Positions 1 through 64,000 of a stretch of 64,000 bases of DNA are shown in pieces (positions within the stretch are counted from its first letter, which is position 1; the number at the start of each line of letters is the position of its first letter). Source of the stretch: a virus; the IMG/VR virus record IMGVR_UViG_3300046791_000587, positions 7,108 to 71,107 of that record; one strand, 5' to 3'. The notes beneath the pieces were generated by a model. The model made no database searches. It was not told where the DNA came from and saw only the letters and a program-made list of their open reading frames with translations. Made by a program: the position numbers and the translations under genes.

Positions 1-78
1 CGCGACGATGTCGCACTCCTGCAACGTGTAGGATTCGCTTCATCGGATCTGGATTGGGAAGGTCCGTTTGGCTGGGCC

Positions 79-360
79 TTGCAGCAGACCGGAGGGATGT
101 GTGCCGCCCTGGTGTTCTCTACCGAGGGCCGCGAGGTTGTGGTGACAGCGATGGATGGGATGTTTTTGGTGGGCGAGTATGAGCGTGCCAAGGATTCCGA
201 GGAGTCGTGGGCGACGCCGCTCCACACGTGGGAATCGGCGCACTTCTACCGCGATCATGTAATGTGCGGCCCCGACGAGGTGACCCATCTCGTGATGGAG
301 TGCACACGAAAGGCGATTGACATGGTGCGCAACCCCGCGCCCGTACCGGGTTGCGCGTAG
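79..360 (+). CDS. hypothetical protein
   Basis: ORF abutting the next ORF (TAG 358-360, ATG 361); true start may be ATG 97. Confidence 0.5.
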   Translation: MQQTGGMCAALVFSTEGREVVVTAMDGMFLVGEYERAKDSEESWATPLHTWESAHFYRDHVMCGPDEVTHLVMECTRKAIDMVRNPAPVPGCA

Positions 361-747
361 ATGACGGCTGAACACGAAGCGGGGGCGGGCGCCAAGTGTG
401 CAGAGGGCCCCGACGGGTTCTGTCTCACCTGTGGCGTGGAGATGACGGTGTGTAACGTTTGCCACGGGATCGGCTACCACCTCGATAGCTGTACCGCGTT
501 CGAGGCCGAGATTGCGGCCGTGGCGACCATGATGGACGGCGACACGATCGCGCGGGCGGTACGCCGAGGGAAGGATGGGATCACCGCTGACATCGCAGCT
601 GGGGTAGTTCCTGCGGTGAGGTCATTCGCAGAACTTCACAACTACGTTGACGCTAACGAGTACCTGGATTCCACCGGGCTGGAGAATAGCGCCGAGATCC
701 AGCGCCAACTCGATGCATGGATGCGATCCGGTCGGAGGGAGCCGTGA
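361..747 (+). CDS. hypothetical protein with N-terminal Cys cluster
   Basis: CxxC..CxxC..C motifs; coupled to the following ORF by TGATG overlap. Confidence 0.55.
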   Translation: MTAEHEAGAGAKCAEGPDGFCLTCGVEMTVCNVCHGIGYHLDSCTAFEAEIAAVATMMDGDTIARAVRRGKDGITADIAAGVVPAVRSFAELHNYVDANEYLDSTGLENSAEIQRQLDAWMRSGRREP

Positions 748-1034
748 TGGGAGGGGCGATCCGATCCTGCCGGATCGCATGGGCCTTCGCCCAGCGCCGC
801 GCCGGGGTATACGTCAGGGACGCTAGCGCCTACATGGAGTGCTCTCACGTCCACGAGCGGAGGTCGCACGCGGTCGCTCTCAAGTCCCACGCTGGCAGAC
901 AGCGTGCATTGGCATCGCTCACCGAGTACGTTCGCAAGCTGTAGCTTGCCGCTGTCCAGCTCGCGCCGATCCTGCATCGGTGCGGCGATACAGACGCCAA
1001 CCACGAGCCCCTTGGGGGCCAAAGGAGTTGACTC

Positions 1035-1337
1035 ATGGGTTCCGAGACGACAACCGACAAGACAGGCCCAGCCTTCAAGCCGTGCGATCTGAAGCGTTAC
1101 GATGAGATGCTCGAGGTGCTTCCGCCGCTGGAGTGGGTGCGCAAAGGGTTTCTGGTGGGCGAGCCGTGGTCGCATCGCGCCTGCGTGATCACCGGGAAGG
1201 TTCTCCCCACGTACCAGGCCATGGTGTGTCAGAGCGCGCTCAATGGCCGGTACTTCGAGAGCACCAGCGGGCTCACCGTCCCTGAGTGGAACGCGCTGGA
1301 TCCGATCTCGCTCACGTTCGCGCGTCAGGGGGCCTAA
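1035..1337 (+). CDS. DUF1419-like mobile-element protein
   Basis: YDEMLEVLPP...GFLVGEPxxH motif; SD AAGGAG upstream. Confidence 0.55.
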   Translation: MGSETTTDKTGPAFKPCDLKRYDEMLEVLPPLEWVRKGFLVGEPWSHRACVITGKVLPTYQAMVCQSALNGRYFESTSGLTVPEWNALDPISLTFARQGA

Positions 1338-1341
1338 TCCT

Positions 1342-2292
1342 ATGCTCACTCTCGCCAACCTCGAATCCGACATCCCGCTCGATCTGGCGCAGCGCGCGCA
1401 CGCTGGCACCTCGTTTGTGCCCGAGAACCGCGGTGCCTCGGAGCGCTCAGGTTATGCCGCGACCCTGATCGGCGACTACTCCAGTCTGGAGAAGTACGCA
1501 ACCACGGACGAGAAACGCGCAACCCTCGACGAGGAGTTCACGCGTTACCGCGAGGGCTACCGCTCGCGTTACTTGGCCCACCTCACCGCACGCTCACGCT
1601 GCATGTCCACGATGATCACGGGCGGCAGTAATTTTCCGACTCGTCGCAACGCCAAGCGTAACGATGTCGCGGACAAGCGGACTACCGAACTCGTCGAGTA
1701 TCGCGAGCGAGCGCTCACCGCGATCCGCAAGGCACTGCAGCCGGAGCTGCGGCCGGTGATGGCGGGTGACAGCGACGCAACCACGCGTCTCTTGGAGAAG
1801 ATCACGAAAGCCGAGGATATTCAGGCGCGTATGAGGGCATGCAACGCCGCGATCCGCAAGCACGCCAAGGCCAGCCCTGACGCTCAGATCGCCGTACTGG
1901 TCGGACTCGGTCTTACCGAGACTCGCGCCCGGGATCTGCTGCAACCGGACTTCGCCGGGCGGATCGGCTTTGCCGACTACGAGTTGACCAATAACAACGC
2001 CAACATCCGCCGTATGAAGGTCCGCCTCACGCAGATCGCACGAGATCAGGCAACTGAGACAACCGAGATCACGGGCGAGAGTGCCCGGCTCGAGGATAGT
2101 CCGGCGGACAACCGCGTCAGGCTTTACTTCCCTGGCAAGCCGGACGTGGAAGTCCGAGATCGACTCAAGAGCGCAGGGTTCCGCTGGACGCCATCCTTGG
2201 GTTGCTGGCAAGCCTACCGCAACCACAACTCGCTCGCGGTCGCGCGCCGCGAGGCTGGCGATCCGGAACCGGCCCTCGCAGGGGTGGAGTAG
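1342..2292 (+). CDS. conserved phage/plasmid protein (SxMITGxSNFP motif; C-terminal LKxxGFRWxP module)
   Basis: Motifs recalled from phage/plasmid polyvalent-type proteins; ATG 1342 in the frame of ORF 1243-2292. Confidence 0.6.
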   Translation: MLTLANLESDIPLDLAQRAHAGTSFVPENRGASERSGYAATLIGDYSSLEKYATTDEKRATLDEEFTRYREGYRSRYLAHLTARSRCMSTMITGGSNFPTRRNAKRNDVADKRTTELVEYRERALTAIRKALQPELRPVMAGDSDATTRLLEKITKAEDIQARMRACNAAIRKHAKASPDAQIAVLVGLGLTETRARDLLQPDFAGRIGFADYELTNNNANIRRMKVRLTQIARDQATETTEITGESARLEDSPADNRVRLYFPGKPDVEVRDRLKSAGFRWTPSLGCWQAYRNHNSLAVARREAGDPEPALAGVE

Positions 2293-2296
2293 GTCC

Positions 2297-3067
2297 ATGT
2301 CCGCCCACCCCACATGGAAATGCCTCACGTGCCACCGAACGGGCACCGACGATGTTCCGCCCCGCTGCCCCTCGTGCAACTCGGAAAGCGACGAGCGACA
2401 CGGCCCGATTGCCCTGACGGTGCACGTCACCGATCAATGCACGCTCAGGCTGGCGGTGAACGTGACAGCGGAAAGCCGCGAGGCAATCCTCCGCAGGATG
2501 GCCCGGATCCGCCCATCCAAGCCGCACCGGGACCGCCCGGTCGACTACGTCAAGGCTCTCGAGCTCGCGGAGGAGCGTGGCGAGGTGGCACTCGCGGAGC
2601 GACAGATCGATCCCAGCGCGACGCCCGATGATAAGGCGAGGTGCATCGTTCGCATCTACTACCGCTCCATCGGAGGCGAGATCCTGGCCTGTGATTCGGC
2701 GCCGCTCAGCGTGTCCGCCGCGAACGCCCTCGCGCGTGACATGGACGATGCAACGTCATGGGCCCTTGGCACCGAGCGGTATCGCGCCGGCGATGTCGGC
2801 CGGGCCCCGCTACGGGCGGGCGTGAGGCTCGTCACCCTGCCGTCCCAGGTGCGAGATCCGGTCATGGTGGTTGACCCGGGAGCGCCCGAGGTGTGCGAGG
2901 CCCCACCCCCGATGCCGGAGGCGCCACCCGCACCCATCCTGACACTGTGCGAGGCTCCGCATGCGCCGCCCGCACCGCGCCAGATATTCAACACCTACTA
3001 CCATGAGGCGATGGTCAAGCGCACGGCTCGGTTCCAGGCCATGCACCGCCGTTCCATCGCAGCCTGA
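2297..3067 (+). CDS. hypothetical protein with N-terminal Zn ribbon
   Basis: CLTC...CPSC immediately after ATG 2297; Pro-rich C-terminus. Confidence 0.5.
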   Translation: MSAHPTWKCLTCHRTGTDDVPPRCPSCNSESDERHGPIALTVHVTDQCTLRLAVNVTAESREAILRRMARIRPSKPHRDRPVDYVKALELAEERGEVALAERQIDPSATPDDKARCIVRIYYRSIGGEILACDSAPLSVSAANALARDMDDATSWALGTERYRAGDVGRAPLRAGVRLVTLPSQVRDPVMVVDPGAPEVCEAPPPMPEAPPAPILTLCEAPHAPPAPRQIFNTYYHEAMVKRTARFQAMHRRSIAA

Positions 3068-3238
3068 GCGTCCTCTGTGGGCACGTGCTCTGCACGTGCC
3101 CATGTGGGACCGCTTAGCGCGCGCCCTGATCGATCACCCCGATCGCAAGCGCTGAACATCCTCTGGCGGCACGTAGGCCTGCGTACGTGCCGCTGTGGGA
3201 CCGCTCAGCCCTGCCCTGCCACTCTCATGGAGATCTCG

Positions 3239-3943
3239 ATGACCCCCACCAATCGCTACCACGCTGACATCACCTTTCACTTGCGCCTCATGGTCGAGTC
3301 CACCGATTTGGGGGCGGCGCACGAGGCCGCCAAGCGAGCAGCCCTGCGGCGCCCTGGCGTCCGCCCGGAGCATGTGGCCAGCATCAGCGTCACCCAGATG
3401 TCGCCGGTGGAGCAGCTCGAGGTCGCCAACCGCAACGCCTGGCAAGAGCAGTTGGCGCTCCGGGACCGCGGGTCCTCCGATCAACGCGCCCGATGGTGCT
3501 CGTATCTCCTGCCGGAGGACGAGATTCTCAACATCGCCCGCGAGGAGTTGTTCCGGCCGTTCGGGCTGCTCACGAAGCGGCGGCAGATGGTGTTTGCGGA
3601 CATCGGCCACCCCAAGGACGTCAGAGGGATCTGGACATGCCTGAAGGTGCCCATCGGGGGCCCGCAGGTCACGCGCACCCTGGCGGATCTGGTCGACTGG
3701 AAGACCTCCCCCAACCCGCCGCTCACCGGCGGCGAGCACCGCACGCTCCTTCGCATCCAGGCGGCGACCGCCGAGGTCGGGCGGCACCCCTGGATGCGAG
3801 GATCGAGCAACGAAGCGGTGTCCGTAGAGGTGCGCGAGCATACGGGGACCTGCAAGAAGTGCCAGAAGAGCACGTTCGAGCGGTCCGCCCTGGTCACCGT
3901 GCAGTGGGCGGGCAGGAACCTGAGCCGGGAGTACGTGCTGTGA
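3239..3943 (+). CDS. hypothetical protein, C-terminal CKKC
   Basis: GGAG then ATG 3239; GC3-biased ORF. Confidence 0.55.
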   Translation: MTPTNRYHADITFHLRLMVESTDLGAAHEAAKRAALRRPGVRPEHVASISVTQMSPVEQLEVANRNAWQEQLALRDRGSSDQRARWCSYLLPEDEILNIAREELFRPFGLLTKRRQMVFADIGHPKDVRGIWTCLKVPIGGPQVTRTLADLVDWKTSPNPPLTGGEHRTLLRIQAATAEVGRHPWMRGSSNEAVSVEVREHTGTCKKCQKSTFERSALVTVQWAGRNLSREYVL

Positions 3944-3973
3944 GCGACCTGAGCGACATCGTGATGATCAAGC

Positions 3974-4003
3974 GCTAACCCGCGCCGCGCTAACCCGCGC
4001 CGC
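3974..4003. repeat. exact 15-bp tandem duplication (GCTAACCCGCGCCGC)x2
   Basis: Read directly from intergenic sequence. Confidence 0.9.
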
Positions 4004-4059
4004 ACTTCGCTCCACCTCACCGCCGCTGGTACCGTTCTACATTTCTCCACCGAGGTTGT

Positions 4060-4473
4060 ATGAGAACACGCACCGTCTCCGTTCCCCTCCTCTACGATGA
4101 TGATACGGTCGTCGTAGAAGAAGAGCCCGTCATCGAAGGGCCCACGCTGGTCCAGCCCGGGACCATGGTCGGCGTCCCGGTCCAGATCGACCGCCAGTTC
4201 ACCCAGGACTACGATCTGACGCTGCGAACTCCGGCAGAGTCGCGCTTTTTTGTGCGGGCGGGGTTCGAGGCCGGTGCGCCGACCGACGTGATCGCTGACT
4301 CGATCGCGGCCGGCGTGGATTGGGTGGTGGGCGCGGCCTGGCTGGCGCGCGATAGTAACTGGCGCCTCATGGTCAACCTGTCGGACCCCGATGTGCCCAT
4401 CGACCGGCGGATCGCGGCCTGGACCTTTGGAAACCTGACCGGTCAGCCCATCAAGGAGGCGAGTCGTGGATGA
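4060..4473 (+). CDS. hypothetical protein
   Basis: GAGG upstream; overlaps the next ORF. Confidence 0.55.
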   Translation: MRTRTVSVPLLYDDDTVVVEEEPVIEGPTLVQPGTMVGVPVQIDRQFTQDYDLTLRTPAESRFFVRAGFEAGAPTDVIADSIAAGVDWVVGAAWLARDSNWRLMVNLSDPDVPIDRRIAAWTFGNLTGQPIKEASRG

Positions 4474-4687
4474 TGCCCTGACACCGCTTCCGCTACCTGC
4501 CGAGGTCGTGGAGCTCGCCGCGCAGGCCGAGCTGGGTCAGATCTCCTGGGAATCGGTGGCCATGCATGAGAAGGCCCACCTAGGCCTCGTCACCTACCCG
4601 ACCTACGCTCGCATGGCCCCCGTGGAGCGGGCGCGCGTGGGCGCCATCAACCAGTCCACGGCGCGCCGCAAGTTGGGGCTGCCATGA
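4466..4687 (+). CDS. hypothetical protein
   Basis: Coupled ORF with SD AAGGAGG. Confidence 0.45.
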   Translation: MDDALTPLPLPAEVVELAAQAELGQISWESVAMHEKAHLGLVTYPTYARMAPVERARVGAINQSTARRKLGLP

Positions 4688-5106
4688 CCGACGATCGTCT
4701 CAAGCAAGCCCTGGCGGATCTGGGCATCGATCTCGAGCCACGCCGGGGATGGGAGGGGCGTGTTCTGGTAGCCGTGGGGGTGCCATGGTGGGAGCGCCTC
4801 GTGATACGGATCGTGTCGGCGCTGGAGAGTTCGATCTGGCGTGCACGCGACCTCACCTCACGCCTGAAGGAGTTCATCATGACCAGACATCCCAAGAAGT
4901 TGCCCGCCGTGGACGCCAAACCTCCCTCGAGCATCATCCTGTCCATGACCTGTGACCGCCCCTGCATGACGGAGCGCGGGTTGCTCGTCCAGCCCGGCAC
5001 CAAGGTCACCTACATGGGCCACCTCGGCGGCCAGGCCATCAGGGTGCGGATGGAAGACGGCTCGGAAGAGGTCGTCCACCCGCATTGCTTCCCGGAGTTG
5101 CGGTGA
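4684..5106 (+). CDS. hypothetical protein, C-terminal SH3-like beta region
   Basis: ATGA overlap; possible internal start at MTRHPKK (AAGGAG upstream). Confidence 0.45.
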   Translation: MTDDRLKQALADLGIDLEPRRGWEGRVLVAVGVPWWERLVIRIVSALESSIWRARDLTSRLKEFIMTRHPKKLPAVDAKPPSSIILSMTCDRPCMTERGLLVQPGTKVTYMGHLGGQAIRVRMEDGSEEVVHPHCFPELR

Positions 5107-5213
5107 CAGCGACTTCAGACAAGCAAGGCCCGCGAGAACTGGGCCGACTGGGCAAACCGGGTCGGTAACCGCGTGGTGCTCGACGTAGTCCCGCTCACCA
5201 AGGAGATCTGAAC

Positions 5214-5855
5214 ATGCGCCAACCCTACCCCCTGCAGTGGCCCGACAACTGGGACCGCACGGACCCCGAGAAGCGCGAGCGCGCGCTCTTCAGGGTCTCC
5301 CTGACCGAGGGAATCCAGGACCTGCTGTACGAGCTCAGGCTCATGCGGGCCGAGAACGTGGTCATCACCAGCGATCTGCCCACGACCAGCAAGGGCTACC
5401 CGTATTCCGGTGGCAAGTCGGAGGATCCGGGGATCGCGGTCTGGTGTGTCATCAACGGTTCGGAACGGGTTTTCGCCTGCGATAGGTGGTCCACGCCAGC
5501 GGCCAACCTTCGAGCCATCGGCAAGACCGTGGAGGCCCTGCGAGGCCTCGCGAACTGGGGCGCGGCGGATATGGTCACCCGCGCGTTCCAGGGGTTCGCT
5601 GCGCTGCCACCAGGAGGGCAGGAGATGGCTCCAAACCCAGCCTCCAGCCGGAGGCCTTGGCAGGTGGTGCTCAACGTACCCAGGGAGACCTCGACTGGTC
5701 AGGCGCCGTCCCGCACGCAACTTCTCAACTGGGCTCGTGTGCGTCATCGCGAGGCCATCCGCACCGCTCATCCCGACGCTGGCGGCACCCACGAGCGCGC
5801 GGCCGAGCTCAACGTGGCGCTGCAAGAGGCCGAGGCCGAGTTGGGGGACGCGTAG
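5214..5855 (+). CDS. phage J-domain (DnaJ-like) protein
   Basis: N-terminal YPLQWPxxWxRT and C-terminal AHPDAGG..ELNxA J-domain; SD AAGGAG. Confidence 0.85.
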   Translation: MRQPYPLQWPDNWDRTDPEKRERALFRVSLTEGIQDLLYELRLMRAENVVITSDLPTTSKGYPYSGGKSEDPGIAVWCVINGSERVFACDRWSTPAANLRAIGKTVEALRGLANWGAADMVTRAFQGFAALPPGGQEMAPNPASSRRPWQVVLNVPRETSTGQAPSRTQLLNWARVRHREAIRTAHPDAGGTHERAAELNVALQEAEAELGDA

Positions 5856-6137
5856 ATGCCGGACCCCGCCAAGACGGTCGCTGCGACCGTTCGCTACGAG
5901 ATTCGGATCGTGTCGGGGCCGTACGCCTTCGACTTTCGGAGCCAGGCCATCACGCTTGATACCGGCGAGGACCTCGTGGTGCTCGCGCGGATGACGATGA
6001 TGGGAGCCCGCATCATGGAAGAGGCGATCGTCGGCATCGTTGGCTCCAAGTTCCGTGGCGACCCCCGGGAGTTCCTGGCGCTCCGCTCCTTCCTTGCCTC
6101 CGGCGGCGTCATCGGATTGAACAAGGAACTCCTATGA
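5856..6137 (+). CDS. hypothetical protein
   Basis: Abuts upstream stop; ATGA overlap downstream. Confidence 0.5.
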   Translation: MPDPAKTVAATVRYEIRIVSGPYAFDFRSQAITLDTGEDLVVLARMTMMGARIMEEAIVGIVGSKFRGDPREFLALRSFLASGGVIGLNKELL

Positions 6138-6946
6138 CACGACGATACGCAGGACGACCACTGACCATGGAGCAGGGCGACCGCCGCCGCGCGGTTGCAG
6201 ATCGGATGCTCAAGAGGATCGTGGATCTGGGCGGCGACGTGAGCTGGCCCGTCCCGGGCTACGTCATCGACAGCGACGAGACCGACGACCACGTGACCCA
6301 CGACTACGCATTCTGCTTCGAGCATGCCGACATGGTCGCGCACGGCGACTCAATCCTGAACGGATCGGCGATGTTCGTCGTCAACGTCTCCCAGTCCGAA
6401 GCCGACCACGAGGAGTGGTGCGCGTTCCATGGCTGCAGCGTTGCGCTCAACACCGGGAGCCCGACCGACAACTGGATCGACAGCGCCCTGGGGCTGACCG
6501 AAGAGAATCCCTACGCAGTCAGCGTCACGCCGTACGAACTCGCGCGCTCCGCCTGCAGCATGCTGATCGACGACAAGCGATGGATCGTCTGGATGCGCCA
6601 AGCCAAGCGCGTGGCGATCGAGATGCGACGCAAGCGCCGCGGAGTGGGTAGGGCTGCAGCGATGCTTGCCCTTGCGCTCACCGCCTGCACCGCCATCGCC
6701 ACCCCCATGCCCCGCACCGAGGCCTGCCAGGAGCAGGCTGACGCCTGGTGTGGCGTCCTGGACCCAGGTCGGCCGGCTACCGCTTCAGGGTGCGGGATCG
6801 TCTACCGGCACTGGTGCGGTGCGGGCGGTGAGGTGTCGCCGGACGCCCAGGACGTCTGCCTCCAGGCCCTCGGCGACATGAAGCCCGACCCGCTCACCGG
6901 GTACGCCGTGCCGCGCGCCTGTCAGGCCACATGGGCGGTACCCTGA
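6134..6946 (+). CDS. hypothetical protein with an in-frame C-terminal lipoprotein-like Cys-rich segment
   Basis: Internal MRRKRR...LALALTAC (lipobox-like) from ATG 6623, followed by spaced Cys. Confidence 0.55.
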   Translation: MTRRYAGRPLTMEQGDRRRAVADRMLKRIVDLGGDVSWPVPGYVIDSDETDDHVTHDYAFCFEHADMVAHGDSILNGSAMFVVNVSQSEADHEEWCAFHGCSVALNTGSPTDNWIDSALGLTEENPYAVSVTPYELARSACSMLIDDKRWIVWMRQAKRVAIEMRRKRRGVGRAAAMLALALTACTAIATPMPRTEACQEQADAWCGVLDPGRPATASGCGIVYRHWCGAGGEVSPDAQDVCLQALGDMKPDPLTGYAVPRACQATWAVP

Positions 6947-6948
6947 CC

Positions 6949-7140
6949 ATGGCTCGACGGTCAGCGAAATACCGACGCAGAGAGCATTTGCGTCGGTACC
7001 TATCCCCCAAGGAGCGGCGCGAGTTCGTGTGTAACAACAAGGTCACGTTCGTCTCGCGTGATCAAGCGCTGGAGAAGCAACCCTCTCAGTCCGCATACCT
7101 CTGCAAAGTGTGCGGCTGGTGGCACCTCTCCAGTCGATGA
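6949..7140 (+). CDS. small Zn-binding protein
   Basis: C..K..F.S...A...YxCxxCGxWHL pattern. Confidence 0.55.
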   Translation: MARRSAKYRRREHLRRYLSPKERREFVCNNKVTFVSRDQALEKQPSQSAYLCKVCGWWHLSSR

Positions 7141-8234
7141 GCGCCCTCTACAACGAGAACGACCCCTTCGCGGCCAACTGGCTGGAGAGTCTTATCACCC
7201 ATGGCCACATCGCCCCCGGACGAGTCGACCGCCGTTCCATCGCCGACCTCACACCCGCAGACGTCACTGGACCTGGACAGCGGCACTTCTTCGCGGGCAT
7301 CGGCGGATGGTCGCATGCCCTGCGACTCGCCGGCATCCCCGACACCGCCGACGTCTGGACCGGCTCGTGTCCCTGCCAGCCGTTCAGCGACGCGGGCCAG
7401 GGGCAAGGAGTTCTCGACCCTCGACATCTTTGGCCAGCATGGTTCGCACTCATCCAGGAGTGTCGCCCTCCAATCATCTTTGGAGAGCAGGTTGCGAGCA
7501 AGGATGGCCTCGGGTGGCTCGACGTTGTTTTCGCTGACCTGGAACGATGCGGTTACACCGTCGGGGCGGCGGATCTGTGCGCTGCGGGCGTCGGCGCGCC
7601 GCACGCCAGACAGCGGCTGTACTTCGTGGCCTACGCCGACCGTGTCCCGCGGGGACTACTCGTACGCCCACGGGAACCACGAGACGCCAACGCTCAAGCT
7701 GGCAGGGGCGGCGAAGACCGCAGCGTGGCCGACGCCGCTGGCCAGCGATGGCACGGCGAGCCGGGAGACCTTCCACCACGGACCGAGCAACCCAACCCTG
7801 CTGGGGGCGGCACGGACAGCGGCATGGCCAACCCCGGCGGCCAGGGACTGGAAGTCCAGCGCGTCGAACATGCACGGCGAGAACGCCCGGCCCCTGAACG
7901 AGGTGGCGCGGCTGAGCCACTGGCCAACACCCGACGCGCACGCCCGCGGAACGGAGACCAAGGCGGCGGGTACGCACATCGGCGAGTCTGTGACCTCGCT
8001 ATCCCTGCAGGCGCAACTGGTGGATTCTGGGCCGGTGCCGACTGGGTGCTCTGCAGAGACCCCACCGGCGGACCGCCCGTCGCCCGGCCAGTTGAACCCG
8101 GAACTTTCGCGCTGGTTGCAGGGCTACCCGGCCGAGTGGGGCTCCTGCGGGGCTACGGAAACGCGATCGTCCCGCAGGTAGCGGCTGCGTTCATCCGTTC
8201 AGCCCTGGATGCCCTCGCCGACATCCTGCCATGA
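7137..8234 (+). CDS. phage DNA (cytosine-5) methyltransferase, main frame
   Basis: Motif I FFAGIGG, IV SCPCQPFS, VI GEQV, VIII HxRQRLYFVA, X GYGNAIVPQVA; ATGA overlap at 7137. Confidence 0.9.
   Translation: MSALYNENDPFAANWLESLITHGHIAPGRVDRRSIADLTPADVTGPGQRHFFAGIGGWSHALRLAGIPDTADVWTGSCPCQPFSDAGQGQGVLDPRHLWPAWFALIQECRPPIIFGEQVASKDGLGWLDVVFADLERCGYTVGAADLCAAGVGAPHARQRLYFVAYADRVPRGLLVRPREPRDANAQAGRGGEDRSVADAAGQRWHGEPGDLPPRTEQPNPAGGGTDSGMANPGGQGLEVQRVEHARRERPAPERGGAAEPLANTRRARPRNGDQGGGYAHRRVCDLAIPAGATGGFWAGADWVLCRDPTGGPPVARPVEPGTFALVAGLPGRVGLLRGYGNAIVPQVAAAFIRSALDALADILP
7201..8181 (+). CDS. nested alternative-frame ORF with four WPTP repeats and an LNPxxxRWLxGYP (motif IX-like) segment
   Basis: Open for 326 codons inside the MTase and carries motifs typical of the variable region of phage C5 MTases; real start uncertain. 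Confidence 0.6.
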   Translation: MATSPPDESTAVPSPTSHPQTSLDLDSGTSSRASADGRMPCDSPASPTPPTSGPARVPASRSATRARGKEFSTLDIFGQHGSHSSRSVALQSSLESRLRARMASGGSTLFSLTWNDAVTPSGRRICALRASARRTPDSGCTSWPTPTVSRGDYSYAHGNHETPTLKLAGAAKTAAWPTPLASDGTASRETFHHGPSNPTLLGAARTAAWPTPAARDWKSSASNMHGENARPLNEVARLSHWPTPDAHARGTETKAAGTHIGESVTSLSLQAQLVDSGPVPTGCSAETPPADRPSPGQLNPELSRWLQGYPAEWGSCGATETRSSRR

Positions 8235-8449
8235 GTCCTCTTGCCAGTGGAAAGCCCGATGTGCATGATGTTCAGCAACGAGATGAGGGGTGACGAGATG
8301 ATTCTGGGCCCGAGGTGGTAAGTCGCCAAAGGGTTCAGGCAATGGCAGTAGCCCGCGAAGCGGCGAACACCCCGCCGCCGACGCCAAGGATGACGACCTC
8401 CCCGAAATCGTCGTCCCTGCCCCTTTCCCCACCACCAGGAGATTGACCG

Positions 8450-9799
8450 ATGCGTAGCCACGAGTTTCTGGACCCCGATCCCAACGAGGAGCCGGACGAG
8501 CACGAACCCGAGCCGCACTACGAGGACGAGGAGCCAGTCGACCCGGATCCCGGGATCGAAGCGGACGGGGCCGATGACGACAACCTCGTCCATGACGAGG
8601 ACGCTCCGGAAGATCAGGAGGACGAGTCGGTCGTTCCTACGGCAGGGGCGCATCCCGAGGGCGGACGCGAGATCAGGTGGGTGCCCCTGGGCGATCTCCA
8701 GCTTGATCGCCGGTTCTGGACGAACCCTCGTCTGTTCACGGGGCTGGATGACGCCGACATCCAGGCGCTGGCCGATGACATCTTGGCCAAGACTGTGACC
8801 GACGAAAAGGACGTGTTCGCCGGTATCAGCGAGCCGTTGCTGGTGGTCCAGATCAAAGATGGGGATGACATCGAGCAACTCGTGCTCGACGGGCAGCGTC
8901 GCTACCTAGCGACCCAGGTGGCATATCCCGGTAAGGAGGCGGATGGCGTTCTCGTTCCTGTCGTCGACCGAGAGCCCGAGCCAGTCGAGTGGTCACAGGA
9001 GTTGGCCCAGAAGTACCTCCGCGAGGCTTTGACCGCCGTTACCCTGCGCCAAGGACTCTCGGCCTTCGAGCTCAGCGAGAGTGCCTCCCGGCTCCGCGCA
9101 GGTAACGACGAGAAGACCGGCAACGTGATGACGATCGCCAAGATCGCCACGATCATCGGTCGCTCGGAGTCGTGGGTCTCCAAAATCGTGGGCGCCCGCG
9201 CGCTCGCGAGCGCCGGGCTGCTGGAGCGCTGGCGCAAGGGAGCAATCAGCGAAGAGCAGTTCCGGGATCTGGCCACCGGCACCAAGGGCGCCGAGCAGGA
9301 CAAGGAGGCCGCGAAGGTCGCCGATGCGAGGGCCTCGGGTGACAAGGGCGGCGCCCGTCAGAGCGCCAAGGAAAAGAAGGAACTGGCGCGCCTGGCTGCG
9401 CAGGCCCAGCGACAGAAGAAGAAGGACGAAGAGGTCGCTGCAAAGCAGCGAGCCCGAGACGAGAAGGCAGCCAAGAAGGCAGCCAAGTCCGCCGGCAAGA
9501 AGGGTCCCGCGGTGAAGGGGCCGCAGGCCGAGCTCCCCATCGCCGCCGCCCCCAAGGCGCCCGAGGAGAGCAAGCCGGCCTCGAAGCCCAAGGCGATGGA
9601 TCGGGTCATCGTTGATGACATCCTCGAGATGGTGCAGAAGAAGCCCCCTACGCACGATCTGGTGCGCGGGGTCATCCTGGGCATCCAGGTGGCCGCGGGT
9701 CGGATGGACATGGAGCAACTCCCCAAGCAGTGGCACCAGTACATCCACCACGCGACCGGGACCACGCCTCCGAAGCCCAAGAAGGGCAAGAAGAAGTAG
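8450..9799 (+). CDS. ParB/Srx-like protein with HTH, acidic N-terminus and Lys/Ala-rich C-terminus
   Basis: EPLLV...VLDGQRRYLA ParB-N motif; LSAFE then IAKIATIIGRSESWVSKI HTH; SD AGGAG. Confidence 0.8.
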   Translation: MRSHEFLDPDPNEEPDEHEPEPHYEDEEPVDPDPGIEADGADDDNLVHDEDAPEDQEDESVVPTAGAHPEGGREIRWVPLGDLQLDRRFWTNPRLFTGLDDADIQALADDILAKTVTDEKDVFAGISEPLLVVQIKDGDDIEQLVLDGQRRYLATQVAYPGKEADGVLVPVVDREPEPVEWSQELAQKYLREALTAVTLRQGLSAFELSESASRLRAGNDEKTGNVMTIAKIATIIGRSESWVSKIVGARALASAGLLERWRKGAISEEQFRDLATGTKGAEQDKEAAKVADARASGDKGGARQSAKEKKELARLAAQAQRQKKKDEEVAAKQRARDEKAAKKAAKSAGKKGPAVKGPQAELPIAAAPKAPEESKPASKPKAMDRVIVDDILEMVQKKPPTHDLVRGVILGIQVAAGRMDMEQLPKQWHQYIHHATGTTPPKPKKGKKK

Positions 9800-9803
9800 C
9801 TTC

Positions 9804-9821
9804 GCGCGGAATCATCCGCGC
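9804..9821 (+). terminator. GC hairpin after parB-like gene (no U tract)
   Basis: GCGCGGA-ATCA-TCCGCGC. Confidence 0.35.
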
Positions 9822-9908
9822 AAGCGCGACCGGGCACCCTTGGATGATGTGCGCTCGGTCGCGCGTTCTTTTCCGGGCAACGACGACTTGAACAAGAAGG
9901 AGAACACC

Positions 9909-10070
9909 ATGAAGAAGCTCAAGAAGACACGTAGGTTCACACTGGAACGAGAGACCATCCGAACAGTCGGTGCCGATCGGCTGACCCATATTGCCGGCGG
10001 TTCGGCCTGCGACACGGGCTCCTATCCAACCGGCGGCGCCACGAAGGACACCAAGACCGACGCGATCTAG
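9909..10070 (+). CDS. RiPP-precursor-like peptide with double-glycine leader
   Basis: MKKLKK..FTLERETIRTV...LTHIAGG then Ser/Thr/Cys-containing core; strong SD AAGGAG. Confidence 0.7.
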   Translation: MKKLKKTRRFTLERETIRTVGADRLTHIAGGSACDTGSYPTGGATKDTKTDAI

Positions 10071-10136
10071 GCCGCATCGATTCGCGGCGGTCATCCTGCC
10101 TTGAGATCCGGATGGTCCCGTGTGAGGATTCGCCTC

Positions 10137-10460
10137 ATGGGAGCTATCTTGGATCTCTGGAAGAGCGAGCGCGGCCTTGTCGCGGTCGCTCTCATCGCCG
10201 CTGCAACAACGCTCACAGCTTTGGGCACCATCGGTGTCGAGCAGTGGCTCGACTACACGAAGTGGATCTTCGTGACCTACGCCGCCGCCAAGACCGTGAC
10301 TGGCTCGGTGGCGATGGCGACCTCGCAGCCGAAGAGCGACCCGGGGATCTGGCAGCAAGTCGACGCCCTGATCGCCCGCGCTCTGGCCAACTCGCGCGCG
10401 CCCGCGCCGACACCGCCTGCGTCTCCGGTGTCCGTTGTTCCACCTCCGAAGGCAGGGTGA
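10137..10460 (+). CDS. small membrane protein, holin-like candidate A
   Basis: Two hydrophobic segments; paralogous to the next ORF. Confidence 0.55.
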   Translation: MGAILDLWKSERGLVAVALIAAATTLTALGTIGVEQWLDYTKWIFVTYAAAKTVTGSVAMATSQPKSDPGIWQQVDALIARALANSRAPAPTPPASPVSVVPPPKAG

Positions 10461-10463
10461 ATC

Positions 10464-10925
10464 GTGGCCCACATGTTCTTTGGCCTAACCACGGCCGGCG
10501 TGCTTGCGCTCTGCGCGCTGGGCAACCTGCCGCCCGACCAGTTCGTGGATCTGGCGAAGTGGGTGACCATTCTCTACGCAGCCTCCACCACCATGGTGGC
10601 CATCGTGCGCCACATCTGGCCACGACCCGGTAACCCGGCGGAGGTGCTGCCGACCTTCGATTCAAGAGCAGAGGCGCCACCACCGGACGGCGTAGAACTG
10701 GGCCCGTTCGGTTCCCTGGGCGGGGACGTGTTCTCGGAAGCGCTGGGCAACGGACTCCCGCCCAATTACACGAGCATGGTCCGCGACGAGAATGCACCCC
10801 CAGTGACAACAGACGGTGCCGATGGGTCGCCGCTGACGGTCCCGACGGATGGCGCGCCTTTGCTCGGACCGTCGACTGTCGTCGTACTAGGCGATCGGAT
10901 CACCGACCAGCCGACCGAAAGCTAG
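10464..10925 (+). CDS. small membrane protein, holin-like candidate B
   Basis: LGNLPPDQFVDLAKWVTILY aligns with LGTIGVEQWLDYTKWIFVTY of the previous ORF. Confidence 0.55.
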   Translation: MAHMFFGLTTAGVLALCALGNLPPDQFVDLAKWVTILYAASTTMVAIVRHIWPRPGNPAEVLPTFDSRAEAPPPDGVELGPFGSLGGDVFSEALGNGLPPNYTSMVRDENAPPVTTDGADGSPLTVPTDGAPLLGPSTVVVLGDRITDQPTES

Positions 10926-10926
10926 A

Positions 10927-11526
10927 TTGCCGCCCCCCAGGCCCGCGCGGTCGCGCTGCACGTACAAGGAGGGCGCCCGTCGTTGCCCTTACGATGGCAC
11001 GGGTGACCCGCCGCTCTGCGATCCGCACCGGATGGCCTTGGCGGAATTGGCGCGACCCAGGCCCCCGGCGCGCGTGCTACTGGACACCCTGGGGGATTGG
11101 CTGCAGGGGAGACCCATCAACGGCGAGGCGACCATCGGGGCCGCCGAGGCGTTCCTGAACCAGTGGGCGGCGGGCATCGGCGGCAACTACCGGCCCGACA
11201 TCGGCGGGGTTTCAGAGGACGCCGCGCACCGCCGCGCGCAGTCCGGCGCCAGCCGTCCATGGAACTGGAATATCCCACATGCTGGCGGACGTCGGGCGCC
11301 ACATCCGCCCCGACACGATCCTGAGGCCGAGGTCCGCAAGGCGCGCGCGGCGGCGCGGCAGGTCATGGGGTTCGACCAGCAGGAGCCACTGGATGCCGAC
11401 AAGATCAAGGTGCGCCATCGCAAGCTGGTCAAGAAACACCACCCGGATCACGGTGGCTCGACCCAGAAGATGGCGACCATCAACACGGCCCGAGATGTGC
11501 TGATGGAGGAGTTGGGCCTCGGCTAG
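10927..11526 (+). CDS. second J-domain protein with N-terminal C-C-C-H Zn finger
   Basis: HRKLVKKHHPDHGGSTQKMATINTARDVL. Confidence 0.85.
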   Translation: MPPPRPARSRCTYKEGARRCPYDGTGDPPLCDPHRMALAELARPRPPARVLLDTLGDWLQGRPINGEATIGAAEAFLNQWAAGIGGNYRPDIGGVSEDAAHRRAQSGASRPWNWNIPHAGGRRAPHPPRHDPEAEVRKARAAARQVMGFDQQEPLDADKIKVRHRKLVKKHHPDHGGSTQKMATINTARDVLMEELGLG

Positions 11527-11597
11527 GTGAGCTTGCAGCAGGCGAACTTCGAGGTCTGACAGGACTCCGCCGTGCTCCCGTTGGTCTGCGGTGGAGC

Positions 11598-12497
11598 ATG
11601 CGGGTTCTCGGATCCGCCGATGATTCGGAGGTGCTCGAGCTTGAGGATGAGCGGTTCGCGGATGGTCCTGACGGGTCGGTGATGTTTCATGCGGCGCCTG
11701 CGTATCTCAGCCAGCGACTTCCGTCAACCTTGCGAGGCCCATGGTTGCCGCGTACGCTTCGGCGCGTGGCGACCGATCCGAACTTCGATGCCGACGTAAT
11801 CCGGGCCAGGGCGATCTATGATCAGCTTGCGGTCTGGATCGACCGCTACCGCGGCGGTCTGCCCGGGGGCTGGATGGCCTCGATCATCTTGCATGAGAGC
11901 GGCGGGAACTTCGGGGCCCCCGGAGACCCCTCGCTCGGCGAAGTCGGCTACATGCAGGTCGCGGCGTACGTGCCGCCGCTATTCGGCTATGACGCGGGCG
12001 CTCGCTCGGACCCCGAAAGCAACATCGCCATCGGGGTGCTTGAGTACGAATACGAGGCCGTGCTCTGGATGCTCGCATTCCCCGAAGCCATCCTGGGCAC
12101 GGACGATTCATGGAAGCTCGCGCGGCTCGCCTTCGCCGTGGGGCGTGCGGGGTCGCATCAGCTCGCTCAGCTTGCCCAGGTGGCGCTCGGAGGGCTCACG
12201 ACCGGAGACGTCTACCACGACATCGCCAAGTGGACCGCGTCCACCGGAGCAGTACCGCTGGGCAGCCAGACCGCAGCGAAGGTCGCCGCCCGCGTGCTGG
12301 ACATCGACCGGCAGTGGGCCATCGGCCAGGCGGTCTCCTCGGGGCTCAGCGGTCTCCCGACCCTCATCCCCGATCCCCCGGCGGGCCCCTACACCATCCC
12401 AGCGGATGCGGAGCCCTACTTCACGGAGCCGGTTTCTGGTAGTCTGATGATCACTCTCGGTGCTCTCGTTCTGGGGTACCTGATCTTCACGAGGTGA
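11598..12497 (+). CDS. lytic transglycosylase (SLT/lysozyme-like fold) with C-terminal membrane anchor
   Basis: SIILHESGGN catalytic ES motif, GYMQV, NIAIG; terminal TM SLMITLGALVLGYLIFTR. Confidence 0.75.
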   Translation: MRVLGSADDSEVLELEDERFADGPDGSVMFHAAPAYLSQRLPSTLRGPWLPRTLRRVATDPNFDADVIRARAIYDQLAVWIDRYRGGLPGGWMASIILHESGGNFGAPGDPSLGEVGYMQVAAYVPPLFGYDAGARSDPESNIAIGVLEYEYEAVLWMLAFPEAILGTDDSWKLARLAFAVGRAGSHQLAQLAQVALGGLTTGDVYHDIAKWTASTGAVPLGSQTAAKVAARVLDIDRQWAIGQAVSSGLSGLPTLIPDPPAGPYTIPADAEPYFTEPVSGSLMITLGALVLGYLIFTR

Positions 12498-12982
12498 ACG
12501 TGGCAGCACCACCCAGAGCTCCAGTCATCGGCGGCGGCAAACTCTCGCCGGTCTCCCTGAATCCTTCGGTGGCGCAGGTCCATGCGCCGGCGGCGGTCAC
12601 CGGGGGCGCCGAGAACCGGATCGAGACATCCACCTACCTGACGAAGATCGGGGAGACGCAGGTCCTGTACAACGGCGACCGGATGTGGGCCAAGGTGACG
12701 CTGACGCTGAAGACGGCGGGTCCGGTGGCCGTCGGGCAGCACGCCAACCTGACACCCGTCCTCTCGGGTCGAGGCCAGCTCCTGCAAACGGGGGTTCCTC
12801 TCGTCTTCAATGTGGCCAAGGGCAACCGGCTCTACATCGCGGCGACCGCCGTGAACCCGGTCAGCGTCGTCGTGGAGGCCTACCCGTGGCTCGAGACGAT
12901 CACGGGTCTGGCTGGCGCAGCCTCGGGTGTCGTCCCGACCGCGGCCGTCGCCATGCTTTCCACTGGAAAGGCTGGTCGATAG
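12494..12982 (+). CDS. beta-rich candidate virion protein
   Basis: Alternating beta-strand pattern; coupled to SLT (GTGA overlap). Confidence 0.5.
   Translation: MNVAAPPRAPVIGGGKLSPVSLNPSVAQVHAPAAVTGGAENRIETSTYLTKIGETQVLYNGDRMWAKVTLTLKTAGPVAVGQHANLTPVLSGRGQLLQTGVPLVFNVAKGNRLYIAATAVNPVSVVVEAYPWLETITGLAGAASGVVPTAAVAMLSTGKAGR
12956..12970. promoter_or_regulatory. CTTTCCACTGGAAAG palindrome (parS-like candidate)
   Basis: Perfect 15-bp odd palindrome, recurrent in the window. Confidence 0.6.
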
Positions 12983-13771
12983 ATGTCCTTCCCCCAACCG
13001 AAGGCCACGCCGTACGCGGTCAACAACTACGGCTTTTTCCGGCTGAACACCCCTCTCTCCTCGCCGGGCGACATCTACGAGTCGGACCAGAGCGGCCACG
13101 CTTTCTGTGTGGGCCCCAACTCGGACATCGCGAACGTCAACATGGCGTACTTCGATGACCAGGTCCCGACGTTCATGCAGTTCATGACGATCTCGCCGAC
13201 CCGGTCGTTCGCCGGCCTCATCAACGCGCGCAACGAGGCCCAGTTCTCGCCCGCCCAACGCCCCGGGCGCATCCTGTTCTGGTCGGATGACATCTATGAC
13301 CCGAACTTCCGGCCGAGAGCCTTCAACGCGACGACCGATGCGATCCAGTTCGTCCCGCCGCTCCTGGATGTGATCCAGTATTTCACTCCGCTGGCCTCGG
13401 TCGTCCCGGCCAGAATCAACAAGGAGTTCGTCTTCCAGAACTACGTTGTGCCGAGCGGGGGCACGCTCTACATCGTCGTGCCCTATTACGGCCGACGCTA
13501 CGCCTTCGTGAACTTCACGAATCGCAACAATGTTCAGAACAACACGATCGGCATCATCGGCGTGAACTACGCCATCACGGACGACACCAGCCCGAATCCC
13601 TTCCATCAGGAAACGACGATTCTGGTGCCAACGCTGCTAGCGCCGAACGCCTCGATCAGGAGGATCATCCGGGCCACGGCTGACGGTATGTTCGACGCGC
13701 TGGTGTTCTCGCTGACGAACGGCGGGCCCGCGCCGCTCCGCATCGACGTCGCAGACCAGGACGAGTCATGA
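12983..13771 (+). CDS. beta-rich candidate virion protein (possibly two beta-sandwich domains)
   Basis: Aromatic/Asn/Thr-rich beta pattern; abuts upstream stop. Confidence 0.55.
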   Translation: MSFPQPKATPYAVNNYGFFRLNTPLSSPGDIYESDQSGHAFCVGPNSDIANVNMAYFDDQVPTFMQFMTISPTRSFAGLINARNEAQFSPAQRPGRILFWSDDIYDPNFRPRAFNATTDAIQFVPPLLDVIQYFTPLASVVPARINKEFVFQNYVVPSGGTLYIVVPYYGRRYAFVNFTNRNNVQNNTIGIIGVNYAITDDTSPNPFHQETTILVPTLLAPNASIRRIIRATADGMFDALVFSLTNGGPAPLRIDVADQDES

Positions 13772-14121
13772 CCGCCGCTCTGACACTGGCGGCGGCCGCC
13801 GGACAGGCGTACGACAACCTGGCCTTGCGCTCCATCGCGAATCAGGCCAAGACGCGCCTCGCCATCTTCTGTTCCCAGAACCTGCCGCTCTTCCCAGAAT
13901 CCCAGATCGCGGCGCACCCGGTGAGCAACTGGCTGACCGTACTCTCGGCGATCACCGATCTGTTGCCGACCGCCAACATCACACTCACTCAACTCACGAG
14001 CGCGAGCCAGGCGCTCTATCGCCTCTGCTGGATGGCGGACTTTCTGCAGAACAGCGGCGGCATCACGGTCTCGCAGGGGAACACCCTCCTGGCCAGCTAC
14101 AACACCATCATCGGTTTCTAG
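13768..14121 (+). CDS. helical hypothetical protein (candidate virion)
   Basis: ATGA overlap; last gene of the + operon. Confidence 0.55.
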   Translation: MTAALTLAAAAGQAYDNLALRSIANQAKTRLAIFCSQNLPLFPESQIAAHPVSNWLTVLSAITDLLPTANITLTQLTSASQALYRLCWMADFLQNSGGITVSQGNTLLASYNTIIGF

Positions 14122-14122
14122 A

Positions 14123-14710
14123 TTACCGCCTGACAAGTCGTCGGATGATGTCCTGGAAATTCGCGTTGTAGAGCGCGTTCGGGCTCCGGCGCTGTCGCAC
14201 GCGGTGGATGATCTCGTCGGCCGTCATCTTGGTAGCGCGCGCGAGCGCCAGACTTGCGATCAGCGCCGATCTGTTGAGACCGGCCGCGCAGGTGACCAGC
14301 ACGCGCCGTCCCGCCACAAGCGCGTTGCCGACCTCCATGGCGGCCAGGACTGCGCGCGTCAACTCCTGATGGTCGAGCGCTCCGTCCGGGATGGGGCAGC
14401 GCAGCACTCGACCATGGAAGGCGAGCTCGCTCGGCTGGAGTTCCTGGGCGCTCAGGACCAGGAGATCGAAGTCAGGCAGATCGCGGTCGAACGGCGGCTT
14501 GCCGCCTACCCACAGCCTCGTGGCCACGTTGGACGCATCGAGTCGCTGTTCCGAGTGCGCCGCCATCCTCTGCCTCCGACGCTCGGCTGATAGCCAGCCC
14601 CCCCGTTGCGCGGCCGGCGCCATCTCGTGGGCCCGGCAGAACACGCTACCGGGTTGCCTTGCTGCCCCACAGGGGGACCGATCGGCCCCTGGGGCGACAC
14701 ACCCGTTCAT
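14123..14710 (-). CDS. dual-specificity protein phosphatase (PTP superfamily)
   Basis: VLVTCAAGLNRS CX5R loop; LWVGG; PIPDG general-acid loop. Confidence 0.85.
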   Translation of the reverse strand: MNGCVAPGADRSPCGAARQPGSVFCRAHEMAPAAQRGGWLSAERRRQRMAAHSEQRLDASNVATRLWVGGKPPFDRDLPDFDLLVLSAQELQPSELAFHGRVLRCPIPDGALDHQELTRAVLAAMEVGNALVAGRRVLVTCAAGLNRSALIASLALARATKMTADEIIHRVRQRRSPNALYNANFQDIIRRLVRR

Positions 14711-14716
14711 CGAGAA

Positions 14717-15082
14717 TCAGCGATGACGACGCCTGGAATCGAGCCCTCCGACCGGGTAGGGCAGACGACCGGCCGTGCGCTCCACCTTCAGCTTTTCGAG
14801 ATGGATCAGGGCGAGCTCCACCATGGCCGCGAACGAAGCGTTCAGTCCCTCGGGGATGAACGCGGTCTTGTTGACGTCCACCATGCCCGTTTCTCGATTG
14901 GTGCGGTCGAACTCTCGGTGAATCGCGAACGTGATCTTGCCGTCCCACCGGCACTGTGAGAACACCGCGACCAGGCGGTCGGAGTTCCGAAGGGGTGGAT
15001 CCAGGTCGGTCCACTTGTCCTTCGGTGTGGTGTCAGGCGGCATCTCCTCGGCGATCGCGGTTGTAGATCTCGATGGTGGCAT
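14717..15082 (-). CDS. hypothetical protein, possibly PC4-like nucleic-acid binder
   Basis: Beta-beta-beta-helix pattern; weak. Confidence 0.45.
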   Translation of the reverse strand: MPPSRSTTAIAEEMPPDTTPKDKWTDLDPPLRNSDRLVAVFSQCRWDGKITFAIHREFDRTNRETGMVDVNKTAFIPEGLNASFAAMVELALIHLEKLKVERTAGRLPYPVGGLDSRRRHR

Positions 15083-15362
15083 CTGCGTCAGGGTACCTAA
15101 TCCGGACGAGTGGGTCCACCCTAGGAGTGGCGGTGATGCGATATGCTACACACTAGGGGTAGCGCGGCGGGAACATGGCCCGTTGGGGCGTCATCTCGTG
15201 CTAGCCTGCGTCGGTCGGCTAGCCACAAGGCGATGCACAACAAATCGTCGATCGATGCTCACCCCGGTATCGTACCCGGGCCCCATGCGAACGGTCGATT
15301 GACGGCCTGCACCCTTGACCGGGATCGTGACCAGCCGGCGTTACCCCACAAGGAGCTTTGAG

Positions 15363-15629
15363 ATGCCGCGACTTCATGCTGTCTGGAATCGGGATGACCA
15401 GACCCAGGAATTGACCAAGCTGACCGTATTCGAGTCGAACGTCTTCACCCGAGCGCCCCGAGAGCTCAGGCTTGAGCGAAAGGGTGACCTCATGGCGGTC
15501 ACCATCCACGACCAGGACTCGATGATCTTGATCGTTCTGCTGGACAAGGAAGGCTTCGAGGCGCTCTGCGAACGCGCCGAGGAATTCCGGCGTCAGTGGT
15601 CGACCGATGGCCAGGAAGTCCCGACATGA
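15363..15629 (+). CDS. hypothetical protein
   Basis: SD AAGGAG; ATGA overlap downstream. Confidence 0.55.
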   Translation: MPRLHAVWNRDDQTQELTKLTVFESNVFTRAPRELRLERKGDLMAVTIHDQDSMILIVLLDKEGFEALCERAEEFRRQWSTDGQEVPT

Positions 15630-15826
15630 GGAAGCACGTCTCGATCACGGCTGCGACCTACGAACGGCTCAAGGACTACTGCGACAGGACCGGGCGCTCG
15701 ATGTCCAGCGTTGTCGACGAGGCCACCGCTAGTTGCGGAGCGGTTGTCGAGACTCACTCGAGCAGTCCAGAGACCAGTCCGGCTCCGATCTCGTCGAGTT
15801 CATCCTGTGACACGGCATCGACGTAA
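15626..15826 (+). CDS. ribbon-helix-helix (CopG/Arc-like) regulator
   Basis: MRKHVSITAATYERLKDYCDRTGRSMSSVVDEA. Confidence 0.7.
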   Translation: MRKHVSITAATYERLKDYCDRTGRSMSSVVDEATASCGAVVETHSSSPETSPAPISSSSSCDTAST

Positions 15827-16602
15827 CGAGCGGCAGTGTTCATGGACTCCCACCCCATGAACTTCTGCAACTTGATGATGGCGTTGGGGTCCCCGCGGAG
15901 TTGCTCGAGGTAGCGCGTCGCGAAGGTGTGCCGGAACCTGTGGGGGTTCATGTCGGGGATGCCCACCTCCTCGGCCGCCGTCCGCGCCGCCCGCCAGACC
16001 TTGACGCTCGCGACCTTGGGGTTGTCGGACTTGGCGATAAGGTCCCGCACCCGATCCCATCCCTTGATCTGGGCGAGCGTCTGGAGTTGAGGACGAAACG
16101 GTCCCGCGGAGAACTCTATCCGCTTCCGCCCCTTCCCCTCGTAGACCAACTTGCCAGTGTCAAGCGCGCGCGTCACCTCGGTGCGGCGCAAGCGGAGGAC
16201 GTCGCCCGACCGGAATCCGCGGATCGCCATGATGAGCAACACCTGCCGCATGGCCTCTGATGGCATCTTGCAGGTCTTCAGGTGCCGGATGAGTTGCCGG
16301 AGGACGTCGACCGCCAGCGGTTGCTTGGTGTGGATGCGGCGCGCCGGCGGCAAGCGGATGTCCCCCAGACGCTTGCTGAGCTTGGGGTCCTCGATGAACA
16401 ACGCCCAGGACCTGAGCGCGGCGAGGTTGGTGCGGAGCGTGTTCGGGGCAAGGTCACCGGCGACCAGGCGGTGGGTGAGCCCCTTGGCGTCAGCCGCGCA
16501 GCTGCGGAGGTTCGTGATGTAAGCCTCCGCCGTGCCCTCTGCGCGTCCTCTCTCCAGTAGCCACGCCTTGAACTTGCCCAGGTTTCGATCGTTGATCTCC
16601 AT
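15754..16602 (-). CDS. tyrosine recombinase (Xer/integrase family)
   Basis: GFRSGDV (Arg), PHRFRHTFAT (HxxR), MGW, TAARY (Tyr); start chosen at MEINDRN. Confidence 0.9.
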   Translation of the reverse strand: MEINDRNLGKFKAWLLERGRAEGTAEAYITNLRSCAADAKGLTHRLVAGDLAPNTLRTNLAALRSWALFIEDPKLSKRLGDIRLPPARRIHTKQPLAVDVLRQLIRHLKTCKMPSEAMRQVLLIMAIRGFRSGDVLRLRRTEVTRALDTGKLVYEGKGRKRIEFSAGPFRPQLQTLAQIKGWDRVRDLIAKSDNPKVASVKVWRAARTAAEEVGIPDMNPHRFRHTFATRYLEQLRGDPNAIIKLQKFMGWESMNTAARYVDAVSQDELDEIGAGLVSGLLE

Positions 16603-16624
16603 CGCGTGGCTGTAGGATACCACC

Positions 16625-17377
16625 ATGCGCCGCGCCACCCGCATGGTCCCGAATCCACCCTGGGCCACCAGCATCATCGCTAACACGTACGAAGGCCTCC
16701 AGGGAATGGGGGTGCCGGCGCGCTGGCTTCCGAAGCTAAACGACCTCGCTCCCGTCGGAGAACATGGCGTCGAGGCCAGCATCAAGGAGTACGGATGCGG
16801 AGCATACGGATGCGTCTACCCCACCCTCGATGACAAGGTGGTACTGAAGCTGACGGCCGACGACACCGAGGCCGAGTTCGCGGCCGAGTTGGCGCCGTCG
16901 CTCGAGCGTCCTATCTGCGTGCGCTACTACACCGTCATTCGACCCGATGGAGCCCTCGACGAGAAGGGCGCCCAGATCTACCTGCTCTGGCGCGAGAGCG
17001 CGGATCATGTGGGCAATATCGGCGAGGTGCTCGACGCCCAGACCGGCGACGCCACAGCCGGCGACCGCGCGCTTGAACTCATCGGTGCTCAGCATGAGGC
17101 GGCCCAGGCTGCCTATGCGGCACTCCATGGGGGTCGCTCGCCCGATACCACTCATCAACTGATAGTGACGTGGCTCGAGGCATGCGAGGCGATGGCTCGT
17201 CAAACGGCGGTCCCCGAGCTACGTGAGTTAGGCGATGGACTTGTCGAGGTCTACAGCGCCCAGCGCGTCCTCTTCGGTGACATCCATGTCGGCAACCTTG
17301 GTCTTGTCCATCGGTCCGACGGGGATCACTGGGTGATCACGGACCCCGGCCATGTAGCGGTGGTCGTCAACCTGTAG
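16625..17377 (+). CDS. protein-kinase-like (ePK/APH fold) protein
   Basis: YGCGAYGCVY Gly loop, VLKLT Lys, GDIHVGN catalytic loop, ITDPG. Confidence 0.8.
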   Translation: MRRATRMVPNPPWATSIIANTYEGLQGMGVPARWLPKLNDLAPVGEHGVEASIKEYGCGAYGCVYPTLDDKVVLKLTADDTEAEFAAELAPSLERPICVRYYTVIRPDGALDEKGAQIYLLWRESADHVGNIGEVLDAQTGDATAGDRALELIGAQHEAAQAAYAALHGGRSPDTTHQLIVTWLEACEAMARQTAVPELRELGDGLVEVYSAQRVLFGDIHVGNLGLVHRSDGDHWVITDPGHVAVVVNL

Positions 17378-17603
17378 CGTGGCACCTGTCGAGGCACGCT
17401 AGATGTGGCGCTGTCCGCCTGTCCAGCGTGCAGCATAACGCACCCACGACGAGGACGGTGCACGATCTTGCCAGGGAGTGGCGTAGGGTAGATGCCCATG
17501 TGGCGAATGCATGTGCTCGCTGAGTTCCTCTACTGGTGGGGGCTGTTGGAGGTCGGGTTGGCCATGATCGATGGTTCGTACTACAGGGAGGGGTCGATCT
17601 ACG

Positions 17604-18032
17604 ATGATCGGAACTTCCCAGAGCCGCACGATGGGAGCAACGGTGTCGACTGACGTCATTGATCTGCTGCCCCTCATCCGGCGCAAGCGGCAGTTGGTTT
17701 GCCCGCATCAACACACGGAGGTCGGCGACGAAGGCGACGCTTCCCTCACCTGTTCTGACTGTGACGCCAAGCTCGACCCCTGGTGGTACATCAGGCGGCT
17801 TGCTGACTGGGAGTCCAAACTCAAGGAGCGACATCAAGAATACACCGCAGCCTGCGATACCAAAATGAAGGAGACCAACGAGATCATCGAGCGACAGAAC
17901 GAGACGATCACGCGGCTCAACGCCGAAATCTCCCGCCTTACCGACGTAAAAAACCAACTCAGCAATGAGCGTGTCGGCGATCGACTCTTGGGGCACGCTG
18001 CTGCTCGGCCCCGGCGACCGAGGAAGCGATGA
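17604..18032 (+). CDS. Zn-ribbon plus coiled-coil protein
   Basis: CPH...CSDC, then heptads; GGGAGG upstream. Confidence 0.55.
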   Translation: MIGTSQSRTMGATVSTDVIDLLPLIRRKRQLVCPHQHTEVGDEGDASLTCSDCDAKLDPWWYIRRLADWESKLKERHQEYTAACDTKMKETNEIIERQNETITRLNAEISRLTDVKNQLSNERVGDRLLGHAAARPRRPRKR

Positions 18033-19129
18033 CCGCCTTCACCCGGCTCGGCTCCTCGCTCTGGGACTGGGAACCATGGACCGATCTCGCGGCGCCGGCG
18101 CGCATCCTCTGGCTCGCCCTCTACACCTCGGCGGAGGCCAAGCGCCACGTACCAGGTCTCTGGCACGGTGGCATCCCGACCATGGCGGATGCCGCTCGCA
18201 TGGCGCCTGACGATGTCATCGCTGCGCTGGACAGGCTCCTCGAGCGCGATCTCGTGGAGTACGATCCGAAGTTCCGGGTTCTGCGCCTGTGCGAACTCCC
18301 CGACCCTGGCGAACGGCCCTCCAACGGCAAGGTGATCTTGGGCTGGTGGACGAGATTCGGGACCGTGCCAGCCTGCCCTGTGCGGGACAGCCACGTGAAG
18401 ACCTTGGCGTGGATCTGCCATGAGGGCTCCAAGCTGAGCGGCAAGGAGTTCACGCCCGACCACGTCACAGCATGGGAGCGGACCTTCGGCACGATCGTGG
18501 TGCCGCAACCGCGCCGCCGCGGCATCCGGCGCCTGGCCGACTCGGACACCGGGACTCAGGTTCAGCCTTCCCTCTTCCCTCCTTCCCCGGTTGCTCTTGG
18601 GTCTGGAAACGGTATCGCGCCGCAGGGTGAGTGTGGTTATCCACAGCATCCACACCCCGCTGTGGATAACTCTGCCGCTCTGCATCAACCGAAAGAAATC
18701 AGGGGTCCGGAAACCGTATCCGATACGGTATGGGATACCAACAGGATCCCGGATCCCGGATCCCGGATCCCGGAGGATCTTTCTTCTTCTTCCGGAGAGG
18801 GGGATAAGGGGAGGGCACGGCCCGTGCTTGCGCTGGTCCCCGCGTTCACCGCCGCCGAGGTCATCCGGGAACTGTCCCAGGGCAAGTGGGACCCAGCGTT
18901 CGACAGGACGCACCAGAACGCGCTCAGCGCGCTGATCCCGGTGTGGACTGCGGCATCCGTGACGCTGGCCGACATCGCTCTCCTGCGCGAGTACAGCGCG
19001 ATTTCAGGGCAGCGGATGAGCGCCCGCTGGCTGGCGGGGTGCGACATGGTCGCAGAGGTCAGCAAGGCGCGAAGGACGCTGGACCTGCGTGACGTCCGGG
19101 CCAAGGCCATGGCAGACTCGATGCCCTAA
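18029..19129 (+). CDS. phage replication initiator-like protein (N-terminal wHTH)
   Basis: ARILWLALYTS..PGLW...MAD..AL..L pattern of phage Rep proteins; low-complexity linker holding DnaA boxes and repeats. Confidence 0.65.
   Translation: MTAFTRLGSSLWDWEPWTDLAAPARILWLALYTSAEAKRHVPGLWHGGIPTMADAARMAPDDVIAALDRLLERDLVEYDPKFRVLRLCELPDPGERPSNGKVILGWWTRFGTVPACPVRDSHVKTLAWICHEGSKLSGKEFTPDHVTAWERTFGTIVVPQPRRRGIRRLADSDTGTQVQPSLFPPSPVALGSGNGIAPQGECGYPQHPHPAVDNSAALHQPKEIRGPETVSDTVWDTNRIPDPGSRIPEDLSSSSGEGDKGRARPVLALVPAFTAAEVIRELSQGKWDPAFDRTHQNALSALIPVWTAASVTLADIALLREYSAISGQRMSARWLAGCDMVAEVSKARRTLDLRDVRAKAMADSMP
18637..18792. promoter_or_regulatory. candidate replication origin inside rep gene
   Basis: TTATCCACA 18637-18645, TGTGGATAA 18661-18669, palindrome CCGTATC-C-GATACGG 18714-18728, (GGATCCC)x4 18744-18771, pyrimidine tract to 18792. 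Confidence 0.65.
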
Positions 19130-19147
19130 CCCAGAAGGAGTTCAAGC

Positions 19148-19333
19148 ATGAAGATTCTGATCGTGGGCCTCGAGATCGAAGGACAACCCAAGAGGTTTGC
19201 GTTTGGCGATCCAGCGCGGGTGGTCATGCACAAAGCGGGGACCGAAGAAGTCTCGTACCTCACCCCAGCCGAGGCGCGCGGCCTCGCTCTTGTTCTCACC
19301 GACGCAGCCCTGATGGCAGAGCGGGACGCCTGA
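19148..19333 (+). CDS. hypothetical protein
   Basis: SD AAGGAG; TGATG coupling. Confidence 0.55.
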   Translation: MKILIVGLEIEGQPKRFAFGDPARVVMHKAGTEEVSYLTPAEARGLALVLTDAALMAERDA

Positions 19334-19908
19334 TGCCCAAGTTCAAGAGCATCCCCCACGAGGTCACCGCTGTGCAGTGGCAAGGCTCGGTCACGCTGGA
19401 ACTGCGGGAGTTGTTCGGACCGCGCCCCTTGGCCGTTCGTTCAGACCCTTTGCGCCTTTTCAGGCCTACCCTGGTAGTGCCACTGGTCGGATATCAGCCG
19501 AAGGTGATGGATTGTATCGCAGATGTCGGTGATTGGGTGGTTCGCACGGACTACGACGAGGAATTAGGCTTCGAGCTCGACGTGATGGAACCGGAGGACT
19601 TCGGCGCCTCGTACCGGCCGGTCAAGGACTCGTCGCCGGTGGGTCTCGAGTTCAACATCGCCATCCCGGCGATCCTGACGAGCGCGAGCGGCGAGGCGCC
19701 TACCGACATCCGCGTGCGGCTCGCAGCAGGACGTCCCTCGCCCGACATTCTCGCTTCGGTCGTGGCTCAACTCCTTCCACACATCAAAGATCCCGTGATG
19801 ATCATCGGGTGCGCCCGGACGCTGTGCGCCGAACTTGATCTGGACGCGCTCATCAGGGTTCGTGATGCGGTGGAGGGGATCATGGCAGCGCGGTCGCATC
19901 TCGACTGA
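19333..19908 (+). CDS. phage hypothetical protein
   Basis: KFKSIPHEVTAVQW...GDWVV...F...Y pattern common in phage proteins. Confidence 0.6.
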   Translation: MPKFKSIPHEVTAVQWQGSVTLELRELFGPRPLAVRSDPLRLFRPTLVVPLVGYQPKVMDCIADVGDWVVRTDYDEELGFELDVMEPEDFGASYRPVKDSSPVGLEFNIAIPAILTSASGEAPTDIRVRLAAGRPSPDILASVVAQLLPHIKDPVMIIGCARTLCAELDLDALIRVRDAVEGIMAARSHLD

Positions 19909-19918
19909 AGAGGTTCGC

Positions 19919-20374
19919 GTGCCCGCCACCTGCGCCATCTGCCTGCAGCCCATCGTCGCTCGCAACGACGTGCGGGTGTTCGGCACCGAGGTGATGCACC
20001 GGGGGTGCGCAGCGTCTGGCCGGGTGACGGTGGGGGCTCAGCAGCAAACCGTAATCGCTGAACTCCGAGCGGCGCTGGCATCTGCGCAGGAAGGCGAGCG
20101 ACGTCTGCTGATCCTTCGGCAACAAGATCAAGCGCGCGTCGATCGTGCAATACACCTCGCCGATCAGCGCGTCGACAACGCCGGGGCCGAGCGCGATCTC
20201 GCCGTCGCTAGGGAAGTCCGTGCGACGATAGAGCGTGACGCCGCCGTACGTGAGCGCGATACCCTCCGCGTCGAGCTCACGAAGCGCACCCCGCCGCCGA
20301 CCGCCGTACATCAAGAACCCGAGGACACGAGGGACGCCACCACGATCCGCTTCTCGTTGCTAGACATGGATTAG
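19919..20374 (+). CDS. Zn-finger plus coiled-coil protein
   Basis: CAIC...HxxC; GTG start after GAGG. Confidence 0.5.
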   Translation: MPATCAICLQPIVARNDVRVFGTEVMHRGCAASGRVTVGAQQQTVIAELRAALASAQEGERRLLILRQQDQARVDRAIHLADQRVDNAGAERDLAVAREVRATIERDAAVRERDTLRVELTKRTPPPTAVHQEPEDTRDATTIRFSLLDMD

Positions 20375-20393
20375 CTGTGCTACAAACGTAGAC

Positions 20394-20462
20394 GCGTCGC
20401 CGCAGTGACAGGCAAGCCGGGAATTCCCCCGGCCCCATGATTCATTGGCACTGCGGCGACGC
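20394..20462 (+). ncRNA. candidate structured small RNA / leader
   Basis: Perfect 14-bp outer stem plus inner GCCGGG/CCCGGC hairpin, starting just downstream of TG-C-TACAAA. Confidence 0.45.
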
Positions 20463-20476
20463 TTACCGAGTTCAGC

Positions 20477-20749
20477 ATGACCAAGCTACGCCGCCAGCTG
20501 GCAGAAGCACTCCAGGCCAACCGGGACCTTCAGAACCAGATCCACGAGGTGGAGTTCCCGCTTCGGAAACGTATCCGAGAGATTGAGGTCGAGCGCGACC
20601 AGAACGCGGCGCTTCTGGTGGAGGCCCGCAGACTTGCAGATGTCGATCGGAAGAAGATCGATCAGCTCGAACAGGGCATCGAGGCGGCCATGGCGTTCAT
20701 CCGCTGGCAACTTTCCAGTGGAAAGACGGAGCGCGGTGGCAGACTCTGA
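20477..20749 (+). CDS. coiled-coil hypothetical protein
   Basis: Heptad pattern. Confidence 0.55.
   Translation: MTKLRRQLAEALQANRDLQNQIHEVEFPLRKRIREIEVERDQNAALLVEARRLADVDRKKIDQLEQGIEAAMAFIRWQLSSGKTERGGRL
20711..20725. promoter_or_regulatory. CTTTCCAGTGGAAAG palindrome (parS-like candidate)
   Basis: Perfect 15-bp odd palindrome. Confidence 0.6.
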
Positions 20750-21257
20750 CTGGTGGTGCTCTCCACCGGAGATCGCTAACCCGCTGGAGGAATTCTTCCG
20801 GGGACCTGTGGATATAGACCCGTGCTCCAACGAGCGCTCCATCGTCAGGGCACGCAGGGCGTACACCTCGGGCGGTCTCATCCTGCCCTGGTGTTTGCCT
20901 GCCAGAATGCGGCCCAGACACACCGGCTACCAGAACGACCCGTATTCGCAGTCCGGTGCGTGGACCGACAAGATGCTGCGTGAACTCCGATGCGGGAATC
21001 TTCGAGAGCACGTCCGACTGTCCATGTTCACCCCATCCACCAAGTGGTGGGTAAATATGTGCGCCAAGCCCAGACGTAACCCGCGAATCCTGGCGCTCAA
21101 GCGGATCTCATTCCTGGACCCGTTCGCCGATGAGGCAGGTCAGAAGCGTGATAGTTGCAGGTTCGAGTTGGCGCTGACCTACTTCGGCCCCAGGCCGGAG
21201 AGGTTCACCAAGGTGTTTGCGCACCTGACGAGATGGACGACATGGGGAAGAACATGA
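20736..21257 (+). CDS. phage Dam-like DNA N6-adenine methyltransferase (NDPY variant)
   Basis: DWWCSPP...DIDPCS...GLILPW...QNDPYS. Confidence 0.7.
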   Translation: MADSDWWCSPPEIANPLEEFFRGPVDIDPCSNERSIVRARRAYTSGGLILPWCLPARMRPRHTGYQNDPYSQSGAWTDKMLRELRCGNLREHVRLSMFTPSTKWWVNMCAKPRRNPRILALKRISFLDPFADEAGQKRDSCRFELALTYFGPRPERFTKVFAHLTRWTTWGRT

Positions 21258-21309
21258 ACAGCATCAGGAGACCGCAGCGAGTGCGCAATTGGCGATCGTG
21301 GAGGATTCG

Positions 21310-21675
21310 ATGAGCGACGACCGGCCGAGCATCACCAAGATCCGGGCCCTGATCGCCGAGCGCGGGGAATGCGCAGGACCGATGACCACGTTCCCCGGGG
21401 ATGGCATCGCGCATGTGACGACTGTGTGCCGTGACAGCTGGGTCGAGTATATCGAGTGGCTTGCCGCGATGGTTGAGCACGCACCAGTTCTGCTCGACAT
21501 CGTCGAGGCGACGCTCGCATACCGCAAGGCCAAGAAGACAGCGGCAAAGACCCGCAACATCCTCTACCAGTCGGCCTTCCCTGATTCCATGTCGGCCGAG
21601 AGCGAGGCGCAGGACAAGGAGGAGATCCGCTGTCGCGATGCGTATGACGCAGCGCTAGCCAAGGTGCAAGAGTGA
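21310..21675 (+). CDS. hypothetical protein
   Basis: GGAGG upstream. Confidence 0.55.
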   Translation: MSDDRPSITKIRALIAERGECAGPMTTFPGDGIAHVTTVCRDSWVEYIEWLAAMVEHAPVLLDIVEATLAYRKAKKTAAKTRNILYQSAFPDSMSAESEAQDKEEIRCRDAYDAALAKVQE

Positions 21676-21989
21676 AGGCCAAGATCACGATCCTCGTCGG
21701 GTCGCGCGACCAGCCGCAGCGGGCCCGAGTGACGGCTACGGTGCTCGGGACATGGGCCTACCATCGGTACAAGTACGATGGCTTCACGATCACCCATGTC
21801 CCCTCTGGTCTTAGCTTGAACGATCTGTGCGCGGACCTCGCGTTACCGGACGCACGGCGCATCGCGCGGCGCCTGCAACGCGAATTCGGCACGCGGCACT
21901 GGCGCCGCAGGGACCTCAAGAAGGTGCCCGACGATGCCCGCTGGGCGTTCTACGCTGTGGTGGCCGAGGAACTGGGCAGAGATCCATGA
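21672..21989 (+). CDS. hypothetical protein (ITHVPSG motif)
   Basis: GTGA overlap. Confidence 0.55.
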   Translation: MKAKITILVGSRDQPQRARVTATVLGTWAYHRYKYDGFTITHVPSGLSLNDLCADLALPDARRIARRLQREFGTRHWRRRDLKKVPDDARWAFYAVVAEELGRDP

Positions 21990-22837
21990 AGGAGCGCCCC
22001 ATCATGTTCTCCGGCCCCTCCATCCCCATGGTGATGGCCGGCACCAAGACCCAGACCCGGAGGATCGCTGACCTGGAGCGGTTGAGCGTCGACCTGCCCT
22101 CCGAGGTTCGGTCGGATCTGTGGGATGTCATGCCTGCAACCGAGCGGCGCATCGCCAAGAAGGGGCGTCATCGGGCGATGATTGGCGACGCTGGAGCCGT
22201 GTTCGCTGTCTTTCCGGATGGGGACCGCTTCGGCCTGAAACCCGGCGAGTTCAATCTCCGACCGCCGCTGGTGGACGGCACCTCGCACCTCGCCGATCAT
22301 GGCAACGGCAAGAAGGTCTGGACCGTCACCCCGGTAGGCGAGCAGCGGCTGTGGGTGCGTGAGACGTGGCGCCTGTACGAGTCGGCGAAGCACAATCCGT
22401 GGCCAGATCTCCCGAGTCGTCGCGGTCCTGATGGCCTAGCGTTCTACCGGGATGGCTTCGATCGCTCCCCGCCGACGCGCTGGCGCCCCTCGATCTTCAT
22501 GCCCCGCTGGGCCTCGCGCACCAATTTAACCCCCATTCAGGCTCGCCTCATGCGCCTGCAGGACATCACCGATGAGGACGCCCTCGCGGAGGGCGTGACG
22601 TTCACCGACTACGGCAGGACGGGAGCCCGAGGAGTGTTGGATGCCCCGCGCACGCTTCCGGGATGGTGCTACGGACCGTCGATGAGTTACGGCGAGTGCT
22701 TCTATTCAGCGCGACATGCCTTCGCTCACTGCTGGAACCGGCTCCATGGCGGACCCCGGTGGAACCTCGAGCCCGGTCCATCGCCCTGGGACCTCAACCC
22801 ATGGGTATGGGCGTACACCTTCAGGAAGGAGGCGTGA
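21986..22837 (+). CDS. ASCH/PUA-like phage protein
   Basis: MKERPIMFS..M...GTKTQTRR, LWVRETW, WRPSIFMPRWASR, RLQDITDEDALAEG, NPWVW. Confidence 0.8.
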   Translation: MKERPIMFSGPSIPMVMAGTKTQTRRIADLERLSVDLPSEVRSDLWDVMPATERRIAKKGRHRAMIGDAGAVFAVFPDGDRFGLKPGEFNLRPPLVDGTSHLADHGNGKKVWTVTPVGEQRLWVRETWRLYESAKHNPWPDLPSRRGPDGLAFYRDGFDRSPPTRWRPSIFMPRWASRTNLTPIQARLMRLQDITDEDALAEGVTFTDYGRTGARGVLDAPRTLPGWCYGPSMSYGECFYSARHAFAHCWNRLHGGPRWNLEPGPSPWDLNPWVWAYTFRKEA

Positions 22838-23805
22838 TGTCGGACATCGAATGGACCGACGAGACGTGGAACCCCACCGATGGCTGCAAGGTGTGTTCAT
22901 CCGGGTGTGCAAATTGTTACGCCATGCGGTTCGCTGGCAGGTTTGCCAAGCCCGGTGAGCGCTACCACGGCCTCGTGACCATCGGGAAGAACAAGCGAGC
23001 CATCTGGACGGGGAAGGGCAGACTTGACGCTGGAAAGTTGGCCAAGCCGCTGCACTGGAAGAAGCCACGTCGGATCTTCGTGAACTCGATGTCTGACCTC
23101 TTCTACGAGGAGTTCACGAACGAGGAGATCGCGGCCGTGTTCGGGGTGATGGCGGCGTGCCCGCAGCACACCTTCCAGATCCTGACGAAGCGGGCCAAGC
23201 GGATGCGCGAGTGGTTCGATTGGGTGGCAACGGAGCCGACGGGACTGCGGACGCTCCCGTACGCGCCGCGCTTGGTCTGCCGAGTCGAGGCCGACAAGCT
23301 CATCAATCCGAACATGCATGGTCGGCCGCTCGGCACGGAGCCCCGGCCGAGGCAATGGCCACTGCCGAACGTCCATCTTGGTGTCAGCGCAGAGAACCAG
23401 CCAGCCTTCGACGAGCGCTGGCCTGACCTATTCGGGTGTCCGGCCGCCGTGTGGTGGTTCAGTGCCGAGCCGCTGATCGGCGGCATCGACATGACCCACA
23501 TGCTGGCCGACTTCGCATGTAAGCGCGGCAGGCTCTGGCTTGTGGCTGGCTGCGAGAGCGGGCCCGGCGCTCGTCCGGCTGAGCCAGACTGGTACAGGTC
23601 CCTCCGTGACCAGTGCAAGGAGGCAGGGGTGCCATTCTTCCTGAAGCAAGCGCGAGCCGACTACCTGCAGCGCCCCTCGGACCTCCAGCCTGCCATCGTC
23701 GCCAGGGAAGGTTCGACGCACAAGGCCGGTGGCATTATCGGCCTCCCCTACCTCGATGGCGTCCAGCACGCCGCGTTCCCCATCACCAAGGAGATGACAC
23801 CGTGA
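22837..23805 (+). CDS. phage Gp37/Gp68 (DUF5131) family, radical-SAM-like
   Basis: IEWTDETWNPTDGCKVCSSGCANCYA, IFVNSMSDLF, HTFQILTKR, SAEPL, FFLKQ. Confidence 0.9.
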   Translation: MSDIEWTDETWNPTDGCKVCSSGCANCYAMRFAGRFAKPGERYHGLVTIGKNKRAIWTGKGRLDAGKLAKPLHWKKPRRIFVNSMSDLFYEEFTNEEIAAVFGVMAACPQHTFQILTKRAKRMREWFDWVATEPTGLRTLPYAPRLVCRVEADKLINPNMHGRPLGTEPRPRQWPLPNVHLGVSAENQPAFDERWPDLFGCPAAVWWFSAEPLIGGIDMTHMLADFACKRGRLWLVAGCESGPGARPAEPDWYRSLRDQCKEAGVPFFLKQARADYLQRPSDLQPAIVAREGSTHKAGGIIGLPYLDGVQHAAFPITKEMTP

Positions 23806-23936
23806 TCTCGACGTTCACCGTGCAGGCCGCGAAGTGCCCAAAGTGCGGACATCACCACGCTGGACGCGAGGTCGCGTTCGTCTGCGTTGGTTGCCCGTGT
23901 CCAGAGCGCTCAGAACCACAAGGAGATGACACCGTG
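23787..23936 (+). repeat. 18-bp direct repeat CAAGGAGATGACACCGTG (23787-23804 and 23919-23936)
   Basis: Exact match; each copy is SD plus GTG. Confidence 0.9.
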
Positions 23937-24560
23937 CAAGAGAATCCACCGCCAACGTCCGTGACCAAACATGCCGTGATTTCCGTGCCCACCAACGTGC
24001 TCGAGGCTGTCGCCAAGTGGACCGGCACAGACGAAGGCAGACCCCACCTGCACCAGGTGCTGTTCACCAAGGGCACCATGGTGGCGGTGGACGGCCATCG
24101 AATGGTGATCGCGCCGTGCGAGACATTCGGTCTGACCATCGGAGTGGACCGGGACCACCTCCTTGCGGCGGTGGCTGCGCAGAGAGCCATGAAGGCGGAC
24201 CGCCCTCACCTGATCACCATCGAGAGGAGGCCGACCGACCCCTCAGGGATTGTTCGGCTGGGGATCGGCCCCCGAGGGGTTCACCTCGTAGTCACGGCGG
24301 CCGACGCTGACAAATTCCCGCCCTACGAGCAGGTGGTGCGCGACTCCGAGAGAGCGGAGAGCTCTGAGAGCCCCGCAGGGCATGGCTTCAACCCGAGCTA
24401 CCTCACGGCCATCGCCGAGGTAGACGCGGCCACGTGCGATGCCAGCGACACCCTCAATCGTGGCGTGAAGGTCACCGCATGGAGCAAGGATCGTCTCGGC
24501 GCCATGGTTTTCGAGAACATGGCGGGAGTGAAGTTTCTGATCATGCCGATGCGGATATGA
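23802..24560 (+). CDS. DNA sliding clamp (DnaN)-like protein with optional N-terminal Zn-ribbon module
   Basis: RPHLHQVLF..MVAVDGHRM, KFPPYEQVV, GFNPSYL, LIMPMR; second in-frame GTG at 23934. Confidence 0.7.
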   Translation: MISTFTVQAAKCPKCGHHHAGREVAFVCVGCPCPERSEPQGDDTVQENPPPTSVTKHAVISVPTNVLEAVAKWTGTDEGRPHLHQVLFTKGTMVAVDGHRMVIAPCETFGLTIGVDRDHLLAAVAAQRAMKADRPHLITIERRPTDPSGIVRLGIGPRGVHLVVTAADADKFPPYEQVVRDSERAESSESPAGHGFNPSYLTAIAEVDAATCDASDTLNRGVKVTAWSKDRLGAMVFENMAGVKFLIMPMRI

Positions 24561-24946
24561 AACGCTCTCCGCTCAAGCGATCGACACCGCTACGGCGAAG
24601 GGCCCGGCTGAAGCAACGCGGGGACTCGAAGTACCGGAACCGCCCGCGCGACATGGACTACATGGCCTGGGTGCGGTGGCAGGCCTGCTGTGCCAGAAGT
24701 TTTGCCACGACCCCCTGCTATGGCAACGTGGAGGCCGACCATGCGGGCCGTCGCGGCTACGGGCAGAAGGCCGACGACCGTACCTGCATCCCGCTCTGTC
24801 GGAACCACCACCGGGAGCGCACCGACTTCTCAGGGGCCTTCAAGGGTTGGGACCAGAACGGGATGCGGGTCTGGCTGAATGTCGTGATCGAGCGCCACCA
24901 GCGGTGGTACGCCGAACAGGTTTCCAGCGGAAACCAGAAGGAATGA
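24557..24946 (+). CDS. DUF968/HNH-like Zn nuclease
   Basis: YMAWVRWQACC...EADH..G.G.KADD..CIPLCRNHH. Confidence 0.75.
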   Translation: MKRSPLKRSTPLRRRARLKQRGDSKYRNRPRDMDYMAWVRWQACCARSFATTPCYGNVEADHAGRRGYGQKADDRTCIPLCRNHHRERTDFSGAFKGWDQNGMRVWLNVVIERHQRWYAEQVSSGNQKE

Positions 24947-24998
24947 CCCCAAGAAATCCCTCACGGTTCTGGGATGCCGCTGGTAGGCTTGTGTCACC

Positions 24999-26291
24999 AT
25001 GGCGACGGACAAGCTCTACAGCATCCTGCTTTTCACCGCGGTTCCTGTAGGGAACACCCAGACCCTTCCGCATGGGCTGGTCCTGCGGAACGTCCCGGTC
25101 ACCCCGGACTTCGTCGAGTTGCAGTACCAGGACACCTTCGAGTTCGTGTCCGCGGATGCGGTGAACCTCACCATCCGCAACACGGCGAACCCCGGCGGTA
25201 ACTGCGAGGCCTGGGTGACCGCGATCCACCCGTCCTTCCGGCTCCTGGGTCTACAGCCCGATGATGGCCTGATGAGTCAGGGCCTCGTCCCGCGCCCGTT
25301 CTGTCCTGGAAGCCCAAACGTCCCAGCTGCCGGAGCCGGGGGCACGTACGTGGTGGTGTTTCGTCCGGGCGGTGTTGCCGGCGAAAACGTAGTGGTGACA
25401 TGGGCGGATGCCCTCGCCCGCCTGGCGCTCCTGCAGGGTCAGCGCATCCTGCAGTTCGATGACAGTGTCGTGACACCGATCGTGATTCCAGTAGGCGGCC
25501 CCTACGACATGACCGGGGTCACGTGGTCCACGGTGCCGGATCGCATCGTCGAGGTGAGGATTCCCGAGGGGGCGTCCTTCACACACCTCCGATCGTTCCT
25601 TGACCGCATCCACGTCCGCTTCACGGGGACGACTCCCCCCATCGCTGACTTCGGTCAGGCGCCTCCACAGATCGACACCGTCACGATCGACGGTTTCGCT
25701 GAGCTTTCGTCGAGCGGCGCTGGCCCCTTGATGGACGTCGGCGCCAACGCACAGTTTCTGCTAGGCGACCAAGCAGGGCTGTTCTTTGTCGGTCATGCGG
25801 TGGTGAACATCAGCGCCGCCGTCACGGTGGCCTTCATCCTCGAAGGCGAGGAAGCGACGGTCGCCGCGGATACGATCTCGGGGATTGTCGGCTCGACAGT
25901 CGATCTGATTTGGGCGAACAGTGCCCTCCTCGTGTCCACGTCCCAGACGACGTTCCTGGGGACGCTGACGCCTATCAACACGAGCCGGACGTTCAACTTC
26001 CCGTCGGACATTCTGGTCATCAACACGGCCCTGGGTACGGACGCGCCGACTCAACTGGTTCTGGTTGATCCCACCGGCGGAGCGTTCACGGTGACTCTGC
26101 CGTCCGCCGGTCCCAGCTTGCGGGGGCAGACCATCCGCCTGAAGAACGTCGCCGTGAGCGTGAACAACGTCACCCTGGCCGCCGACCTTGGTGACAACAT
26201 CGACGGCAACCCGAGCGTGGTGCTCTCAGGGGACCACTTCCACTTCGCGGTGACCAGCGACGGCGTGAACACCTGGTACGTGACCGGCTGA
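24999..26291 (+). CDS. beta-rich spike/fibre-like receptor-binding candidate
   Basis: V/T/G-rich beta content; C-terminal VDxTGGAFTVTLP..GQTIRLKN...IDG module typical of fibres. Confidence 0.65.
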   Translation: MATDKLYSILLFTAVPVGNTQTLPHGLVLRNVPVTPDFVELQYQDTFEFVSADAVNLTIRNTANPGGNCEAWVTAIHPSFRLLGLQPDDGLMSQGLVPRPFCPGSPNVPAAGAGGTYVVVFRPGGVAGENVVVTWADALARLALLQGQRILQFDDSVVTPIVIPVGGPYDMTGVTWSTVPDRIVEVRIPEGASFTHLRSFLDRIHVRFTGTTPPIADFGQAPPQIDTVTIDGFAELSSSGAGPLMDVGANAQFLLGDQAGLFFVGHAVVNISAAVTVAFILEGEEATVAADTISGIVGSTVDLIWANSALLVSTSQTTFLGTLTPINTSRTFNFPSDILVINTALGTDAPTQLVLVDPTGGAFTVTLPSAGPSLRGQTIRLKNVAVSVNNVTLAADLGDNIDGNPSVVLSGDHFHFAVTSDGVNTWYVTG

Positions 26292-26424
26292 GCCCGAGCC
26301 ACCATCGGCTACAAAGTAGGACGGCGCCGGTTGCCCAGCGCCGTCTTTCCCTTGAGCGGAGGCCGCCCCCGATTGCCTGAACATGTTGTACAGTAGGCTG
26401 CAGACGAGTTCAAGGAGATCGAAG

Positions 26425-26583
26425 ATGGGAGACGCTTTGGTGTTGCTGCTGATGGCCTCGGGCCTTCTCGTGCTGTTCTCTGGAGACGCCGAGTCGGTCA
26501 AGGTGATAGTCGTGCGCTGCTTGATGACGCTTGCCCTGTTCGGAGGCGCCGTCGTCGTGTGGGCGCTCATGAGGGCGCAGTGA
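26425..26583 (+). CDS. small two-TM membrane protein
   Basis: SD AAGGAG; hydrophobic. Confidence 0.5.
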   Translation: MGDALVLLLMASGLLVLFSGDAESVKVIVVRCLMTLALFGGAVVVWALMRAQ

Positions 26584-26948
26584 CCCTCGCTGATGCCATC
26601 GACACCCTGAGGGACTTCGCCAAGCGTCATCGCCCGACGTACGGCACCACCTGCCATGCGATCAGCGTGGTGCTGGCGGCCATCGAGAACACCGAGGTCA
26701 ACGCTGCCATCGCGACAATGGCCGCCGAGCGGCGGCCGTGCGTCCGCTGCGGCCAGTGTCACCCGCTCGACGAGTTCATATTGGGATCCAAGGTGACGGT
26801 AACCAAAGATGGTCGCTACCCCGGGGTCCGTATCGGCGATGCTGGAACCGTGATCGGGTGGTCGAACATCGGCGTTCCGGTGTACAGCGTGGAACTCCCG
26901 AACGGCTGGCAGCTGAACTTTGCCCCTTGCGAACTACTGAGGGCGTAG
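26580..26948 (+). CDS. hypothetical protein, C-terminal SH3-like
   Basis: GTGA overlap; GDAGTVIG..VYSVEL. Confidence 0.5.
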   Translation: MTLADAIDTLRDFAKRHRPTYGTTCHAISVVLAAIENTEVNAAIATMAAERRPCVRCGQCHPLDEFILGSKVTVTKDGRYPGVRIGDAGTVIGWSNIGVPVYSVELPNGWQLNFAPCELLRA

Positions 26949-26951
26949 ACC

Positions 26952-27164
26952 ATGGACTCCACCAGCGCACCGGAGGCCCTGGCAGCCCACGGTTTCACCG
27001 GCTCCCAGATCCGCGAGATCACCCGTGAGGGGATGCGGCACCGCAGGCGGAGGCGGTTCTCGCTGTACACCGTCATGTGGTTGGAGATGGTGGGTAACAA
27101 CCTGGAGGTCGTCAGGGATGTGCGGGACGACCTGGAGTACTTCGAGATGGGAGGGGAGTCATGA
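26952..27164 (+). CDS. hypothetical protein
   Basis: Coupled ORF. Confidence 0.45.
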   Translation: MDSTSAPEALAAHGFTGSQIREITREGMRHRRRRRFSLYTVMWLEMVGNNLEVVRDVRDDLEYFEMGGES

Positions 27165-27304
27165 AACCGCCGCCACACGATCATTCGATCCCGTCCGAGT
27201 TCTCCCGGGAGGAGTGCTTTCGTTGCCGCTGGAACGATCGTGTCTGGAATTGGGCAACGCTGGCGTTGCTGGTGCTCTTGCTTGCGCTCTGGGTGTTCTC
27301 GTGA
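27161..27304 (+). CDS. 47-aa membrane peptide (not in supplied ORF track)
   Basis: ATGA/GTGA overlaps at both ends; MKPPPHDH...WATLALLVLLLALWVFS. Confidence 0.5.
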   Translation: MKPPPHDHSIPSEFSREECFRCRWNDRVWNWATLALLVLLLALWVFS

Positions 27305-28239
27305 ACACCGCTCCACGCCGCATCTACCTGCCGGTCGTGGACGCGCCAGCGCCCCAGGCAGTCACCGAGCTCTACGATGATTTCGACGAGCCTCGGTGCA
27401 TCTGGTGCGACCGACCGCGGTCCAAGCATGCCATGGCGGTCGACCTGGGCGACGGCACCACGATGACCCCCGCCTGCGAGCGCATCAATGGTGGAGGCAA
27501 GTATCCACGCGAGGCACCGGAGCGGTTACCGCGGCCTCTACGCGTGCGCCTCGAGATCGCCAAGCGGATGACGCTGCAGCAAGCCCACGCCATCGCTGGG
27601 ACCCTGGGGCAGCCCAGCAAGATGCCCGGGGCCGCGTACGGGATCGACGCGTTCCAGTGCAGGAAGGGCGGCGAGCTCGTGGATGACCCGAAGTCCACCT
27701 GCCACGGGTGCTACGCCCGCAGGAACTTCTACCGCTACTGGCGAGCCGCCGTGACGGCCAGGGCCAGGCGGCAGGCAGCGATCCGCCACCGCTACTGGGC
27801 CGAGGCCATGATCGCGCTGATCTGGGACTACATCGAGCATGGCGGCGAGCCGGCTTTCCGCTGGCATGACAGCGGGGATCTACACGGACCCTGGCACCTG
27901 GCTAACATCTGCGCCGTGGCCGAGGCCACGCCGGATGTCCGCCACTGGATCCCGACCCGCGAGTACGACGATGTCGCCGCGTACCTGAGAGCAGGAGGGA
28001 AGATCCCGGGCAACCTCGCGGTGCGGATGTCGGCCCACTACGTGGGGCAGGCGGCCGAGGTCCCTACGGAGATCGCCCACCTTCCGACGTCGACCACGCA
28101 TCGCAAGGGAGAGGCGCCGCCGGTCAAGAAGAAGGGCGCCATCGTGTGTCACGCCATCGATGCGGACGTGAACATGTGCCGGGGATGTAGGGCCTGCTGG
28201 GATGGCAGGGTGACCAACGTGTCGTATAGGATGCACTGA
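27301..28239 (+). CDS. GP88-like phage protein (radical-SAM-like)
   Basis: LGQPSKMPG..YGI..QC..G...TCHGCYAR, FRWHDSGD, HWIPTRE, C..CRACW. Confidence 0.8.
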   Translation: MNTAPRRIYLPVVDAPAPQAVTELYDDFDEPRCIWCDRPRSKHAMAVDLGDGTTMTPACERINGGGKYPREAPERLPRPLRVRLEIAKRMTLQQAHAIAGTLGQPSKMPGAAYGIDAFQCRKGGELVDDPKSTCHGCYARRNFYRYWRAAVTARARRQAAIRHRYWAEAMIALIWDYIEHGGEPAFRWHDSGDLHGPWHLANICAVAEATPDVRHWIPTREYDDVAAYLRAGGKIPGNLAVRMSAHYVGQAAEVPTEIAHLPTSTTHRKGEAPPVKKKGAIVCHAIDADVNMCRGCRACWDGRVTNVSYRMH

Positions 28240-28252
28240 AAGGAGATCGACG

Positions 28253-28669
28253 ATGACGAAGGTGATCAAGGCGACCGGGAACGAGGATCTGATCGAGGGG
28301 GCGGCGGATCTGGTCAAGAAGGGGACAGGCGGCGACGCCACATTCACATGGTTCCCTGTGAACTTGACGTGGCTGGACTGGATGTCCAAGGTCGGTGGCG
28401 GCGACCGGAACTGGGAGAACTGCCCGACGCACTCGGGAACGCTGCTTCGCACCGAGCGGGGCGTGTTTGGATGCGGCTTGATCGGGTCGTTCTTCGCTGG
28501 CAGCAAGAGGCCGGATGGGTCGATCGATCGTTCCGGTGCCACCCTGAACGGCCCGATGAAGGATGGCGAGATCATCCTGGAATACGCCGACCCCGATTAC
28601 GGCAAGCACGGCTGTCATCGGGATGCGACCACTGGCGCCATCGTGTGCAGGTGCCCGGATGAGTGGTGA
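28253..28669 (+). CDS. hypothetical protein
   Basis: SD AAGGAG. Confidence 0.55.
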   Translation: MTKVIKATGNEDLIEGAADLVKKGTGGDATFTWFPVNLTWLDWMSKVGGGDRNWENCPTHSGTLLRTERGVFGCGLIGSFFAGSKRPDGSIDRSGATLNGPMKDGEIILEYADPDYGKHGCHRDATTGAIVCRCPDEW

Positions 28670-29030
28670 GGAGATGGCGAACCTCGATGTGAACGAAGCG
28701 AGGCCGTTGACCGATCGGGAGATCGTCAAGATCATCAGCGGCGTTGTCTTCGGCGTGATCCAGGCTGGAGTTGACCCTGCGGCCGTTCTGAAGCTGCTCC
28801 GGGGGCTTCGCCTACTCCTTCAGGGATGGACCCCCGTCGACAACGACCGCACAGCCGATGCCTCATGGACGGGCGCCATCGGCGGCGTCATTGGTGCGCT
28901 TTCGGGGTGGTGTCGGACCCAGGACATCAACGCCGCCCTGGGGTGGATCTGCGACCACTGGGACGAACTGACACTAGTAGCGAAAGGTGTATTCGAGGGA
29001 CTGGCCAGAGGCCCACGAGGCGCGGCATGA
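28659..29030 (+). CDS. hypothetical protein
   Basis: Overlap-coupled; SD GAGGAG before alternative ATG. Confidence 0.5.
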   Translation: MSGEEMANLDVNEARPLTDREIVKIISGVVFGVIQAGVDPAAVLKLLRGLRLLLQGWTPVDNDRTADASWTGAIGGVIGALSGWCRTQDINAALGWICDHWDELTLVAKGVFEGLARGPRGAA

Positions 29031-29717
29031 AGCGCCAGCGCAGCCACAGGCGGCATCGTCGCCGCGATGCCCATCGGCGGACCAGAGCCCTCACGAAGGC
29101 GGTCATGCGATGGCGCCGCGCCCTTGACCGGATGAAAGTTCCGCTCAACGTCCTCTTTGGACCGATGGTCCTCTGGTGCGGGCCGCCCCGATGAGCAACT
29201 GCGGCAACTGTCAGGGTACCGTCCTGGGCACCGTACGCGTGGTGATGGACATGCCGGGTGGCGAGTATGACCTCTGCGCGCGCTGCCTGGGACCCGATGC
29301 CACCAAGGCCCCACGGTCGCCGGACCTGGTCGCCGAGGTACTGCGGCACATCGAACAGATCCATGCCACGGGCAGCATTCAGCGTCCGGGCACTGGGACG
29401 CGCAACCGAGCGAGAGGAGACCGCGATGATGACAGACCGGCAGCGAAGGGCACGGCTCCGGGTGATCCGAAATCTCGCCGAGGGGCCGGCGGAGGTCGCC
29501 CCGGTGGTGCTGGACACCTACCAGGCGAATGACGAGGACATCTTGGCCATCACGGCGAACGCCAGCGTGCAAGCGGGCGCGAACTGGGTGGCTGTGAAGC
29601 GGGGCCAGATCGATCGCTGTCCACGGCTGAAGTAGCCCTGGGCTTGTAGTTCCACGGGCACGCGGGTACGCTCCTACCAGAAGGCGCGTACTTCTCGAGC
29701 CCGCGCCACGGAGCAAC

Positions 29718-30374
29718 ATGGCGAGATCCCGACTGCACCGCCGGTACGTCAAGAAGACCTTCAAGGCGAACCCGCCGCTGTTCACGGACCTCGTGGAGTT
29801 CGTAGTGCCGGGGTTCGGGGGGTTCGCGGCCACCCGATTCGTGACGCGCGTCGCCATGACCCAGGTCGCCCAGCGGGCGCCATCCTGGGGCAAGCATGCC
29901 GGCGCCGTCGCCTCGGTCGGTTCTTTCCTGGCCGCGTGGTTCCTCGCCCACAAGTGGAAGTGGCTCGAGAAGTGGCACACCTCCATCGTGGTCGGATCCG
30001 CGATCGCGGCCGGGCAGTCACTCCTCCAGATCTATGCCCCGAACCTGCTGGGCTGGATCGTGTCGGACGCCACCCCGGATGTCTCGGCGACCAGCGCGTC
30101 CCAGGCGGCCATCTCGGCGCCCGACCAGCAGCTGGCCCAACTCCAGCTTCAGCCGACGAACGAGGACCCGAACGAGTTCATGTACAACGACAGCTATGAT
30201 GCTGGGCGGTACAGCGGCTCGCACGGGCCGAGCTCGATGAAGGTCGGCCCGGTCCCGCCCGGCAAGACCGGGCCGCCCCAGGAGTCGCCGCCGGCCGCGG
30301 GCGATCTTGCGGACCTGGCGATCGACGACGCGATCGGCTCGGCCAACCTGGGCGTGTTCGCCAACGCCAACTAG
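29718..30374 (+). CDS. candidate virion membrane/core protein, paralog of 63209-63985
   Basis: Basic N-terminus, ANPPLFTDL, three hydrophobic helices, acidic tail. Confidence 0.65.
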   Translation: MARSRLHRRYVKKTFKANPPLFTDLVEFVVPGFGGFAATRFVTRVAMTQVAQRAPSWGKHAGAVASVGSFLAAWFLAHKWKWLEKWHTSIVVGSAIAAGQSLLQIYAPNLLGWIVSDATPDVSATSASQAAISAPDQQLAQLQLQPTNEDPNEFMYNDSYDAGRYSGSHGPSSMKVGPVPPGKTGPPQESPPAAGDLADLAIDDAIGSANLGVFANAN

Positions 30375-30380
30375 GAGGAC

Positions 30381-30737
30381 GTGATGTCGTACTTCCGCAA
30401 GGCCAGCATTCGCCCTCGCGCACTGTCCGGGGTGTCGACGACATTCCCGGTCCACTGGAAGCCGCGCGTCCCGTTCGGTGCGATGGGATCGCTGGGCGAC
30501 GACACGTCAGGCGCGGCCACGATCACCAGCCCCACGCTGACCGTGACCGCGCCACCCGAGACATTACAGTGGCAAGCCAACGTGCTTTCTCAACTCCAGG
30601 CTGGGGTGGCCACCCTGCAGAAGGCAGAGCTCCAGAAGTGGCTCCAGATCGCCGCGACGCTGTCGATCCCGGTGGCCGGCGCGATCTGGAAGATGATCTT
30701 CAAGAGAGGCGCCGCCAGCATCGGAACCGGGATCTAG
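30381..30737 (+). CDS. candidate virion membrane protein (leader-GD family)
   Basis: MSYFRK...GAMGSLGDD; C-terminal hydrophobic helix. Confidence 0.6.
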   Translation: MMSYFRKASIRPRALSGVSTTFPVHWKPRVPFGAMGSLGDDTSGAATITSPTLTVTAPPETLQWQANVLSQLQAGVATLQKAELQKWLQIAATLSIPVAGAIWKMIFKRGAASIGTGI

Positions 30738-30742
30738 GCAGC

Positions 30743-31219
30743 GTGGAGTTTTATCACGGCTCCACTGGACGGATGGAGGTGGGAGCGACGCTGAAAGCCA
30801 GGGAGACCCAGGGCTGGTTTCCTGAAGCCATCGAGGGTGCGATGGAGGCCGGGCGACCGAGCGACGTGCCCTCTCGGCTTTCCTCCTTCTTCCTGGTCGA
30901 TGACCCTCGCCTCATCAGGGATGCCGGCGGGCCGACCGACTACGTGTACCGCGTGAAGCCAGTCGGCCTCTACAGCAAGCACCACCACGGCTGGATGGGG
31001 GCGGTCTACGAAGTGATGATCCCCTTCATCCGTCACCGTGCGCCTCAAGAGGAGAAGGACGCTGCCGCACCTCGGATGATCCACATCGGCGAATGGGTCC
31101 ACAACTACTGGGAGGGGGTGCCCTACCGGCACAGACCGGGACAGGCGAGAACGACATGGGAGTTCCTGGCCCCTGAGATCACAATCGAGGAGGAGATCTC
31201 CGCGCCGTTTGGGCCCTGA
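30743..31219 (+). CDS. ADP-ribosyltransferase-like protein (Arr/DUF2441-like)
   Basis: FYHGS, RPSDVPSRLSSFF, YVYRVKP, WEFL. Confidence 0.6.
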   Translation: MEFYHGSTGRMEVGATLKARETQGWFPEAIEGAMEAGRPSDVPSRLSSFFLVDDPRLIRDAGGPTDYVYRVKPVGLYSKHHHGWMGAVYEVMIPFIRHRAPQEEKDAAAPRMIHIGEWVHNYWEGVPYRHRPGQARTTWEFLAPEITIEEEISAPFGP

Positions 31220-31347
31220 TTGCCAGATGCCACGCCACGCCTAGCCGGGTGCCGCGAGCGTATCGATTCCGCTCTCTGCTCACGCGCGAAGTAGCGTGAT
31301 TCCCGGCGCGGCTCCGTGATAACGTCCTCCCCATCTAGGAGGGCGCC

Positions 31348-32373
31348 ATGCCGTTCACGGGAACACCCATCGTCACACAGGTATCCGACAATCTGTGCAG
31401 GATCACAGGAGTCTCTGTTCTTGGGGCCCAGACTGGCTCGATCGGTCTTCACGAGTTTCCGGTTACGAACTTCGGGACGCGCCCGGACATCCGGTTGCCG
31501 GCGTCATTTCGCCCTCGCACATACGAGTACGGCAACGCGGCTGCGCATCCGGTGTCGCTGCAGGATTCGATTCAGGTGTGGTCGAACTACATCGAACCCG
31601 GCGCCATCATCGCGCCCGTTCTGATCCAGAAGGCCGGGACCACGCCCGAAGACTTCGTGGCCATCTTCGCCTACCCGGTGTCGGGGCCATCGACCATTCT
31701 TCGGAACGCTCAGGCCTTCGCCGTGCTCGGCGGGACGGCGGTGAACAACGCGGGCGCGACAGCGGTCACCGGGGACCTCGGGGTGGCGCCAGGAGCCATC
31801 GTGACAGGGTTCCCGCCGGGAACCGTCGACGACGGAACGATCGAGATCAACACGCCGCTGGCGCAGCAGGCGCATACCGACGCCACCGATGCCTTCGTCG
31901 ACCTGGCCGCGCGCACCCCGACGCAGGATCTGAGCGGTACCAACCTGGGCGGCCTGACGCTTACTCCGGGCGTCTACAAGTTCACCAACGCCGCGCAGCT
32001 CACGGGCGCGCTCACCCTCGACGCGGAAAACAACGTGTCGGCGTCGTTCGTGTTCCAGGTCGGCACCACGATGACCTTCGACCCCGCCTCCACGGTCACG
32101 ATCATCAACGTGAGCACCCTGAACGTGGCGGCCGGCAACCTGCTGCTGTGGCAGGTGGGTACCACGGTGTCCATCGGCGCTGGAGCGGCGCTCACAGGGT
32201 CCGTCGTGGCCGCTGGCGACATCACGGCGGGCGCGGCGGCCACCATGACCGATGGTCGGCTGCTCTCGCTGGGCGGGACCGTGGCGCTCGATACCGACAC
32301 CTTGGCGCTCCCGCCGGCGCTCGCCGAGGGGCTGACGACTGGCGAGCTCGAGATCTACGTTAGGTTCCACTGA
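31348..32373 (+). CDS. beta-sandwich family protein 1 with inserted DUF3494 ice-binding domain
   Basis: FAVLGGTAVNNAGATAVTGDLG, TLTPGVYKF, LTLDA..FVFQ, WQVG, GRLL hallmark motifs inside a scaffold shared with three paralogs. Confidence 0.85.
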   Translation: MPFTGTPIVTQVSDNLCRITGVSVLGAQTGSIGLHEFPVTNFGTRPDIRLPASFRPRTYEYGNAAAHPVSLQDSIQVWSNYIEPGAIIAPVLIQKAGTTPEDFVAIFAYPVSGPSTILRNAQAFAVLGGTAVNNAGATAVTGDLGVAPGAIVTGFPPGTVDDGTIEINTPLAQQAHTDATDAFVDLAARTPTQDLSGTNLGGLTLTPGVYKFTNAAQLTGALTLDAENNVSASFVFQVGTTMTFDPASTVTIINVSTLNVAAGNLLLWQVGTTVSIGAGAALTGSVVAAGDITAGAAATMTDGRLLSLGGTVALDTDTLALPPALAEGLTTGELEIYVRFH

Positions 32374-32426
32374 AAACAGCCGGGGCTGCGTGGACTGCGG
32401 CGAGCGCGCTCGCTATGGTCGGCTAC

Positions 32427-32873
32427 ATGGCATTCATCGGAACCCCCGTCCTGGAACTTGTCACCCCGAACTTGGTCCGCATCACTGGCGTGTCCCTCGC
32501 TGCCAACGCGTCCGGCACCATCGGATTCGCTGACGCAAGCGGGTCGCCGCTTCCGGAGGTCGTTCTGCCGCGCGGTTTCCGGGTGCCCTCAGGTCAGGGC
32601 CATCTGGTCGCGTTGACCGACGGCATCCGCGTGACCGTCACGCCGGTGAGCGCTGGCCCGTTCACCAACCTTCCGCCCTCCATCGTGAAGGCCGGGACCA
32701 CGCCCGAGGACTTCACGATCGGCATCACGAACACCAAGGTCGACGAGACGACGCAGACGCTCGAGATCTACATCGAGTCGGTGTCCTCTGCGAAGTCCCC
32801 GACGGTCAACATCATCGGTCCCACCGGCGACATCCAGGGCCCGCTGATCGTCGGCGACGAGCGCATCGGCTAG
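32427..32873 (+). CDS. beta-sandwich family protein 2
   Basis: MAFIGTP...VRITGVSL...SGTIG...KAGTTPEDF...LEIYI. Confidence 0.75.
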   Translation: MAFIGTPVLELVTPNLVRITGVSLAANASGTIGFADASGSPLPEVVLPRGFRVPSGQGHLVALTDGIRVTVTPVSAGPFTNLPPSIVKAGTTPEDFTIGITNTKVDETTQTLEIYIESVSSAKSPTVNIIGPTGDIQGPLIVGDERIG

Positions 32874-32917
32874 TTCCCGCTGGACCCCGCCGCCGCCAGT
32901 CGGATAGGCTGGCCATC

Positions 32918-33310
32918 ATGGCATTCACCGGGGTGATCACAGCGACGCAGGTCAACGACCGCACGGTGCGCATCACCGGCGCAACCCTCGCACCGTCCGA
33001 CAGCGGGACGATCGGGCTGGCGGGTTCCACTGGAGCGCCAGACATCACCCTGCCGGCGGCCTTCGAGGCGGCTGCGTACAGCTACCAGGGCAACCCCGTC
33101 GGGCTGCAGGACAGCCTGGACGTTGATATCAATATGGTCAGCACAGGGCCGCTGACCAACCTCATGCCGTCGGTGCAGAAGACCGGAACAACCAACGCCG
33201 ACTTCCTGATCACGGTCGTGAACACCAACGTCGCTTCGGCGACCCAGACGATGGAGATCGTGATCACGTTCCTGGTGGGTCGCGTGGGTGAGCCGTCCCG
33301 GCTGTCGTAG
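32918..33310 (+). CDS. beta-sandwich family protein 3
   Basis: MAFTG...VRITGATL...SGTIG...KTGTTNADF...MEIVI. Confidence 0.75.
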   Translation: MAFTGVITATQVNDRTVRITGATLAPSDSGTIGLAGSTGAPDITLPAAFEAAAYSYQGNPVGLQDSLDVDINMVSTGPLTNLMPSVQKTGTTNADFLITVVNTNVASATQTMEIVITFLVGRVGEPSRLS

Positions 33311-33341
33311 CGCGGTGTGATACATTCCGCGGCGGACCACC

Positions 33342-34151
33342 ATGAGCCGCAATCGAAACCTCCCATCCGCCATCCCGCCCAACCGGCCACCCCCAGAGGA
33401 CGGCACCAAGTATCGCCTGCGCGACCGAGAGGGCTCGCCCCCTACGGTATGGGGCGAGAACCTCACCCACACCGAGGCGCGTGTCCTGCGCGACAGGGTG
33501 ACGGCCGCCAAGAAGAGCCGGAACATGGAGATCGAGCCGATGCCTGGACCGGAGGTCGACTCGCTCGACGATCTCTCGGTTCCCACGCCTGCGCCGGCGC
33601 ATGTCGCTCCGCCGTCGAACCTGGGCACCAACTACGAGGTGGCGTCGGAGATGGTCGCGACGACTCTGGCAGCCGACGGTGTGATCAGCAAGATCCCCCC
33701 CGACCACGAGCTGCTCGTCAATGGCCAGGCGCGCGCTGTGCCGACGCGCGTCCGGAAGAACGATGTGGTGGAGTGCTTCTCACTGGCGCCGCTGGCAGCG
33801 CAGGTGCGCGGTGCTGCGGCCGACGCGGTCGCGCAGGTCATCCGGCAGAAGCGCCGCGTTCCGGTCGATGTGACAGTGAAGCATCCCGCTCCGCGCACCA
33901 CCGCCGCGCCGCCCGACCGCTCCATGTCGAATCGCCCGGTTGTGGTTCGGCTCGGCTCCCCGCCCGCCACGCCGCCCAAGCCGCTGCCGTCGCCACTCAG
34001 GGTCGCCACGCTCCAGGACGGTGAGGTGATGTCAGACGACGCCATCACCGATGCCGAGCTCCCAGACCTCGCCGGTGACCTGGGCGGCGGACCCAGCGAT
34101 GCCGATGTCGAACATGCGCGTCGGCAGGCAGAGGCGGATCGGACGGGCTGA
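33342..34151 (+). CDS. Pro-rich hypothetical protein
   Basis: Long GC3-biased ORF. Confidence 0.55.
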   Translation: MSRNRNLPSAIPPNRPPPEDGTKYRLRDREGSPPTVWGENLTHTEARVLRDRVTAAKKSRNMEIEPMPGPEVDSLDDLSVPTPAPAHVAPPSNLGTNYEVASEMVATTLAADGVISKIPPDHELLVNGQARAVPTRVRKNDVVECFSLAPLAAQVRGAAADAVAQVIRQKRRVPVDVTVKHPAPRTTAAPPDRSMSNRPVVVRLGSPPATPPKPLPSPLRVATLQDGEVMSDDAITDAELPDLAGDLGGGPSDADVEHARRQAEADRTG

Positions 34152-34272
34152 TGTTCGGTTGCTGTGCGGTCGCCTTCATGGCCGTTCTCTGCTCGATGGA
34201 TCAGAGCGAAGAGGAGGCCATGGTAGAGGCGCCGGTTCCCAGGGCCAGGGCCTCCTACCGAGACGCGAGGAC

Positions 34273-34425
34273 ATGATGGAGACGGGCTGGTATCACGTTC
34301 TGGTCGAGGTCGATGGCCAACGGTATCTCATCGCGATCGAGGCGGTCTCCAAGGAAGACGCGCGGAGCGCCGTCGCCGCCGAGTGGGGTGACGAGAACAT
34401 TCTCGACGTGACAGTGCCAGGGTAG
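34273..34425 (+). CDS. small hypothetical protein
   Basis: GAGG upstream; YxVxVE...IEAxSxEDA pattern. Confidence 0.45.
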   Translation: MMETGWYHVLVEVDGQRYLIAIEAVSKEDARSAVAAEWGDENILDVTVPG

Positions 34426-34452
34426 GCGACGAATCATGGCAGGATTCGCCTG

Positions 34453-35145
34453 ATGGAAAGGCCTGACCCCAAGAAGTGCTGCATCCTGGTTCCGTCGCGA
34501 GATGGGATCGATCCGGAATGCGAACGCGCGCTGTCCGAGCTGGCTCGCCGCAGCTACCACCTGCGCTTCATGCGTGGGGTGACCTCGATAGACCAGGTGC
34601 GATGCCAGATGGCGACCGACGCGCTCGAGAGCGGGTTCGAGGAGCTCTTCTGGATCGATGATGACGTCGTGTTCAACCCCGATGACGTCGATCGCCTGCG
34701 CTCGTCGGGGTTGCCGATCATCGGCGGCGTGTACCCCAAGAAGGGGGAGCCGCAACTGGCGGTCCGCTGGAAGGAGGGCACGACCAGCGTGACCCTCGGC
34801 GAAGGCGGCTCGGTCGTGGAGGTCAAGTACGCGTCCACAGGATTCCTGCTCACCCACGCGAGCGTGTACGACGCCCTCATCGAGCGCGGGATGATGGCGC
34901 CGTCGTCGATCGGGCAGTTCGGGAGGCGAATGACCCCGTACTTCCAGCCGATGGTTGTCCAGGAAAACGGCGTCGAGCGGTACCTCGCCGAGGATTGGTC
35001 ATTTTGCCACCGCGCGACCGAGATCGGCCTCAAGATCTGGGTCGACACCCGGCCGCGCCTGATGCACGTCGGCCGGTACGCCTACTGCTGGGACGACCTG
35101 ATCCCGCGCGACCGGGTACCCTCGCTCACCGTTCACCTCGACTGA
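34453..35145 (+). CDS. GT-A fold glycosyltransferase (GT2-like)
   Basis: LFWIDDDVVF (DxD), IIGGVYPK, GFLL.H..V, EDWSFC, HVG. Confidence 0.85.
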   Translation: MERPDPKKCCILVPSRDGIDPECERALSELARRSYHLRFMRGVTSIDQVRCQMATDALESGFEELFWIDDDVVFNPDDVDRLRSSGLPIIGGVYPKKGEPQLAVRWKEGTTSVTLGEGGSVVEVKYASTGFLLTHASVYDALIERGMMAPSSIGQFGRRMTPYFQPMVVQENGVERYLAEDWSFCHRATEIGLKIWVDTRPRLMHVGRYAYCWDDLIPRDRVPSLTVHLD

Positions 35146-35192
35146 TCCGGTTGAAGGTTGAAAGCCAATCCGGACGGGGGTACCGTACGGCC

Positions 35193-35555
35193 ATGGCATT
35201 CACCGGAACCCCTGTCGTGAAGCAAATCTCCGACCGCATCGTGCGGATCACGGGGCTGTCCCTGGCCGGCAGTGCCAGCGGCACCATCGGCCTGAACGGG
35301 GCAACGGGCACCCCACCCGATGTCAGGCTCCCGGTTGGGTTCCTGCCCGCGCCGTACGCCTACGATGGCGGCGGGCTGGTGACGCTCGCCGATTCGGTCA
35401 AGCTCGAGTACACCCCGACGAACCTCGTCGCCAGCTTCGTGGCGGTCGACACGACCAAGTCGGGGACCACGACGGCCGATTTCCGCATCACCATGCACAA
35501 CTCGAGCGGGTCAGCGAGCCCCGACGTCGAGATGTACGTCTCGTTCCACGAGTAG
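35193..35555 (+). CDS. beta-sandwich family protein 4
   Basis: MAFTGTP...VRITGLSL...SGTIG...KSGTTTADF...VEMYVSFH. Confidence 0.75.
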   Translation: MAFTGTPVVKQISDRIVRITGLSLAGSASGTIGLNGATGTPPDVRLPVGFLPAPYAYDGGGLVTLADSVKLEYTPTNLVASFVAVDTTKSGTTTADFRITMHNSSGSASPDVEMYVSFHE

Positions 35556-35558
35556 CGG

Positions 35559-35765
35559 CTACGTCTCGAAGAAGCCGACTGCCTTGCCGTAGCGCTGCTC
35601 GCAGGCGTCGGAGCACAGGGTCACCATGGCGCCGGAGACGCCGCCCAGGATCTTGGCGTTCTTGGCCCGCCACGGTTCCGTGAGAGTGAGCCGGAACCCC
35701 TCGGGACTGCCGCGTAGCGTGGCCGCGTTCTCTTCAGCGCCGCAGGCGCCGCACGTGACGCGCAT
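35559..35765 (-). CDS. small Zn-finger protein
   Basis: CGAC...CSDAC; TGATG overlap. Confidence 0.5.
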   Translation of the reverse strand: MRVTCGACGAEENAATLRGSPEGFRLTLTEPWRAKNAKILGGVSGAMVTLCSDACEQRYGKAVGFFET

Positions 35766-36040
35766 CAGGGCGCCACTTTCCCCGGGCTGACCATCCGGCT
35801 CTTGATCGCGTCGATGGCTCGCTGATCGAAGCCGTCCGTTCGCGGCGCGCGCTGCACATCGGTGGCCCATTGCCTGACCATGTCGGCTTTCGCCATGCAG
35901 AGCCCATGGGTGCACGTGAGGAGCGCCATGGTGAATCCGGGCCACGTGATGCCGTGCAACCACGTCCTTCCCGGTGGTGGAACATGTCGGCCACAGAAAG
36001 GACACACCGGGCTCACGGCCACCGGCGGATGGCCGTCCAT
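35765..36040 (-). CDS. small Cys-containing hypothetical protein
   Basis: CPFC; TGATG overlap. Confidence 0.45.
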   Translation of the reverse strand: MDGHPPVAVSPVCPFCGRHVPPPGRTWLHGITWPGFTMALLTCTHGLCMAKADMVRQWATDVQRAPRTDGFDQRAIDAIKSRMVSPGKVAP

Positions 36041-36450
36041 CAGGCGGCCGCCGCGACGTCGCGCCACACCGCGGGGTCGGTCTCGCAGGCCCAGAACGCC
36101 AGGGCAGCGCACACGTTGTCGTACCCGGAGACTGCCGCCACTCCCTCCGCGGCGGCCACCAGGACGGCTACGGCGCTATCCAGCCGGGCGTCCCCGGTCA
36201 GGTCGGTCCAGCCAACGCGAGAACGCGCCATCTTCGCGCAGGCGCGCTGCATGACCTCCTGGCCAGCGTGGATGACCACGAGACGGACGACGCCGGAGAG
36301 GGCACTGGCGGCGCCCCTGGCGCCCAGCCGTTGGGCCGGGCCCGGCTGGTTCACCGGGGTGGCGCGATGTCGCAGTTCCTTGAGGTCATGGGTGCTCAGC
36401 ATCGAGATCTCCTTGATGCTCAAGTTGCATGCAGGAGATCGATCCGTCAA
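36040..36450 (-). CDS. hypothetical protein
   Basis: AAGGAG before internal ATG. Confidence 0.45.
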   Translation of the reverse strand: MTDRSPACNLSIKEISMLSTHDLKELRHRATPVNQPGPAQRLGARGAASALSGVVRLVVIHAGQEVMQRACAKMARSRVGWTDLTGDARLDSAVAVLVAAAEGVAAVSGYDNVCAALAFWACETDPAVWRDVAAAA

Positions 36451-36680
36451 GAGGGACTTGACAGTGGAACGCTAGGAGGATCCGGCTGCGACCCGGCCGG
36501 GACACTTGGGACTGCGGCTGTTGTGTCCCGGCCCGCCGCAGGTCGTACAGTGGCAGCGCTTTCGCGGTTCCTTGGGTTTCCGCGCATTTGGATCCTGGTG
36601 TCCGATCACCACGCGACCCGGACCGCCGCCCTGATCAAAGACGATCGTGGCGGACATCCGCGGGGTCGGAAGGAGGTACG

Positions 36681-37901
36681 TCATCGCGGCCGCGGCTCCT
36701 TGCTGAAGAAGTCGATGCCCAGACCGTCGCTCGCGGACCGGCTTGCATCCTCGGGCACCTTCTGGGCGGCGCGCTGCCGCGCCAGGATGGGGAGGATGAC
36801 CAGGTTCATGGTGCGGGCGAACTCTTCGGCGGACATGTGGGAGCTGCCGATGCCATCAAACACCTTGGTCATCTCGATGAGGCGGTCGCGAAGGTCCGGG
36901 CCCGGCGGATCCGGATCCCTGGAAAGACTCTCGTCGATGGCGCGCCCGATCGCCCCGCCATCGCTGGGTCGGAACTCGAACGGGTAGGGCGGCACTGGCG
37001 GACCGGCGTCCACCTTCACCGCGCCGGCCGCCCTCTCGTTGGTCTTGAGCCAGTCGGCCATCTCCTTGGTGGACAGGAGGCGCCCGAGATGCGCCCGCAA
37101 CTCATTGGCGATCATGCCGTTGATGGCGCGCTCCTCGACGGACCCCGGGAAGGACGCCAATACCCGGACCCGCTGCTTCAGTTCATGCTTCCAGCCCTCC
37201 CACCGCTGGGCCCGCTCCAGGAGCTCGGTACCGTCCTTGTCCCACTTGTCGATCTGCATGACAGCGGCAAGTCGGGCCACGATGGTGCGCGCCTGGGTAG
37301 CGCCATCCCGAAGATCGGCCGCCTGGGCGTGGTCATGGGCGATCGCCTGGCCCAGGGACTTGCCGGCGGAGAGGAACTTGTTGCCGGACTCGGCCTCGAC
37401 GTCGGCCCCCATGCTCTTGATGCGAACGATCTCCTCATGGATCGTGGCGAGAGCCTCATCGTGCCTCGACTCGGCGACGTTGAGGCCGAGCTCGCTCGCG
37501 ATTGCCAGGATCGTCGGCGCCAGATCGGCCAGGAGGGGCGCGAAGTCACGGTCCCCGTCCGTGTCTCGGCGAACCAGCGCGCCGCCGGGCTCTCTGGGCT
37601 GGGTGAGCCCCTGCTTCTCCAGACGGTCGATCTGCTCGTCGACCTCGTCGTCGTGGGTGTCCCAGGATCCCGGTGCGGTCGATCTGGTGCGGCGCCGGGC
37701 GGTCGGCGCCGCCAGCGGCAGATCGGTTCCGCCCTGCCGTGCCCGGAGGGCGTCCAGGAACCTCTTCCCTGCGATCGCGACGTCGGTTGCGTCGGCCACC
37801 TCGAGCTCGACGCCCAGGGTGTCCCCGATGTGGCGGAGCAGCTGCTTGTTGGCCTGGAGCTCACCCTCGAGCGCCTTGATTCGGTCGGTCTTCTGTCCCA
37901 T
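36681..37901 (-). CDS. coiled-coil hypothetical protein
   Basis: SD AAGGAG; 406-aa GC3-biased ORF. Confidence 0.65.
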   Translation of the reverse strand: MGQKTDRIKALEGELQANKQLLRHIGDTLGVELEVADATDVAIAGKRFLDALRARQGGTDLPLAAPTARRRTRSTAPGSWDTHDDEVDEQIDRLEKQGLTQPREPGGALVRRDTDGDRDFAPLLADLAPTILAIASELGLNVAESRHDEALATIHEEIVRIKSMGADVEAESGNKFLSAGKSLGQAIAHDHAQAADLRDGATQARTIVARLAAVMQIDKWDKDGTELLERAQRWEGWKHELKQRVRVLASFPGSVEERAINGMIANELRAHLGRLLSTKEMADWLKTNERAAGAVKVDAGPPVPPYPFEFRPSDGGAIGRAIDESLSRDPDPPGPDLRDRLIEMTKVFDGIGSSHMSAEEFARTMNLVILPILARQRAAQKVPEDASRSASDGLGIDFFSKEPRPR

Positions 37902-38206
37902 CTTGATCTCCTTTCGGTCACGGAGTGTACGTCATCGGAAGCACAGGCTCATCGCACGCGCCCACAGATCTCACACTCGTCATGGTCATCGACCCCGACG
38001 AACGCGCACGTGTGATGCGCCTTGGCTCGGCACGCGTCGCAATCGCAGTCGTCTTCGTCAACGTGACCCGATGCGAATAACGCGGCGCGTGCGGCCGCTG
38101 CTGCAACCGCCTCTTTCTTGCTCGGCTGGTCGGGACTGCGCCTGAACAGGTGGTCGTTGCTGGTCCCATATCGGCGGTTCATTGGACGTCTCGCATGCGC
38201 AGGCCA

Positions 38207-38473
38207 TCACCATGACGCGAACGTTCGCCGCTCCCCGAAGCGCGGCAAGGGCTCGTCCGAGATCCACTCGACGAATTCTCTGGCGCAGCGGTAGTCCCGC
38301 TCGAGGCGATGCTGAATGGCGATGATGAGAGCATCGGGAATGTCGTCGGCTGGCTGGCGTAGCGTCAGATCCTCCCAGAGGGCAGCGGCCCCGACCTGCC
38401 AGCGGACAGCGTCACGGATGAGCCCTTCCCGGAGACCGTGCACGGTCTCGACCTGGAAGCGGACCTTCATCAT
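38207..38473 (-). CDS. hypothetical protein
   Basis: GGAGG upstream; ATGA overlap. Confidence 0.45.
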   Translation of the reverse strand: MMKVRFQVETVHGLREGLIRDAVRWQVGAAALWEDLTLRQPADDIPDALIIAIQHRLERDYRCAREFVEWISDEPLPRFGERRTFASW

Positions 38474-38670
38474 TCCTCCGGCACCAGGCGATTGCGACAC
38501 GGCCCGGTGGCGTGCGTCGGCTTGTCGACGGTGAATCTCTGCTTGTGGTGGCACCACGGGCACTCGTGCTCGTAGACGCCGTTCTCGTACGTCATCAAGG
38601 CGGGCGGGTTGTGCTCGGGATGACGGCAGGGCGAGGCGAGTGGCAGATCAGCGATCTTGCGTATCGGCAT
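38470..38670 (-). CDS. small Zn-ribbon protein
   Basis: CxHxxH...CPWC; AAGGAG upstream. Confidence 0.5.
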   Translation of the reverse strand: MPIRKIADLPLASPCRHPEHNPPALMTYENGVYEHECPWCHHKQRFTVDKPTHATGPCRNRLVPEE

Positions 38671-39181
38671 GGGACTCCTTTTTCTGCGTAGCCTCCTCGA
38701 CGTCACGAATGGCGGCCTGGATAGTGGCAACCCACCGCTTCGCCACCGCCACGCTCATGGCGAAGCCGTCGATCTCCGGGATGTAGCCCTCCATCAGCGG
38801 GCTCTTGTCCGGCGCACCGATCACGATGCGGACGCTGGCGGGGAAGTCGGGGCTGGGGTCGGTGTTGGCGGTCACGGCCAGTACCCCCTCGCTCTCGCCT
38901 TCGTTGCAGATGATGCCGCCCAGATGATAGGTGCGGTGGTAATACGTCCCCACGATCGGGGGATCGATCACTGGGCGGGGATCCGTTCGGATCTTCATCT
39001 CGCCGCGGAGCACGCCAAGTCGGGCGACTAGTTCAAGGGGCCGCCCGAGCGTTCCCAACTCGTGATCGAGAGCGTTGATCCAATACGCCAGGTCATCGAG
39101 CGTGAGCGCAGCGGGGTCATCAACCAGCCCTGCGCGCTGCTCCTCGGGTGTAAGCGGGTTCGTGATGCTATGCGGTCTCAT
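38648..39181 (-). CDS. hypothetical protein
   Basis: GGAG upstream; coupled. Confidence 0.55.
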   Translation of the reverse strand: MRPHSITNPLTPEEQRAGLVDDPAALTLDDLAYWINALDHELGTLGRPLELVARLGVLRGEMKIRTDPRPVIDPPIVGTYYHRTYHLGGIICNEGESEGVLAVTANTDPSPDFPASVRIVIGAPDKSPLMEGYIPEIDGFAMSVAVAKRWVATIQAAIRDVEEATQKKESHADTQDR

Positions 39182-39535
39182 TCTCGTTCTCCGTCAGGGT
39201 TCCGCACGTAGATACACGTGCCATCCGGCACGTAGTAGTGGATGGTGGTCGGCCAGGGGCCCGAGGGCGCCGGCGGGATGGCCCGGCGCTGGTTCAGGCG
39301 GCGCAACTCGAGGCCGCACCAGAGGAGCACGGCCAGGATGGCGCTGAGCAGGAAGCGGCTCATTCGGCACGCTCCATCCGCCGGATCATCACGCGACCGG
39401 CGACGTAGCCTGAACCCAGGGTCATCAGGGCTACCAGTGGACCTGGTACCGACAGCAGGAGGGCGCCGACGCCGACCGCCGTCGACACCAGGATCGACGG
39501 GACATGCACCATCAACCTGCTCCGCCAGGGTCTCC

Positions 39536-40027
39536 TCATGGCTTGTCCTCGTCGAGCCCGAGCTCGCCGCGCAGCATTTCCGGCGCGAATTTCCATGACC
39601 AAGAATTGCCGCCTATGTAGCAGCGGCATCCTGAAACGTCGCTGGGCATCTCGACCTCGGCCTCCTTCGGCCCCTGGCGGACCGTGTATCCGAACAGCAG
39701 CACGGGACCGTAGAAGAAGTCGGCGCGGCTGTTTCGCACACAGGACGCGCCTGTCAGCTTGGCGGCGCTCAGCATCCTGTCCATATTCCGGCGCGCGGCG
39801 ATCTCTTGTTCGGGCACCAGCGCAACGTGCTCGGCGACCCGTACGAGTATCTCCACACGGTCCATCAAGCGCGCGTCTCGCTCGAGGATCGCCATGATGA
39901 CGGCCCGCCGCTGGACGGCTACCGGGTCGAGTTGTGGGAGGGCATCGCGCAACACCCCCATCAGGTGCTCCGCGCGCTTGTCGACATCCTCGGCGTACCT
40001 GTGAAGTTCTCGTTCCTGCGGGGTCAT
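39536..40027 (-). CDS. hypothetical protein
   Basis: ATGA overlap with DUF1643 gene. Confidence 0.5.
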   Translation of the reverse strand: MTPQERELHRYAEDVDKRAEHLMGVLRDALPQLDPVAVQRRAVIMAILERDARLMDRVEILVRVAEHVALVPEQEIAARRNMDRMLSAAKLTGASCVRNSRADFFYGPVLLFGYTVRQGPKEAEVEMPSDVSGCRCYIGGNSWSWKFAPEMLRGELGLDEDKP

Positions 40028-40629
40028 GTCGTGCTCCAAGGGATGGGCTGGTGGTCGCCAGGGATGCGGTGCTTGCCGCGCGCGAGTGGATGCTTCGGGT
40101 ACCCGTCCTGCGTCGTGCCGAGGTGGTGCAGCATGATGCCGGCGTCGCGCAGCATGTTCAGCACGCTCAGGTCTCGGTAGTCGAGCGCGCCGTGGTTGCC
40201 CCAGGCCGCGATCACGAACTCCGCCCCGGTACAGGCTGCGAGGATCGCGGCGTTGTTCTCGTCGTCGTCGCCGCGGAACCCGGCGGCGCACTTCTTGAGG
40301 TCGGCGGGGTACGGCGAGCGCAGCGCGAACAGGTTCACGACCTCGAGCACGTCGGCGCCGAGCGCTCGTGCGCGCTTGATGCACTCGCCTACGGTTGGAT
40401 CGTGCCTGAATGCGTCCGCGGTCGAGGGGTTGAGCATCACGAAGACGCAGCGGTCCGCCTCGGACTCGATGGGATCCGTCGCTCGAATGGGCGCGACCTC
40501 CGTCAGGTTCATGAAGCGCAATGCGGCGCCGGGGCGATCGGTCAGCCTGCGCGCAAGGCGGTACCGCATCGTCATGTCGTCCGAGAACCGAGCCCACCCG
40601 GTGCGGTCGTCGTTGTACTGGTCGATCAT
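40024..40629 (-). CDS. DUF1643 family protein
   Basis: FVMLNPSTAD, VVNLFALRSPYP, IAAWG, GYPKHPL. Confidence 0.85.
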   Translation of the reverse strand: MIDQYNDDRTGWARFSDDMTMRYRLARRLTDRPGAALRFMNLTEVAPIRATDPIESEADRCVFVMLNPSTADAFRHDPTVGECIKRARALGADVLEVVNLFALRSPYPADLKKCAAGFRGDDDENNAAILAACTGAEFVIAAWGNHGALDYRDLSVLNMLRDAGIMLHHLGTTQDGYPKHPLARGKHRIPGDHQPIPWSTT

Positions 40630-41186
40630 CGGCCGGCCGCCAGCGAGATCTGCGCACTCACCTCGCGCTCCACCTCCGACCACACGCCGCGCTCGCGCTC
40701 ACCCCTGGACGTCAGGTTCCAGAAGCCCTGCCAGCCGCGGCATGGCACCGGCGTGGCAAGCGCCTGGACGTTGCGCAACACGTAGCCGATCGGACCGAAC
40801 AGCCACCGTCGTTGGTCACCGAGGTCGACCACGATGTCCTCGTAGCTGGCGAGGTCGAGCACTCGGTCGTCGGCGGTGAGAACCACGGCGCGATCGATCG
40901 TCGCGACCGCAATCACGGCGCTGGTGATGCGCGACAGCCGATACCAGTCTGGCGCTTTGACTGAGGCCAGTGACGTGCACGTCATGATGGATGGCAGTAG
41001 CTGTAGCTCCGGCGCGATCTTCTCGATGCGGTCGTATACCGACTCGTCGATCTGGCGGCTCGCGTGCAGCGCGAACGGCTTGCCGAAGTCCTCGCGCTTG
41101 ATGATCGAGCGGTCGCGGTTCTCAACCAGCTTGATGCCCGAGGCAACTAGGCCGCACCATGGCTGCGTTAGCGTCAGGGCCCTCAC
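40626..41186 (-). CDS. ASCH domain protein
   Basis: ALTLTQPW...GIKLVENR...ALHAS...PVPCRGWQGFW. Confidence 0.85.
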   Translation of the reverse strand: MRALTLTQPWCGLVASGIKLVENRDRSIIKREDFGKPFALHASRQIDESVYDRIEKIAPELQLLPSIMTCTSLASVKAPDWYRLSRITSAVIAVATIDRAVVLTADDRVLDLASYEDIVVDLGDQRRWLFGPIGYVLRNVQALATPVPCRGWQGFWNLTSRGERERGVWSEVEREVSAQISLAAGR

Positions 41187-41458
41187 TTGTCCTTCCTGCC
41201 CATGTTGGCGCGCCGTGATCGGATCAGTTCGCGCTCCTCGTCCGTGAGAGAGGCGACGAGTTCCTCGTCGGACCTCCGCTTGTCAGCGAATTTCTTCAGG
41301 GCGTCTCGGACCTTGCGGAGCAACCTCGAGGGCTCGTCCGGCATGAGACTCGTGGCGCGATCGGGGAAGAACTTCTCGCGGATCATTTCGTCGAGAATGA
41401 CAGCCTCGCGCTCCTCGAGTTCCACTGGAAAGGTAACGCCGTTCGTGACGTGGCCCAT
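41183..41458 (-). CDS. hypothetical protein
   Basis: GAGGAGG upstream. Confidence 0.5.
   Translation of the reverse strand: MGHVTNGVTFPVELEEREAVILDEMIREKFFPDRATSLMPDEPSRLLRKVRDALKKFADKRRSDEELVASLTDEERELIRSRRANMGRKDK
41419..41432. promoter_or_regulatory. GTTCCACTGGAAAG (parS-like candidate)
   Basis: Matches recurrent palindrome. Confidence 0.55.
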
Positions 41459-41460
41459 GC

Positions 41461-42231
41461 CTACCTCCTCTCCGCTGACTGCTCGGGCGTGCAGCCGTGG
41501 CTGGCGAACCACCAGGTCCGCGCCACGGCGTCCGGGTTTTCACCGGGACTGACGATCACCTTGATGTCGCGGAAGTCGAAGGCGACGGGGCGGCCGGCGC
41601 GGTCGGCGATCTCGCGCGCCTCACGCGTGGTCTCGAAGATGTCCGCGGATCCGACCACGATCGCCATGATGGCGGTCACTGGCGCGCCGGCCACGGCGGT
41701 GTCAAGGGGCGCCAAGCGGTACGGGTCAGGCACCGCCCCCGTGTGACACGCCGAACACGACCGCGTCCGATTCGGTCGACTCTCGAACAGCGCGCGATCG
41801 CCGACGAACACCATTCTGCGCAGGGCCTCGCAGTCCGACCGCGCCACATCTCGCTCCCGGACGAGGTCGCGTCGGATCTCCTTGTGCTGGCTGAGCGCTG
41901 CCTTGATCGCCGGTACGAGCCCGAACCGCTCCACCGAGGTTCCGGGAAGCTGCACGCCGTTCATCTCGCTCGTGAGCGTCTTGACGAGCTCGTCGTGGGC
42001 CAGCCAGCCGCCACGCTGGAAGGCTTCGAGTCGACCGACCGCATCCGTCAAAGCCTTGAGGTGGTCGGTCTCCTTCGTGGGCACGATGTGCCCGGCCGTG
42101 TCGGCAAGAGCGGCGCGCCAGGACTTGATCTTCGAGTTAGCGGTAACGTGATGGTACTCCTCGTTGTGCAGCACGCACTCCGCCACCGCCTCGGCGAGCG
42201 CGTTGCGTAGCCGATTCGATTCGGGATCCAT
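41461..42231 (-). CDS. hypothetical protein
   Basis: GGAGG upstream. Confidence 0.55.
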   Translation of the reverse strand: MDPESNRLRNALAEAVAECVLHNEEYHHVTANSKIKSWRAALADTAGHIVPTKETDHLKALTDAVGRLEAFQRGGWLAHDELVKTLTSEMNGVQLPGTSVERFGLVPAIKAALSQHKEIRRDLVRERDVARSDCEALRRMVFVGDRALFESRPNRTRSCSACHTGAVPDPYRLAPLDTAVAGAPVTAIMAIVVGSADIFETTREAREIADRAGRPVAFDFRDIKVIVSPGENPDAVARTWWFASHGCTPEQSAERR

Positions 42232-42234
42232 GGC

Positions 42235-42534
42235 CTACGCCTCCCTCTTGATGGTGCCGAGGTCGATGAGCGTGAGCCCGTTGGGAAGAGAGATCCAGTC
42301 CCGTTCGGGTGCCTTGATGAAGGCCTCGAAGGCTAGAGCAGTCATCAACTGCCGTTCGGCCTGCCTCTCTGGCGCCCATGCTGCTTCCCCGAGCCGCCCC
42401 TCCACAGCCCTGAACACCTGCACCTCCTCCCCGGAAATAATGACGCGGATGTGCTCGACGCGAGGATGCGCATCACTCGTGCCGCGATGTGGATCTACAT
42501 CGACGGAGAACTCGATCGCGTACCCCTTGGACAT
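42235..42534 (-). CDS. hypothetical protein
   Basis: AAGGAG upstream. Confidence 0.55.
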   Translation of the reverse strand: MSKGYAIEFSVDVDPHRGTSDAHPRVEHIRVIISGEEVQVFRAVEGRLGEAAWAPERQAERQLMTALAFEAFIKAPERDWISLPNGLTLIDLGTIKREA

Positions 42535-42572
42535 GCTCTAACTCCTTGAAATCACGTGGTTATGCTGGAACC

Positions 42573-42600
42573 GTGATACTAAATCAGTATTTAGTATCAC
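42573..42600. other. 28-bp 11-6-11 inverted repeat (candidate tyrosine-recombinase site or operator)
   Basis: GTGATACTAAA-TCAGTA-TTTAGTATCAC, AT-rich, intergenic. Confidence 0.6.
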
Positions 42601-42622
42601 CCGGAAGTCCCTGGGAACACGG

Positions 42623-42943
42623 CTAGAACTTGATCCTCTCGGCGACATGCCACGCCGATCCATCGAAGAGCATTCGCTCACCATGCAGAAGCTCCGCGTA
42701 CAAGAGCCGATCCGCGAAGACGTAGCACCTCGCCTGCTGCCTCACGTTGATCGGATAGGATCGCTCGTCGCACCACTTCTGCAATGCGGCCATCGCAACG
42801 GCGAAGTCTGGGGCTTGGCGTCGCGCTCGGATTTCAGCAACGGCGCGCACGATGGCATCGCGCACCATCGGCGCTGTCGATGTACCACTCGAACACCCGT
42901 GGTACTCGAATGCGTCCAATTCAGTGTCAGTCAGGTCTTTCAT
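42623..42943 (-). CDS. hypothetical protein
   Basis: ATGA overlap. Confidence 0.55.
   Translation of the reverse strand: MKDLTDTELDAFEYHGCSSGTSTAPMVRDAIVRAVAEIRARRQAPDFAVAMAALQKWCDERSYPINVRQQARCYVFADRLLYAELLHGERMLFDGSAWHVAERIKF
42625..42680 (-). repeat. ~56-bp dispersed repeat copy 1 (encodes LFDGSAWHxxERIKF*)
   Basis: Near-identical to 52216-52272. Confidence 0.9.
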
Positions 42944-43182
42944 CGCTGCCTTGGTGGGTTGTGGCGGTCGCCGCCCGCTACCCAGCGCTTCAGGGACTCG
43001 GGGCAATGCAGACCGATCGCGTACATCCGCTCGACGTCGCCGACCGCGAACAATTCGGCCGCGAGCCGGCCGAACCCTGCGAGGTGCTCGCGGATCGCCG
43101 CGCGCTCGTGCCACGCCTGGATCAGGTCCTCGGCCTTGATCCCGTGACGCGCCGCCAGTTCGTGCAGGAACCTCTGCATCAT
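42940..43182 (-). CDS. hypothetical protein
   Basis: AGGAG upstream; ATGA overlaps. Confidence 0.55.
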   Translation of the reverse strand: MMQRFLHELAARHGIKAEDLIQAWHERAAIREHLAGFGRLAAELFAVGDVERMYAIGLHCPESLKRWVAGGDRHNPPRQR

Positions 43183-44603
43183 GGCTCCTGGAACGACATC
43201 CCCTGGGCCTCCAGCGCCGCCCGTACGCGCGCGTTGTTGAACAGGGTGCCTTGCTTCAGGTCATCGCCCCAATCGAGCACTGCGGTCACGACGAGGCCTT
43301 TCTCGCGCCGGTCGTCGGCGTAGGCGGTGGCGTGCCCCAGGCTCTCCCATCGGGATGCGCTGATGCTAGCGTGGAGAGTCCACCCGCTCCCCGAGGAGCC
43401 GGCGACGACCATGACCACCGCCCACCGCCCGGTGTTGTTCCAGTCGAGGCCATCGGGCCAGAGCAGGGGGCGGTTCACGATGTGCAGCGCCACGACCTCG
43501 CGCGGGTCCGCCACAGCTTCATGGAGCACGGCGTTGCAGTCGACGCACTCGAGCCTGAGCAGTAGCCGAGCGGGGTCGGCGAACGAGATTTCGATCATGT
43601 GACCGTTCTCGCGGATCACGCGCGATGATCCCGGGATCGTCGAGTCTGGCAACGGGATGTCGATCGCCTCGGCATCACGGTGCTGCTGGCTGAACCCTCG
43701 CTCGTCTGGCATGTCGCAGATGCCCCAGCGCATGCAGCCACCCTGCGGCGCCGGCGCGAACAGCGGGAACTGCTTGCCGCCATGGTCGGTCCTGGCCCAC
43801 TTCACCACCGCTTCGATGCCTGAGACGCCTCGAGCCCTGGTCTGGAAGAACGAGGCGTCATCTACGTGCTTGTACCGGCCGGGCTGCTCCTCATTGCGCG
43901 CGATCCGTAGCGCCAGCATGTCAGTCTCGAGCTGGCGGATCTCGTCGATGCGCTCCGGTGAGTGCTGGGCGATCAGCGCGATCTCTTCCTTGCCGGCGTA
44001 GATGCAGGGGTAGCACCCCACACGGCTGTGGCCGCGCTGGTACAGGGGGTTGACCTTCACGCCGTGCCGGTTGTGGATGGTGAGCACATCCTCGATGGTC
44101 CACTGCAGGAGCGGGCGCCAGACGTAGCCGCCCCACGAGCGCTGACCCTCGGGTTCGTCCTCCCACTCCGCCATCTTCGCGCGGGCCGCGCTCTCGGCGG
44201 CTCGCACCCCCATCGCGCTCACGGTCTCAGCGCCGGTCTCCTCGGTCAGCCGATCGTGGTACGCCCGCAGAGGATCGATCTTGAGCTCCATTGTGCACCA
44301 CCGCTGCATCCGACCGGGGAAGCCAGCGCGATGGGCGATGCGGGCGCGCATGCCACCCTCGACACCCACCACCACGATCTCGATGTCGAGCTTCTCGCGT
44401 AGGTAGTCCAGGTAGACGTAGGTCTCAGGCGCCTCCCACCCGGTGTCAGCGAACGCAAAGCGGAGCAGGTGGCGCGGGATCTCTCCGCGTTCCACGGCCT
44501 CGAGCAGGGCCAGGATCAGGGCTGTCGAGTCCTTCCCGCCCGACACCGAGGCCACGACCAGTAACCCAGCGGCGTCCTGGGGGATCCTGATGCGCATGAT
44601 CAT
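43179..44603 (-). CDS. PAPS-reductase-family (PP-loop, Fe-S) protein with C-terminal extension
   Basis: SVSGGKDS, FADTGWE, RWCTMELK, GVRAAES, RPLLQW, NPLY..G.SRVGCYPC, CxxWGIC. Confidence 0.9.
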   Translation of the reverse strand: MIMRIRIPQDAAGLLVVASVSGGKDSTALILALLEAVERGEIPRHLLRFAFADTGWEAPETYVYLDYLREKLDIEIVVVGVEGGMRARIAHRAGFPGRMQRWCTMELKIDPLRAYHDRLTEETGAETVSAMGVRAAESAARAKMAEWEDEPEGQRSWGGYVWRPLLQWTIEDVLTIHNRHGVKVNPLYQRGHSRVGCYPCIYAGKEEIALIAQHSPERIDEIRQLETDMLALRIARNEEQPGRYKHVDDASFFQTRARGVSGIEAVVKWARTDHGGKQFPLFAPAPQGGCMRWGICDMPDERGFSQQHRDAEAIDIPLPDSTIPGSSRVIRENGHMIEISFADPARLLLRLECVDCNAVLHEAVADPREVVALHIVNRPLLWPDGLDWNNTGRWAVVMVVAGSSGSGWTLHASISASRWESLGHATAYADDRREKGLVVTAVLDWGDDLKQGTLFNNARVRAALEAQGMSFQEP

Positions 44604-45454
44604 GTCCTGCTCCGCTTCCCTGTCCGCCGTCCCCGCTGCTGCCCCATCGCCATCACCAGCGCCTGCTCGATGCCTAGCGTTTCATCCATCACAGTCGACT
44701 TTACAGCGTCAAGCGCCAGCCGCTCGACGTCCGCGAACGACATCCCCGCAAGCCGTGCGGGCCAGGCCTTCCACCCGGGCGGCGACAGCTTGGTGACCGT
44801 CCGGGTGTCGTAGCGCTCCACCAGGCGCTTCAGGAGCGCTGCTGCCTGGATGGTGGTGGGCTTGGGGAAGGTCACGATCTTGTCGAACCGGCGCTCCATG
44901 GCCACGTCCAGCATGTCCTGGTGGTTGGTCGCCGCGACTAGCACGGAGGCCTGGCCGGCGAACTCCTCAAGCATCACCAGGAGCGAGTTCGTGATGCGGT
45001 TCATCTCCGCAACGTCGCTGAGCTGGCTGTTTCTCGCGCGCCCGATCGCGTCCACCTCATCCAGGAACAGCACCACACGCTGAGACCGCGCGAAGTCGAT
45101 CACCTTGCGGAGGTTCTTGGAGGTGTCCCCCATGTACCGGTCGATGAGGCCATCGAGGCGGACGACGACCAGCGGGATGCCCATCGCCAGCGCCAAGCCA
45201 CCGGCCGCTACGGTCTTCCCGCATCCGGGCGGCCCCTGGAACAGGAGTCGGTTGGCTGCGCGCAGACCACGCGTCCGCAGGTCCGCGGTGCGGAGGTTCT
45301 CGGCCAGGACACGGCCCAGCGCCTCGCGGGGCTCGTCTGGCAGCACCAGATCTGTGAGCGGCCGCAACTCCTTGACGTGGTCGAGGAGGGCCGCATCCTC
45401 GCCCAGCGGCAACTGCATGAGCGTAGGTGTCGCCATGTTCCGGGCGGTAGTCAT
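44600..45454 (-). CDS. AAA+ ATPase
   Basis: GPPGCGKT, LFLDEVD, AATN, RRFD; ATGA overlap. Confidence 0.9.
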   Translation of the reverse strand: MTTARNMATPTLMQLPLGEDAALLDHVKELRPLTDLVLPDEPREALGRVLAENLRTADLRTRGLRAANRLLFQGPPGCGKTVAAGGLALAMGIPLVVVRLDGLIDRYMGDTSKNLRKVIDFARSQRVVLFLDEVDAIGRARNSQLSDVAEMNRITNSLLVMLEEFAGQASVLVAATNHQDMLDVAMERRFDKIVTFPKPTTIQAAALLKRLVERYDTRTVTKLSPPGWKAWPARLAGMSFADVERLALDAVKSTVMDETLGIEQALVMAMGQQRGRRTGKRSRT

Positions 45455-46407
45455 GCGTGAGTCGACCACGTGGGCGCCGGAAGGTACGCCTTCTTGCCGG
45501 TCTCCTTTTCGATCCGACTCGAGAAGAGACCTTTCAGCTTCGCGTAGGCTGGCGCCAGATCGCGCGGAGAGAGTTGGCGCCCCATGAGCCACGCGACGTA
45601 GATCTCCGCCGCCGACACGCTCAGGAGGCACTTGGTGAACAGGTCGCGGTCGACTCGCTGGGTCTTCGCCGAGTAGGCGGTCAGGTGGATCCGCCGGTAG
45701 ATCCACGCACAGAGCGTCAGGTTGAGGCTCGACCACAGGCGGTAGTTCTGGGGATCCCTGCCCCAGGCGGTGTACGCGCAGTCCATGAACGACGCCAGTT
45801 GCTCGCAGTCGTCCGTGGTGAACTGCTCGGCCAGTTGCGCGGCCGACACGCCGCCAGTCCTGGGCGTGTCGTTGGCCGACCCATTCCAGCAGCGGAGCAG
45901 CTGCGACATGGCGATGACCGGCGAGCGCTCGTTCCGCCGGACGTTGTCATAGCCCACGTAGGTGCACTTCCTCCGCAGCTTGGCGATCGGCTCGCACGAG
46001 GCCTCCATGCCGCGCACGATGTCGTCGGGCTTGAGGTTCACGAGATGCTGGTTGACCTCGACGAACTCATCGGCCATGTCCGCCAGTGATTTGAAGTGGA
46101 TGATGCGGACATCGACGTAGCCGACTGGGCAACCGCTCAGGTAGAACGCCTCCCGCCTGTGCTGCCCGTCCACCAGCCATCGATCGCCCTCGAACACGCC
46201 GATCGTGAACGTCCCGGAGATCACCCCGCCGTTCTTCTTCATGGATTCGGCGGCGGCCGCCACCTTGTTGTTCACGCGCAGAGGGCGCTGGAACGGCGGC
46301 GAGCGCCAGGTCTTGGCGGTAGCGGCCGTGAACTCCCACGTGTCCGTGGTGGTCTGGGTTTTTTTTTCGGCGTCGGTAGACGGCTTGGCGATCTTGAGGT
46401 CGGCCAT
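45451..46407 (-). CDS. DGQHR-domain (DndB/ParB-like) protein
   Basis: FQRP...LVDGQHRREA; AAGGAG upstream. Confidence 0.8.
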   Translation of the reverse strand: MADLKIAKPSTDAEKKTQTTTDTWEFTAATAKTWRSPPFQRPLRVNNKVAAAAESMKKNGGVISGTFTIGVFEGDRWLVDGQHRREAFYLSGCPVGYVDVRIIHFKSLADMADEFVEVNQHLVNLKPDDIVRGMEASCEPIAKLRRKCTYVGYDNVRRNERSPVIAMSQLLRCWNGSANDTPRTGGVSAAQLAEQFTTDDCEQLASFMDCAYTAWGRDPQNYRLWSSLNLTLCAWIYRRIHLTAYSAKTQRVDRDLFTKCLLSVSAAEIYVAWLMGRQLSPRDLAPAYAKLKGLFSSRIEKETGKKAYLPAPTWSTHA

Positions 46408-46428
46408 GATGAGCTCCTTGTCGTTTGG

Positions 46429-46750
46429 CTAGTTCCTGCGCGGAAGCTGCTCGTACGCATCGTGCCACACGTCGGTCATGTCGAACGGGATGCAGCCATC
46501 TTCGGCCGCGTGCCCCTCGGGGATTGCGGTGCCCTTGGCTACGATGCCGCCCAGGATGAATGCGACGACCAGTTCAGCACCTAACTCCTCCGGGGTGTCC
46601 TCGAGCCCGATCTGTCCCTCCGTATCGTAGTCGCGGAGGCCCCAGTAGGGTGGAGAGGTCACGCAGGTCTGCACACAGCCGTCGGGCAACTGCTTGAGCA
46701 GCGCGCGGCAAGTCGCCTGTGTAGTGAGCGGAGACGGCGGGGTCGATCAT
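46429..46750 (-). pseudogene. frameshifted, truncated N4/N6 (beta-class) DNA methyltransferase
   Basis: MIDPAVSAHYTGD then +1 shift to CRALLKQLPDGCVQTCVTSPPYWGLRDY..GQIGLEDTPEE; family match lost afterwards. Confidence 0.7.
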
Positions 46751-47160
46751 GGTGCTTCTTCCACCACGATATTCTGCTCGCCCTCGGACAGTCTCTCCCA
46801 GAGCTTCCTCAAGTCCTCAAGGATCGGCTCCTGGGGCGCGCCCTTCTGTCGCGCGACCGCCAGTTTGCCCTGCACCGCGCGGTAACGCGCCAGGACCTCC
46901 GACTCGACGATCGGCACCACCTCCACGCCGCCCCGTGGGCCGACCGTGAAGATGGACAGGGCGCCGACCTTGCGGGCCCCGTGGTGGATCCGCTCGTTCT
47001 GAACGACGACCGCGAGCCCGTCCGCGCCGGCGAATACGGCACGAATCACCCCGGTGACCAGAAGCGTCATTTCCCCGTCGGATGTCTCCCGGGCGCCCGG
47101 ATGGCGAATCCATATGCTGACGCTGGCGCGCTGGCCCAGAAGGTCGGTGACCACGCTCAC
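46747..47160 (-). CDS. hypothetical protein
   Basis: GTGA/ATGA overlaps. Confidence 0.5.
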   Translation of the reverse strand: MSVVTDLLGQRASVSIWIRHPGARETSDGEMTLLVTGVIRAVFAGADGLAVVVQNERIHHGARKVGALSIFTVGPRGGVEVVPIVESEVLARYRAVQGKLAVARQKGAPQEPILEDLRKLWERLSEGEQNIVVEEAP

Positions 47161-47384
47161 CTGGACCTCAGCGGGCGCGATCGCCACATCAGGTAGCGAT
47201 CGCGTGAGTCGATGACCATGATTGCGGCCACCGTGGCGATAACGCAGTCGGCCGCCCCCCACACGGGGCTCAGCAAGATCGATCCCGTGATGCTCCCGAA
47301 CAACGCGAGCAGTGCCACGCCGTAGACCCAGCCTCGGCGGAGATATGGCCAGAGCGCGGCATCGACGTGCCGTCGAATCTTCAT
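47157..47384 (-). CDS. small two-TM membrane protein
   Basis: AAGGAG upstream; hydrophobic. Confidence 0.55.
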   Translation of the reverse strand: MKIRRHVDAALWPYLRRGWVYGVALLALFGSITGSILLSPVWGAADCVIATVAAIMVIDSRDRYLMWRSRPLRSR

Positions 47385-47515
47385 GTCGAACTCCTTTCCA
47401 CTGAAAAGTTACTGTTGATCGGACTTCGGGACGTCCGGTTCCGGTGGCGGCCTCCACCCCCAGACCATGATGGCGCAGCCGATGAGCGCGAACCAGGACT
47501 GCCAGCTCACAACGC

Positions 47516-47782
47516 TCAGCGTTCCACGAACGGCTGCGGGACCATGCCAGCGATATTGGAGACGGGAACGGTCAGCGAGGTCTTGACCGATACTCCATCC
47601 CTCAGGGCGCCCGTTCCTCCGCTGGGCCAGATCCGATCGGTCCTGAAGACCACGGTGTCCCCCGGCAGCGGCTCGGCGATGGCGTCGAACGATCGGATAC
47701 CTACGATCCTGTCGCCCAGCTTCAGGAAGATGGGAGAGCGGAGCGACACGTGATACTCGATGTCGGTCTCAGGTTTGGGCAT
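47516..47782 (-). CDS. hypothetical protein
   Basis: AAGGA upstream. Confidence 0.5.
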   Translation of the reverse strand: MPKPETDIEYHVSLRSPIFLKLGDRIVGIRSFDAIAEPLPGDTVVFRTDRIWPSGGTGALRDGVSVKTSLTVPVSNIAGMVPQPFVER

Positions 47783-47791
47783 TGGGGTCCT

Positions 47792-48013
47792 TCAGTGAAG
47801 GGAGACGGCGGGGCTCCCGTGCGCCTGGTCCAGGTAGGGGTCCAGCCTCACCCTGATCCGCTCGTTCTCGTCGGCCTGCCACTGGATGTGGCGCAGGAGC
47901 GCGAGGGCGGCCCCGCTGTCGATGCCGTTGCCCTCCGCCGCACGGTTGGCGACCGCGCGGATCTCGGGCGCGGACAATTCTTCCGGTGTCAGTTCGATGT
48001 CCATCTCGTTCAT
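47792..48013 (-). CDS. hypothetical protein
   Basis: ATGA overlap. Confidence 0.45.
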   Translation of the reverse strand: MNEMDIELTPEELSAPEIRAVANRAAEGNGIDSGAALALLRHIQWQADENERIRVRLDPYLDQAHGSPAVSLH

Positions 48014-48339
48014 CCCTTCAGGTAGCGTTGCAGTTGCGCCGGGCTCATCGTCCGGGCGTCTTGCGCTGGAGCCTGCCCGGCGGGGGCATAGCCGCGGATC
48101 GGCTTCACCGCCAGTACCTTGATCGTCCGGACCGACACCACCTCCATCAGCATGCCGCAGCCCTCGCCGTGGTTCTCGCCGCGGCAGATGACTCGGTGGC
48201 CGGTGTCCAGGAGTTGCTGCCCGTCGAGCTCGCGGAAGTCGTTGGGGCGACCGCAGTGCGGGCATGGCACGCGGTCCACCGTCCCCTGCGTCGATGGGGC
48301 CTGGCGTGGTTGTTGGCGCCCCGGCGGGAGTCGATTCAC
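48010..48339 (-). CDS. Zn-ribbon protein
   Basis: CPHC...CxxxxxxxGC; GTGA overlap. Confidence 0.55.
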   Translation of the reverse strand: MNRLPPGRQQPRQAPSTQGTVDRVPCPHCGRPNDFRELDGQQLLDTGHRVICRGENHGEGCGMLMEVVSVRTIKVLAVKPIRGYAPAGQAPAQDARTMSPAQLQRYLKG

Positions 48340-48545
48340 TTTCGCCCCCGGCGCTTCATGATGCCCAGGGCCTCGTAGATCCGGAGGCGGACCCACGTGG
48401 CCGCCTTGACGCCGTCCATCCGAGCGCGATCCCTGATCATCTCTTCGGCCCCCGGCGAGATCCGGGTGTGGAGGCCGACGCTCAGATCGGTCAGATCGTC
48501 GGAACCCTCGCTCGGGGCGGCGTCCGTGTCGGGTGTCCGCAACAT
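48336..48545 (-). CDS. ribbon-helix-helix-like regulator
   Basis: LHTRISP..EEMIRDRARMDGVKAATWVR. Confidence 0.6.
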   Translation of the reverse strand: MLRTPDTDAAPSEGSDDLTDLSVGLHTRISPGAEEMIRDRARMDGVKAATWVRLRIYEALGIMKRRGRK

Positions 48546-48595
48546 GTGCTACAAAACTAGACGCGGACCGGCTCAGAGTCAAGTATGATCCGCCC

Positions 48596-49003
48596 ATGGC
48601 GACCATCAAAGGCGACTACTGGCAATTCTACCTGGATGGCAGGGGCGAGAAGCGGCGCCTGAAGAACGACATCGACGAGGATGCGCTCGTGGAGGAGATG
48701 ATGAGCAAGGGTACGCCCCTGCGAGACGCGGTGCTCTCGGCGTGCGTTCGCGCGGCGGCGCCGCTCGAGGCGGGGAAGGCCAAGCGCATGTGGGTCTATG
48801 AACACAGCGAGGCGATCAAGGCGGCCGGCGACGACGCCGACGCGGCCTACGCAGCCTACCTGCAGGGCCGCACGGATGACCTCGCTTACGGGATCGAGGA
48901 GGCCGTGCTCGAGGCGCTGGATGAGAAGTTCGGAGAGGAGGGTGACGATGAAGGCGAGAGCGATGAGGAAGACGAAGAAGACGAAGCGGAGGACGACAAA
49001 TGA
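48596..49003 (+). CDS. hypothetical protein with acidic tail
   Basis: TATGAT 6 nt before ATG (leaderless-type). Confidence 0.6.
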   Translation: MATIKGDYWQFYLDGRGEKRRLKNDIDEDALVEEMMSKGTPLRDAVLSACVRAAAPLEAGKAKRMWVYEHSEAIKAAGDDADAAYAAYLQGRTDDLAYGIEEAVLEALDEKFGEEGDDEGESDEEDEEDEAEDDK

Positions 49004-49269
49004 TCAAGGGCCCATTCCCAATGTCGGCCTGCCAGACGAAGTACGAGATCCCGCTGGAGGCGCCCTACCTGACGCCGACGCTCAACGGGGAGCGGGTAGC
49101 GCTCCGGGTGAGCGTCGAGGACAGTGCAAAACTCGAGCGTCGCGGCCCTGGCGACTACGGCAGCATCGTCGACCTCGATACGGGTAAGCGGTACTCGGTT
49201 CGCGGCGCGGCCTGCGAGGTCCCGACCTGCTACTGCGACGCGGCGATCGTCGAGGTCGCGACCGGATGA
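49000..49269 (+). CDS. hypothetical protein (C-terminal CxxxxCYCDA)
   Basis: GGAGG upstream; ATGA overlap. Confidence 0.55.
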   Translation: MIKGPFPMSACQTKYEIPLEAPYLTPTLNGERVALRVSVEDSAKLERRGPGDYGSIVDLDTGKRYSVRGAACEVPTCYCDAAIVEVATG

Positions 49270-49299
49270 CCCTGCGGCAACACCAACGAAAGGACGACG

Positions 49300-49905
49300 A
49301 TGACCGACGACAAGAAGACGACCTATGACCCTGCCGAGGTCGAGCGGTTGATCGCGGAGGCGAGGGAGGAGGACGCGCAGATGACGCCCGTGCCGTGGCG
49401 AGCGGACTCCGCCGCCGGGATCGTGTTCGGCGACGGCGGCCACGTGGACGGCGCGATCGAAGTGTTTCGCATGGAGGCCGAGTCGCTCATCGCCGACCCC
49501 GACGCCATCGCCCGCACCCGCAACAACCTCCACGCGCTGGCCGACCAGCTCGAGGCCGCGCGAGCGGAGATCGAGCGGCTGCCCGCGCTGCCCGATGTCG
49601 GCGTGGCGCCGGGCCACGTGCCTGACGACCTGACCGACGACGACCTGAGCGCGCTTGAGCGCGACGCGGAGCACCTGCCATCGAGCCCAATCACCCTGGG
49701 CGAGATCGAACCGCTGCTCGTCGAGATCCGCCGCCACCGCGCCGCCCAGACCGCCAGCGTGGAGCAAGTGCGGGAGGTGGTGCGGGAGGCGTTCGCGCGG
49801 GTCTCCGATCTGAGCGGCGCCGAGTTCGCGCAACGCCATATCGAGGACATCGCGACCCGCGTCGCCGCTCAGATGACCGCGCCAGCGTCCGAGCCGCGCG
49901 CGTAG
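49300..49905 (+). CDS. Ead/Ea22-like phage protein
   Basis: TPVPW...DAIARTRNNLHALADQLE pattern. Confidence 0.5.
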   Translation: MTDDKKTTYDPAEVERLIAEAREEDAQMTPVPWRADSAAGIVFGDGGHVDGAIEVFRMEAESLIADPDAIARTRNNLHALADQLEAARAEIERLPALPDVGVAPGHVPDDLTDDDLSALERDAEHLPSSPITLGEIEPLLVEIRRHRAAQTASVEQVREVVREAFARVSDLSGAEFAQRHIEDIATRVAAQMTAPASEPRA

Positions 49906-49912
49906 CGCCGAG

Positions 49913-50623
49913 TCACGACTGGATGATGCGCGGCGCCTCCATGGTCACCCGACGGCGCACCGCAACGACCATGACGTCCTCGTAGTCGAAGAACTGCTCT
50001 ACCATTTTCATGGGGGTGCCCGGTCGAATGGGGCGCTCCTGGCTCGGATCCGGCGACAGGAGTCGGAGCCCGCCCTCCGGCGTCTCCGACAGCGAGCCCA
50101 TCAGCGTGACAGGCACCCCGCGGAGCATCACCCCGCACTCGATGGCTGGCGTCTGATCGGGGAGCGGGGAGGGGTGCTCCTTGAAGAGCCGTTGGATGGT
50201 GGCCCAGGAGGGCGGGGGAGTCGGGGGTAGCGCGACTGCCGGGATCGCCGTCAAGTGGTCCATGGCCGACTCCATCTTGGCGACGACCCCGGCGAACAAT
50301 GGGTCGCCTTCCGTCTGGGCGATCAATCGCCGGGCGATGTCCATGTGATCGGGATTTGGTCCCAGTATCACGCCAAGAAGATCCAGCAAGCTCGACATAG
50401 TGTCGATCATGGACTCGTCGCGCAGGAATTCCGCCTCACGGGGGAAGACCCCCCGGATCTCCTCTACCAAGTTGCGGACGATCACCCTGCTGCCCAATCC
50501 ATCCCGGCGCAGGTCTTCAATGGCGCGGGCGACAGTGACAACGGCATTCGCCATGCGAGCGGTCACGGCCGAGAGACGCCGCTTCTTGGTGAGATCATCT
50601 TCGGTCTGTTCGGTAGTGGTCAT
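49913..50623 (-). CDS. hypothetical protein
   Basis: AGGA upstream. Confidence 0.55.
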   Translation of the reverse strand: MTTTEQTEDDLTKKRRLSAVTARMANAVVTVARAIEDLRRDGLGSRVIVRNLVEEIRGVFPREAEFLRDESMIDTMSSLLDLLGVILGPNPDHMDIARRLIAQTEGDPLFAGVVAKMESAMDHLTAIPAVALPPTPPPSWATIQRLFKEHPSPLPDQTPAIECGVMLRGVPVTLMGSLSETPEGGLRLLSPDPSQERPIRPGTPMKMVEQFFDYEDVMVVAVRRRVTMEAPRIIQS

Positions 50624-50651
50624 GATGTCCTAGGGTGAGTTGGGCGGGTGG

Positions 50652-51071
50652 TCAGCTCGCCAGCACGAACTCGGGCGGCGTGCTGTCGTCGAGGTAGCGG
50701 AACACGATGCGCCACACGGTCGGGTTCGATGCCCACAGGGCGTCAGGGTTCGTGGCATCCCAGCGCTGGCGGTATGCGACGACGGCCGACGCCCATTCGC
50801 CTGGCATCAGATTGAGCCGCACCATGTCATCGAAGCCCATGGCTGCGATCCTCCCGAGGAGCGGCGATGGGCTTTCCACGAGTTTTACCATGGAGACTCC
50901 AATGACCTCGCCCGCAACGCCGGCCGTGTCGCGCTCGTTCATGACGATCAGCAGCCTGTCGCCGGGCCAGATATTGGGGACATCTGGAGACGCTGGGATG
51001 TGGACGAGGGTGCGTTTCTTGCTCAGCACATCCTCTCCGAACCTTGGGAACACGATCCTGTACGCGGTCAT
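50652..51071 (-). CDS. ASCH/PUA-like protein
   Basis: KKRT...GDRL...WDA.NP...W..NP.VW.I.F; AAGGAG upstream. Confidence 0.55.
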   Translation of the reverse strand: MTAYRIVFPRFGEDVLSKKRTLVHIPASPDVPNIWPGDRLLIVMNERDTAGVAGEVIGVSMVKLVESPSPLLGRIAAMGFDDMVRLNLMPGEWASAVVAYRQRWDATNPDALWASNPTVWRIVFRYLDDSTPPEFVLAS

Positions 51072-51082
51072 CTCGTGAGCTC

Positions 51083-51096
51083 CTTTCCAGTGGAAA
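51083..51096. promoter_or_regulatory. CTTTCCAGTGGAAA (parS-like candidate)
   Basis: Perfect 13-bp core, intergenic. Confidence 0.6.
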
Positions 51097-51097
51097 C

Positions 51098-51640
51098 CTA
51101 CGGCGGCATGACCACGGAGCGCAACGCCTCGTGGTCGGTGATGGGAAGCGAGATGATGTGCGGTGATAACATGCACCGAGGGTCGCGCTCGCCGTTCCAG
51201 GACTCGAAGTCCCGCCGGCTCCCTGTCACGATCTCCTCGTAGCGGAGCGCCGCTGTCAGTTGGGCGCCTGAGACCGGATGCGACCCGACGATGAGCACGT
51301 TGCGCTTGCCCTCCGTGTAGAGCTCCTGGCGGGCGCTGGCCACCCGGAATGCGGGGTCGACCGTGCCGTCCGGACGTCGCGTGGGCATGACGACCCGCTG
51401 CTCCCACGTCCATCGCTCAGGGTCGCAGCACACCACGTTCACGAAGTCCCCATCCATCGGCGTGGCCAGCAGCTGCGCGTAGTGCTCCCACCGGCCGGTC
51501 ATGCCCCCGGTCATGGAGCCGACGCGCACCGGGGCGATACGGAGGAGGCCGCTCAGGTACCCCAGGGCCAGCATGCCGATGGGGGAGGAATCGGTGGCGG
51601 CCAGGTAGCGGATGAAGCGGCGGGTCACCAGTGCCTCCAT
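51098..51640 (-). CDS. hypothetical protein
   Basis: ORF in minus-strand operon. Confidence 0.5.
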   Translation of the reverse strand: MEALVTRRFIRYLAATDSSPIGMLALGYLSGLLRIAPVRVGSMTGGMTGRWEHYAQLLATPMDGDFVNVVCCDPERWTWEQRVVMPTRRPDGTVDPAFRVASARQELYTEGKRNVLIVGSHPVSGAQLTAALRYEEIVTGSRRDFESWNGERDPRCMLSPHIISLPITDHEALRSVVMPP

Positions 51641-52212
51641 CCCCGTACCACGGCCTTGCCCCCGTTCCAGTCCTGCCAGGGCATCGCGACATCCGAGGCG
51701 AAGCGAGCGGCCAGCGCACGCAAGTTGACCTCATCCGATCCGGTGACCACGACCGCGATGTCGCCGCGGATCAGATCGACCACACTCTCGGCGCTGTCGA
51801 GGATCCACGTCAGGTTGGTGGGCTTGTTGCGGTACATGTGGCGCGCGAATACCACGCCCCACTTAGGGTCCGACTCGATCGCGAAGACGCGCTTGGCGAC
51901 CTTGGACATCTCGATCGCGAGCACCCCGATGCCCGCGCCGATCTCCACGACGGTCTTGCCGATGATGCGCTGGCCCAGGCGCTCGACGATCCAGACCGCG
52001 TCCTCGGGACGGAGGATGGTCAGCCAGTGCTTGGACTGCACGCCGTGCGCGGCATCGTAGCGTTCCTCGGCGGCTGACTCACCGAACGTGCTCTGCATGC
52101 TGACAGCGCCGGCTCGCGCCTCGTCGTACGCGTCGCGTGGACGTGGCGCCTTCCGTGCATCATTGAGGGGAAGGCTGTCGATGTATTCGGGGATGCCGTC
52201 GGTGGTGCTCAT
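51625..52212 (-). CDS. class I SAM-dependent methyltransferase
   Basis: KTVVEIGAGIGVLA, VFAIESD. Confidence 0.75.
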   Translation of the reverse strand: MSTTDGIPEYIDSLPLNDARKAPRPRDAYDEARAGAVSMQSTFGESAAEERYDAAHGVQSKHWLTILRPEDAVWIVERLGQRIIGKTVVEIGAGIGVLAIEMSKVAKRVFAIESDPKWGVVFARHMYRNKPTNLTWILDSAESVVDLIRGDIAVVVTGSDEVNLRALAARFASDVAMPWQDWNGGKAVVRGWRHW

Positions 52213-52213
52213 C

Positions 52214-52303
52214 TCAGAACTTGATCCTCTCGGAGGTATGCCACGCCGACCCATCGAAGAGCCCTTCGCTCAGGACGCGACCTCGAAGTCCGGTTCCAGT
52301 CAC
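52214..52303 (-). CDS. 29-aa peptide carrying repeat copy 2 (not in supplied track)
   Basis: GTG overlaps upstream TGA; MTGTGLRGRVLSEGLFDGSAWHTSERIKF. Confidence 0.35.
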   Translation of the reverse strand: MTGTGLRGRVLSEGLFDGSAWHTSERIKF

Positions 52304-52515
52304 TTCCTCCAGAACAGAATCCACGCCGCCACAGCCGCGATCGCGACCTTGACCGGCATGGACAGGCCACCCGTGGCGCTCTCCACGGCCGCATCGTCAC
52401 CGACGTACATGAGCTGGTTGACGCCGCTGGCGGCGGGCTTGTGGTAGGTGATCTTCACGCCGCTCCCGATGGCTTCTCGCAGGGTGCGCCGACTGCGGTT
52501 GCTCTCGCGGTGCAC
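52300..52515 (-). CDS. candidate virion membrane protein (leader-GD family)
   Basis: LMYVGDD; C-terminal VAIAAVAAWILFWRK. Confidence 0.6.
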   Translation of the reverse strand: MHRESNRSRRTLREAIGSGVKITYHKPAASGVNQLMYVGDDAAVESATGGLSMPVKVAIAAVAAWILFWRK

Positions 52516-52695
52516 TTGACGAGATCGACCGCTAGCGATTGACAGGCGCGGTCGATGGCTCCTGGCTGGCCGATCTCAACAGGGACGAAAGGCATGCAGG
52601 CGCCCGTCGTCTCGAACCCATCCGGTTCCATCCAAGTGAGCACCACGTGCCATTGTTGGTAGAGGGTCGCCACCCCTCCACCATGCCACAACCTG

Positions 52696-52923
52696 TCAGC
52701 AAGGCGGAAGCGAGAGGGCCGGCTCATACCAATCGGAGCAGAACTCGCTGGGCGGGCAGGGGATCAGCGGAGTGCCGTAGTACGCACGGTAGTTGGGTTC
52801 CCCACAGCTTCCGAACCTCCCACCTTGCACCGAGTAGTACCTACAGTTGGCGCAGTTGGCACCACCCTGGGGTACACGCATCGCCGGGCGGTGACCAAGG
52901 GGGACCGTGACTCGCTTCGCCAT
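52696..52923 (-). CDS. small Cys-rich protein
   Basis: CANCRYY...C...C...CSDW; TACTCT 5 nt before ATG. Confidence 0.55.
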   Translation of the reverse strand: MAKRVTVPLGHRPAMRVPQGGANCANCRYYSVQGGRFGSCGEPNYRAYYGTPLIPCPPSEFCSDWYEPALSLPPC

Positions 52924-52966
52924 GGGAGGAGAGTAGCCTAGGCGAAGGTGGGGTGGATCGGGTAAC

Positions 52967-52980
52967 GTTCCAGTGGAAAG
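52967..52980. promoter_or_regulatory. GTTCCAGTGGAAAG (parS-like candidate)
   Basis: Intergenic match to recurrent palindrome. Confidence 0.55.
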
Positions 52981-53116
52981 GAGTTCGATAGGACATCGAC
53001 TGACCTGTGGCGGTCCACGTCTACCGCGCCGCGCCCCAGCGTGCGGTTCGACCCGCTACCCCATCGCTACCCCACCCGTACCCGATGGTCGGGCGGAGAG
53101 TGAGGAGATTGAGGGC

Positions 53117-53479
53117 ATGAAGTGCGGAATCTGTCATGCCCCACTGCGCGTCCGCGGACACCATATGGTCGAGGCCAGCAATGCGACCGGAGGCAAGCGG
53201 AGGGCGCCGCTGTATCACCCGTGTCCGCGACTCGACGACCCGGCCGCACACCCGGCGCGGTTCAAGGGCAAACCGCACCCGGCCGGATGTCTCTGCGACG
53301 ACTGCACCGTGGCGACCGGCAGGGTGCACTCCGAGGCCGATGCCGCGTGCGGTCGTGAATGGACCTGCCAGTGTGGTGCTTGCAAGCGTGCCCGCGAGAT
53401 CAACATCCGTCGCGCGTTTGCGAAGCTCGAAGACGCCGAGCGCAAACTCGCCACGATCCGCAAGGTCAAGGCGCTGTGA
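53117..53479 (+). CDS. Cys/His-rich Zn-binding protein
   Basis: CGIC..H..C, CLCDDC, CQCGAC. Confidence 0.55.
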   Translation: MKCGICHAPLRVRGHHMVEASNATGGKRRAPLYHPCPRLDDPAAHPARFKGKPHPAGCLCDDCTVATGRVHSEADAACGREWTCQCGACKRAREINIRRAFAKLEDAERKLATIRKVKAL

Positions 53480-53613
53480 CCCCCGCCGATCGCCTCGCGA
53501 TCTACCGGGAGATCGCCGCAGCGCTCCGGGCCACAGGCGAGCGAGGCTCCGAGGTCGCTGCCATGCTGGTCGAGCAGTTGGCGGGTGAGTTGGCGCAGCC
53601 AGCCGCGGAATCA

Positions 53614-54228
53614 TCACCCGTCGCTGAACAGCAGCCACAGGAACAGCGCGGCGCCGCCGACCAGCAGGGCGGTCCCGAAGATCCCCATCGAGGCGCCTGA
53701 CAGCCACCCCAGCGGGTCCTCGTTGTTCGTGAAGTTGTCCTCCCCCGCTGCGAAGTCGGGCACCATCTTGTCCCGCACCTCCCAGTGGGTGTGGTTGGCC
53801 GAACTCGTGATGCCGACCTGGTCACCGGCCACCACCTGCGCGCCGATCGGCGCCATGGACGATGTCACCGGGTCCAGGTGCCCCAGGAAGTGGAACTTCC
53901 CGCTGTTCTCGCCCTGGATGATGATGAACCACGGTCCGTAGCCCACGAAGGGCGCCTGGCTGCCGGTCCCGGCCATGACCACCGCGCCGCTCTCAGGCGC
54001 CACCACGGACGTTCCGGCAGCGCCAGCGACGTCGAGGCCTGGATGCCTGCAGGGATAGCCGGAGACGCCGCAGGAGCCATCCGCGGGCGTGGAGCGCACC
54101 TCGAGCCACCCACCGTGCGCGCCAACTTGGAGCGGGTAGATGGGCGGCTGGGGCCTGCCCGGCTCGGGCGCGGGGGTCTCGACGGGGGTTGCACCCAGCG
54201 CCGGCCCGCGGAGGCGCGCGTACGTCAT
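53614..54228 (-). CDS. M23 metallopeptidase with C-terminal membrane anchor
   Basis: HPGLD, VVAPESG.V, FLGHL, HTHWE; terminal LLVGGAALFLWLLF. Confidence 0.85.
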   Translation of the reverse strand: MTYARLRGPALGATPVETPAPEPGRPQPPIYPLQVGAHGGWLEVRSTPADGSCGVSGYPCRHPGLDVAGAAGTSVVAPESGAVVMAGTGSQAPFVGYGPWFIIIQGENSGKFHFLGHLDPVTSSMAPIGAQVVAGDQVGITSSANHTHWEVRDKMVPDFAAGEDNFTNNEDPLGWLSGASMGIFGTALLVGGAALFLWLLFSDG

Positions 54229-55034
54229 GGCACCGATTGGTCGACCACGAAGTGGTAGGAGCGACCCCCATCCGGATCCACCCATTCCGACTGGGCAACC
54301 TCCTTGGGATCCATGGCCGAGACCAGATCCGCTCGGGCGAGTACAAGCAACCGCTGTTTCTGCGCTTCGACGAGTCGGTCCTTGAACTGTTCCAGGGTCA
54401 TCCCATCGAACGCAGGCGATGTTCGGAACTGGCGCCAGAGCGCTCCGATGAACACCTTGCGGTCGCCGAACCTGCCCTTCGCTCCGTCCCCGACCTCGGG
54501 CGTGATGTACGGAAGTTCGGCATTGACGTCGGCAGCGAACTGCCGAAGTGACATCTCGGGTCGTCCGGGGTTGCAGGGGTTGCGGCGCACCGGACGCTCG
54601 TCCCCGGAGATCTCCCACGAAAGATCCATGTGCTGACTGCGGTCCACCTCGATCTTCGTCTTCATCTCGGGGAGGTTGTACCGGGCGAACTCGGGCACAT
54701 CCAGGGTTCCCAGGCACGATAGCGCGACATCGCCACCGAAGGCGACGGCACGGTCCGCCTCGGTGGCTCGCATCTCGCTGTGCCGGGGGCGGATGTGCCC
54801 GCGCATCGTCAGGAACATCGCGGCGACTGAGTCCGTGTTCAGCGCAGCGATGCCGCCGGCCAACTCCTGGGCGGATTGCATGGCGGCCGACGGCGTCGCG
54901 CCAGCCTCTTCCTCCCATGTGCCCTTGTCGACATGGAGGTCGATCTCCGTGGCCCACTGGATGAACGCGTGCACCCAGATCGCGTGCGCCATCCCCTGGA
55001 GGATGTAGCCCTCGAGTTCCTGTTCGTGGGTCAT
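54225..55034 (-). CDS. hypothetical two-domain protein with RRNPCNP linker
   Basis: ATGA overlaps; C-terminal FGxRKVFI...L.RADLV.AMDP module. Confidence 0.6.
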   Translation of the reverse strand: MTHEQELEGYILQGMAHAIWVHAFIQWATEIDLHVDKGTWEEEAGATPSAAMQSAQELAGGIAALNTDSVAAMFLTMRGHIRPRHSEMRATEADRAVAFGGDVALSCLGTLDVPEFARYNLPEMKTKIEVDRSQHMDLSWEISGDERPVRRNPCNPGRPEMSLRQFAADVNAELPYITPEVGDGAKGRFGDRKVFIGALWRQFRTSPAFDGMTLEQFKDRLVEAQKQRLLVLARADLVSAMDPKEVAQSEWVDPDGGRSYHFVVDQSVP

Positions 55035-55576
55035 CGGCGCACCCTGGCGCGGTTGTTCTCGATGACGAGCTTCAGCCGGCACAGCGACGCCCCGGTGTGC
55101 ACCGCGCCGGCCACGTGAGGGGCGTCGCCGAGCTCCCAAGCGCACTCGAAGGGCTCGATCGAGAGGCGTCCGAATTGCGCGGCCGTGACCAGGTCGAGCT
55201 CGGCCTGCGAGTGACCGGCCATCGCCTTGACCAGGGCGGCCCTGGGGTTCAGGGACGTCGGCTCGTACTCGATCTTCTTCTGGTCCCCCCGGATGGTCGA
55301 GTGCTTGTGGCACCGGGGGCAGATGATCTGCGCCCTGATGGGCTCGCCGGGCAGGGCGTAGATGTCGATGGTCATCAGCAGGTCCCCGTAGACCACCACC
55401 ACCTCCTGCTTGCCCCCGGTGAGGCGGGTAGTGGACTGGAGGCCGGCCGGGGTCGGGTTGGCTGGGTCCCCGGCGAGTTGCACCACCTCGCGCTTTCCAC
55501 TGGCATGAGGCGCTGGTCCGCCCAGCATCTGCCGTACGCGGGGGTCGGATAGATCGATGGAGAGGTCTCTCGACAT
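55031..55576 (-). CDS. Zn-ribbon hypothetical protein
   Basis: ICPRC...C...C; TGATG overlap. Confidence 0.55.
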   Translation of the reverse strand: MSRDLSIDLSDPRVRQMLGGPAPHASGKREVVQLAGDPANPTPAGLQSTTRLTGGKQEVVVVYGDLLMTIDIYALPGEPIRAQIICPRCHKHSTIRGDQKKIEYEPTSLNPRAALVKAMAGHSQAELDLVTAAQFGRLSIEPFECAWELGDAPHVAGAVHTGASLCRLKLVIENNRARVRR

Positions 55577-55797
55577 CACGCCTGTTCCTTCAGCCATTTG
55601 CCGGCCTCGACGCGGTCGGCCATCGCGCCCACCGACATCCGCTTTACCTTGGCCCAGCGCACGTCCTCGCCGAGCGCCTCGCCCTCCGAGATGCAGTGGT
55701 CGAACGCGGCGGCCTCCTTGCGCAGGTAGGTCACTATTCCCCGTACGATCTCCGCCGGGGGCATGTCTTCGGGCACGACGATCTCACCTGACGCCAT
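55576..55797 (-). CDS. hypothetical protein
   Basis: Coupled ORF. Confidence 0.5.
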   Translation of the reverse strand: MASGEIVVPEDMPPAEIVRGIVTYLRKEAAAFDHCISEGEALGEDVRWAKVKRMSVGAMADRVEAGKWLKEQA

Positions 55798-55859
55798 GCC
55801 CTATGGTAGCCGGAGGGCACTGGGATCGGGTAGCCTTTCCGCTCGAAAGGAGTTCAACG

Positions 55860-56141
55860 ATGGCGCTGTACCACGTGATCGGGGAGTTTCGGCCGGGCGT
55901 CGACATGGCCAAGTTCCAGGCAGCCATGAACCCGGCGGACAGTTGGTATCGCGTGTCCAATAATTCCTGGATTCTTTGCAGCCCAGGCGAGGGCGCCAAG
56001 GCATGGCAAGAGCGTCTCTCGCCGTATACGCAGCCCGACGGATGTCTGTTCGTCTCTCGTTTTGATACCGAGGAATATTACGGTGTAATGCCTACCGATT
56101 TCTGGGCATGGCTTAACACGCACAAGGAACACCGCCCGTGA
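55860..56141 (+). CDS. small alpha/beta hypothetical protein
   Basis: AAGGAGTTCAACGATG start context. Confidence 0.6.
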   Translation: MALYHVIGEFRPGVDMAKFQAAMNPADSWYRVSNNSWILCSPGEGAKAWQERLSPYTQPDGCLFVSRFDTEEYYGVMPTDFWAWLNTHKEHRP

Positions 56142-56509
56142 GACCGCCCCTCCGGTCGAAAGGAGCTCAGATGCGCATCGTTTCGGACTCGTACAGCGCG
56201 GTACGCGCTCGCAATAAGCGCGCCGCCAATAAGGAGGGCGGTCGCTGCATCAACGAGAACAAGAAGCGGACCCACGGCCCTCCGATGCCGGGCGGGGTGC
56301 GATGCGAAGCCTGCGACGCTACATACCGCAAGAGCGCGCATAGGAAGTCCCCCGTCCCTCGCAGCGCACCGCGCCCGGACGCCGCTGCGATAGCAAGGGC
56401 CGCTCGTCATTGGCTCCGGTCCGACCAAAGCCTCACGGCAGTGGCCGAACGCTTCGGCGTGAATCGGAGCGCCGTCTGGCACGCTGCCCAGAAGGAGGGG
56501 ATGGGATGA
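56138..56509 (+). CDS. Zn module plus HTH protein
   Basis: C...HGPP..GGVRCEAC; SLTAVAERFGVNRSAVW. Confidence 0.6.
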   Translation: MRPPLRSKGAQMRIVSDSYSAVRARNKRAANKEGGRCINENKKRTHGPPMPGGVRCEACDATYRKSAHRKSPVPRSAPRPDAAAIARAARHWLRSDQSLTAVAERFGVNRSAVWHAAQKEGMG

Positions 56510-56757
56510 GCGATTGCGCAGGATGGGAGGTCGTGTGCCCGGACGATCGGGTGCGCCACCTGCCGTATCACAACCTCGGCGATGCTCGCAGCCACGCACG
56601 CTTTGCGTCGAGGCCCGATTGGTTCGCGAAGCGCGGGTGTCGCCTCGCCCCAAACCCCGGACGGCTAGAACAATCTCAGCCTCCCTGCTCAGGCGGCGAG
56701 CACACCGTTCGCCCCGTCGTCGTTCAGCATGTGGGCGACGAGACAGGAGAGGCATGA
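56506..56757 (+). CDS. small Cys/His protein, paralog A
   Basis: GWEVVCPDDRVRHLPYHN. Confidence 0.6.
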   Translation: MSDCAGWEVVCPDDRVRHLPYHNLGDARSHARFASRPDWFAKRGCRLAPNPGRLEQSQPPCSGGEHTVRPVVVQHVGDETGEA

Positions 56758-56987
56758 CGCTGGCGTGCCACGGCTGGGAAATCGTCTGCCCAGACGGACG
56801 GGTGCGTCACTACCCATTTCATAACGAGGACGACGCGAAGGCTGATGCCATCCTCGCCAGATCCCAGCGCTGTCGACTGTGGAGCGAGCCGAGCGACCTC
56901 GAGACGAGTCAGCCGCCATGTCCCGAGGGTAAACACACCGTGAGGCCCATCGAGATGCATCGCCTGGCGATGCGCCCGTCCGCGTGA
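56754..56987 (+). CDS. small Cys/His protein, paralog B
   Basis: GWEIVCPDGRVRHYPFHN. Confidence 0.6.
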   Translation: MTLACHGWEIVCPDGRVRHYPFHNEDDAKADAILARSQRCRLWSEPSDLETSQPPCPEGKHTVRPIEMHRLAMRPSA

Positions 56988-57043
56988 CCGCCGAATCGTA
57001 CGGTGGTAGACTTTCCGGTCAAAAGGACAAAAGGAGTTCAACG

Positions 57044-57988
57044 ATGGGATTGCCTCATCCGATGACGTATGAGTTCGCCGTCGATGTGCCAGCCGCAACG
57101 CTCCGCGTGGAGGACATCACCGGTGCCTATGCGCGGTCTCGTGAACGCGCCATCAGCGCTGCCGGCCCCAGGGACAGCCACAAATGCCGTTACTGCGGCG
57201 TGGGATGGGTCCCATGGCCCGGAACGCAACTCGATGGTCATGCTCGCTGCATCGTAACCCCTGACTTCCAGGATGAGCTCTGGCGGCTATGGCTGGTGTC
57301 TCGCGAGTTATCCCTCTCCGTGGCATCCCGCCTGTGCGGGGTCCCGCATGGCTATATCAAGGCCTGGCTGGCCTATGCTGAGCGCCGTCATCGTCGTTCG
57401 CGAGAGAGCCCGAGATCGCCCAAGGGTCAACGTGGCGGGTCGAACCGACGCCCAGAACCGAGCCTGGTAACCCGAGTCCGTGCCTTATTCCATGCCAACC
57501 CGCTGTCATATTTCGCGTTGAGGGACGTCCCTGCGCATCTCGACATTCCAACCACCGTCGCCAGAGCGCGACAGGCGATCCGACGCCTTTGCGCCTCTGG
57601 GGAAGTTCTGCGTGTGCGCCACGGTATTTACGGGATCACTCCGCTCCCAACTGACACAGAGTGGTCGCCCAGCAGCCTATCCAGGCGCCCTGTATCGGAG
57701 ACGTATCAGGCAAACTACTGCCGCGACAAACGGGCCGCCAACAAGGCGGCAGGTCGCTGCAGAAATGACACGAAGAACCGCTCCCACGGGCCGCCAGTGG
57801 CGGGCGGCGTCTTGTGCGAATCCTGCCTGGAGGCCCGCCGCAAGCGCGAGACGAGAAGATCAATGAAGGCAACCTCTACTAAGCGGGCGGTCGACTCAGC
57901 ACATCGCCCTTCGCGTGTTACTCCGCCTTCTTCTTCCGCAGCAGCAGGAACGCCCCCACCGCCAGCCCCCCGACGAGCAGGATCGTAG
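57044..57988 (+). CDS. multi-module protein (Zn, HTH, wHTH, HGPP-Zn module)
   Basis: AAGGAGTTCAACGATG start; shares module with 56138-56509. Confidence 0.5.
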   Translation: MGLPHPMTYEFAVDVPAATLRVEDITGAYARSRERAISAAGPRDSHKCRYCGVGWVPWPGTQLDGHARCIVTPDFQDELWRLWLVSRELSLSVASRLCGVPHGYIKAWLAYAERRHRRSRESPRSPKGQRGGSNRRPEPSLVTRVRALFHANPLSYFALRDVPAHLDIPTTVARARQAIRRLCASGEVLRVRHGIYGITPLPTDTEWSPSSLSRRPVSETYQANYCRDKRAANKAAGRCRNDTKNRSHGPPVAGGVLCESCLEARRKRETRRSMKATSTKRAVDSAHRPSRVTPPSSSAAAGTPPPPAPRRAGS

Positions 57989-58181
57989 TCGTGCTGGGAC
58001 CGCTCTGCGCGGCCAGCGCCGCCTGCAGATCTCGGCCGCTCTGAGCGGCGGCGCCCTGCGCCTGCTGCGTCGCCCCGTAGACCTTGAGCGCATCGCCGGC
58101 CGCGCTGGTGATGGTGTCCCACCAGTCCCCCACCCCGGAATACCCGGTGCGAGCGATGAGGTCGTTTCTCATGTACGCCAT
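57918..58181 (-). CDS. candidate virion membrane protein (leader-GD family)
   Basis: YSGVGDW; C-terminal LLVGGLAVGAFLLLRKKK. Confidence 0.7.
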   Translation of the reverse strand: MAYMRNDLIARTGYSGVGDWWDTITSAAGDALKVYGATQQAQGAAAQSGRDLQAALAAQSGPSTTTILLVGGLAVGAFLLLRKKKAE

Positions 58182-58192
58182 GGTGGTCTCCT

Positions 58193-58621
58193 TCAGCGCC
58201 GCGACAGCATGACGGCGATCAGCACGGCGCCGCCGGCAAGCGCCAGCATCGTGCCGGTGGACATGCCGGTGCTCGCGCCCGGGACGATGACGGTCGTGGG
58301 CGGCGCGATGGCGCCGGTGATGGCCCGGGTGATGCTGTCCAGGATGCCCCCGCCGCCGCTGCTGGAGCTCGCCGACGACCCGGCCGGATGAGCGGGGTCG
58401 GGGTCGACCGAGTACCCTGGCGCACGGTAGGTGGACCCGTCGCTGTTGAACGTGGTGGTTCCGCCATCGGGCGTGGCGCAGTAGTTCCCGGGCTTTCGAT
58501 ACGGATCACCCAGGGGGATGGTTGAGCACTGATCGGCATCCGTGAAATCGCCCATGCCCATCAGGGCGCGCCGGCGCGGCATGACTCGAGAGGGAAGGCG
58601 GGGACGCTTGAAGTAGGCCAT
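58193..58621 (-). CDS. candidate virion membrane protein (leader-GD family)
   Basis: LMGMGDF; C-terminal LAGGAVLIAVMLSRR. Confidence 0.7.
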   Translation of the reverse strand: MAYFKRPRLPSRVMPRRRALMGMGDFTDADQCSTIPLGDPYRKPGNYCATPDGGTTTFNSDGSTYRAPGYSVDPDPAHPAGSSASSSSGGGGILDSITRAITGAIAPPTTVIVPGASTGMSTGTMLALAGGAVLIAVMLSRR

Positions 58622-58625
58622 GGGG

Positions 58626-58874
58626 TCACTCCTTGGACCAGAGCCAGTATGCCAGATAGGCGAGGCCGCCCCATAGCACGTACTGACCCAGCCCTGACGA
58701 GGGGGCGGGCGTCGGTGGTGACGGTGTCATCGGCATCACGCCGGATGGGACCGCGAAGGGCGGCGACGCCACGACCGCCACCGGCGAGATCCCCATGGTG
58801 TACGTCGCCGTGGACGTGGTGTCACCCATCGTCATGAACGAGGATCGCGGCGTCTTCCGCATGGTGTACGGCAT
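58626..58874 (-). CDS. candidate virion membrane protein (leader-GD family)
   Basis: FMTMGDT; C-terminal LWGGLAYLAYWLWSK. Confidence 0.7.
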   Translation of the reverse strand: MPYTMRKTPRSSFMTMGDTTSTATYTMGISPVAVVASPPFAVPSGVMPMTPSPPTPAPSSGLGQYVLWGGLAYLAYWLWSKE

Positions 58875-59161
58875 CACGCCCTCTTCTTGCGGGTGAAGTA
58901 GTAGAGCGCCAGGACCGCGCCTCCCGCGAGCACCATCTTCGTGGTGTCGCTCATCCCCTGATCGGCGGCGGGCCCGGTCGGCTGGGTGCCCAGCACGGGC
59001 GCGATCAGACCCGTGAGCCACGCCAGGGGGCCGCCGCCGGTTGGTGTGCTGGCGGTCGCCCCGCCCGCGGTGGGCGCTGGCGGAGGCGGGCACGTCGAGG
59101 GGTCGACCTGGCACGGATCGGTGACCGGACCATCCCCCATCCCCGGGCGGAAGTAGCTCAT
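58874..59161 (-). CDS. candidate virion membrane protein (leader-GD family)
   Basis: RPGMGDG; C-terminal LAGGAVLALYYFTRKKR. Confidence 0.7.
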   Translation of the reverse strand: MSYFRPGMGDGPVTDPCQVDPSTCPPPPAPTAGGATASTPTGGGPLAWLTGLIAPVLGTQPTGPAADQGMSDTTKMVLAGGAVLALYYFTRKKRA

Positions 59162-59757
59162 GGCGACCTCTTGCGGAAGAAGAGCAGGTACGCGGCGACC
59201 GCCGCCCCGCCCGCGATGAGCACGTTCCGCATGGTGTTGTCCGGCGCAGGGACCGGGAGCGGCGCGGCGCTGGAGTCGTCGAGGATCGGGATCGGCGGGA
59301 TGGCCACGGTCGCGGACGGCGGTCCCATGGCCACGCCGGTTCCGCCTGAACCCGATCCGCTCGAGGATGCCGCCCCGCCGCTCCTCACCGGCGGCATGGG
59401 CGCAGGCGCTGCTGCGGGCGGCGGGGTGTAGACTGGATCGATGAGCAGGGGATGGCTGGCGGACACATCGCTGATCACGGGAGGCAGCACCAGCACCGGC
59501 ATCGGTGGCTTCGGCGACTGCAATGGATTGGGGAGCTTGAGCGGCGGCGGCGCTGCCGGCCGCCAGGTCCACGCCGTCATTCTCGAGCTGGCGCTCGCGC
59601 CCAGGGACCCACGAGCCACGTTGGCCATGACACGATCACGAGCCTGCGTCGCCTGTACAACCCGGGCGTGGCGCCGCTGTCGGGCGGGTGATCCATCGGC
59701 CGACGCGATCGCTCCCACGCCGCGCGTCATGTAGTCGGGATCTCTCGTGTAGGCCAT
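59158..59757 (-). CDS. Pro-rich candidate virion membrane protein
   Basis: RGVGA/GSLGA; C-terminal IAGGAAVAAYLLFFRKR. Confidence 0.7.
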   Translation of the reverse strand: MAYTRDPDYMTRGVGAIASADGSPARQRRHARVVQATQARDRVMANVARGSLGASASSRMTAWTWRPAAPPPLKLPNPLQSPKPPMPVLVLPPVISDVSASHPLLIDPVYTPPPAAAPAPMPPVRSGGAASSSGSGSGGTGVAMGPPSATVAIPPIPILDDSSAAPLPVPAPDNTMRNVLIAGGAAVAAYLLFFRKRSP

Positions 59758-60137
59758 CAGTGATGCCCTCCGTGCCCGCCCCCGCCATGCCCACCACCGC
59801 CGTGGTGACCTCCTCCTCCTCCGTGATGGTGGCGACCGCCACCGCCCCCACCGATGATCCCTCCCCACGATGGGCCCCATCCCCAGTCAGGCCAGTAGGC
59901 GTCGTAGTTGTCGTCCGGCTGGACGATGACGACCGCTGGGACGATCGCGCTGGCGCCGGCTTGAGACGGATCCGCCGCCGCAACGATGTCCGCCGCCGAC
60001 GCGTCGCTCCCGGAGGACGAGGGCTTCGCTGCGGTGACCCCCGATGTCGCTGCAGCGGTCTGCGTTGCCTGCTTCTTGTAGAGGTAGTAGCCGACCGCCG
60101 CGGCACCACCCAGGAGCATGAGCGTCGAGGTCTTCAT
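59757..60137 (-). CDS. N-anchored membrane protein with Gly/His-rich tail
   Basis: LLGGAAAVGYYLYKK; GGGGGRHHHGGGGGHHGG. Confidence 0.65.
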   Translation of the reverse strand: MKTSTLMLLGGAAAVGYYLYKKQATQTAAATSGVTAAKPSSSGSDASAADIVAAADPSQAGASAIVPAVVIVQPDDNYDAYWPDWGWGPSWGGIIGGGGGGRHHHGGGGGHHGGGGHGGGGHGGHH

Positions 60138-60139
60138 GA

Positions 60140-60469
60140 TCACTTCCTCCCCAGCTCGTATCCGACCCACATCGGCAACCCGATGACGGCAGCGACGAGG
60201 ACCGGGTACACCCACTTGTTCTGCTGGGCGTAGACGTACCCGCGCAGCACCGGCAGGACGTTCTGGATCCACGGGCTGCCCAAGCCCGGGACCGTCTCCG
60301 CGCAGATCGGGACCGGCTGACCGCGGTCGATGGATTGGAGCTGCTGGATCCTGCACACCACCTCGGGCATGGCCGGATCGTTGGCGACGTCGAGCACCGT
60401 GCCGATGGTGCCGATGACGTCGCCCATCGCCTGGGATGGAAGCCGCTTTCGATATCGCTGGTAGCTCAT
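60140..60469 (-). CDS. candidate virion membrane protein (leader-GD family)
   Basis: SQAMGDV; C-terminal TM. Confidence 0.7.
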   Translation of the reverse strand: MSYQRYRKRLPSQAMGDVIGTIGTVLDVANDPAMPEVVCRIQQLQSIDRGQPVPICAETVPGLGSPWIQNVLPVLRGYVYAQQNKWVYPVLVAAVIGLPMWVGYELGRK

Positions 60470-60617
60470 GGTCCACCTTTGCTCGTGGGATCTCGCCTGA
60501 GGTCGCCCGTCGTTGGGCTGACGCCTTTTCCGGGGCTTGAGGTTTCACCGTGGGAAAGGAGACCGCGGTGCTCTCGTACGCCAGCTTGCATCGACGAGCG
60601 GCCTCAGGCGAGATCGA

Positions 60618-61220
60618 TCACGATCGTCCTTTCTTCTCGAAGGTGTGCTTGATGCCGAGCTTCTCCCATGCGAACCACGCGATGGCCACGACGCCGCCGA
60701 CCTTGAGCCAGAAGCCGTAGTCCGTGCACGCCCCCGCCTCGATGCAGGCCTTCTCTTCCTGATCCTTGGCCACGTCCGCTGCGCTCTTGATCGCGGTCGT
60801 GGCCACCAAAAGGAGCCCGCCGACGATGAGCACCGGCCACAGCCATGGGTGCCCACCCGCACTCAGGATGTTGCCGGTCGGCGACGGGCTCGAAACCGTG
60901 GACGCCCCGGTAAGGGCGATCTGCGCCAACTGCACGGCACCATCGGGATTGACCGACAGGTCGGGGCTGGGCAGCGACTGGCCGGGGAGCAGTGCAGAGA
61001 GGAGCGCGGACAGCCTGATGGCGAGATCCTGCTCGACCGCCAGGTCACGCTGGGCGACCACGCGCTGCGCGTAGGCCAGCGGCTTGCGCACCCTGGCGGT
61101 CCCGGCCATGACCCCATCGTTGATGGTCCGGTACTTGAGCCAGGACGCCAGGGCGCCCCGCATCTTGGCGAGCTCGGCGGCCGCCTGTTGGACTTCCTGC
61201 GTGGTGATGGCGGTCGTCAT
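60618..61220 (-). CDS. two-TM candidate virion membrane protein
   Basis: WLWPVLIVGGLLLV and FWLKVGGVVAIAWFAW. Confidence 0.65.
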   Translation of the reverse strand: MTTAITTQEVQQAAAELAKMRGALASWLKYRTINDGVMAGTARVRKPLAYAQRVVAQRDLAVEQDLAIRLSALLSALLPGQSLPSPDLSVNPDGAVQLAQIALTGASTVSSPSPTGNILSAGGHPWLWPVLIVGGLLLVATTAIKSAADVAKDQEEKACIEAGACTDYGFWLKVGGVVAIAWFAWEKLGIKHTFEKKGRS

Positions 61221-61729
61221 CGCTTGGGCTCCATGAGCCACCACGCCGCCAGGATCCCGGCAGCAAGGAGGATCGTTCCACTGGAAAGTCCGGTGTCGGT
61301 CACCACGCCGCCCGCGGCCGGCGGGATCCCGAGAGAGTCGGCGAGAGCCTGGAGGGTGCGAGTCACGTCGGTGAGGCGCCCCGTGACGAACCCGACCGGA
61401 TCGGCGAAACCAGCGTTCGCGGCAGTGATGGCCTGCTGGGACCCCACATCGTGAAACTGGTTGTACGCGTCGGTCGCGCGGCGCTGGTAGATCGTGAGCG
61501 CCATGGTGGCCAGCCCGATGTTCATCGGGAGGAGCGAGATCCCGAACATGGCCGGCGGGGCCGTGAACGGATCGGTCACAAACTGGTATCCCGACGGCGC
61601 GGTCTGTCCGAACCTGTTCACCTGGGCCACGAGGTCGCTCACCGTGGCATCGCCGCCGATGTCGCCCATGGCTCCGCCCGCGCCGCTCGCGCGGATTCCC
61701 GGACGACGATGCGGGGCGAGGTAGACCAT
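61217..61729 (-). CDS. candidate virion membrane protein (leader-GD family)
   Basis: GGAMGDI; C-terminal ILLAAGILAAWWLM. Confidence 0.7.
   Translation of the reverse strand: MVYLAPHRRPGIRASGAGGAMGDIGGDATVSDLVAQVNRFGQTAPSGYQFVTDPFTAPPAMFGISLLPMNIGLATMALTIYQRRATDAYNQFHDVGSQQAITAANAGFADPVGFVTGRLTDVTRTLQALADSLGIPPAAGGVVTDTGLSSGTILLAAGILAAWWLMEPKR
61275..61288. promoter_or_regulatory. GTTCCACTGGAAAG (parS-like candidate)
   Basis: Match to recurrent palindrome within a CDS. Confidence 0.55.
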
Positions 61730-62355
61730 CAGAGGTTCACGATGCGGAAGCCCGGGAAGTCGACGTGAAGCGTCCCCTGTGTCGGCGCGACCGCGCTGTT
61801 CCATGTGATCGCTTGGTAGATGGGCACGAAGTTCAGGGTGGCGTTCGGCGCCCATTGCACCGGCGACGGGAGCGGCACCACGTTGTCGGGCCGACTGAAC
61901 AGCGGGCCTCGGGGCGAGTTCTGGAACTGGCGCTGCGATCCGCCGTCGATGATCTCGTACTGCAGATCGATGATGTCGGTCGACACCACCTGCGTGGGCA
62001 GCGGGAATGTGGAGACCGGACGCCACCGGCCGAAGTTGGTGGTGTTGTCCGGCGCGTTCGGGAACCAGAGCACCAGCGGGTAGTGCGTCTGGATGAACGG
62101 GCCATCCTGGCTCACCGTGATGATCACGGGCGTGGCGCGCTTCCCCAAATCCGAGATAGTGAACGTCACCTCGCCGGACAGCGTGCTCTCGATCCACCGG
62201 CCGGGGATCTTGTTGATCTCGTCCCAGACGGTGTCCGGCTTGGTCTGCAGCCCGTTCACCTGCGCGATGAGCTGATTGACGGTGTTCTGTAGCAGTGTGA
62301 TCGCTGACTTGTGCGTGCGCACCGCTGCTTCAAGGACGTTCGGGGGCGTGGTCAT
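61729..62355 (-). CDS. candidate second jelly-roll capsid/vertex protein with N-terminal coiled coil
   Basis: ~160-aa beta-rich domain ending LHVDFPGFRI; directly downstream of the MCP candidate. Confidence 0.5.
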   Translation of the reverse strand: MTTPPNVLEAAVRTHKSAITLLQNTVNQLIAQVNGLQTKPDTVWDEINKIPGRWIESTLSGEVTFTISDLGKRATPVIITVSQDGPFIQTHYPLVLWFPNAPDNTTNFGRWRPVSTFPLPTQVVSTDIIDLQYEIIDGGSQRQFQNSPRGPLFSRPDNVVPLPSPVQWAPNATLNFVPIYQAITWNSAVAPTQGTLHVDFPGFRIVNL

Positions 62356-62489
62356 GTCTCCCTCTCGGGGTATCTCCCGGATGACCCGGGGTGGACTCAC
62401 CAGGGAAGCCCTGGTGGTGGTGAACTCGTGAACTCGGTATGGGTGCGCGGCGAGCCGGTCAGGGTCGCGCCGGGCGGCGCGGCGCTCAG

Positions 62490-63065
62490 TTACTGAACGT
62501 CGCGAGTTTGCAAACCGTCGAGCATGAACAGGATGTTCTTGATGTCGGTCTCGTCTCCGGTGTTGAGCCCGTTCAGCGCGCTCGTCGTGCCGATCGCGAA
62601 GAAGTCCGCCTGGGCGGCGAAGTTCTGGCGAACCGGCACGATGATCGGCCGTGCGAGCTTCAGGATCGACGCCTGCTCCGGGGTTCCGTGCGAGAAGATC
62701 GACGCCGTGGAGTCGAAGCCCCACACGCCGCCGCCCGCCGGGTAGTACCAGCACGGCGCCTGGAACATCGGCTTGGTGCCGACGACCAGGGTCCAGAACA
62801 GCTGGCTGGTCACGTTCAGGTAGTTGTCGCGACGGTTCGGGCCGTCGAAGAACATGAAGCAGCGCAGCGCCAGGATGACGTAGGTCTGATCCGACGCGAG
62901 CTGGCCGGCGGTCTGGAGGTTGGTCAGCGCCAGGTTGCCGATGTTGGCGTTGCCGAACAGCTTCGTGCTGTTCACGATCGGCGTCGTCGGATCGCCGGTG
63001 GTCCGGATGAGGGTGTCCCAGAGCGGCTGGTGCAGGCGCTCGCGGTATCCATGAAGACGAGGCAT
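62490..63065 (-). CDS. candidate single-jelly-roll major capsid protein
   Basis: 191 aa, beta-rich, strongly biased codons, TNLxxAGQL, YVILALR, LARPIIVP, MLDGLQTRDVQ; flanked by structured spacers. Confidence 0.55.
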   Translation of the reverse strand: MPRLHGYRERLHQPLWDTLIRTTGDPTTPIVNSTKLFGNANIGNLALTNLQTAGQLASDQTYVILALRCFMFFDGPNRRDNYLNVTSQLFWTLVVGTKPMFQAPCWYYPAGGGVWGFDSTASIFSHGTPEQASILKLARPIIVPVRQNFAAQADFFAIGTTSALNGLNTGDETDIKNILFMLDGLQTRDVQ

Positions 63066-63208
63066 CGAAGAGTTCCTTTGGTTACGTTTGATTCGGCGAC
63101 CCCGGAGGGATTTCCGCTGTCACCTGGCTGGAACCGCCAGCCACAACTCGTGAACTCGTTGTCGATCTCGTTGGGGAGTCAGCGGCGCACCGCGCGGCGC
63201 GCCCTCGC

Positions 63209-63985
63209 TCAGCCGCCCCCGCCGAACTTGCCGCCGAAGATGCCGGCGTACAGGTCCGCGGAGTTGTCGTATGCGTGCGTCACGGCCGGGATCTGCTTGG
63301 TGAAGCTCCTGGCCGGGATCGGGGCGATGAATGCCTGCGACGGTACCGGCTTGAGCATCCCCATGGACCCGCTGACGGGACCCGGCAGGCCACCCATCAG
63401 TACGTTGCCCAACTCCTCCTCCACGCCGAGTTCCTCCTCCACGCCCATGCCCAGTTCCTCCTCCACGCCATCCCCGCCGACCGCCACGTAGTCGGACAGC
63501 GTGATGCGCTCGTTCAGCGGGGGCGCGCCCCCGACCGCCACGTAGTCACCCATGTTGACGTACTCGCCGATGGCCGACTGGACGCTGGCCGGCGCGAACG
63601 CGTTCCAGAGGGACGCGAGCAGTTGGAACCCCGAGCCCAGCATGGCCGCCTCGCGGTGCCGTGACAGCGCCCCCACCTTCTTCGTGACGAAGTGCGTCAG
63701 GGCCAGCGACCCCAGCGAAAGGACCGGCCCCTGGAGCGTCCCCAGCGAGGACACCACAGGCAGCATCGGGCCGAACTTGTTGACGATCATCCGGTTCGCC
63801 AGGAAGGAGAGAGCGACCGGGATGGCGCGCTTGAGCTCGGTGAACAGATCACCGATGCCGGGGTTCCGCCGGTAGCGACGGTAGGAACGCCGACGCGAGC
63901 GCCGGTGGGACACACGACGCCGCGTGGAGTACCGACGACGGCGCGAATGGCTCCGCCTCCGCTTGCGCCGACGGCCCGGGTTCAT
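63209..63985 (-). CDS. Arg-rich membrane-associated core protein candidate
   Basis: Poly-Arg N-terminus, RRNPGIGD, hydrophobic helices, YVAVGG x2 and EEELG x3 repeats. Confidence 0.7.
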   Translation of the reverse strand: MNPGRRRKRRRSHSRRRRYSTRRRVSHRRSRRRSYRRYRRNPGIGDLFTELKRAIPVALSFLANRMIVNKFGPMLPVVSSLGTLQGPVLSLGSLALTHFVTKKVGALSRHREAAMLGSGFQLLASLWNAFAPASVQSAIGEYVNMGDYVAVGGAPPLNERITLSDYVAVGGDGVEEELGMGVEEELGVEEELGNVLMGGLPGPVSGSMGMLKPVPSQAFIAPIPARSFTKQIPAVTHAYDNSADLYAGIFGGKFGGGG

Positions 63986-64000
63986 CCGGACGGTGGCCGC

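Follow-up and report, generated by a model that had tools for sequence, protein, structure and literature searches.

A single-gene insertion in a viral genome encodes a double-glycine leader peptide assigned to a kinase-linked peptide family of Kofleriaceae

We demonstrated that a 53-codon open reading frame carried by a complete viral genome is a real gene, a chance ORF being excluded, and that it constitutes an orphan insertion, i.e., a single-gene copy of a Kofleriaceae peptide family. As judged from sequence comparison, the viral peptide is a member of this family, which is apparently undescribed before and whose members in bacteria are encoded next to a receptor kinase. The window considered throughout is the whole stretch of DNA analysed (64,000 nucleotides), which spans bases 7108 to 71107 of a 79,908-bp IMG/VR record with direct terminal repeats and a completeness rating of 100%; for the majority of the proteins that this record encodes, neither PHROG nor Pfam gave a match. 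Among related viruses, the nearest (L001) is an 82.6-kb record with terminal repeats. A second relative (G082:C411; 72.8 kb, GC 69%) is complete, assembles as a circle with an end overlap of ~98 bp, and is collinear with the virus over most genes (loci L073-L076 and L055), with identities of 30-78%; it was binned in a Kofleriaceae MAG, where it forms a free circular contig and no integrated prophage. These three genomes belong to one group, with a size span of 73-83 kb and almost no PHROG matches.

Compared to L001, the viral genome carries an insertion (Table 1) with a GC content of 59% vs. 65.7% for the whole genome. In L001, the stop codon that ends the upstream gene and both stem-loops are conserved, followed directly by the sequence preceding the first membrane-protein gene, and family members are absent from both complete related viruses (L001 and G082:C411). 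The viral peptide gene is present as a single copy between unrelated genes, and we infer that it is a host-derived accessory gene (i.e., a ‘moron’). The pair of stem-loops located before the insertion looks like a terminator, the second stem-loop being followed in the window by a T-rich run, with a terminator scan match at 9849-9866. The motif of the first hairpin occurs only once in the window, and nothing therefore points to a parS-like set. The ‘parB’ label that the initial annotation had given to the upstream gene remains unconfirmed, as its 449-aa product displayed no ParB-type or other supporting match in Pfam, PHROG or PDB sequences, the sole Pfam match being a weak HTH_23 (E 0.22). The same is true for the ‘holin-like pair’ label of the downstream genes, which encode two paralogous 2-TM proteins with no family match; as these genes are kept in the relatives without the peptide, they are not peptide-specific. 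Elsewhere in the window, a tyrosine recombinase (PF00589; 15754-16785, − strand) was confirmed, no Pfam match was obtained for a 250-aa ORF (16625-17377, + strand), and a dual-specificity phosphatase domain (PF00782, E 2e-9) was identified at 14123-14710 (− strand). A virus-encoded phosphatase is notable beside a kinase-linked peptide, and no link between the two was found.

Table 1. Features of the viral peptide locus (positions in the window)
Feature	Position	Strand	Basis or remark
Upstream 449-aa gene	8450..9799	+	54% identity to L001, 37-38% to G082:C411; marks the syntenic position
Two stem-loops 3′ of the upstream gene	9804..9864	+	Fold z -3.0; in L001 7436-7497, z -4.7
Insertion of ~207 nt relative to L001	9870..10076	+	Alignments; holds only the ribosome site and the peptide gene
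Shine-Dalgarno AAGGAG	9897..9902	+	6-nt spacer to ATG; read from the sequence
Precursor peptide gene, 53 codons, stop included	9909..10070	+	ORF list, GC3, family HMM
Leader, residues 1-31, ends GG	9909..10001	+	Alignment, hydrophobic -15/-12/-7/-4
Predicted 22-residue core	10002..10067	+	Begins S-A, then CDTGSYPT, then variable tail
Two paralogous 2-TM protein genes	10137-10460 and 10464-10925	+	Downstream of the peptide; also in the peptide-less relatives

The description initially given of this locus, i.e., a 53-aa peptide with a strong Shine-Dalgarno sequence and a double-glycine leader, was borne out by the AAGGAG motif, by the GC3 and by a profile score of 49 bits. Indeed, the GC contents of the three codon positions in the peptide frame are 0.50, 0.56 and 0.74, as compared with third-position values of 0.52 and 0.57 in the shifted frames, and the adjoining genes display GC3 values of 0.77-0.88. 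In the six-frame translation of the 79.9-kb genome, one short ORF with the GG-leader pattern was found vs. 0.13 expected from Markov shuffles, a rarity that is suggestive but not strong evidence for a gene. Homology is the stronger evidence, since a leave-one-out family HMM (25 members, with the viral peptide excluded) scored the viral peptide at 49 bits (E 3.9e-14), when the next best of the 2026 six-frame segments from the three virus sequences reached only 8 bits. The family alignment fixed the start at the ATG in position 9909. An in-frame extension of 152 codons starting at 9612 was rejected, as the position GC upstream of 9909 is non-coding-like, and the public 76-aa gene call (P0001) is probably too long, its start falling inside the hairpin region. 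A search of Rfam with positions 9600-10300 gave only a sub-threshold OxyS match.

Using phmmer against 1.84 billion cluster representatives, two homologues were identified, namely P0003 (60 aa, E 2.5e-4) and P0005 (57 aa, E 9e-4), the latter being recorded in NCBI as a hypothetical protein of a Kofleriaceae MAG, on a 14.6-kb contig. A profile built on these two and the viral peptide recovered ~30 peptides with lengths of 55-65 aa, and the loci of bacteria and metagenomes added 43 six-frame HMM matches, nearly all of them usable members. The family pattern comprises a Lys-rich start, a variable stretch of ~10 residues, and a conserved helix-like stretch running to A-G-G; in the core, an invariant Cys located 0-4 residues past the cut site precedes [D/E/P]-T-x-S and an aromatic residue, after which the tail is variable, and this core pattern is also seen in the viral peptide. 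Its members were found exclusively in genomes of Kofleriaceae and in metagenome contigs of soil type: profile matches occurred in 21 of the 138 genomes in the GTDB family of the Kofleriaceae MAG G001, with full-length arrays in 8 of them, and none of 400 other Myxococcota genomes sampled gave a match at E 1e-8 (16 candidates scored per genome). In addition, a pattern scan of IMG/VR with a narrower alignment revealed no other virus with a family member and matched four metagenome contigs; a word-indexed search with the single viral peptide returned only the self-match, and the profile gave only chance matches against PDB sequences. Longer, fused forms of the peptide were not found, which is weak evidence. 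As the closest member is only ~60% identical to the viral peptide, no donor was identified; blastn of the insertion against the bacterial loci likewise traced no donor and yielded a single 24-nt match over conserved codons.

The leader of the viral peptide displays I(−15), V(−12), L(−7) and I(−4) ahead of G30-G31, and the latter agrees with the definition of a GG leader (Gly at −2; Gly, Ala or Ser at −1). It was reported that PCAT peptidase domains bind their substrates via hydrophobic residues at −4, −7, −12 and −15 plus the GG, and that leader residues beyond −18 are usually dispensable for PCAT recognition (PMC7018657). The viral leader thus keeps the spacing recognised by C39 peptidase domains. 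This register is common to the family: all 32 parsed members carry V/I at −15, L/V at −12 and A/V/I at −4, and 31 of them have L at −7. Concerning a possible loss of the GG site among homologues, which had been raised in the initial annotation, no such loss was observed, since position −1 is Gly in 32/32 members within the same register throughout; position −2 is Gly in 26 members and Ser in 6, and these S-G variants, being in the same register, support that bond as the processing site. Note that some members read L-S-G-C; a lipoprotein signal was nevertheless rejected, given that these leaders carry charges and lack a hydrophobic core. The comparison with curated GG and lanthipeptide leader profiles that had been suggested gave no significant match, i.e., TIGR04149 only (E 0.89, with 9.5 bits vs. 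a cut-off of 25) and no Pfam family. Regarding the core, the CDTGSYPT octapeptide of the virus is identical in four metagenome members (P0013, P0019, P0020 and P0022). The viral core has a net charge of −1, a GRAVY of −0.69, one Cys and seven Ser/Thr (32%). The family cores (32 parsed members) have on average 18 residues, a net charge of −0.5, a GRAVY of −0.72 and 38% Ser/Thr, with a second Cys at the very C-terminus in 13 of the 32.

In bacteria, the copies are organised in tandem arrays of 3-8 genes, with about five peptide types recurring across genomes. An orthologous kinase gene of ~1080 aa was found immediately upstream of the array and on the same strand in all seven fetched loci; these kinases show 55-80% identity, the one in L049 being at 32%. 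Each comprises a Pkinase domain (~60-330), one predicted TM helix (~356-378) and a C-terminal part of ~700 residues with WD40 repeats, which, if the N-terminus is cytoplasmic, corresponds to the topology of a receptor kinase. The best NCBIfam matches were PknB and PknD, and not the lanthipeptide synthetases LanL or LanKC. Orthologues of the kinase ectodomain (at least 57% identity) are confined to genomes with arrays. Moreover, among 14 distant kinase paralogues (27-47% ectodomain identity), an ORF with a GG/AG leader was located downstream in 8 cases with the strict pattern and in 11 with the HMM; these ORFs start from −20 to +329 nt relative to the kinase stop, with the same leader style and a different core, and the two genes overlap by 4 nt in two of the pairs. 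In the 11.3-Mb genome G001, the profile gave only 18 matches at E below 0.1; since a random 3.7-kb stretch would then hold one with a probability that we estimate at ~0.006, the kinase-peptide pairing is not due to chance. From gene order by itself, these peptides would be putative ligands of the kinase encoded beside them.

Neither a tailoring enzyme nor a PCAT was found in the regions flanking the main-family arrays. Instead, these regions hold genes for a wax-ester synthase, an FHA/sigma-54 activator, an ABC-3 permease, Lon and another kinase, as well as a HAD hydrolase, a GMC oxidoreductase and cytochromes. The FHA-domain sigma-54 activator was observed a few kb from the arrays in two loci (L044:2562-4499, + strand; L048:6411-8294, − strand; 88% identical), and could plausibly represent a phospho-threonine-reading output of the kinase. 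In three loci (L044:7323-9209, L047:7465-9352 and L045:11106-12886), the arrays are followed by genes for two proteins, a conserved membrane protein of 144 aa in which a His-rich motif occurs and a secreted protein of ~480 aa made of a coiled coil plus a beta-rich C-terminal part, neither of which has a Pfam, NCBIfam or PDB match; the AlphaFold model of the 479-aa form, built on a 3-sequence alignment, was unusable (mean pLDDT 30), and this protein may be an outer-membrane barrel. Three loci of G001 (L008, L010 and L012) encode small peptides with the same leader style and Cys-rich cores unrelated to the family, the peptide of L012 adjoining a WD40-like region. As the same leader is found on different cargo in G001, it looks like a general export tag of the lineage.

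The absence of a lanthipeptide synthetase and of a C39 exporter, initially noticed for the window, was confirmed and extended to the whole virus genome, in which no C39, ABC_tran, Radical_SAM or LANC_like domain was found; note that the LANC_like search of the virus had no working positive control, the LanC domain having matched later in bacterial genomes. In addition, no homologue of the bacterial receptor kinase or of its ectodomain was detected in the virus. The host is probably a member of Kofleriaceae, because the peptide family has a restricted range and because a related virus was binned in a Kofleriaceae MAG; the common peptide family would thereby provide a host prediction for viruses of 73-83 kb. 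Six array-bearing Kofleriaceae genomes showed 4-8 C39 matches each, none of them adjoining the peptides, and the proposed need for host machinery is therefore supported by a probable host family that has both homologous peptides and C39 domains. Since no PCAT lies beside the peptides in the bacterial loci examined, the exporter is assumed.

Altogether, we tentatively favour, at a little under an even chance, the reading in which the viral gene is a moron copy of a Kofleriaceae peptide that is exported by a PCAT and mimics a host kinase signal. In an infected or lysogenic cell, the leader helix of the 53-aa precursor would dock in a host PCAT, which would cut after Gly31 and export a hydrophilic peptide of 22 residues; this peptide could then engage the WD40 ectodomain of the host receptor kinase, either as an agonist or as an antagonist, so that a counterfeit signal of viral origin would enter the peptide-kinase pathway of the host. 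Three features make signal mimicry the best fit, namely the link with a kinase, a core that is hydrophilic, and the lack of genes for immunity or tailoring. The ‘secreted signal’ proposed in the initial annotation is thus strengthened by the receptor-type Ser/Thr kinase found upstream of the bacterial homologues, but a phage-phage lysis-lysogeny version of the arbitrium kind is not, as no homologue of the receptor kinase of the family was found in the virus and the genes beside the peptide are kept in relatives without it. The broader proposition, in which Hanks-type kinases would sense PCAT-exported GG peptides via their WD40 repeats and the virus would have captured the ligand in order to counterfeit or jam the signal, appears possible and rather unlikely as a whole.

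A different role would be that of a precursor for a modified peptide (lanthipeptide-like or another Cys/Ser/Thr type), whose core would be phosphorylated on Ser/Thr by the kinase in the cytoplasm and finished in trans by a host enzyme, the virus supplying one extra substrate. We consider it unlikely for the viral peptide, even if several observations point in this direction. Indeed, the core is rich in Ser/Thr and has an invariant Cys, with the second C-terminal Cys in part of the members, and the nearest Atlas clusters are class I lanthipeptide leaders, at 0.88, i.e., under the Atlas line of 0.9. Furthermore, 3-7 LanC-like matches were found in each of the five array genomes searched, and three paralogous kinase-peptide modules (L070:1759-7398, L071:2-5607 and L072:2-2292, from G077, G057 and G056, respectively) continue with a LanC-like gene (PF05147). 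The order in these modules is a receptor kinase with TM helix and WD40 repeats, a peptide with a GG/AG leader, an esterase-family protein and a stand-alone LanC-like protein; in two of the three, the protein between the peptide and the LanC-like gene is a secreted member of the erythromycin-esterase family with a CarboxypepD_reg domain. Their peptides have Ser/Thr near the cut site, a C-terminal Cys, and cores unlike the main family. The modules may represent an undescribed kinase-linked thioether peptide pathway, and modification of peptides in the wider group is possible. However, the contigs of 18-32 kb on which the main-family arrays lie were devoid of LanC, LanB, radical-SAM or other tailoring genes, and neither a LanC nor a radical-SAM domain was found in the virus; the kinase is a generic Hanks kinase closest to PknB/PknD, its 700-aa region beyond the TM helix would be odd for a tailoring enzyme, and no lyase was seen. 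Consequently, of the ‘RiPP-like double-glycine precursor’ of the initial annotation, the double-glycine precursor stands, but the RiPP or lanthipeptide label is unsupported for this family, for lack of a tailoring enzyme on the array contigs.

It is quite improbable that the gene is a functionless remnant, taken from a host array through illegitimate recombination and awaiting loss. Such an origin would agree with its presence in a single virus lineage and with its truncated leader, which is without the ~10-residue N-terminal stretch seen after the initial M-K-K in bacterial members (the leader of the peptide in L049 is likewise short). It would also agree with the promoter scan, in which no sigma-70-like promoter was recognised between the terminator-like hairpins and the peptide gene. 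However, the ORF is intact, its strong ribosome site has ideal spacing, and every recognition position is retained; the gene remains open despite being ~40% diverged from all known members. The variant P0006 (from another metagenome, on a 4.3-kb contig) differs solely by in-frame, conservative changes, i.e., a V to I substitution in the leader and one extra in-frame Asp.

A role as a weapon of the class II bacteriocin or microcin-like type, favouring lysogens over uninfected kin, is even less probable. The GG-type leader and the presumed reliance on a host PCAT would suit such a weapon, the tandem multi-copy arrays of the homologues recall bacteriocin loci, and class II microcins were reported as widespread in Gram-negative bacteria (PMC12219008). 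The antimicrobial role initially suggested is nonetheless disfavoured by the core itself, which is hydrophilic and slightly acidic in the virus as in the family means, unlike typical pore-forming bacteriocins. In addition, the insertion holds no immunity-like gene, and the bacterial arrays are conserved sets of about five orthologous types, unlike hypervariable toxins, that adjoin a receptor kinase and neither a PCAT nor an immunity gene. Just as doubtful is an intracellular decoy, in which the leader would occupy the host PCAT (or the precursor the kinase) and block the export or signalling of host peptides: the leader helix is fully conserved, the N-terminal stretch and core tail differ from the host members, and the virus is without a homologue of the receptor kinase, but the first core octapeptide, shared unchanged with the four metagenome members, would be needless for a pure leader decoy.

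Phages are known to carry or eavesdrop on parts of quorum-sensing systems, as in arbitrium, VqmA-phage and the agr genes of phiCDHM1, and all such cases known to us involve either Firmicutes peptide systems or small-molecule autoinducers. If signal mimicry is true, a virus of a myxobacterial lineage would, in the present case, carry just the ligand side of a system from its host. The host-side pairing of GG peptide genes with WD40 receptor kinases, which has many diverged paralogues, may be the larger and more novel result; to our knowledge, few ligands of bacterial eukaryote-like kinases have been established, and the kinase-peptide gene pairing offers testable candidates. Full-text searches of the open-access literature revealed no work that pairs WD40 receptor kinases with GG-leader peptides in myxobacteria, and none that describes GG-type precursors in phage genomes.

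When compared to known systems, the peptide resembles, in part, several classes of leader-bearing peptides. The GG-leader RiPP precursors of Bacteroidota (TIGR04149, and PF28317 for the class I lanthipeptide leader) share the Lys-rich N-terminus, the L-x-L-x-[KR]-E-T-[IVL]-[RK] motif and the GG, but the HMM match is not significant and neither radical-SAM nor LanB/LanC genes lie beside the family. Class II microcins and bacteriocins likewise have a GG leader, and they depend on a PCAT, as the present peptide presumably would; in contrast, the core described here is neither cationic nor hydrophobic, and no immunity, PCAT or MFP gene adjoins it. As in the arbitrium system of SPbeta-like Bacillus phages (AimP/AimR/AimX), the peptide would be phage-encoded and secreted. 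However, AimP is cut by extracellular proteases, re-imported and read by the AimR of the phage itself (PMC7790227), whereas the leader of the present precursor is of the GG type, and the receptor kinase of the family has no homologue in the virus.

Closer parallels are found in two other systems. The temperate Clostridioides difficile phage phiCDHM1 carries agrD, agrB and agrC, which is not the full pathway, and, according to the standing hypothesis, the host community would sense the signal made by the phage (PMC7790227). Both viruses thus carry homologues of a host peptide-signal system with an incomplete pathway; the genes of phiCDHM1 further include those for the processing enzyme and the sensor kinase, whereas the virus studied here brings the precursor alone, and AgrD is unrelated to the PCAT class of GG-leader peptides. 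The ComC/CSP and BlpC peptides, handled by the ComAB and BlpAB PCATs, are short GG-leader precursors with hydrophobic residues at −15, −12, −7 and −4 (PMC7018657), and in both settings the peptide gene sits beside a gene for a membrane receptor kinase, with export, presumably here as well, by a PCAT encoded elsewhere. The streptococcal receptor is a histidine kinase, whereas the putative one described here is a Hanks-type Ser/Thr kinase with a WD40 ectodomain, in Gram-negative Myxococcota, with arrays of about five peptide types. On present comparison, the ComC/BlpC-type GG pheromones would be the nearest mechanistic analogue of this peptide, and phiCDHM1 the nearest viral one.

What the first reader, a model, noticed from the sequence alone, without database searches (positions are those of the whole stretch)
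31348..32373. DUF3494 ice-binding domain inserted into a loop of a candidate virion protein
Seen: the protein aligns with three paralogs (32427, 32918, 35193) up to ...SGPST and again from LTTGELEIYVRFH. About 205 aa (approx. 31696-32314) with DUF3494 motifs (FAVLGG..V.N.G...TGDLG, LTPGVY, FVFQ, WQVG, GRLL) sit before the final beta-strand. Known: DUF3494 beta-solenoids bind ice and inhibit recrystallisation. Inference: a surface display scaffold presenting an ice-binding domain on the virion, for cryoprotection, ice adhesion or attachment.
Basis: partly seen in the sequence, partly recalled or inferred. Interest (0 to 1): 0.8.

Follow-up and report, generated by a model that had tools for sequence, protein, structure and literature searches.

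The report
Ice-binding-like domain in viral trimer scaffold
A gene of an uncultured 80-kb soil-type virus carries a complete ice-binding-like (DUF3494) domain spliced into a loop of a small protein that is predicted to form trimers; related viruses put other binding domains in the same scaffold, so it looks like a swappable attachment head, and whether it binds ice is untested.

Summary
ORF 31348-32373 (341 aa) is a ~120-aa beta-sandwich shared with three neighbouring paralogs. A full DUF3494 domain (PF11999, E 1.1e-41, profile 1-207/208) sits before its last strand.

With the insert removed, the protein aligns end to end with the 120-aa paralog. The chimera is old: at least 13 protein clusters share the architecture, and two of them lie in complete 75-83-kb relatives.

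The scaffold is a new family with no Pfam match and no clear structural relative. It has 278 clusters, nearly all from ~80-kb viral contigs. A trimer is predicted with high confidence.

Other members carry BclA_C, DUF2935 or unknown domains in the same loop. DUF3494 also occurs in a second loop. This looks like a modular display platform.

The ice reading is weaker. The domain is 41% identical to a proven ice binder and keeps a flat, Thr-rich face. However, that face is the most variable part in the viral orthologs and the most conserved part in the bacterial homologs, which suggests a changing ligand such as a host surface.

Virion location is inferred, not shown. The scan noted this paralog family before on this same genome only.

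The parts
31337..31342 (+). Ribosome-binding site AGGAGG, 5 nt upstream of the ATG
   Evidence: Read directly from the sequence
31348..32373 (+). Whole gene (P0001, 341 aa plus stop): scaffold with inserted DUF3494 domain
   Evidence: ORF list; GC3 0.84; full-length orthologs at 42-52% identity
31348..31695 (+). Scaffold, N-terminal part (residues 1-116): all strands of the beta-sandwich except the last
   Evidence: Aligns with paralogs P0002-P0004. The scaffold profile matches residues 1-119. AF2 strands at 3-13, 16-25, 29-33, 73-79, 92-96 and 104-108
31696..32334 (+). Inserted segment (residues 117-329): linker, DUF3494 beta-solenoid, linker. The Pfam match itself covers residues 126-319, i.e. 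31723-32304
   Evidence: PF11999 E 1.1e-41. Model pLDDT 97-98 in this part. Foldseek match to 6eio: TM 0.85 by target, rmsd 1.5 A, 41% identity. phmmer against 6eio: E 2e-34
32335..32370 (+). Scaffold, last strand (residues 330-341, ...TTGELEIYVRFH)
   Evidence: Strand 334-340 in the model. It equals strand 112-118 of P0004.
32427..32873 (+). Paralog P0002 (148 aa): scaffold plus a 30-aa C-terminal tail
32918..33310 (+). Paralog P0003 (130 aa)
35193..35555 (+). Paralog P0004 (120 aa). This is the conserved core type, and it lies next to the glycosyltransferase-like gene in the three relatives' loci examined that carry it
   Evidence: AF2 model pLDDT 95. Predicted homotrimer
34453..35145 (+). 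Glycosyltransferase-like gene (230 aa, phrog_1574), the conserved neighbour of the P0004-type scaffold gene
   Evidence: phrog_1574 E 1.6e-19. Only a sub-threshold Glyco_transf_21 hit, E 0.086. Adjacency in L006, L007 and L008

Best explanation
P0001 is a two-part protein. Its base is a ~120-aa beta-sandwich from a new family that is a near-universal gene of a clade of uncultured 75-86-kb viruses with direct terminal repeats. The base most likely assembles into a compact three-fold symmetric trimer.

A complete DUF3494 beta-solenoid is spliced into the last hairpin loop, which lies close to the three-fold axis. In the DUF3494 fold the first and last coils stack on each other, so the domain's two ends are adjacent. 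It can therefore sit in a loop without disturbing the base.

Each trimer would show three solenoids pointing away from the base. Because relatives place other extracellular-type binding domains in the same loop, I read the scaffold as a swappable-head surface protein of the particle (a spike, knob or decoration). I read the DUF3494 head as an adhesion module.

Its most likely ligand is a variable host-associated surface, such as a cell-envelope or exopolysaccharide structure used for adsorption. Ice is a real but less likely ligand.

Shown: the chimera, its conservation and the modularity of the family. Supported by models only: the fold and the trimer. Inferred: virion location, orientation and ligand.
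For: Domain identity and fold:
- PF11999 is matched full length, E 1.1e-41.
- The DUF3494 part of the model has pLDDT 97-98. It superposes on the proven ice binders 6eio and 7bwy at rmsd 1.5 A.

Insertion site:
- The domain-deleted protein aligns end to end with P0004.
- The final strand is present in the model.

The architecture is heritable:
- 13 full-length proteins share it, at 42-52% identity where measured.
- These include the complete relatives G002 and G004. In G004 it is the only family member.

The family is modular:
- BclA_C sits in the same loop in P0294 and in the neighbouring loop in P0372.
- DUF2935 is inserted in P0319, and unknown inserts occur in P0186, P0309 and P0347. All of these proteins end in ...LEIYV...
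- DUF3494 sits in a different loop in P0286, P0298 and P0301.

Trimer:
- Complex prediction with three copies of P0004 gave a score of 0.94; the best of 3 controls was 0.00.
- The pass mark was reached by 20 of 30 proteins solved as pairs of one chain and by 1 of 23 solved as single chains. These counts hold only roughly here, because I used my own alignment and three copies.
- The runs agree in at least 98% of contacts, and the partner's pLDDT is at least 93.
- Contacts 72:72 and 82:82 lie on the axis. Residue 104, at the insertion loop, touches 78-80 of a neighbour. So both BclA_C insertion sites are near the axis. This fits BclA_C being a trimeric C1q/TNF-like domain (established knowledge).

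Extracellular logic:
- The bacterial homologs have signal peptides or PEP-CTERM anchors. The viral proteins have none. Exposure would therefore need lysis or a place on the particle.

Gene position:
- In G002, G004 and L005 the gene lies in the late block, directly after the M23 peptidase gene and on the same strand.

Variable ligand:
- I took the 24 outward positions that match the AnpIBP ice-binding face.
- In the 13 viral orthologs these are more variable than the rest of the domain (entropy ratio 1.41; 3 of 5000 random position sets as high).
- In bacterial homologs of equal divergence they are less variable (ratio 0.73; 26 of 5000 as low).
Against: - There is no direct evidence that the protein is in particles.
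- The scaffold has no detectable relative among solved or predicted viral structural proteins, nor in SSIP-1.
- In this genome the gene lies about 22 kb from the capsid operon.
- The trimer is a model only. The orientation of the solenoid faces in the full-length protein was not modelled.
- High variability of the binding face could reflect relaxed constraint rather than selection by changing receptors.
- DUF2935, one of the other inserts, is not an obviously extracellular domain.
Confidence: 0.5

Rival explanations
1. The head is a working ice binder shown in many copies on the particle. It would anchor virions to ice or brine veins, or limit ice recrystallisation damage during soil freeze-thaw.
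For: - The head is 41% identical to EfcIBP (6eio; E 2e-34) and 38% identical to AnpIBP (7bwx; E 5e-25). Both are experimentally active ice binders.
- AnpIBP residues S153 and T156 cut activity to 17% when mutated (PMC7277481). They align with T272 and S275 here.
- 75% of the 24 outward B-face residues are A, G, S or T, against about 70% reported for AnpIBP. T-x-T and T-x-D rows like those of EfcIBP are present (PMC7277481).
- Multivalent display is reported to raise antifreeze activity (reviewed in PMC5334608). A trimer on a particle would give such display.
Against: - The putative ice-binding face is the most variable part of the domain among viral orthologs, although ice is an unchanging ligand.
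- The nearest relatives are uncharacterised proteins of soil-type bacteria.
- The same loop carries unrelated heads such as BclA_C in sister proteins.
- Two of four complete relatives lack any DUF3494.
- The habitat could not be established with the tools.
Confidence: 0.2
2. The protein is not part of the particle. The trimer is a soluble or host-directed factor. It could be made in the infected cell and released at lysis, coat the host surface or matrix, or act as an auxiliary cryoprotective gene as proposed for free-standing viral PF11999 genes.
For: - Virus-encoded PF11999 genes have been reported as auxiliary genes in Arctic viromes (PMC11515562).
- In this genome the gene lies outside the capsid operon, in a cluster with a glycosyltransferase-like gene.
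- No structural homolog was found.
- The DUF2935 insert in one relative is not a typical surface domain.
Against: - There is no signal peptide, so export would rely on lysis.
- The gene lies in the late block of three relatives.
- The base is a conserved gene in all five complete genomes examined, which is unusual for an auxiliary gene.
- Swapping of heads on a symmetric oligomeric base is the usual pattern of viral attachment proteins (established knowledge).
Confidence: 0.2
3. The chimera is an accident: an assembly artefact, a recent fusion or a decaying gene with no function of its own.
For: Two database relatives (P0262, P0266) are truncated after part of the DUF3494 domain and end in Arg/Pro-rich tails that look frameshifted.
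Against: - The open frame is intact and has a strong ribosome-binding site.
- The same architecture occurs in 13 divergent proteins from independent samples and in two other complete genomes.
- The domain matches the full-length profile and is modelled at pLDDT 97-98.
Confidence: 0.03

Closest known systems
EfcIBP (PDB 6eio) and AnpIBP (PDB 7bwx/7bwy): DUF3494 ice-binding proteins without a capping head
   Same: Same Pfam family and fold. Identity is 41% and 38%, and the predicted model superposes at rmsd 1.5 A. The B face is flat and rich in small residues and Thr, with T/S at the two positions proven important in AnpIBP (PMC7277481).
   Different: Those are free, secreted, single-domain proteins of cold-adapted organisms. 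Here the domain has no signal peptide and is embedded in a loop of a viral trimer-forming protein. Its B face varies strongly between orthologs. Activity is untested.
Secreted or anchored DUF3494 proteins of soil-type bacteria (e.g. those labelled Thermoanaerobaculia and Phycisphaerales in the database)
   Same: These are the closest sequence relatives of the inserted domain, at 50-53% identity over the domain. They are a probable source of the domain.
   Different: They carry signal peptides, PEP-CTERM anchors, tandem DUF3494 copies or He_PIG/Big domains. Their B face is conserved. None has the viral scaffold.
Free-standing PF11999 genes in viral contigs, reported as auxiliary cryoprotection genes (PMC11515562)
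   Same: A virus-encoded DUF3494 domain.
   Different: Those were reported as whole genes presumed to act for the host, in polar marine viromes. Here the domain is an insertion within a conserved viral protein family of ~80-kb viruses. It sits at a site that also takes other binding domains.
Modular viral attachment proteins with a symmetric base and a swappable distal head, such as the PRD1 P5 trimeric spike, the adenovirus fibre knob and phage receptor-binding proteins (comparison from established knowledge, not tested here)
   Same: A predicted trimeric beta-sandwich base, loops near the axis that tolerate whole-domain insertions, different heads in related viruses, and a fast-evolving binding face.
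   Different: No sequence or significant structural similarity was found to any of them. The heads are inserted within a loop rather than appended to an end. Virion location is unproven.
Salisaeta icosahedral phage 1 (SSIP-1, JN880423), which earlier scan notes name as the nearest studied virus
   Same: Only a faint link: one ORF at genome positions 1-512 matches SSIP-1 gp34 at E 5.6e-5. Four Pfam hallmark families of tailed phages also give no hit.
   Different: SSIP-1 has no homolog of the scaffold family by hmmsearch or hhalign, and no DUF3494.

Membership tests
DUF3494 / Ice_binding (PF11999) | Sequence match to the family profile above the curated cut-off, covering the whole domain | tested here: met
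   143.2 bits against a cut-off of 28.7; profile positions 1-207 of 208; E 1.1e-41. A six-frame genome search confirmed it.
DUF3494 / Ice_binding (PF11999) | Right-handed beta-solenoid with a long alpha-helix packed alongside | tested here: met
   The AF2 model has pLDDT 97-98 in this part, a helix at 170-187 and repeated short strands. Foldseek TM by target is 0.85-0.94 and rmsd 1.5 A to 6eio and 7bwy. The top 31 PDB hits are all DUF3494 ice binders. This is a predicted structure, not a solved one.
Functional ice-binding protein | Flat ice-binding face (B face) dominated by small and hydroxyl residues at the positions defined in AnpIBP | tested here: inconclusive
   18 of 24 outward positions are A, G, S or T, and T272 and S275 lie at the AnpIBP S153 and T156 sites (PMC7277481). 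However, the face is the most variable surface among viral orthologs, and the same composition is found in uncharacterised soil homologs.
Functional ice-binding protein | Measured thermal hysteresis, ice shaping or recrystallisation inhibition | not testable with these tools
   Needs recombinant protein and ice assays.
Functional ice-binding protein | Occurrence in an ice-associated habitat | not testable with these tools
The sample identifiers were not found in the paper library. The database gave no names.
New viral scaffold family (no Pfam; here 'MAFTG...LEIYVxFH' beta-sandwich) | N-terminal M-[AP]-F-x-G start, conserved R-I-T-G, L-P..F and K.G.. motifs, and a C-terminal LEIYVxFH strand | tested here: met
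   M1, F3, G5, R18, I19, G21, L50, P51, F54, K95, G97 and F103 are invariant across the orthologs and paralogs. The C-terminal strand is present.
New viral scaffold family (no Pfam; here 'MAFTG...LEIYVxFH' beta-sandwich) | Compact all-beta fold that assembles as a three-fold symmetric oligomer | tested here: met
   This was tested on the paralog P0004, not on P0001 itself. The monomer model has pLDDT 95 and pTM 0.86. The trimer score is 0.94; the best of 3 controls was 0.00. The mark was reached by 20 of 30 solved one-chain pairs and by 1 of 23 single chains; these counts hold only roughly here, because my own alignment and three copies were used. Runs agree in at least 98% of contacts, and pLDDT is at least 93. 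Model only.
Virion structural protein (spike, knob or decoration) | Presence in purified particles | not testable with these tools
   The virus is uncultured and no proteome is available.
Virion structural protein (spike, knob or decoration) | Homology to a protein proven to be structural | tested here: inconclusive
   No significant match. PDB Foldseek best E 0.055. VIA wide search best Z 5.5, generic jelly-roll or cupin-like. BFVD best E 8.7e-3 with TM 0.37. Atlas TM at most 0.48. SSIP-1 proteins: none. INPHARED phages: none.
Virion structural protein (spike, knob or decoration) | Gene located in the late or morphogenesis block | tested here: inconclusive
   Met in three relatives (G002/L004, L005 and G004/L010), where the gene follows the M23 peptidase gene on the operon strand. 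Not met in this genome, where the gene is at 31.3 kb and the capsid block is at 53-64 kb.
Viral auxiliary (host-benefit) ice-binding gene, as in PMC11515562 | Stand-alone, host-like gene that can act in or for the host cell (normally secreted) | tested here: not met
   The domain is embedded in a virus-specific protein and has no signal peptide. The maximum Kyte-Doolittle 15-residue window is 0.99, against 2.05-2.26 in bacterial homologs.

The most novel reading that the evidence does not exclude
The particle of an ~80-kb tailless-type soil virus is studded with trimers that each show three working ice-binding solenoids. That would make the virion a natural multivalent ice binder that sticks to ice or brine-vein surfaces or resists freeze-thaw damage. 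As far as my searches went, no virus structural protein has been reported to bind ice.
Probability: 0.15. Interest if true: 0.85.

Novelty: new variant of a known kind. Interest (0 to 1): 0.62.

Why it matters
Two things are new, and both can be tested.

First, a previously undescribed protein family is present in all five complete genomes examined from a clade of large uncultured viruses. It has 278 clusters, no Pfam entry and no clear structural relative. It accepts whole folded domains in at least three loops. Such a natural insertion-tolerant trimer is a candidate host-recognition module for viruses whose attachment machinery is unknown. It could also serve as a display scaffold for protein engineering.

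Second, it places a DUF3494 domain in a virus-specific protein rather than in a free host-like gene. If the head binds ice, this would be, to my knowledge, the first ice-binding virion component and a natural example of multivalent antifreeze display. If it binds a host surface, that would support the view that much of the DUF3494 family outside cold habitats consists of general adhesins. The contrast I measured, with the binding face conserved in bacteria and hypervariable in viruses, already leans that way.

Tried and rejected
Scaffold fold and sequence searches:
- Fold searches with the pLDDT-95 model of P0004 found no convincing relative. The results were PDB Foldseek best E 0.055, VIA wide best Z 5.5 with cupin, CBM3, BTV VP7 and luteovirus coat, BFVD best E 8.7e-3 at TM 0.37, and Atlas TM at most 0.48. 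I therefore do not call it a jelly-roll capsid or penton protein.
- tblastn of P0001, P0004 and the putative capsid protein (62490-63065) against 50,697 phage records gave no match.
- hmmsearch and hhalign of the scaffold profile against all 57 SSIP-1 proteins gave nothing above noise.

Host and habitat:
- A scan of bacterial and archaeal genome contigs with P0004 found no relative, so there is no host clue.
- The listing of cluster members returned no organism names.
- The paper search for the IMG sample identifiers gave no hits.

Other inserts and neighbours:
- Pfam at E up to 1 on the unknown inserts of P0186, P0309, P0347 and P0291, and on the neighbouring genes, gave nothing usable.
- The Atlas feature search on two of these inserts scored below 0.9.

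Domain tree:
- Only the quick tree of DUF3494 domains finished.
- The viral domains sit on long branches. The second-site (class B) domains are split off with 99% support.
- The tree cannot decide whether the domain was captured once or twice.

Rejected idea:
- I considered a signal-peptide-dependent secreted protein, because the bacterial homologs are secreted. I rejected it because the N-terminus is a conserved beta-strand with no hydrophobic stretch.

Full report
**Setting**

The window is bases 7108-71107 of a 79,908-bp IMG/VR virus record with 127-bp direct terminal repeats, rated complete. G+C is about 65% and there are no tRNA genes.

Pfam and PHROG scans of the largest ORFs found DUF5131, GP88, a tyrosine integrase, a PAPS reductase and an AAA ATPase. 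They found no terminase, portal or HK97 capsid. Six-frame searches of the whole genome with Terminase_6N, TerL_ATPase, Phage_portal and Phage_capsid were also empty.

Earlier notes of this scan describe the genome as a tailless, membrane-containing soil virus distantly related to SSIP-1. I could confirm only the missing tailed-phage hallmarks and one faint hit to SSIP-1 gp34 at E 5.6e-5. I use that reading as context, not as evidence.

**The observation**

ORF 31348-32373 (+) encodes 341 residues (P0001). It has GC3 of 0.84 and an AGGAGG site five bases before the ATG.

Pfam PF11999 (Ice_binding, DUF3494) matches residues 126-319 over 207 of 208 profile positions, at E 1.1e-41.

Three neighbouring genes encode proteins of 148, 130 and 120 residues: P0002 at 32427, P0003 at 32918 and P0004 at 35193. 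They are 35-38% identical to the first ~116 residues of P0001 and have no Pfam family.

If residues 117-329 are removed, P0001 aligns globally with P0004 from the first Met to the C-terminus...LEIYVRFH against ...VEMYVSFHE. That C-terminal motif ends 147 of the 266 family members collected. It is found in 2 of 111 bacterial DUF3494 proteins.

**Structure**

An AlphaFold2 model of P0001 was built on a 53-row alignment. It has mean pLDDT 85.9, with 97-98 over the DUF3494 part, 47-89 over the base, and a final strand at 334-340.

Its 31 significant PDB matches are all DUF3494 ice binders. The best are EfcIBP (6eio; 41% identity, rmsd 1.5 A) and AnpIBP (7bwy; 38% identity, rmsd 1.5 A). phmmer gives E 2e-34 and 5e-25 for these two.

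P0004 was modelled on 114 homologs. The model has pLDDT 95 and pTM 0.86 and is an all-beta sandwich of about nine strands. Its strand 112-118 equals strand 334-340 of P0001, so the insertion lies in the hairpin loop 104-111 of the base.

The AnpIBP paper orders the solenoid coils as beta1, beta6, beta5, beta4, beta3, beta2 (PMC7277481). The first and last coils are therefore neighbours and the two chain ends of the domain are adjacent. That explains why the whole domain fits in a loop.

**The scaffold is a new, widespread viral family**

A word-indexed search with a profile of the base found 129 proteins of about 115-135 residues without Pfam domains. Many lie on contigs of 75-93 kb. The exhaustive HMMER search found 278 clusters at 50% identity.

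Five complete genomes with terminal repeats hold 1 to 4 members each. This genome has four.

The P0004 type lies beside a glycosyltransferase-like gene (phrog_1574) in the three relatives' loci examined that carry it (L006, L007, L008). It sits within a conserved module: a 218-aa membrane protein, a 118-aa protein, a variable slot, a 269-aa protein, the scaffold gene and the GT-like gene.

No convincing structural relative was found in the PDB, BFVD or the ESM Atlas. The best VIA Z score was 5.5, to generic cupin or jelly-roll-like sandwiches. SSIP-1 has no homolog.

**The chimera is old and the family is modular**

Thirteen full-length proteins share the P0001 architecture; the eight aligned in full are 42-52% identical to P0001. 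Two of them lie in complete genomes, G002 and G004, and in G004 it is the only family member.

In G002, G004 and a 43-kb contig the gene sits in the late block. It follows the M23 peptidase gene directly and lies on the operon strand. In this genome it lies instead in the variable slot at 31 kb.

Longer family members carry other inserts and still end in the family's last strand:
- BclA_C in the same loop (P0294).
- BclA_C in the preceding loop on the same pole (P0372).
- DUF2935 (P0319).
- Three inserts of unknown family (P0186, P0309, P0347).
- An N-terminal extension (P0291).

Three proteins (P0286, P0298, P0301) carry DUF3494 in a different loop, after scaffold position ~40. So the same kind of domain entered the same scaffold at two sites.

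A quick tree separates these second-site domains with 99% support. All viral domains sit on long branches, so one capture or two remains open.

**Oligomer**

Three copies of P0004, supplied with their alignment, were predicted to form a closed trimer.
- The score was 0.94 in all runs, and the best of three controls was 0.00.
- The pass mark was reached by 20 of 30 proteins solved as pairs of one chain and by 1 of 23 solved as single chains. These counts hold only roughly, because I used my own alignment and three copies.
- The runs agree in at least 98% of contacts, and the partner's pLDDT is at least 93.
- Fold searches found no similar solved complex, so a pass from memory is unlikely.

Residues 72 and 82 meet their own copies on the axis. 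Residue 104, at the start of the insertion loop, touches 78-80 of a neighbour. Both BclA_C insertion sites therefore cluster near the three-fold axis on one pole. This suits a domain known to be a C1q/TNF-like trimer (established knowledge). The result supports a trimer but does not prove one.

**Is it on the particle?**

This step is inferred. The arguments for it are:
- The bacterial DUF3494 homologs are secreted or anchored (signal peptides, PEP-CTERM), whereas the viral proteins start with a conserved beta-strand and have no hydrophobic leader.
- The gene lies in the late block of three relatives.
- The base is conserved in all five complete genomes examined.
- Exchangeable heads on a symmetric base are the usual design of viral attachment proteins.

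The arguments against are:
- There is no homology to any proven structural protein.
- The gene lies outside the capsid operon in this genome.

**Does it bind ice?**

For ice binding:
- The closest solved relatives are active ice binders.
- AnpIBP S153 and T156, whose mutation cuts activity to 17%, align with T272 and S275 (PMC7277481).
- 18 of the 24 outward B-face positions are A, G, S or T, and T-x-T and T-x-D rows are present.

Against ice binding:
- I compared the variability of these 24 positions with the rest of the domain.
- In the 13 viral orthologs (mean pairwise identity 0.50) the face is more variable than the rest. The entropy ratio is 1.41, and 3 of 5000 random position sets are as high.
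- In bacterial homologs thinned to 60% identity (mean identity 0.48) it is less variable. The ratio is 0.73, and 26 of 5000 sets are as low.
- Ice is an invariant ligand, so it gives no reason for such diversification. A changing host surface does.
- DUF3494 proteins also occur in the tropics and hot springs and are thought to bind various substrates (PMC7783341).
- Two of four complete relatives lack the domain.

One caveat applies. Ice-binding faces of proven DUF3494 proteins are themselves poorly conserved in sequence, so this argument is suggestive only. The habitat could not be checked.

**Verdict**

The display-scaffold idea is supported and extended: the scaffold is a new trimer-forming family with several kinds of inserted heads. 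Virion location is plausible but unproven. Ice binding is possible but not the best-supported ligand.

Virus-encoded PF11999 genes have been reported before as auxiliary genes (PMC11515562). I found no report of a DUF3494 domain embedded in a conserved viral protein of this kind.

The scan had already noted the four-paralog family on this same stretch. It had not noted it on other DNA.

Noticed in passing
window 30738-33341, compared with L007:8217-8963: The stretch between the 118-aa gene (30381-30737) and the 269-aa gene (33342-34151) is a variable slot. Here it holds the DUF3494 chimera and two paralogs. In the complete relative G002 it holds a 248-aa paralog (38% identity) of the protein encoded at 62490-63065. 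That protein is 95% identical between the two viruses and was flagged earlier as a capsid-operon product.
   Followed up: partly
window 34453-35145 and 35193-35555; L006, L007, L008: The P0004-type scaffold gene lies next to a glycosyltransferase-like gene (phrog_1574; only a sub-threshold Glyco_transf_21 hit) in the three relatives' loci examined that carry it, in either orientation. This raises the question of whether the scaffold or the particle is glycosylated.
   Followed up: partly
window 30770-31219 (+): An open frame directly upstream of the chimera encodes about 149 residues, including an F-Y-H-G-S motif. It has no Pfam match even at E up to 1. Its third-position G+C fell below the cut-off used for gene calling (0.72; no value was computed), so it is unclear whether it is a gene.
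   Followed up: partly
P0294, P0372, P0319, P0186, P0309, P0347, P0291 (metagenomic relatives): Scaffold-family members carry other inserted domains: BclA_C at two different loops, DUF2935, three unknown inserts of 100-150 residues and one N-terminal 240-residue extension. All of them keep the family's C-terminal strand.
   Followed up: partly
P0286, P0298, P0301 (metagenomic relatives): DUF3494 is inserted after scaffold position ~40 instead of before the last strand. This is a second, separate insertion site for the same kind of domain in the same scaffold.
   Followed up: partly
P0262 and P0266 (metagenomic relatives): Two relatives break off part-way through the DUF3494 domain and end in Arg/Pro-rich tails. 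They look like frameshifts or assembly errors.
   Followed up: no
whole genome G000 (79,908 bp): There is no match to Terminase_6N, TerL_ATPase, Phage_portal or Phage_capsid in six frames. The only similarity to SSIP-1 is a weak hit of the ORF at genome positions 1-512 (-) to the structural protein gp34 (E 5.6e-5).
   Followed up: partly
bacterial DUF3494 homologs P0011-P0123: In the bacterial homologs, the 24 positions that match the AnpIBP ice-binding face are clearly more conserved than the rest of the domain. This suggests that the soil-bacterial proteins share a common ligand, whatever it is.
   Followed up: partly

Follow-up and report, generated by a model that had tools for sequence, protein, structure and literature searches.

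A conserved N-terminal leader on tail-anchored membrane proteins of an uncultured virus, a possible signal for sorting and maturation

Leader-bearing genes in and around the structural operon

The window, the 64,000-nucleotide stretch of DNA analysed here, is contained in the 79,908-bp genome of an uncultured virus, apparently a tailless bacterial virus with a jelly-roll-type capsid; the host is taken to be bacterial because the genome has Shine-Dalgarno sites and encodes an M23 peptidase. The structural operon extends beyond the end of the window and, since the genome is terminally redundant, it wraps. Its most conserved gene (62490..63065, minus strand; 649 homologues) encodes a 191-aa major-capsid-like protein whose low-confidence model (pLDDT 60) weakly matches the folds of P23-77 VP16 and of the capsid proteins of SH1/HHIV-2. 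A second capsid-like protein of 208 aa adjoins it (61729..62355, minus strand), and the leader described below is absent from both. No FtsK/A32-type packaging ATPase was found in the genome.

The leader is found on a dozen membrane proteins of this virus, and the main cluster of their genes is read from the minus strand. The 87-aa tail-anchored membrane protein at 57918..58181, preceded by the Shine-Dalgarno sequence GGAGA, starts with the leader MAYMRNDLIARTGYSGVG/D (58125-58181; the slash precedes position 0 throughout) and ends in ...LLVGGLAVGAFLLLRKKKAE, and its orthologues in four genomes retain M-x-Y and G-D or G-S. Next in coordinate order come a 142-aa tail-anchored protein (58193..58621) with the leader MAYFKRPRLPSRVMPRRRALMGMG/D at 58547-58621, for which orthologues have ...RRRALMGFG/A or ...ALLGLG/T, and an 82-aa one (58626..58874) with the leader MPYTMRKTPRSSFMTMG/D at 58821-58874. 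The 95-aa tail-anchored protein at 58874..59161 has the minimal leader MSYFRPGMG/D (59132-59161); its apparent counterparts in the relatives, all assigned by position and none by BLAST, start MSYHRRGMG/D, MSYIRPMG/D and MSYFRSPFG/D. The 199-aa tail-anchored protein at 59158..59757 opens with a variant of the leader, MAYTRDPDYMTRGVG/A (59710-59757), and its orthologues have leaders of the form M[GAS]Y[TE][RK]D.D..TRGVGA. In the 109-aa membrane protein at 60140..60469, with the leader MSYQRYRKRLPSQAMG/D at 60419-60469, the orthologue alignment shows invariant M1, Y3, R7 and Gly while leader length varies, and in the 170-aa tail-anchored protein at 61217..61729, with MVYLAPHRRPGIRASGAGGAMG/D at 61661-61729, orthologue leaders range from 9 aa (MTYLRPMG/D) up to 29 aa.

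A few leader carriers are encoded away from the structural operon. Among them is the M23 peptidase, a 204-aa metallopeptidase (53614..54228, minus strand; PHROG metallo-endopeptidase match, E 2.7e-10) with a C-terminal transmembrane helix and the leader MTYARLRGPALG/A at 54190-54228; it is not present in the complete relatives G004 and G005, both of which still have leaders. Outside the main cluster, a 117-aa membrane protein on the plus strand (30384..30737) has the long leader MSYFRKASIRPRALSG...GAMGSLG/D at 30384-30500, with ...LGSLG-[D/E/A] conserved in five genomes, and a 52-aa membrane protein (52300..52458, minus strand) has the leader MKITYHKPAASGVNQLMYVG/D, with SQLMYVGD likewise conserved in five genomes. 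A protamine-like, membrane-associated protein of about 530-545 aa runs off the window, which holds its C-terminal half (63209..64000, minus strand). In this protein ...YRRYRRNPGIG/D (63848-63865) links a hyper-basic N-terminal region of about 330 aa to a hydrophobic domain, and internal DY[VI]x[VM]G[DAG] repeats follow NPGIGD. A 218-aa paralogue of the hydrophobic domain (29718..30374, plus strand) has a short basic leader (MARSRLHRRY...NPP) and no G-D. The 66-aa ORF at 26383..26583 (plus strand), which starts MLYSRLQTSSRRSKMG/D, is a doubtful carrier: judged by its poor Shine-Dalgarno spacing and its lack of orthologues, it may be a chance match.

A preliminary description of this DNA had pointed to a leader ending in G-D, always short, on otherwise unrelated membrane proteins. 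The peptides it quoted are all encoded where it had placed them, YSGVGD, LMGMGD, FMTMGD, RPGMGD, SQAMGD and GGAMGD on the minus strand, and likewise AMGSLGD (30384-30737, plus strand), LMYVGD (52300-52458, minus strand) and NPGIGD/VNMGD (63209-64000, minus strand). A short leader does not precede the motif in the 63209 gene, where NPGIGD lies about 335 residues into the protein. The carriers show no detectable similarity to each other, as BLAST among those of the focal genome (G000) gave no matches of one to another.

Enrichment and anatomy of the leader

To count the motif, we searched all six frames of the whole genome for Met, any residue and Tyr, followed by the shortest stop-free run of 2 to 45 residues that leads to Met, Val, Leu or Ile and then Gly-Asp. 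This search gave 10 matches, as compared with a mean of 0.28 (maximum 3) in dinucleotide shuffles and 0.64-0.70 (maximum 4) when residues were shuffled within ORFs, which bears out the enrichment over shuffled sequence expected in the preliminary description. The four complete relatives had 9, 3, 4 and 6 matches against 0.5-0.9 expected; the counts of 3 and 4 only equal the largest shuffle, while the other two are clearly above. All 10 matches begin with the first Met of their ORF, and a Shine-Dalgarno-like sequence is clear before nine of them, the exception being 26383. Every matched ORF encodes a C-terminal transmembrane helix, with a Lys/Arg tail next to it in nine. Among the 634 proteins predicted in five genomes, those with an M-(x)-Y start strongly tended to have a C-terminal transmembrane helix (odds ratio 16.6; Fisher p = 5e-20, a value inflated by the non-independence of orthologues). 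The motif is found chiefly on membrane proteins that have a C-terminal anchor and are encoded in the structural operon.

The leader has two defined ends, M-(small)-Y-(hydrophobic)-(R/K) at the start and (G/P/A/S)-(L/M/V/F/I)-G-(D/A) at the close. Residue 3, a second invariant that the preliminary description had missed, is Tyr (rarely Phe), residue 2 is mostly small (S/T/A/P/G), and 19 of 29 leaders have Arg or Lys as residue 5. In a set of 36 leaders, for which the search pattern itself fixed L/M/V/F/I at position -2 and Gly at position -1, position -3, which lies outside the pattern, is small in 30. Position 0 is Asp in 25 of the 36 and Ala in 11 (about 30%), and some orthologues show G/T or h-S-G (h, hydrophobic), so that Asp or Ala, and sometimes the Gly itself, is replaced. 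Between the ends lies a free-length, usually basic, disordered spacer, so that the leader spans 8-40 aa overall and is of unequal length even between close orthologues. The sign of the net charge reverses at the boundary, from +2.7 for the leader to -2.3 for the 20 residues that follow it; there are also minimal leaders, just 7-9 residues long and nearly or wholly uncharged (MSYLGLGD, MYYPVGA).

M-x-Y and h-G-[D/A] are retained in orthologues whose leaders differ in length and in codons. Since the Gly and Asp codons differ from site to site and the motif is retained in relatives at 43%, 57% and 72% GC, selection acts on the peptide. Two conserved ends around a variable interior form a pattern typical of detachable targeting peptides. 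One family of carriers starts MRYSVY..., and there M-x-Y belongs to a conserved module, xVYSVFDY..., that is internal in other viruses, where it is fused behind the transglutaminase-fold enzyme; therefore, M-x-Y is not always a detachable tag. Sec, Tat, lipoprotein and prepilin signals were each rejected as the identity of the leader.

A candidate protease and the role of the leader

The preliminary description correctly reported no protease for the motif within the window and proposed a search of the flanks. No adenain/Ulp1-type (clan CE) protease is encoded in the virus genome, but a 187-aa transglutaminase-fold protein with a candidate Cys-His-Asp triad is encoded in the structural operon just beyond the window end; a Pfam search of the genome gave no further protease family besides this candidate and the M23 peptidase. 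Residues C108, H146 and D163 do not vary across 26 sequences. Foldseek with the AF2 model (pLDDT 81.5) returned the putative cysteine proteases 3kd4 and 3isr, LapG, TgpA and PeiW/PeiP, and AFDB transglutaminase-like clusters were matched at E 6e-10 and TM 0.68-0.74. The viral protein itself has no Pfam C93 or Transglut_core match, and its remote homologues carry Transglut_core; in one homologue an intein lies exactly before the DCDD Cys. All five complete genomes have the gene, as do the other relatives for which the sequence fetched reaches this segment of the operon. Its homologue in remote viral lineages, at 33-37% identity, directly precedes runs of tail-anchored proteins, several with an N-terminal h-G-[D/A], and in some of these lineages it is itself membrane-anchored. 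One distant clade, L043, retains the enzyme, and the 15 kb of its sequence that were fetched showed no genes with a leader. Papain-fold enzymes (clan CA) usually owe their specificity to the S2 pocket, and the hydrophobic P2 and small P1 of the leaders fit this specificity. The transglutaminase fold is also found in cell-wall endopeptidases (PeiW/PeiP) and cross-linking enzymes, so the candidate could instead be an entry or lysis factor.

The leader probably serves as a signal for sorting or for cleavage. Our leading explanation, which we put forward tentatively, is that the leader is a virion-membrane sorting and maturation signal that would be cut after the invariant Gly by this viral cysteine protease. 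The leader would tag the tail-anchored proteins populating the virion membrane for entry into the assembling particle, with its two fixed ends as recognition elements and the interior as a spacer. The putative scissile bond would have a hydrophobic P2, Gly at P1 and Asp or Ala at P1', and the cutting enzyme would be the 187-aa protein of the same operon. A point against cytoplasmic cutting is that the positive-inside rule would place the N-terminal domains in the periplasm, away from the protease. Other points that count against the explanation are the entry or lysis role that the enzyme could have, clade L043, the family whose M-x-Y start belongs to a module, and the orthologues in which Asp or Ala, and sometimes Gly, is replaced. 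Of the maturation or sorting signal proposed in the preliminary description, what stands is a peptide selected at the protein level on C-terminally anchored proteins; as the candidate is not clan CE, the comparison with adenoviruses and poxviruses is analogy only.

Nearly as likely as a cleaved leader, if somewhat doubtful in its own right, is an uncleaved recognition or anchoring element, a short linear motif retained on the mature protein. Its binding partner would be DNA, acidic lipid head groups or the lattice of the capsid or scaffold, and it would thereby gather viral membrane proteins in a patch destined for the virion membrane, Gly-Asp being no more than a hinge and charge switch. Conservation, enrichment and the association with transmembrane helices fit such a tag equally well, as do the Y-h-x-h-G-[D/A/G]-like units that recur inside the protamine-like protein and the one family whose M-x-Y segment is a module, internal in fusion proteins; basic-aromatic N-termini would also be plausible ligands for the membrane interface or DNA. 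However, the minimal leaders offer little to bind with, and a free-length interior with indels next to a strict h-G boundary fits a protease site better than a hinge.

Cutting by a host enzyme, with the leader mimicking the N-terminal extension of a host protein, has a precedent in a leader that several phage structural proteins share and that a host cysteine protease processes (PMC5744158), and the role of the viral transglutaminase-fold protein is putative. We nevertheless consider it improbable because the motif spans relatives at 43% to 72% GC, probably with very different hosts, the MAG labels disagree on the host, and the analysis identified no host protein bearing a leader of this kind. 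Even less probable is a leader devoid of signal function, being either a relic of the duplication, long ago, of a single gene for a small membrane protein, or a side effect of the context of translation starts and of high GC. The genes are clustered and built alike, each with a short N-terminal part, a low-complexity middle and a C-terminal transmembrane helix, which could reflect tandem duplication, but BLAST shows no residual similarity beyond the two ends, which stay fixed while the rest diverges and hold over 43-72% GC despite synonymous codon variation. Moreover, composition-keeping shuffles give just 0.3-0.9 matches per genome, and the tag is also found on the M23 peptidase and a 230-aa protein, which are clearly of different origins.

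Comparison with known systems

This virus resembles Sphaerolipoviridae-type viruses (P23-77, SH1, HHIV-2; Helvetiavirae) in its pair of small, neighbouring capsid-like genes and its numerous small membrane proteins, and their single jelly-roll capsid proteins are the best, though weak, matches to its capsid fold. Those viruses have genomes of 17-31 kb as opposed to 75-86 kb here, and we know of no shared leader reported for them. Like LPXTG, PEP-CTERM and GlyGly-CTERM proteins, the carriers close with a Gly-containing transmembrane helix and a Lys/Arg cluster, and one scored 16.4 bits against the LPXTG_anchor model (cut-off 15.9), a match to the helix and basic tail only; unlike LPXTG and PEP-CTERM proteins, they have neither an LPXTG or PEP signature nor an N-terminal Sec signal.

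Adenain matures pVI, pVII, pX(mu), pVIII and pIIIa, and the poxvirus I7L and ASFV pS273R sites are AG-X and GG-X. In these viruses, as at the putative sites here, Gly-containing sites occur on many core or membrane-proximal precursors, basic DNA-condensing proteins included, and a non-tailed, jelly-roll capsid is a further apparent likeness. Their enzymes belong to clan CE (Ulp1-like), which is not encoded here, our host is bacterial, and only about a third of the leader sites resemble the adenain consensus (M/I/L)XGX-G.

LapG cuts an N-terminal module off a surface protein at a small-residue site. The candidate is structurally related to LapG (Peptidase_C93) and to PeiW/PeiP, the latter virus-encoded; LapG acts in the periplasm and depends on calcium, and PeiW/PeiP cut cell-wall isopeptide bonds, a rival function for the candidate. 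The capsid and scaffold proteins of staphylococcal phage 80alpha have a leader like that of ribosomal protein L27, which is cut by the host protease Prp (PMC5744158). There, too, one N-terminal leader is common to several phage structural proteins; the enzyme removing it is a cysteine protease, as our candidate would be, but Prp belongs to the host, has another fold and acts on another motif, and there the leader is borne by capsid and scaffold proteins, not by membrane proteins.

The capsid targeting sequence (CTS) of phage T4 is cut by the T4 prohead protease. Diverse T4 internal proteins have in common only this short N-terminal element, which directs their entry into the particle (PMC3012670). 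The CTS is about 10 aa long, ends in (L/I)-x-E and is processed by a gp21-type serine protease, whereas we find M-x-Y...h-G-D/A and a transglutaminase-fold Cys candidate; its carriers are soluble proteins that bind the scaffold core of a tailed phage, whereas ours are tail-anchored membrane proteins with putative targeting and cleavage. Common to both systems is a short N-terminal tag as the sole shared feature of otherwise varied proteins.

An N-terminal leader on C-terminally anchored membrane proteins

The preliminary description had proposed that otherwise unrelated membrane proteins share a basic leader ending in [M/V/L/I]-G-D, and all of the peptides that it quoted were found in the sequence. 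When all six frames of the whole genome (G000) were searched for M-x-Y followed by 2 to 45 residues and [MVLI]-G-D, we obtained 10 matches, eight inside the window and two in the part of the structural operon beyond it. Dinucleotide shuffles gave an expected count of 0.28 and residue shuffles within ORFs one of 0.64 to 0.70, confirming that the motif is enriched over shuffled sequence. Every match (10/10) began at the first Met of its ORF, and a GGAG/GAGG-type Shine-Dalgarno sequence lay 6 to 10 nt upstream in 9/10. In all ten the C-terminal end carried a hydrophobic helix, and in nine a Lys/Arg tail came after it. Variant ends were seen on carriers at 59757 (MAYTRDPDYMTRGVG/A, the slash marking the boundary after Gly), at 54228 (MTYARLRGPALG/A, the M23 peptidase) and at 52458 (MKITYHKP...LMYVG/D). 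In the five complete genomes taken together, proteins starting M-(x)-Y tended to have a C-terminal transmembrane (TM) helix (odds ratio 16.6, with a p value that is inflated by orthologues). No similarity among the carriers was detectable beyond the leader, and neither Pfam nor PHROG gave an informative match for the carriers or the structural operon. A membrane protein of the reverse layout is encoded at 59757-60137 (minus strand): its TM helix (MKTSTLMLLGGAAAVGYYLYKKQ) is N-terminal, a leader is absent, and the C-terminal tail (GGGGGRHHHGGGGGHHGGGGHGGGGHGGHH) is rich in Gly and His.

Four complete relatives were fetched and their orthologues compared with the proteins of G000. The orthologues retain M-x-Y and h-G-[D/A], where h is a hydrophobic residue, and the intervening leader varies in length and sequence, as in MVYLAPHRRPGIRASGAGGAMG/D, MTYLRPMG/D and MSYMAPRDFAAWQRAHGLRPYRRRGAMG/D. 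In a table of 36 leaders, residue 2 is S, T, A, P or G, residue 3 is Y, residue 4 is hydrophobic, and residue 5 is R or K in 19/29. Counting from the Gly as position -1, position -3 is G, P, A or S in 30/36 and position 0 is D in 25/36 and A in 11/36; the L, M, V, F or I at position -2 and the Gly at -1 were imposed by the search pattern. The net charge is +2.7 in the leader and -2.3 in the following 20 residues. The motif is present in a 43%-GC relative as MAYTLPRDRQRHRRHVRRMRQYRAMG/D, ...LFG/D and ...LTG/D, and in relatives of 57-72% GC as MSYLGLG/D, MYYPVG/A and MPYFTGTPTNGLG/A. Because it persists from 43 to 72% GC, and because the Gly and Asp codons differ from site to site, the constraint, as judged from sequence, acts on the peptide and not on DNA or RNA.

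For the leader, Sec, Tat, lipoprotein and prepilin signals (an h-region of at least 10 hydrophobic residues after a basic n-region, a lipobox Cys, or G/F-hydrophobic) were all ruled out, since a hydrophobic core is missing and an acidic polar sequence comes next; NCBIfam gave no match to an N-terminal signal domain. The Met, Val, Leu or Ile before Gly-Asp is also what a bacterial start codon would specify; an internal start at that residue was rejected, as there is no Shine-Dalgarno sequence at that point and one precedes the conserved M-x-Y. The C-terminal helix and basic tail of the carriers resemble the sortase and exosortase anchors of LPXTG, PEP-CTERM and GlyGly-CTERM proteins only generically: the signature motif before the TM helix and the N-terminal Sec signal are both absent, and the one borderline match, to LPXTG_anchor (16.4 versus 15.9 bits), covers profile positions 10-32, that is, the helix and tail only.

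A transglutaminase-fold protein in the structural operon

Outside the window, the structural operon carries on across the terminal repeat. There it encodes, on the minus strand, a 187-aa protein (G000 at about 79646-79781 plus 1-530, corresponding to L012:8747-8882 plus L011:1-530 in the stretches beyond the window; orthologue at L020:10316-10879 in a related virus), whose gene adjoins that of a 611-aa membrane protein (MAYNLPPPW...). This candidate enzyme is the second most conserved protein (70-76% identity). None of the five complete genomes lacks its gene, nor do the other relatives for which the stretch retrieved spans that part of the operon. Residues C108 (in DCDD), H146 (SHVF) and D163 (LDPVAAE) are invariant across the 26 aligned sequences.

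No Pfam or NCBIfam match was obtained even at E <= 1, and a profile search against PDB sequences found nothing; the family was recognised only via fold comparison and intermediate homologues. Foldseek comparison of the AF2 model (pLDDT 81.5) with the PDB retrieved the putative cysteine proteases 3kd4 and 3isr (E 2e-4 to 9e-4), as well as LapG, TgpA and the viral pseudomurein endoisopeptidases PeiW and PeiP, and comparison with AFDB retrieved transglutaminase-like clusters (E 6e-10, TM up to 0.74). An exhaustive phmmer search collected 893 representatives of the family. Distant homologues carry Pfam Transglut_core, and one of them aligns at 36% identity with Cys, His and Asp conserved. In one homologue an intein is inserted exactly before the DCDD Cys; inteins usually lie at catalytically essential sites. 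On the evidence of the model, the fold is that of a transglutaminase-like (papain-fold) cysteine protease, with a putative peptidase activity.

The preliminary description had found no protease in the window and had suggested searching the flanks for an Ulp1/adenain-like or other protease. A candidate of the latter sort is this protein in the operon beyond the window. An adenain/Ulp1-like (clan CE) enzyme was not found: Peptidase_C5, C48 and C57 were absent from a Pfam scan of essentially all predicted proteins, and the sole cysteine-protease-like protein found has the transglutaminase fold. Two further candidates were discarded. M23 is a Gly-directed peptidase family; the M23 peptidase as general processing enzyme was rejected since it is absent from the complete genomes G004 and G005, both of which still bear leaders. 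The other was a 168-aa protein (L012:2827-3333, minus strand; YIHEHD...RGIDG), whose His and Asp are not conserved in distant orthologues and whose Atlas leads are weak and inconsistent. This protein has no family match and is kept in all relatives, always within the membrane-protein cluster; it contains ...YIHEHDAGV... and ...LYATPDGKCLL... and ends in MWGG.LGV..RGI[DV][GH].

In homologues of about 300 aa the enzyme is naturally fused to a module (xVYSVFDY...G-I-x-P...KVG-G..., then a TM helix and basic tail) that in G000 is a separate 96-aa carrier, MRYSVYNHD... (L012:4043-4333). Because of these fusions with a membrane-anchored module, the enzyme is tied to the membrane. For the MRYSVYNHD... 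family only, M-x-Y belongs to a conserved module and not to a free tag. On viral contigs of 21 to 138 kb with enzymes 33-37% identical, runs of tail-anchored proteins directly follow the enzyme gene, and several of these proteins have an N-terminal h-G-[D/A]. No leader-bearing genes were seen within the 15-kb stretch covered in the L043 clade. In this sister clade (L043 and L044, contigs of 64-78 kb) we observed a membrane-anchored fusion form of the enzyme together with a protamine-like protein and a capsid-like protein of 223 aa; after these come five or six more paralogous beta-rich proteins ending GYK[VI]..., with no run of small tail-anchored genes in the stretch covered.

The virus lineage and its predicted basic core protein

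The genome is 79,908 bp long with a 127-bp direct terminal repeat, is rated complete in its IMG/VR record, and has a GC content of about 65%; no tRNA genes were found. The window spans positions 7108-71107 of it. Few genes could be recognised: besides the M23 metallopeptidase gene, family scans matched a tyrosine integrase, a PAPS-reductase-like protein, DUF5131, an ice-binding-like insert, GP88, DUF1643, an AAA+ ATPase, a dual-specificity phosphatase, DnaJ and DUF968. For the gene at 11745-12497 (plus strand), neither Pfam (E <= 1e-3) nor PHROG gave a match to SLT or to another lysozyme family. Across essentially all predicted proteins, Pfam returned no family of terminases, portal or tail proteins, prohead proteases or FtsK/A32-type packaging ATPases. 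By Walker-A scan, the sole true P-loop ATPase is the AAA+ protein (44600-45454), which is not conserved in relatives.

Two adjacent capsid-like genes encode proteins of 191 and 208 aa. Public data yielded 649 homologues of the capsid-like protein at 62490-63065, and almost every one is 191 aa long. The model of this protein is poor (pLDDT 60). P23-77 VP16 and the SH1/HHIV-2 capsid proteins were the best fold matches of this low-confidence model, though weak ones (E 4e-3 to 3e-2, TM 0.27-0.36), and the Atlas leads to the PM2 and PRD1 capsid families are weak too. P23-77, SH1 and HHIV-2 have single jelly-roll capsid proteins and an internal membrane. A virus of the Helvetiavirae/Sphaerolipoviridae type would be expected to encode an FtsK/HerA-type (A32-like) packaging ATPase; Pfam and the Walker-A scan detected none in G000.

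Related viral contigs comprise eight of 55-86 kb and one 23-kb fragment, and genomes of the lineage measure 75-86 kb. Deposited phage genomes contained no homologue of the capsid-like protein or the candidate enzyme, literature searches gave no account of the virus group or of the leader motif, and the lineage appears to be undescribed. The metagenome bins that contain whole viral contigs of about 68-89 kb (L035-L040) bear the labels Peribacteria, Galbitalea, Myxococcales, Gemmatimonadota, Thermomicrobiales and Deltaproteobacteria, which are mutually inconsistent, probably reflect mis-binning and are not readable as hosts. A bacterial host is indicated by the Shine-Dalgarno sites and by the M23 peptidase.

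The gene at 63209-64000 and L012:2-1033 (minus strand) crosses the window end and encodes a basic core protein of roughly 530-545 aa. NPGIGD is present as the preliminary description reported, which had seen only the C-terminal half of the protein. The conserved start, ILYVNGKRRG..., is followed by about 330 hyper-basic, protamine-like residues with R-R-N-P-A-R-R-R repeats, and NPG-[IGD/LGD/GEIMD/NMILD] joins this part to a hydrophobic domain, after which come three DY[VI]x[VM]G[DAG] units and EEELG repeats. At 29718-30374 a paralogue of that hydrophobic domain is encoded, preceded only by a basic leader of 20 aa. In the 72%-GC contig L039, the basic tails after the TM helix of two tail-anchored proteins end ...KNPARRRR and ...SNPARRRRRRR. 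Because this NPARRR unit is common to the L039 tails and the protamine-like protein, the sequences suggest that the C-terminal tails of tail-anchored proteins face the DNA.

Roles for the leader and comparison with known systems

The observation in the preliminary description was confirmed and extended; its interpretation, a maturation or membrane-sorting signal, is partly supported. The most economical reading is that a two-ended N-terminal leader marks tail-anchored proteins of the viral membrane. We favour, at somewhat less than an even chance, that the candidate enzyme would cut the leader after Gly, with a hydrophobic residue at P2 and Gly at P1, because such a site suits a papain-fold enzyme and because the operon has this enzyme among its core genes. 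A binding tag that stays uncleaved is nearly as likely as cleavage; for the candidate enzyme, a role in cell-wall cleavage or in cross-linking is an alternative. Complex prediction for the enzyme with carrier residues 1-60 scored 0.25 against a mark of 0.32 and was not used as evidence on either side.

We conjecture that a cut at h-G/D, if real, would free a protamine-like polypeptide from a membrane-associated domain. An improbable extension is that widespread, uncultured, large membrane-containing bacterial viruses mature through a system that relies on a transglutaminase-fold protease and arose separately from those of adenoviruses and giant viruses. About a dozen membrane-anchored precursors would be cut after h-Gly, yielding mu-like basic peptides and the protamine-like core protein of about 330 aa; these would condense the 80-kb genome in the vesicle, and the same leader would serve as a sorting code for the viral membrane.

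If nearly all predicted membrane proteins of one lineage carry the leader as a short N-terminal code that can be transferred, the way in which membrane-containing bacterial viruses, PRD1 included, choose proteins for the internal membrane would become open to tag swaps and reporter fusions. The lineage has more than 600 capsid-protein variants in metagenomes. As far as we know, adenoviruses, poxviruses, ASFV and related eukaryotic viruses are the only non-tailed jelly-roll viruses whose core and membrane proteins mature by proteolysis; were the leader also the cleavage site of the candidate enzyme, they would have a convergent bacterial counterpart.

The supposed freeing of the protamine-like polypeptide recalls, as a conjecture, adenovirus core-protein maturation. 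The adenain consensus, (M/I/L)XGG-X or (M/I/L)XGX-G, fits the 36 leaders partially, with Gly at -3 in 14/36 and L, I, Y or F at -5 in 18/36. Precedent for processing by a host protease exists in 80alpha and Prp (PMC5744158). The T4 capsid targeting sequence, like the leader, is a short N-terminal tag conserved among proteins that are otherwise unrelated, virion proteins in T4 and putative ones here; the T4 tag ends at a site cut by a gp21-type prohead protease, and no prohead protease family was found here by Pfam. The leader belongs to a kind of viral signal that is already known, and this variant of it is new, in an apparently undescribed virus lineage.
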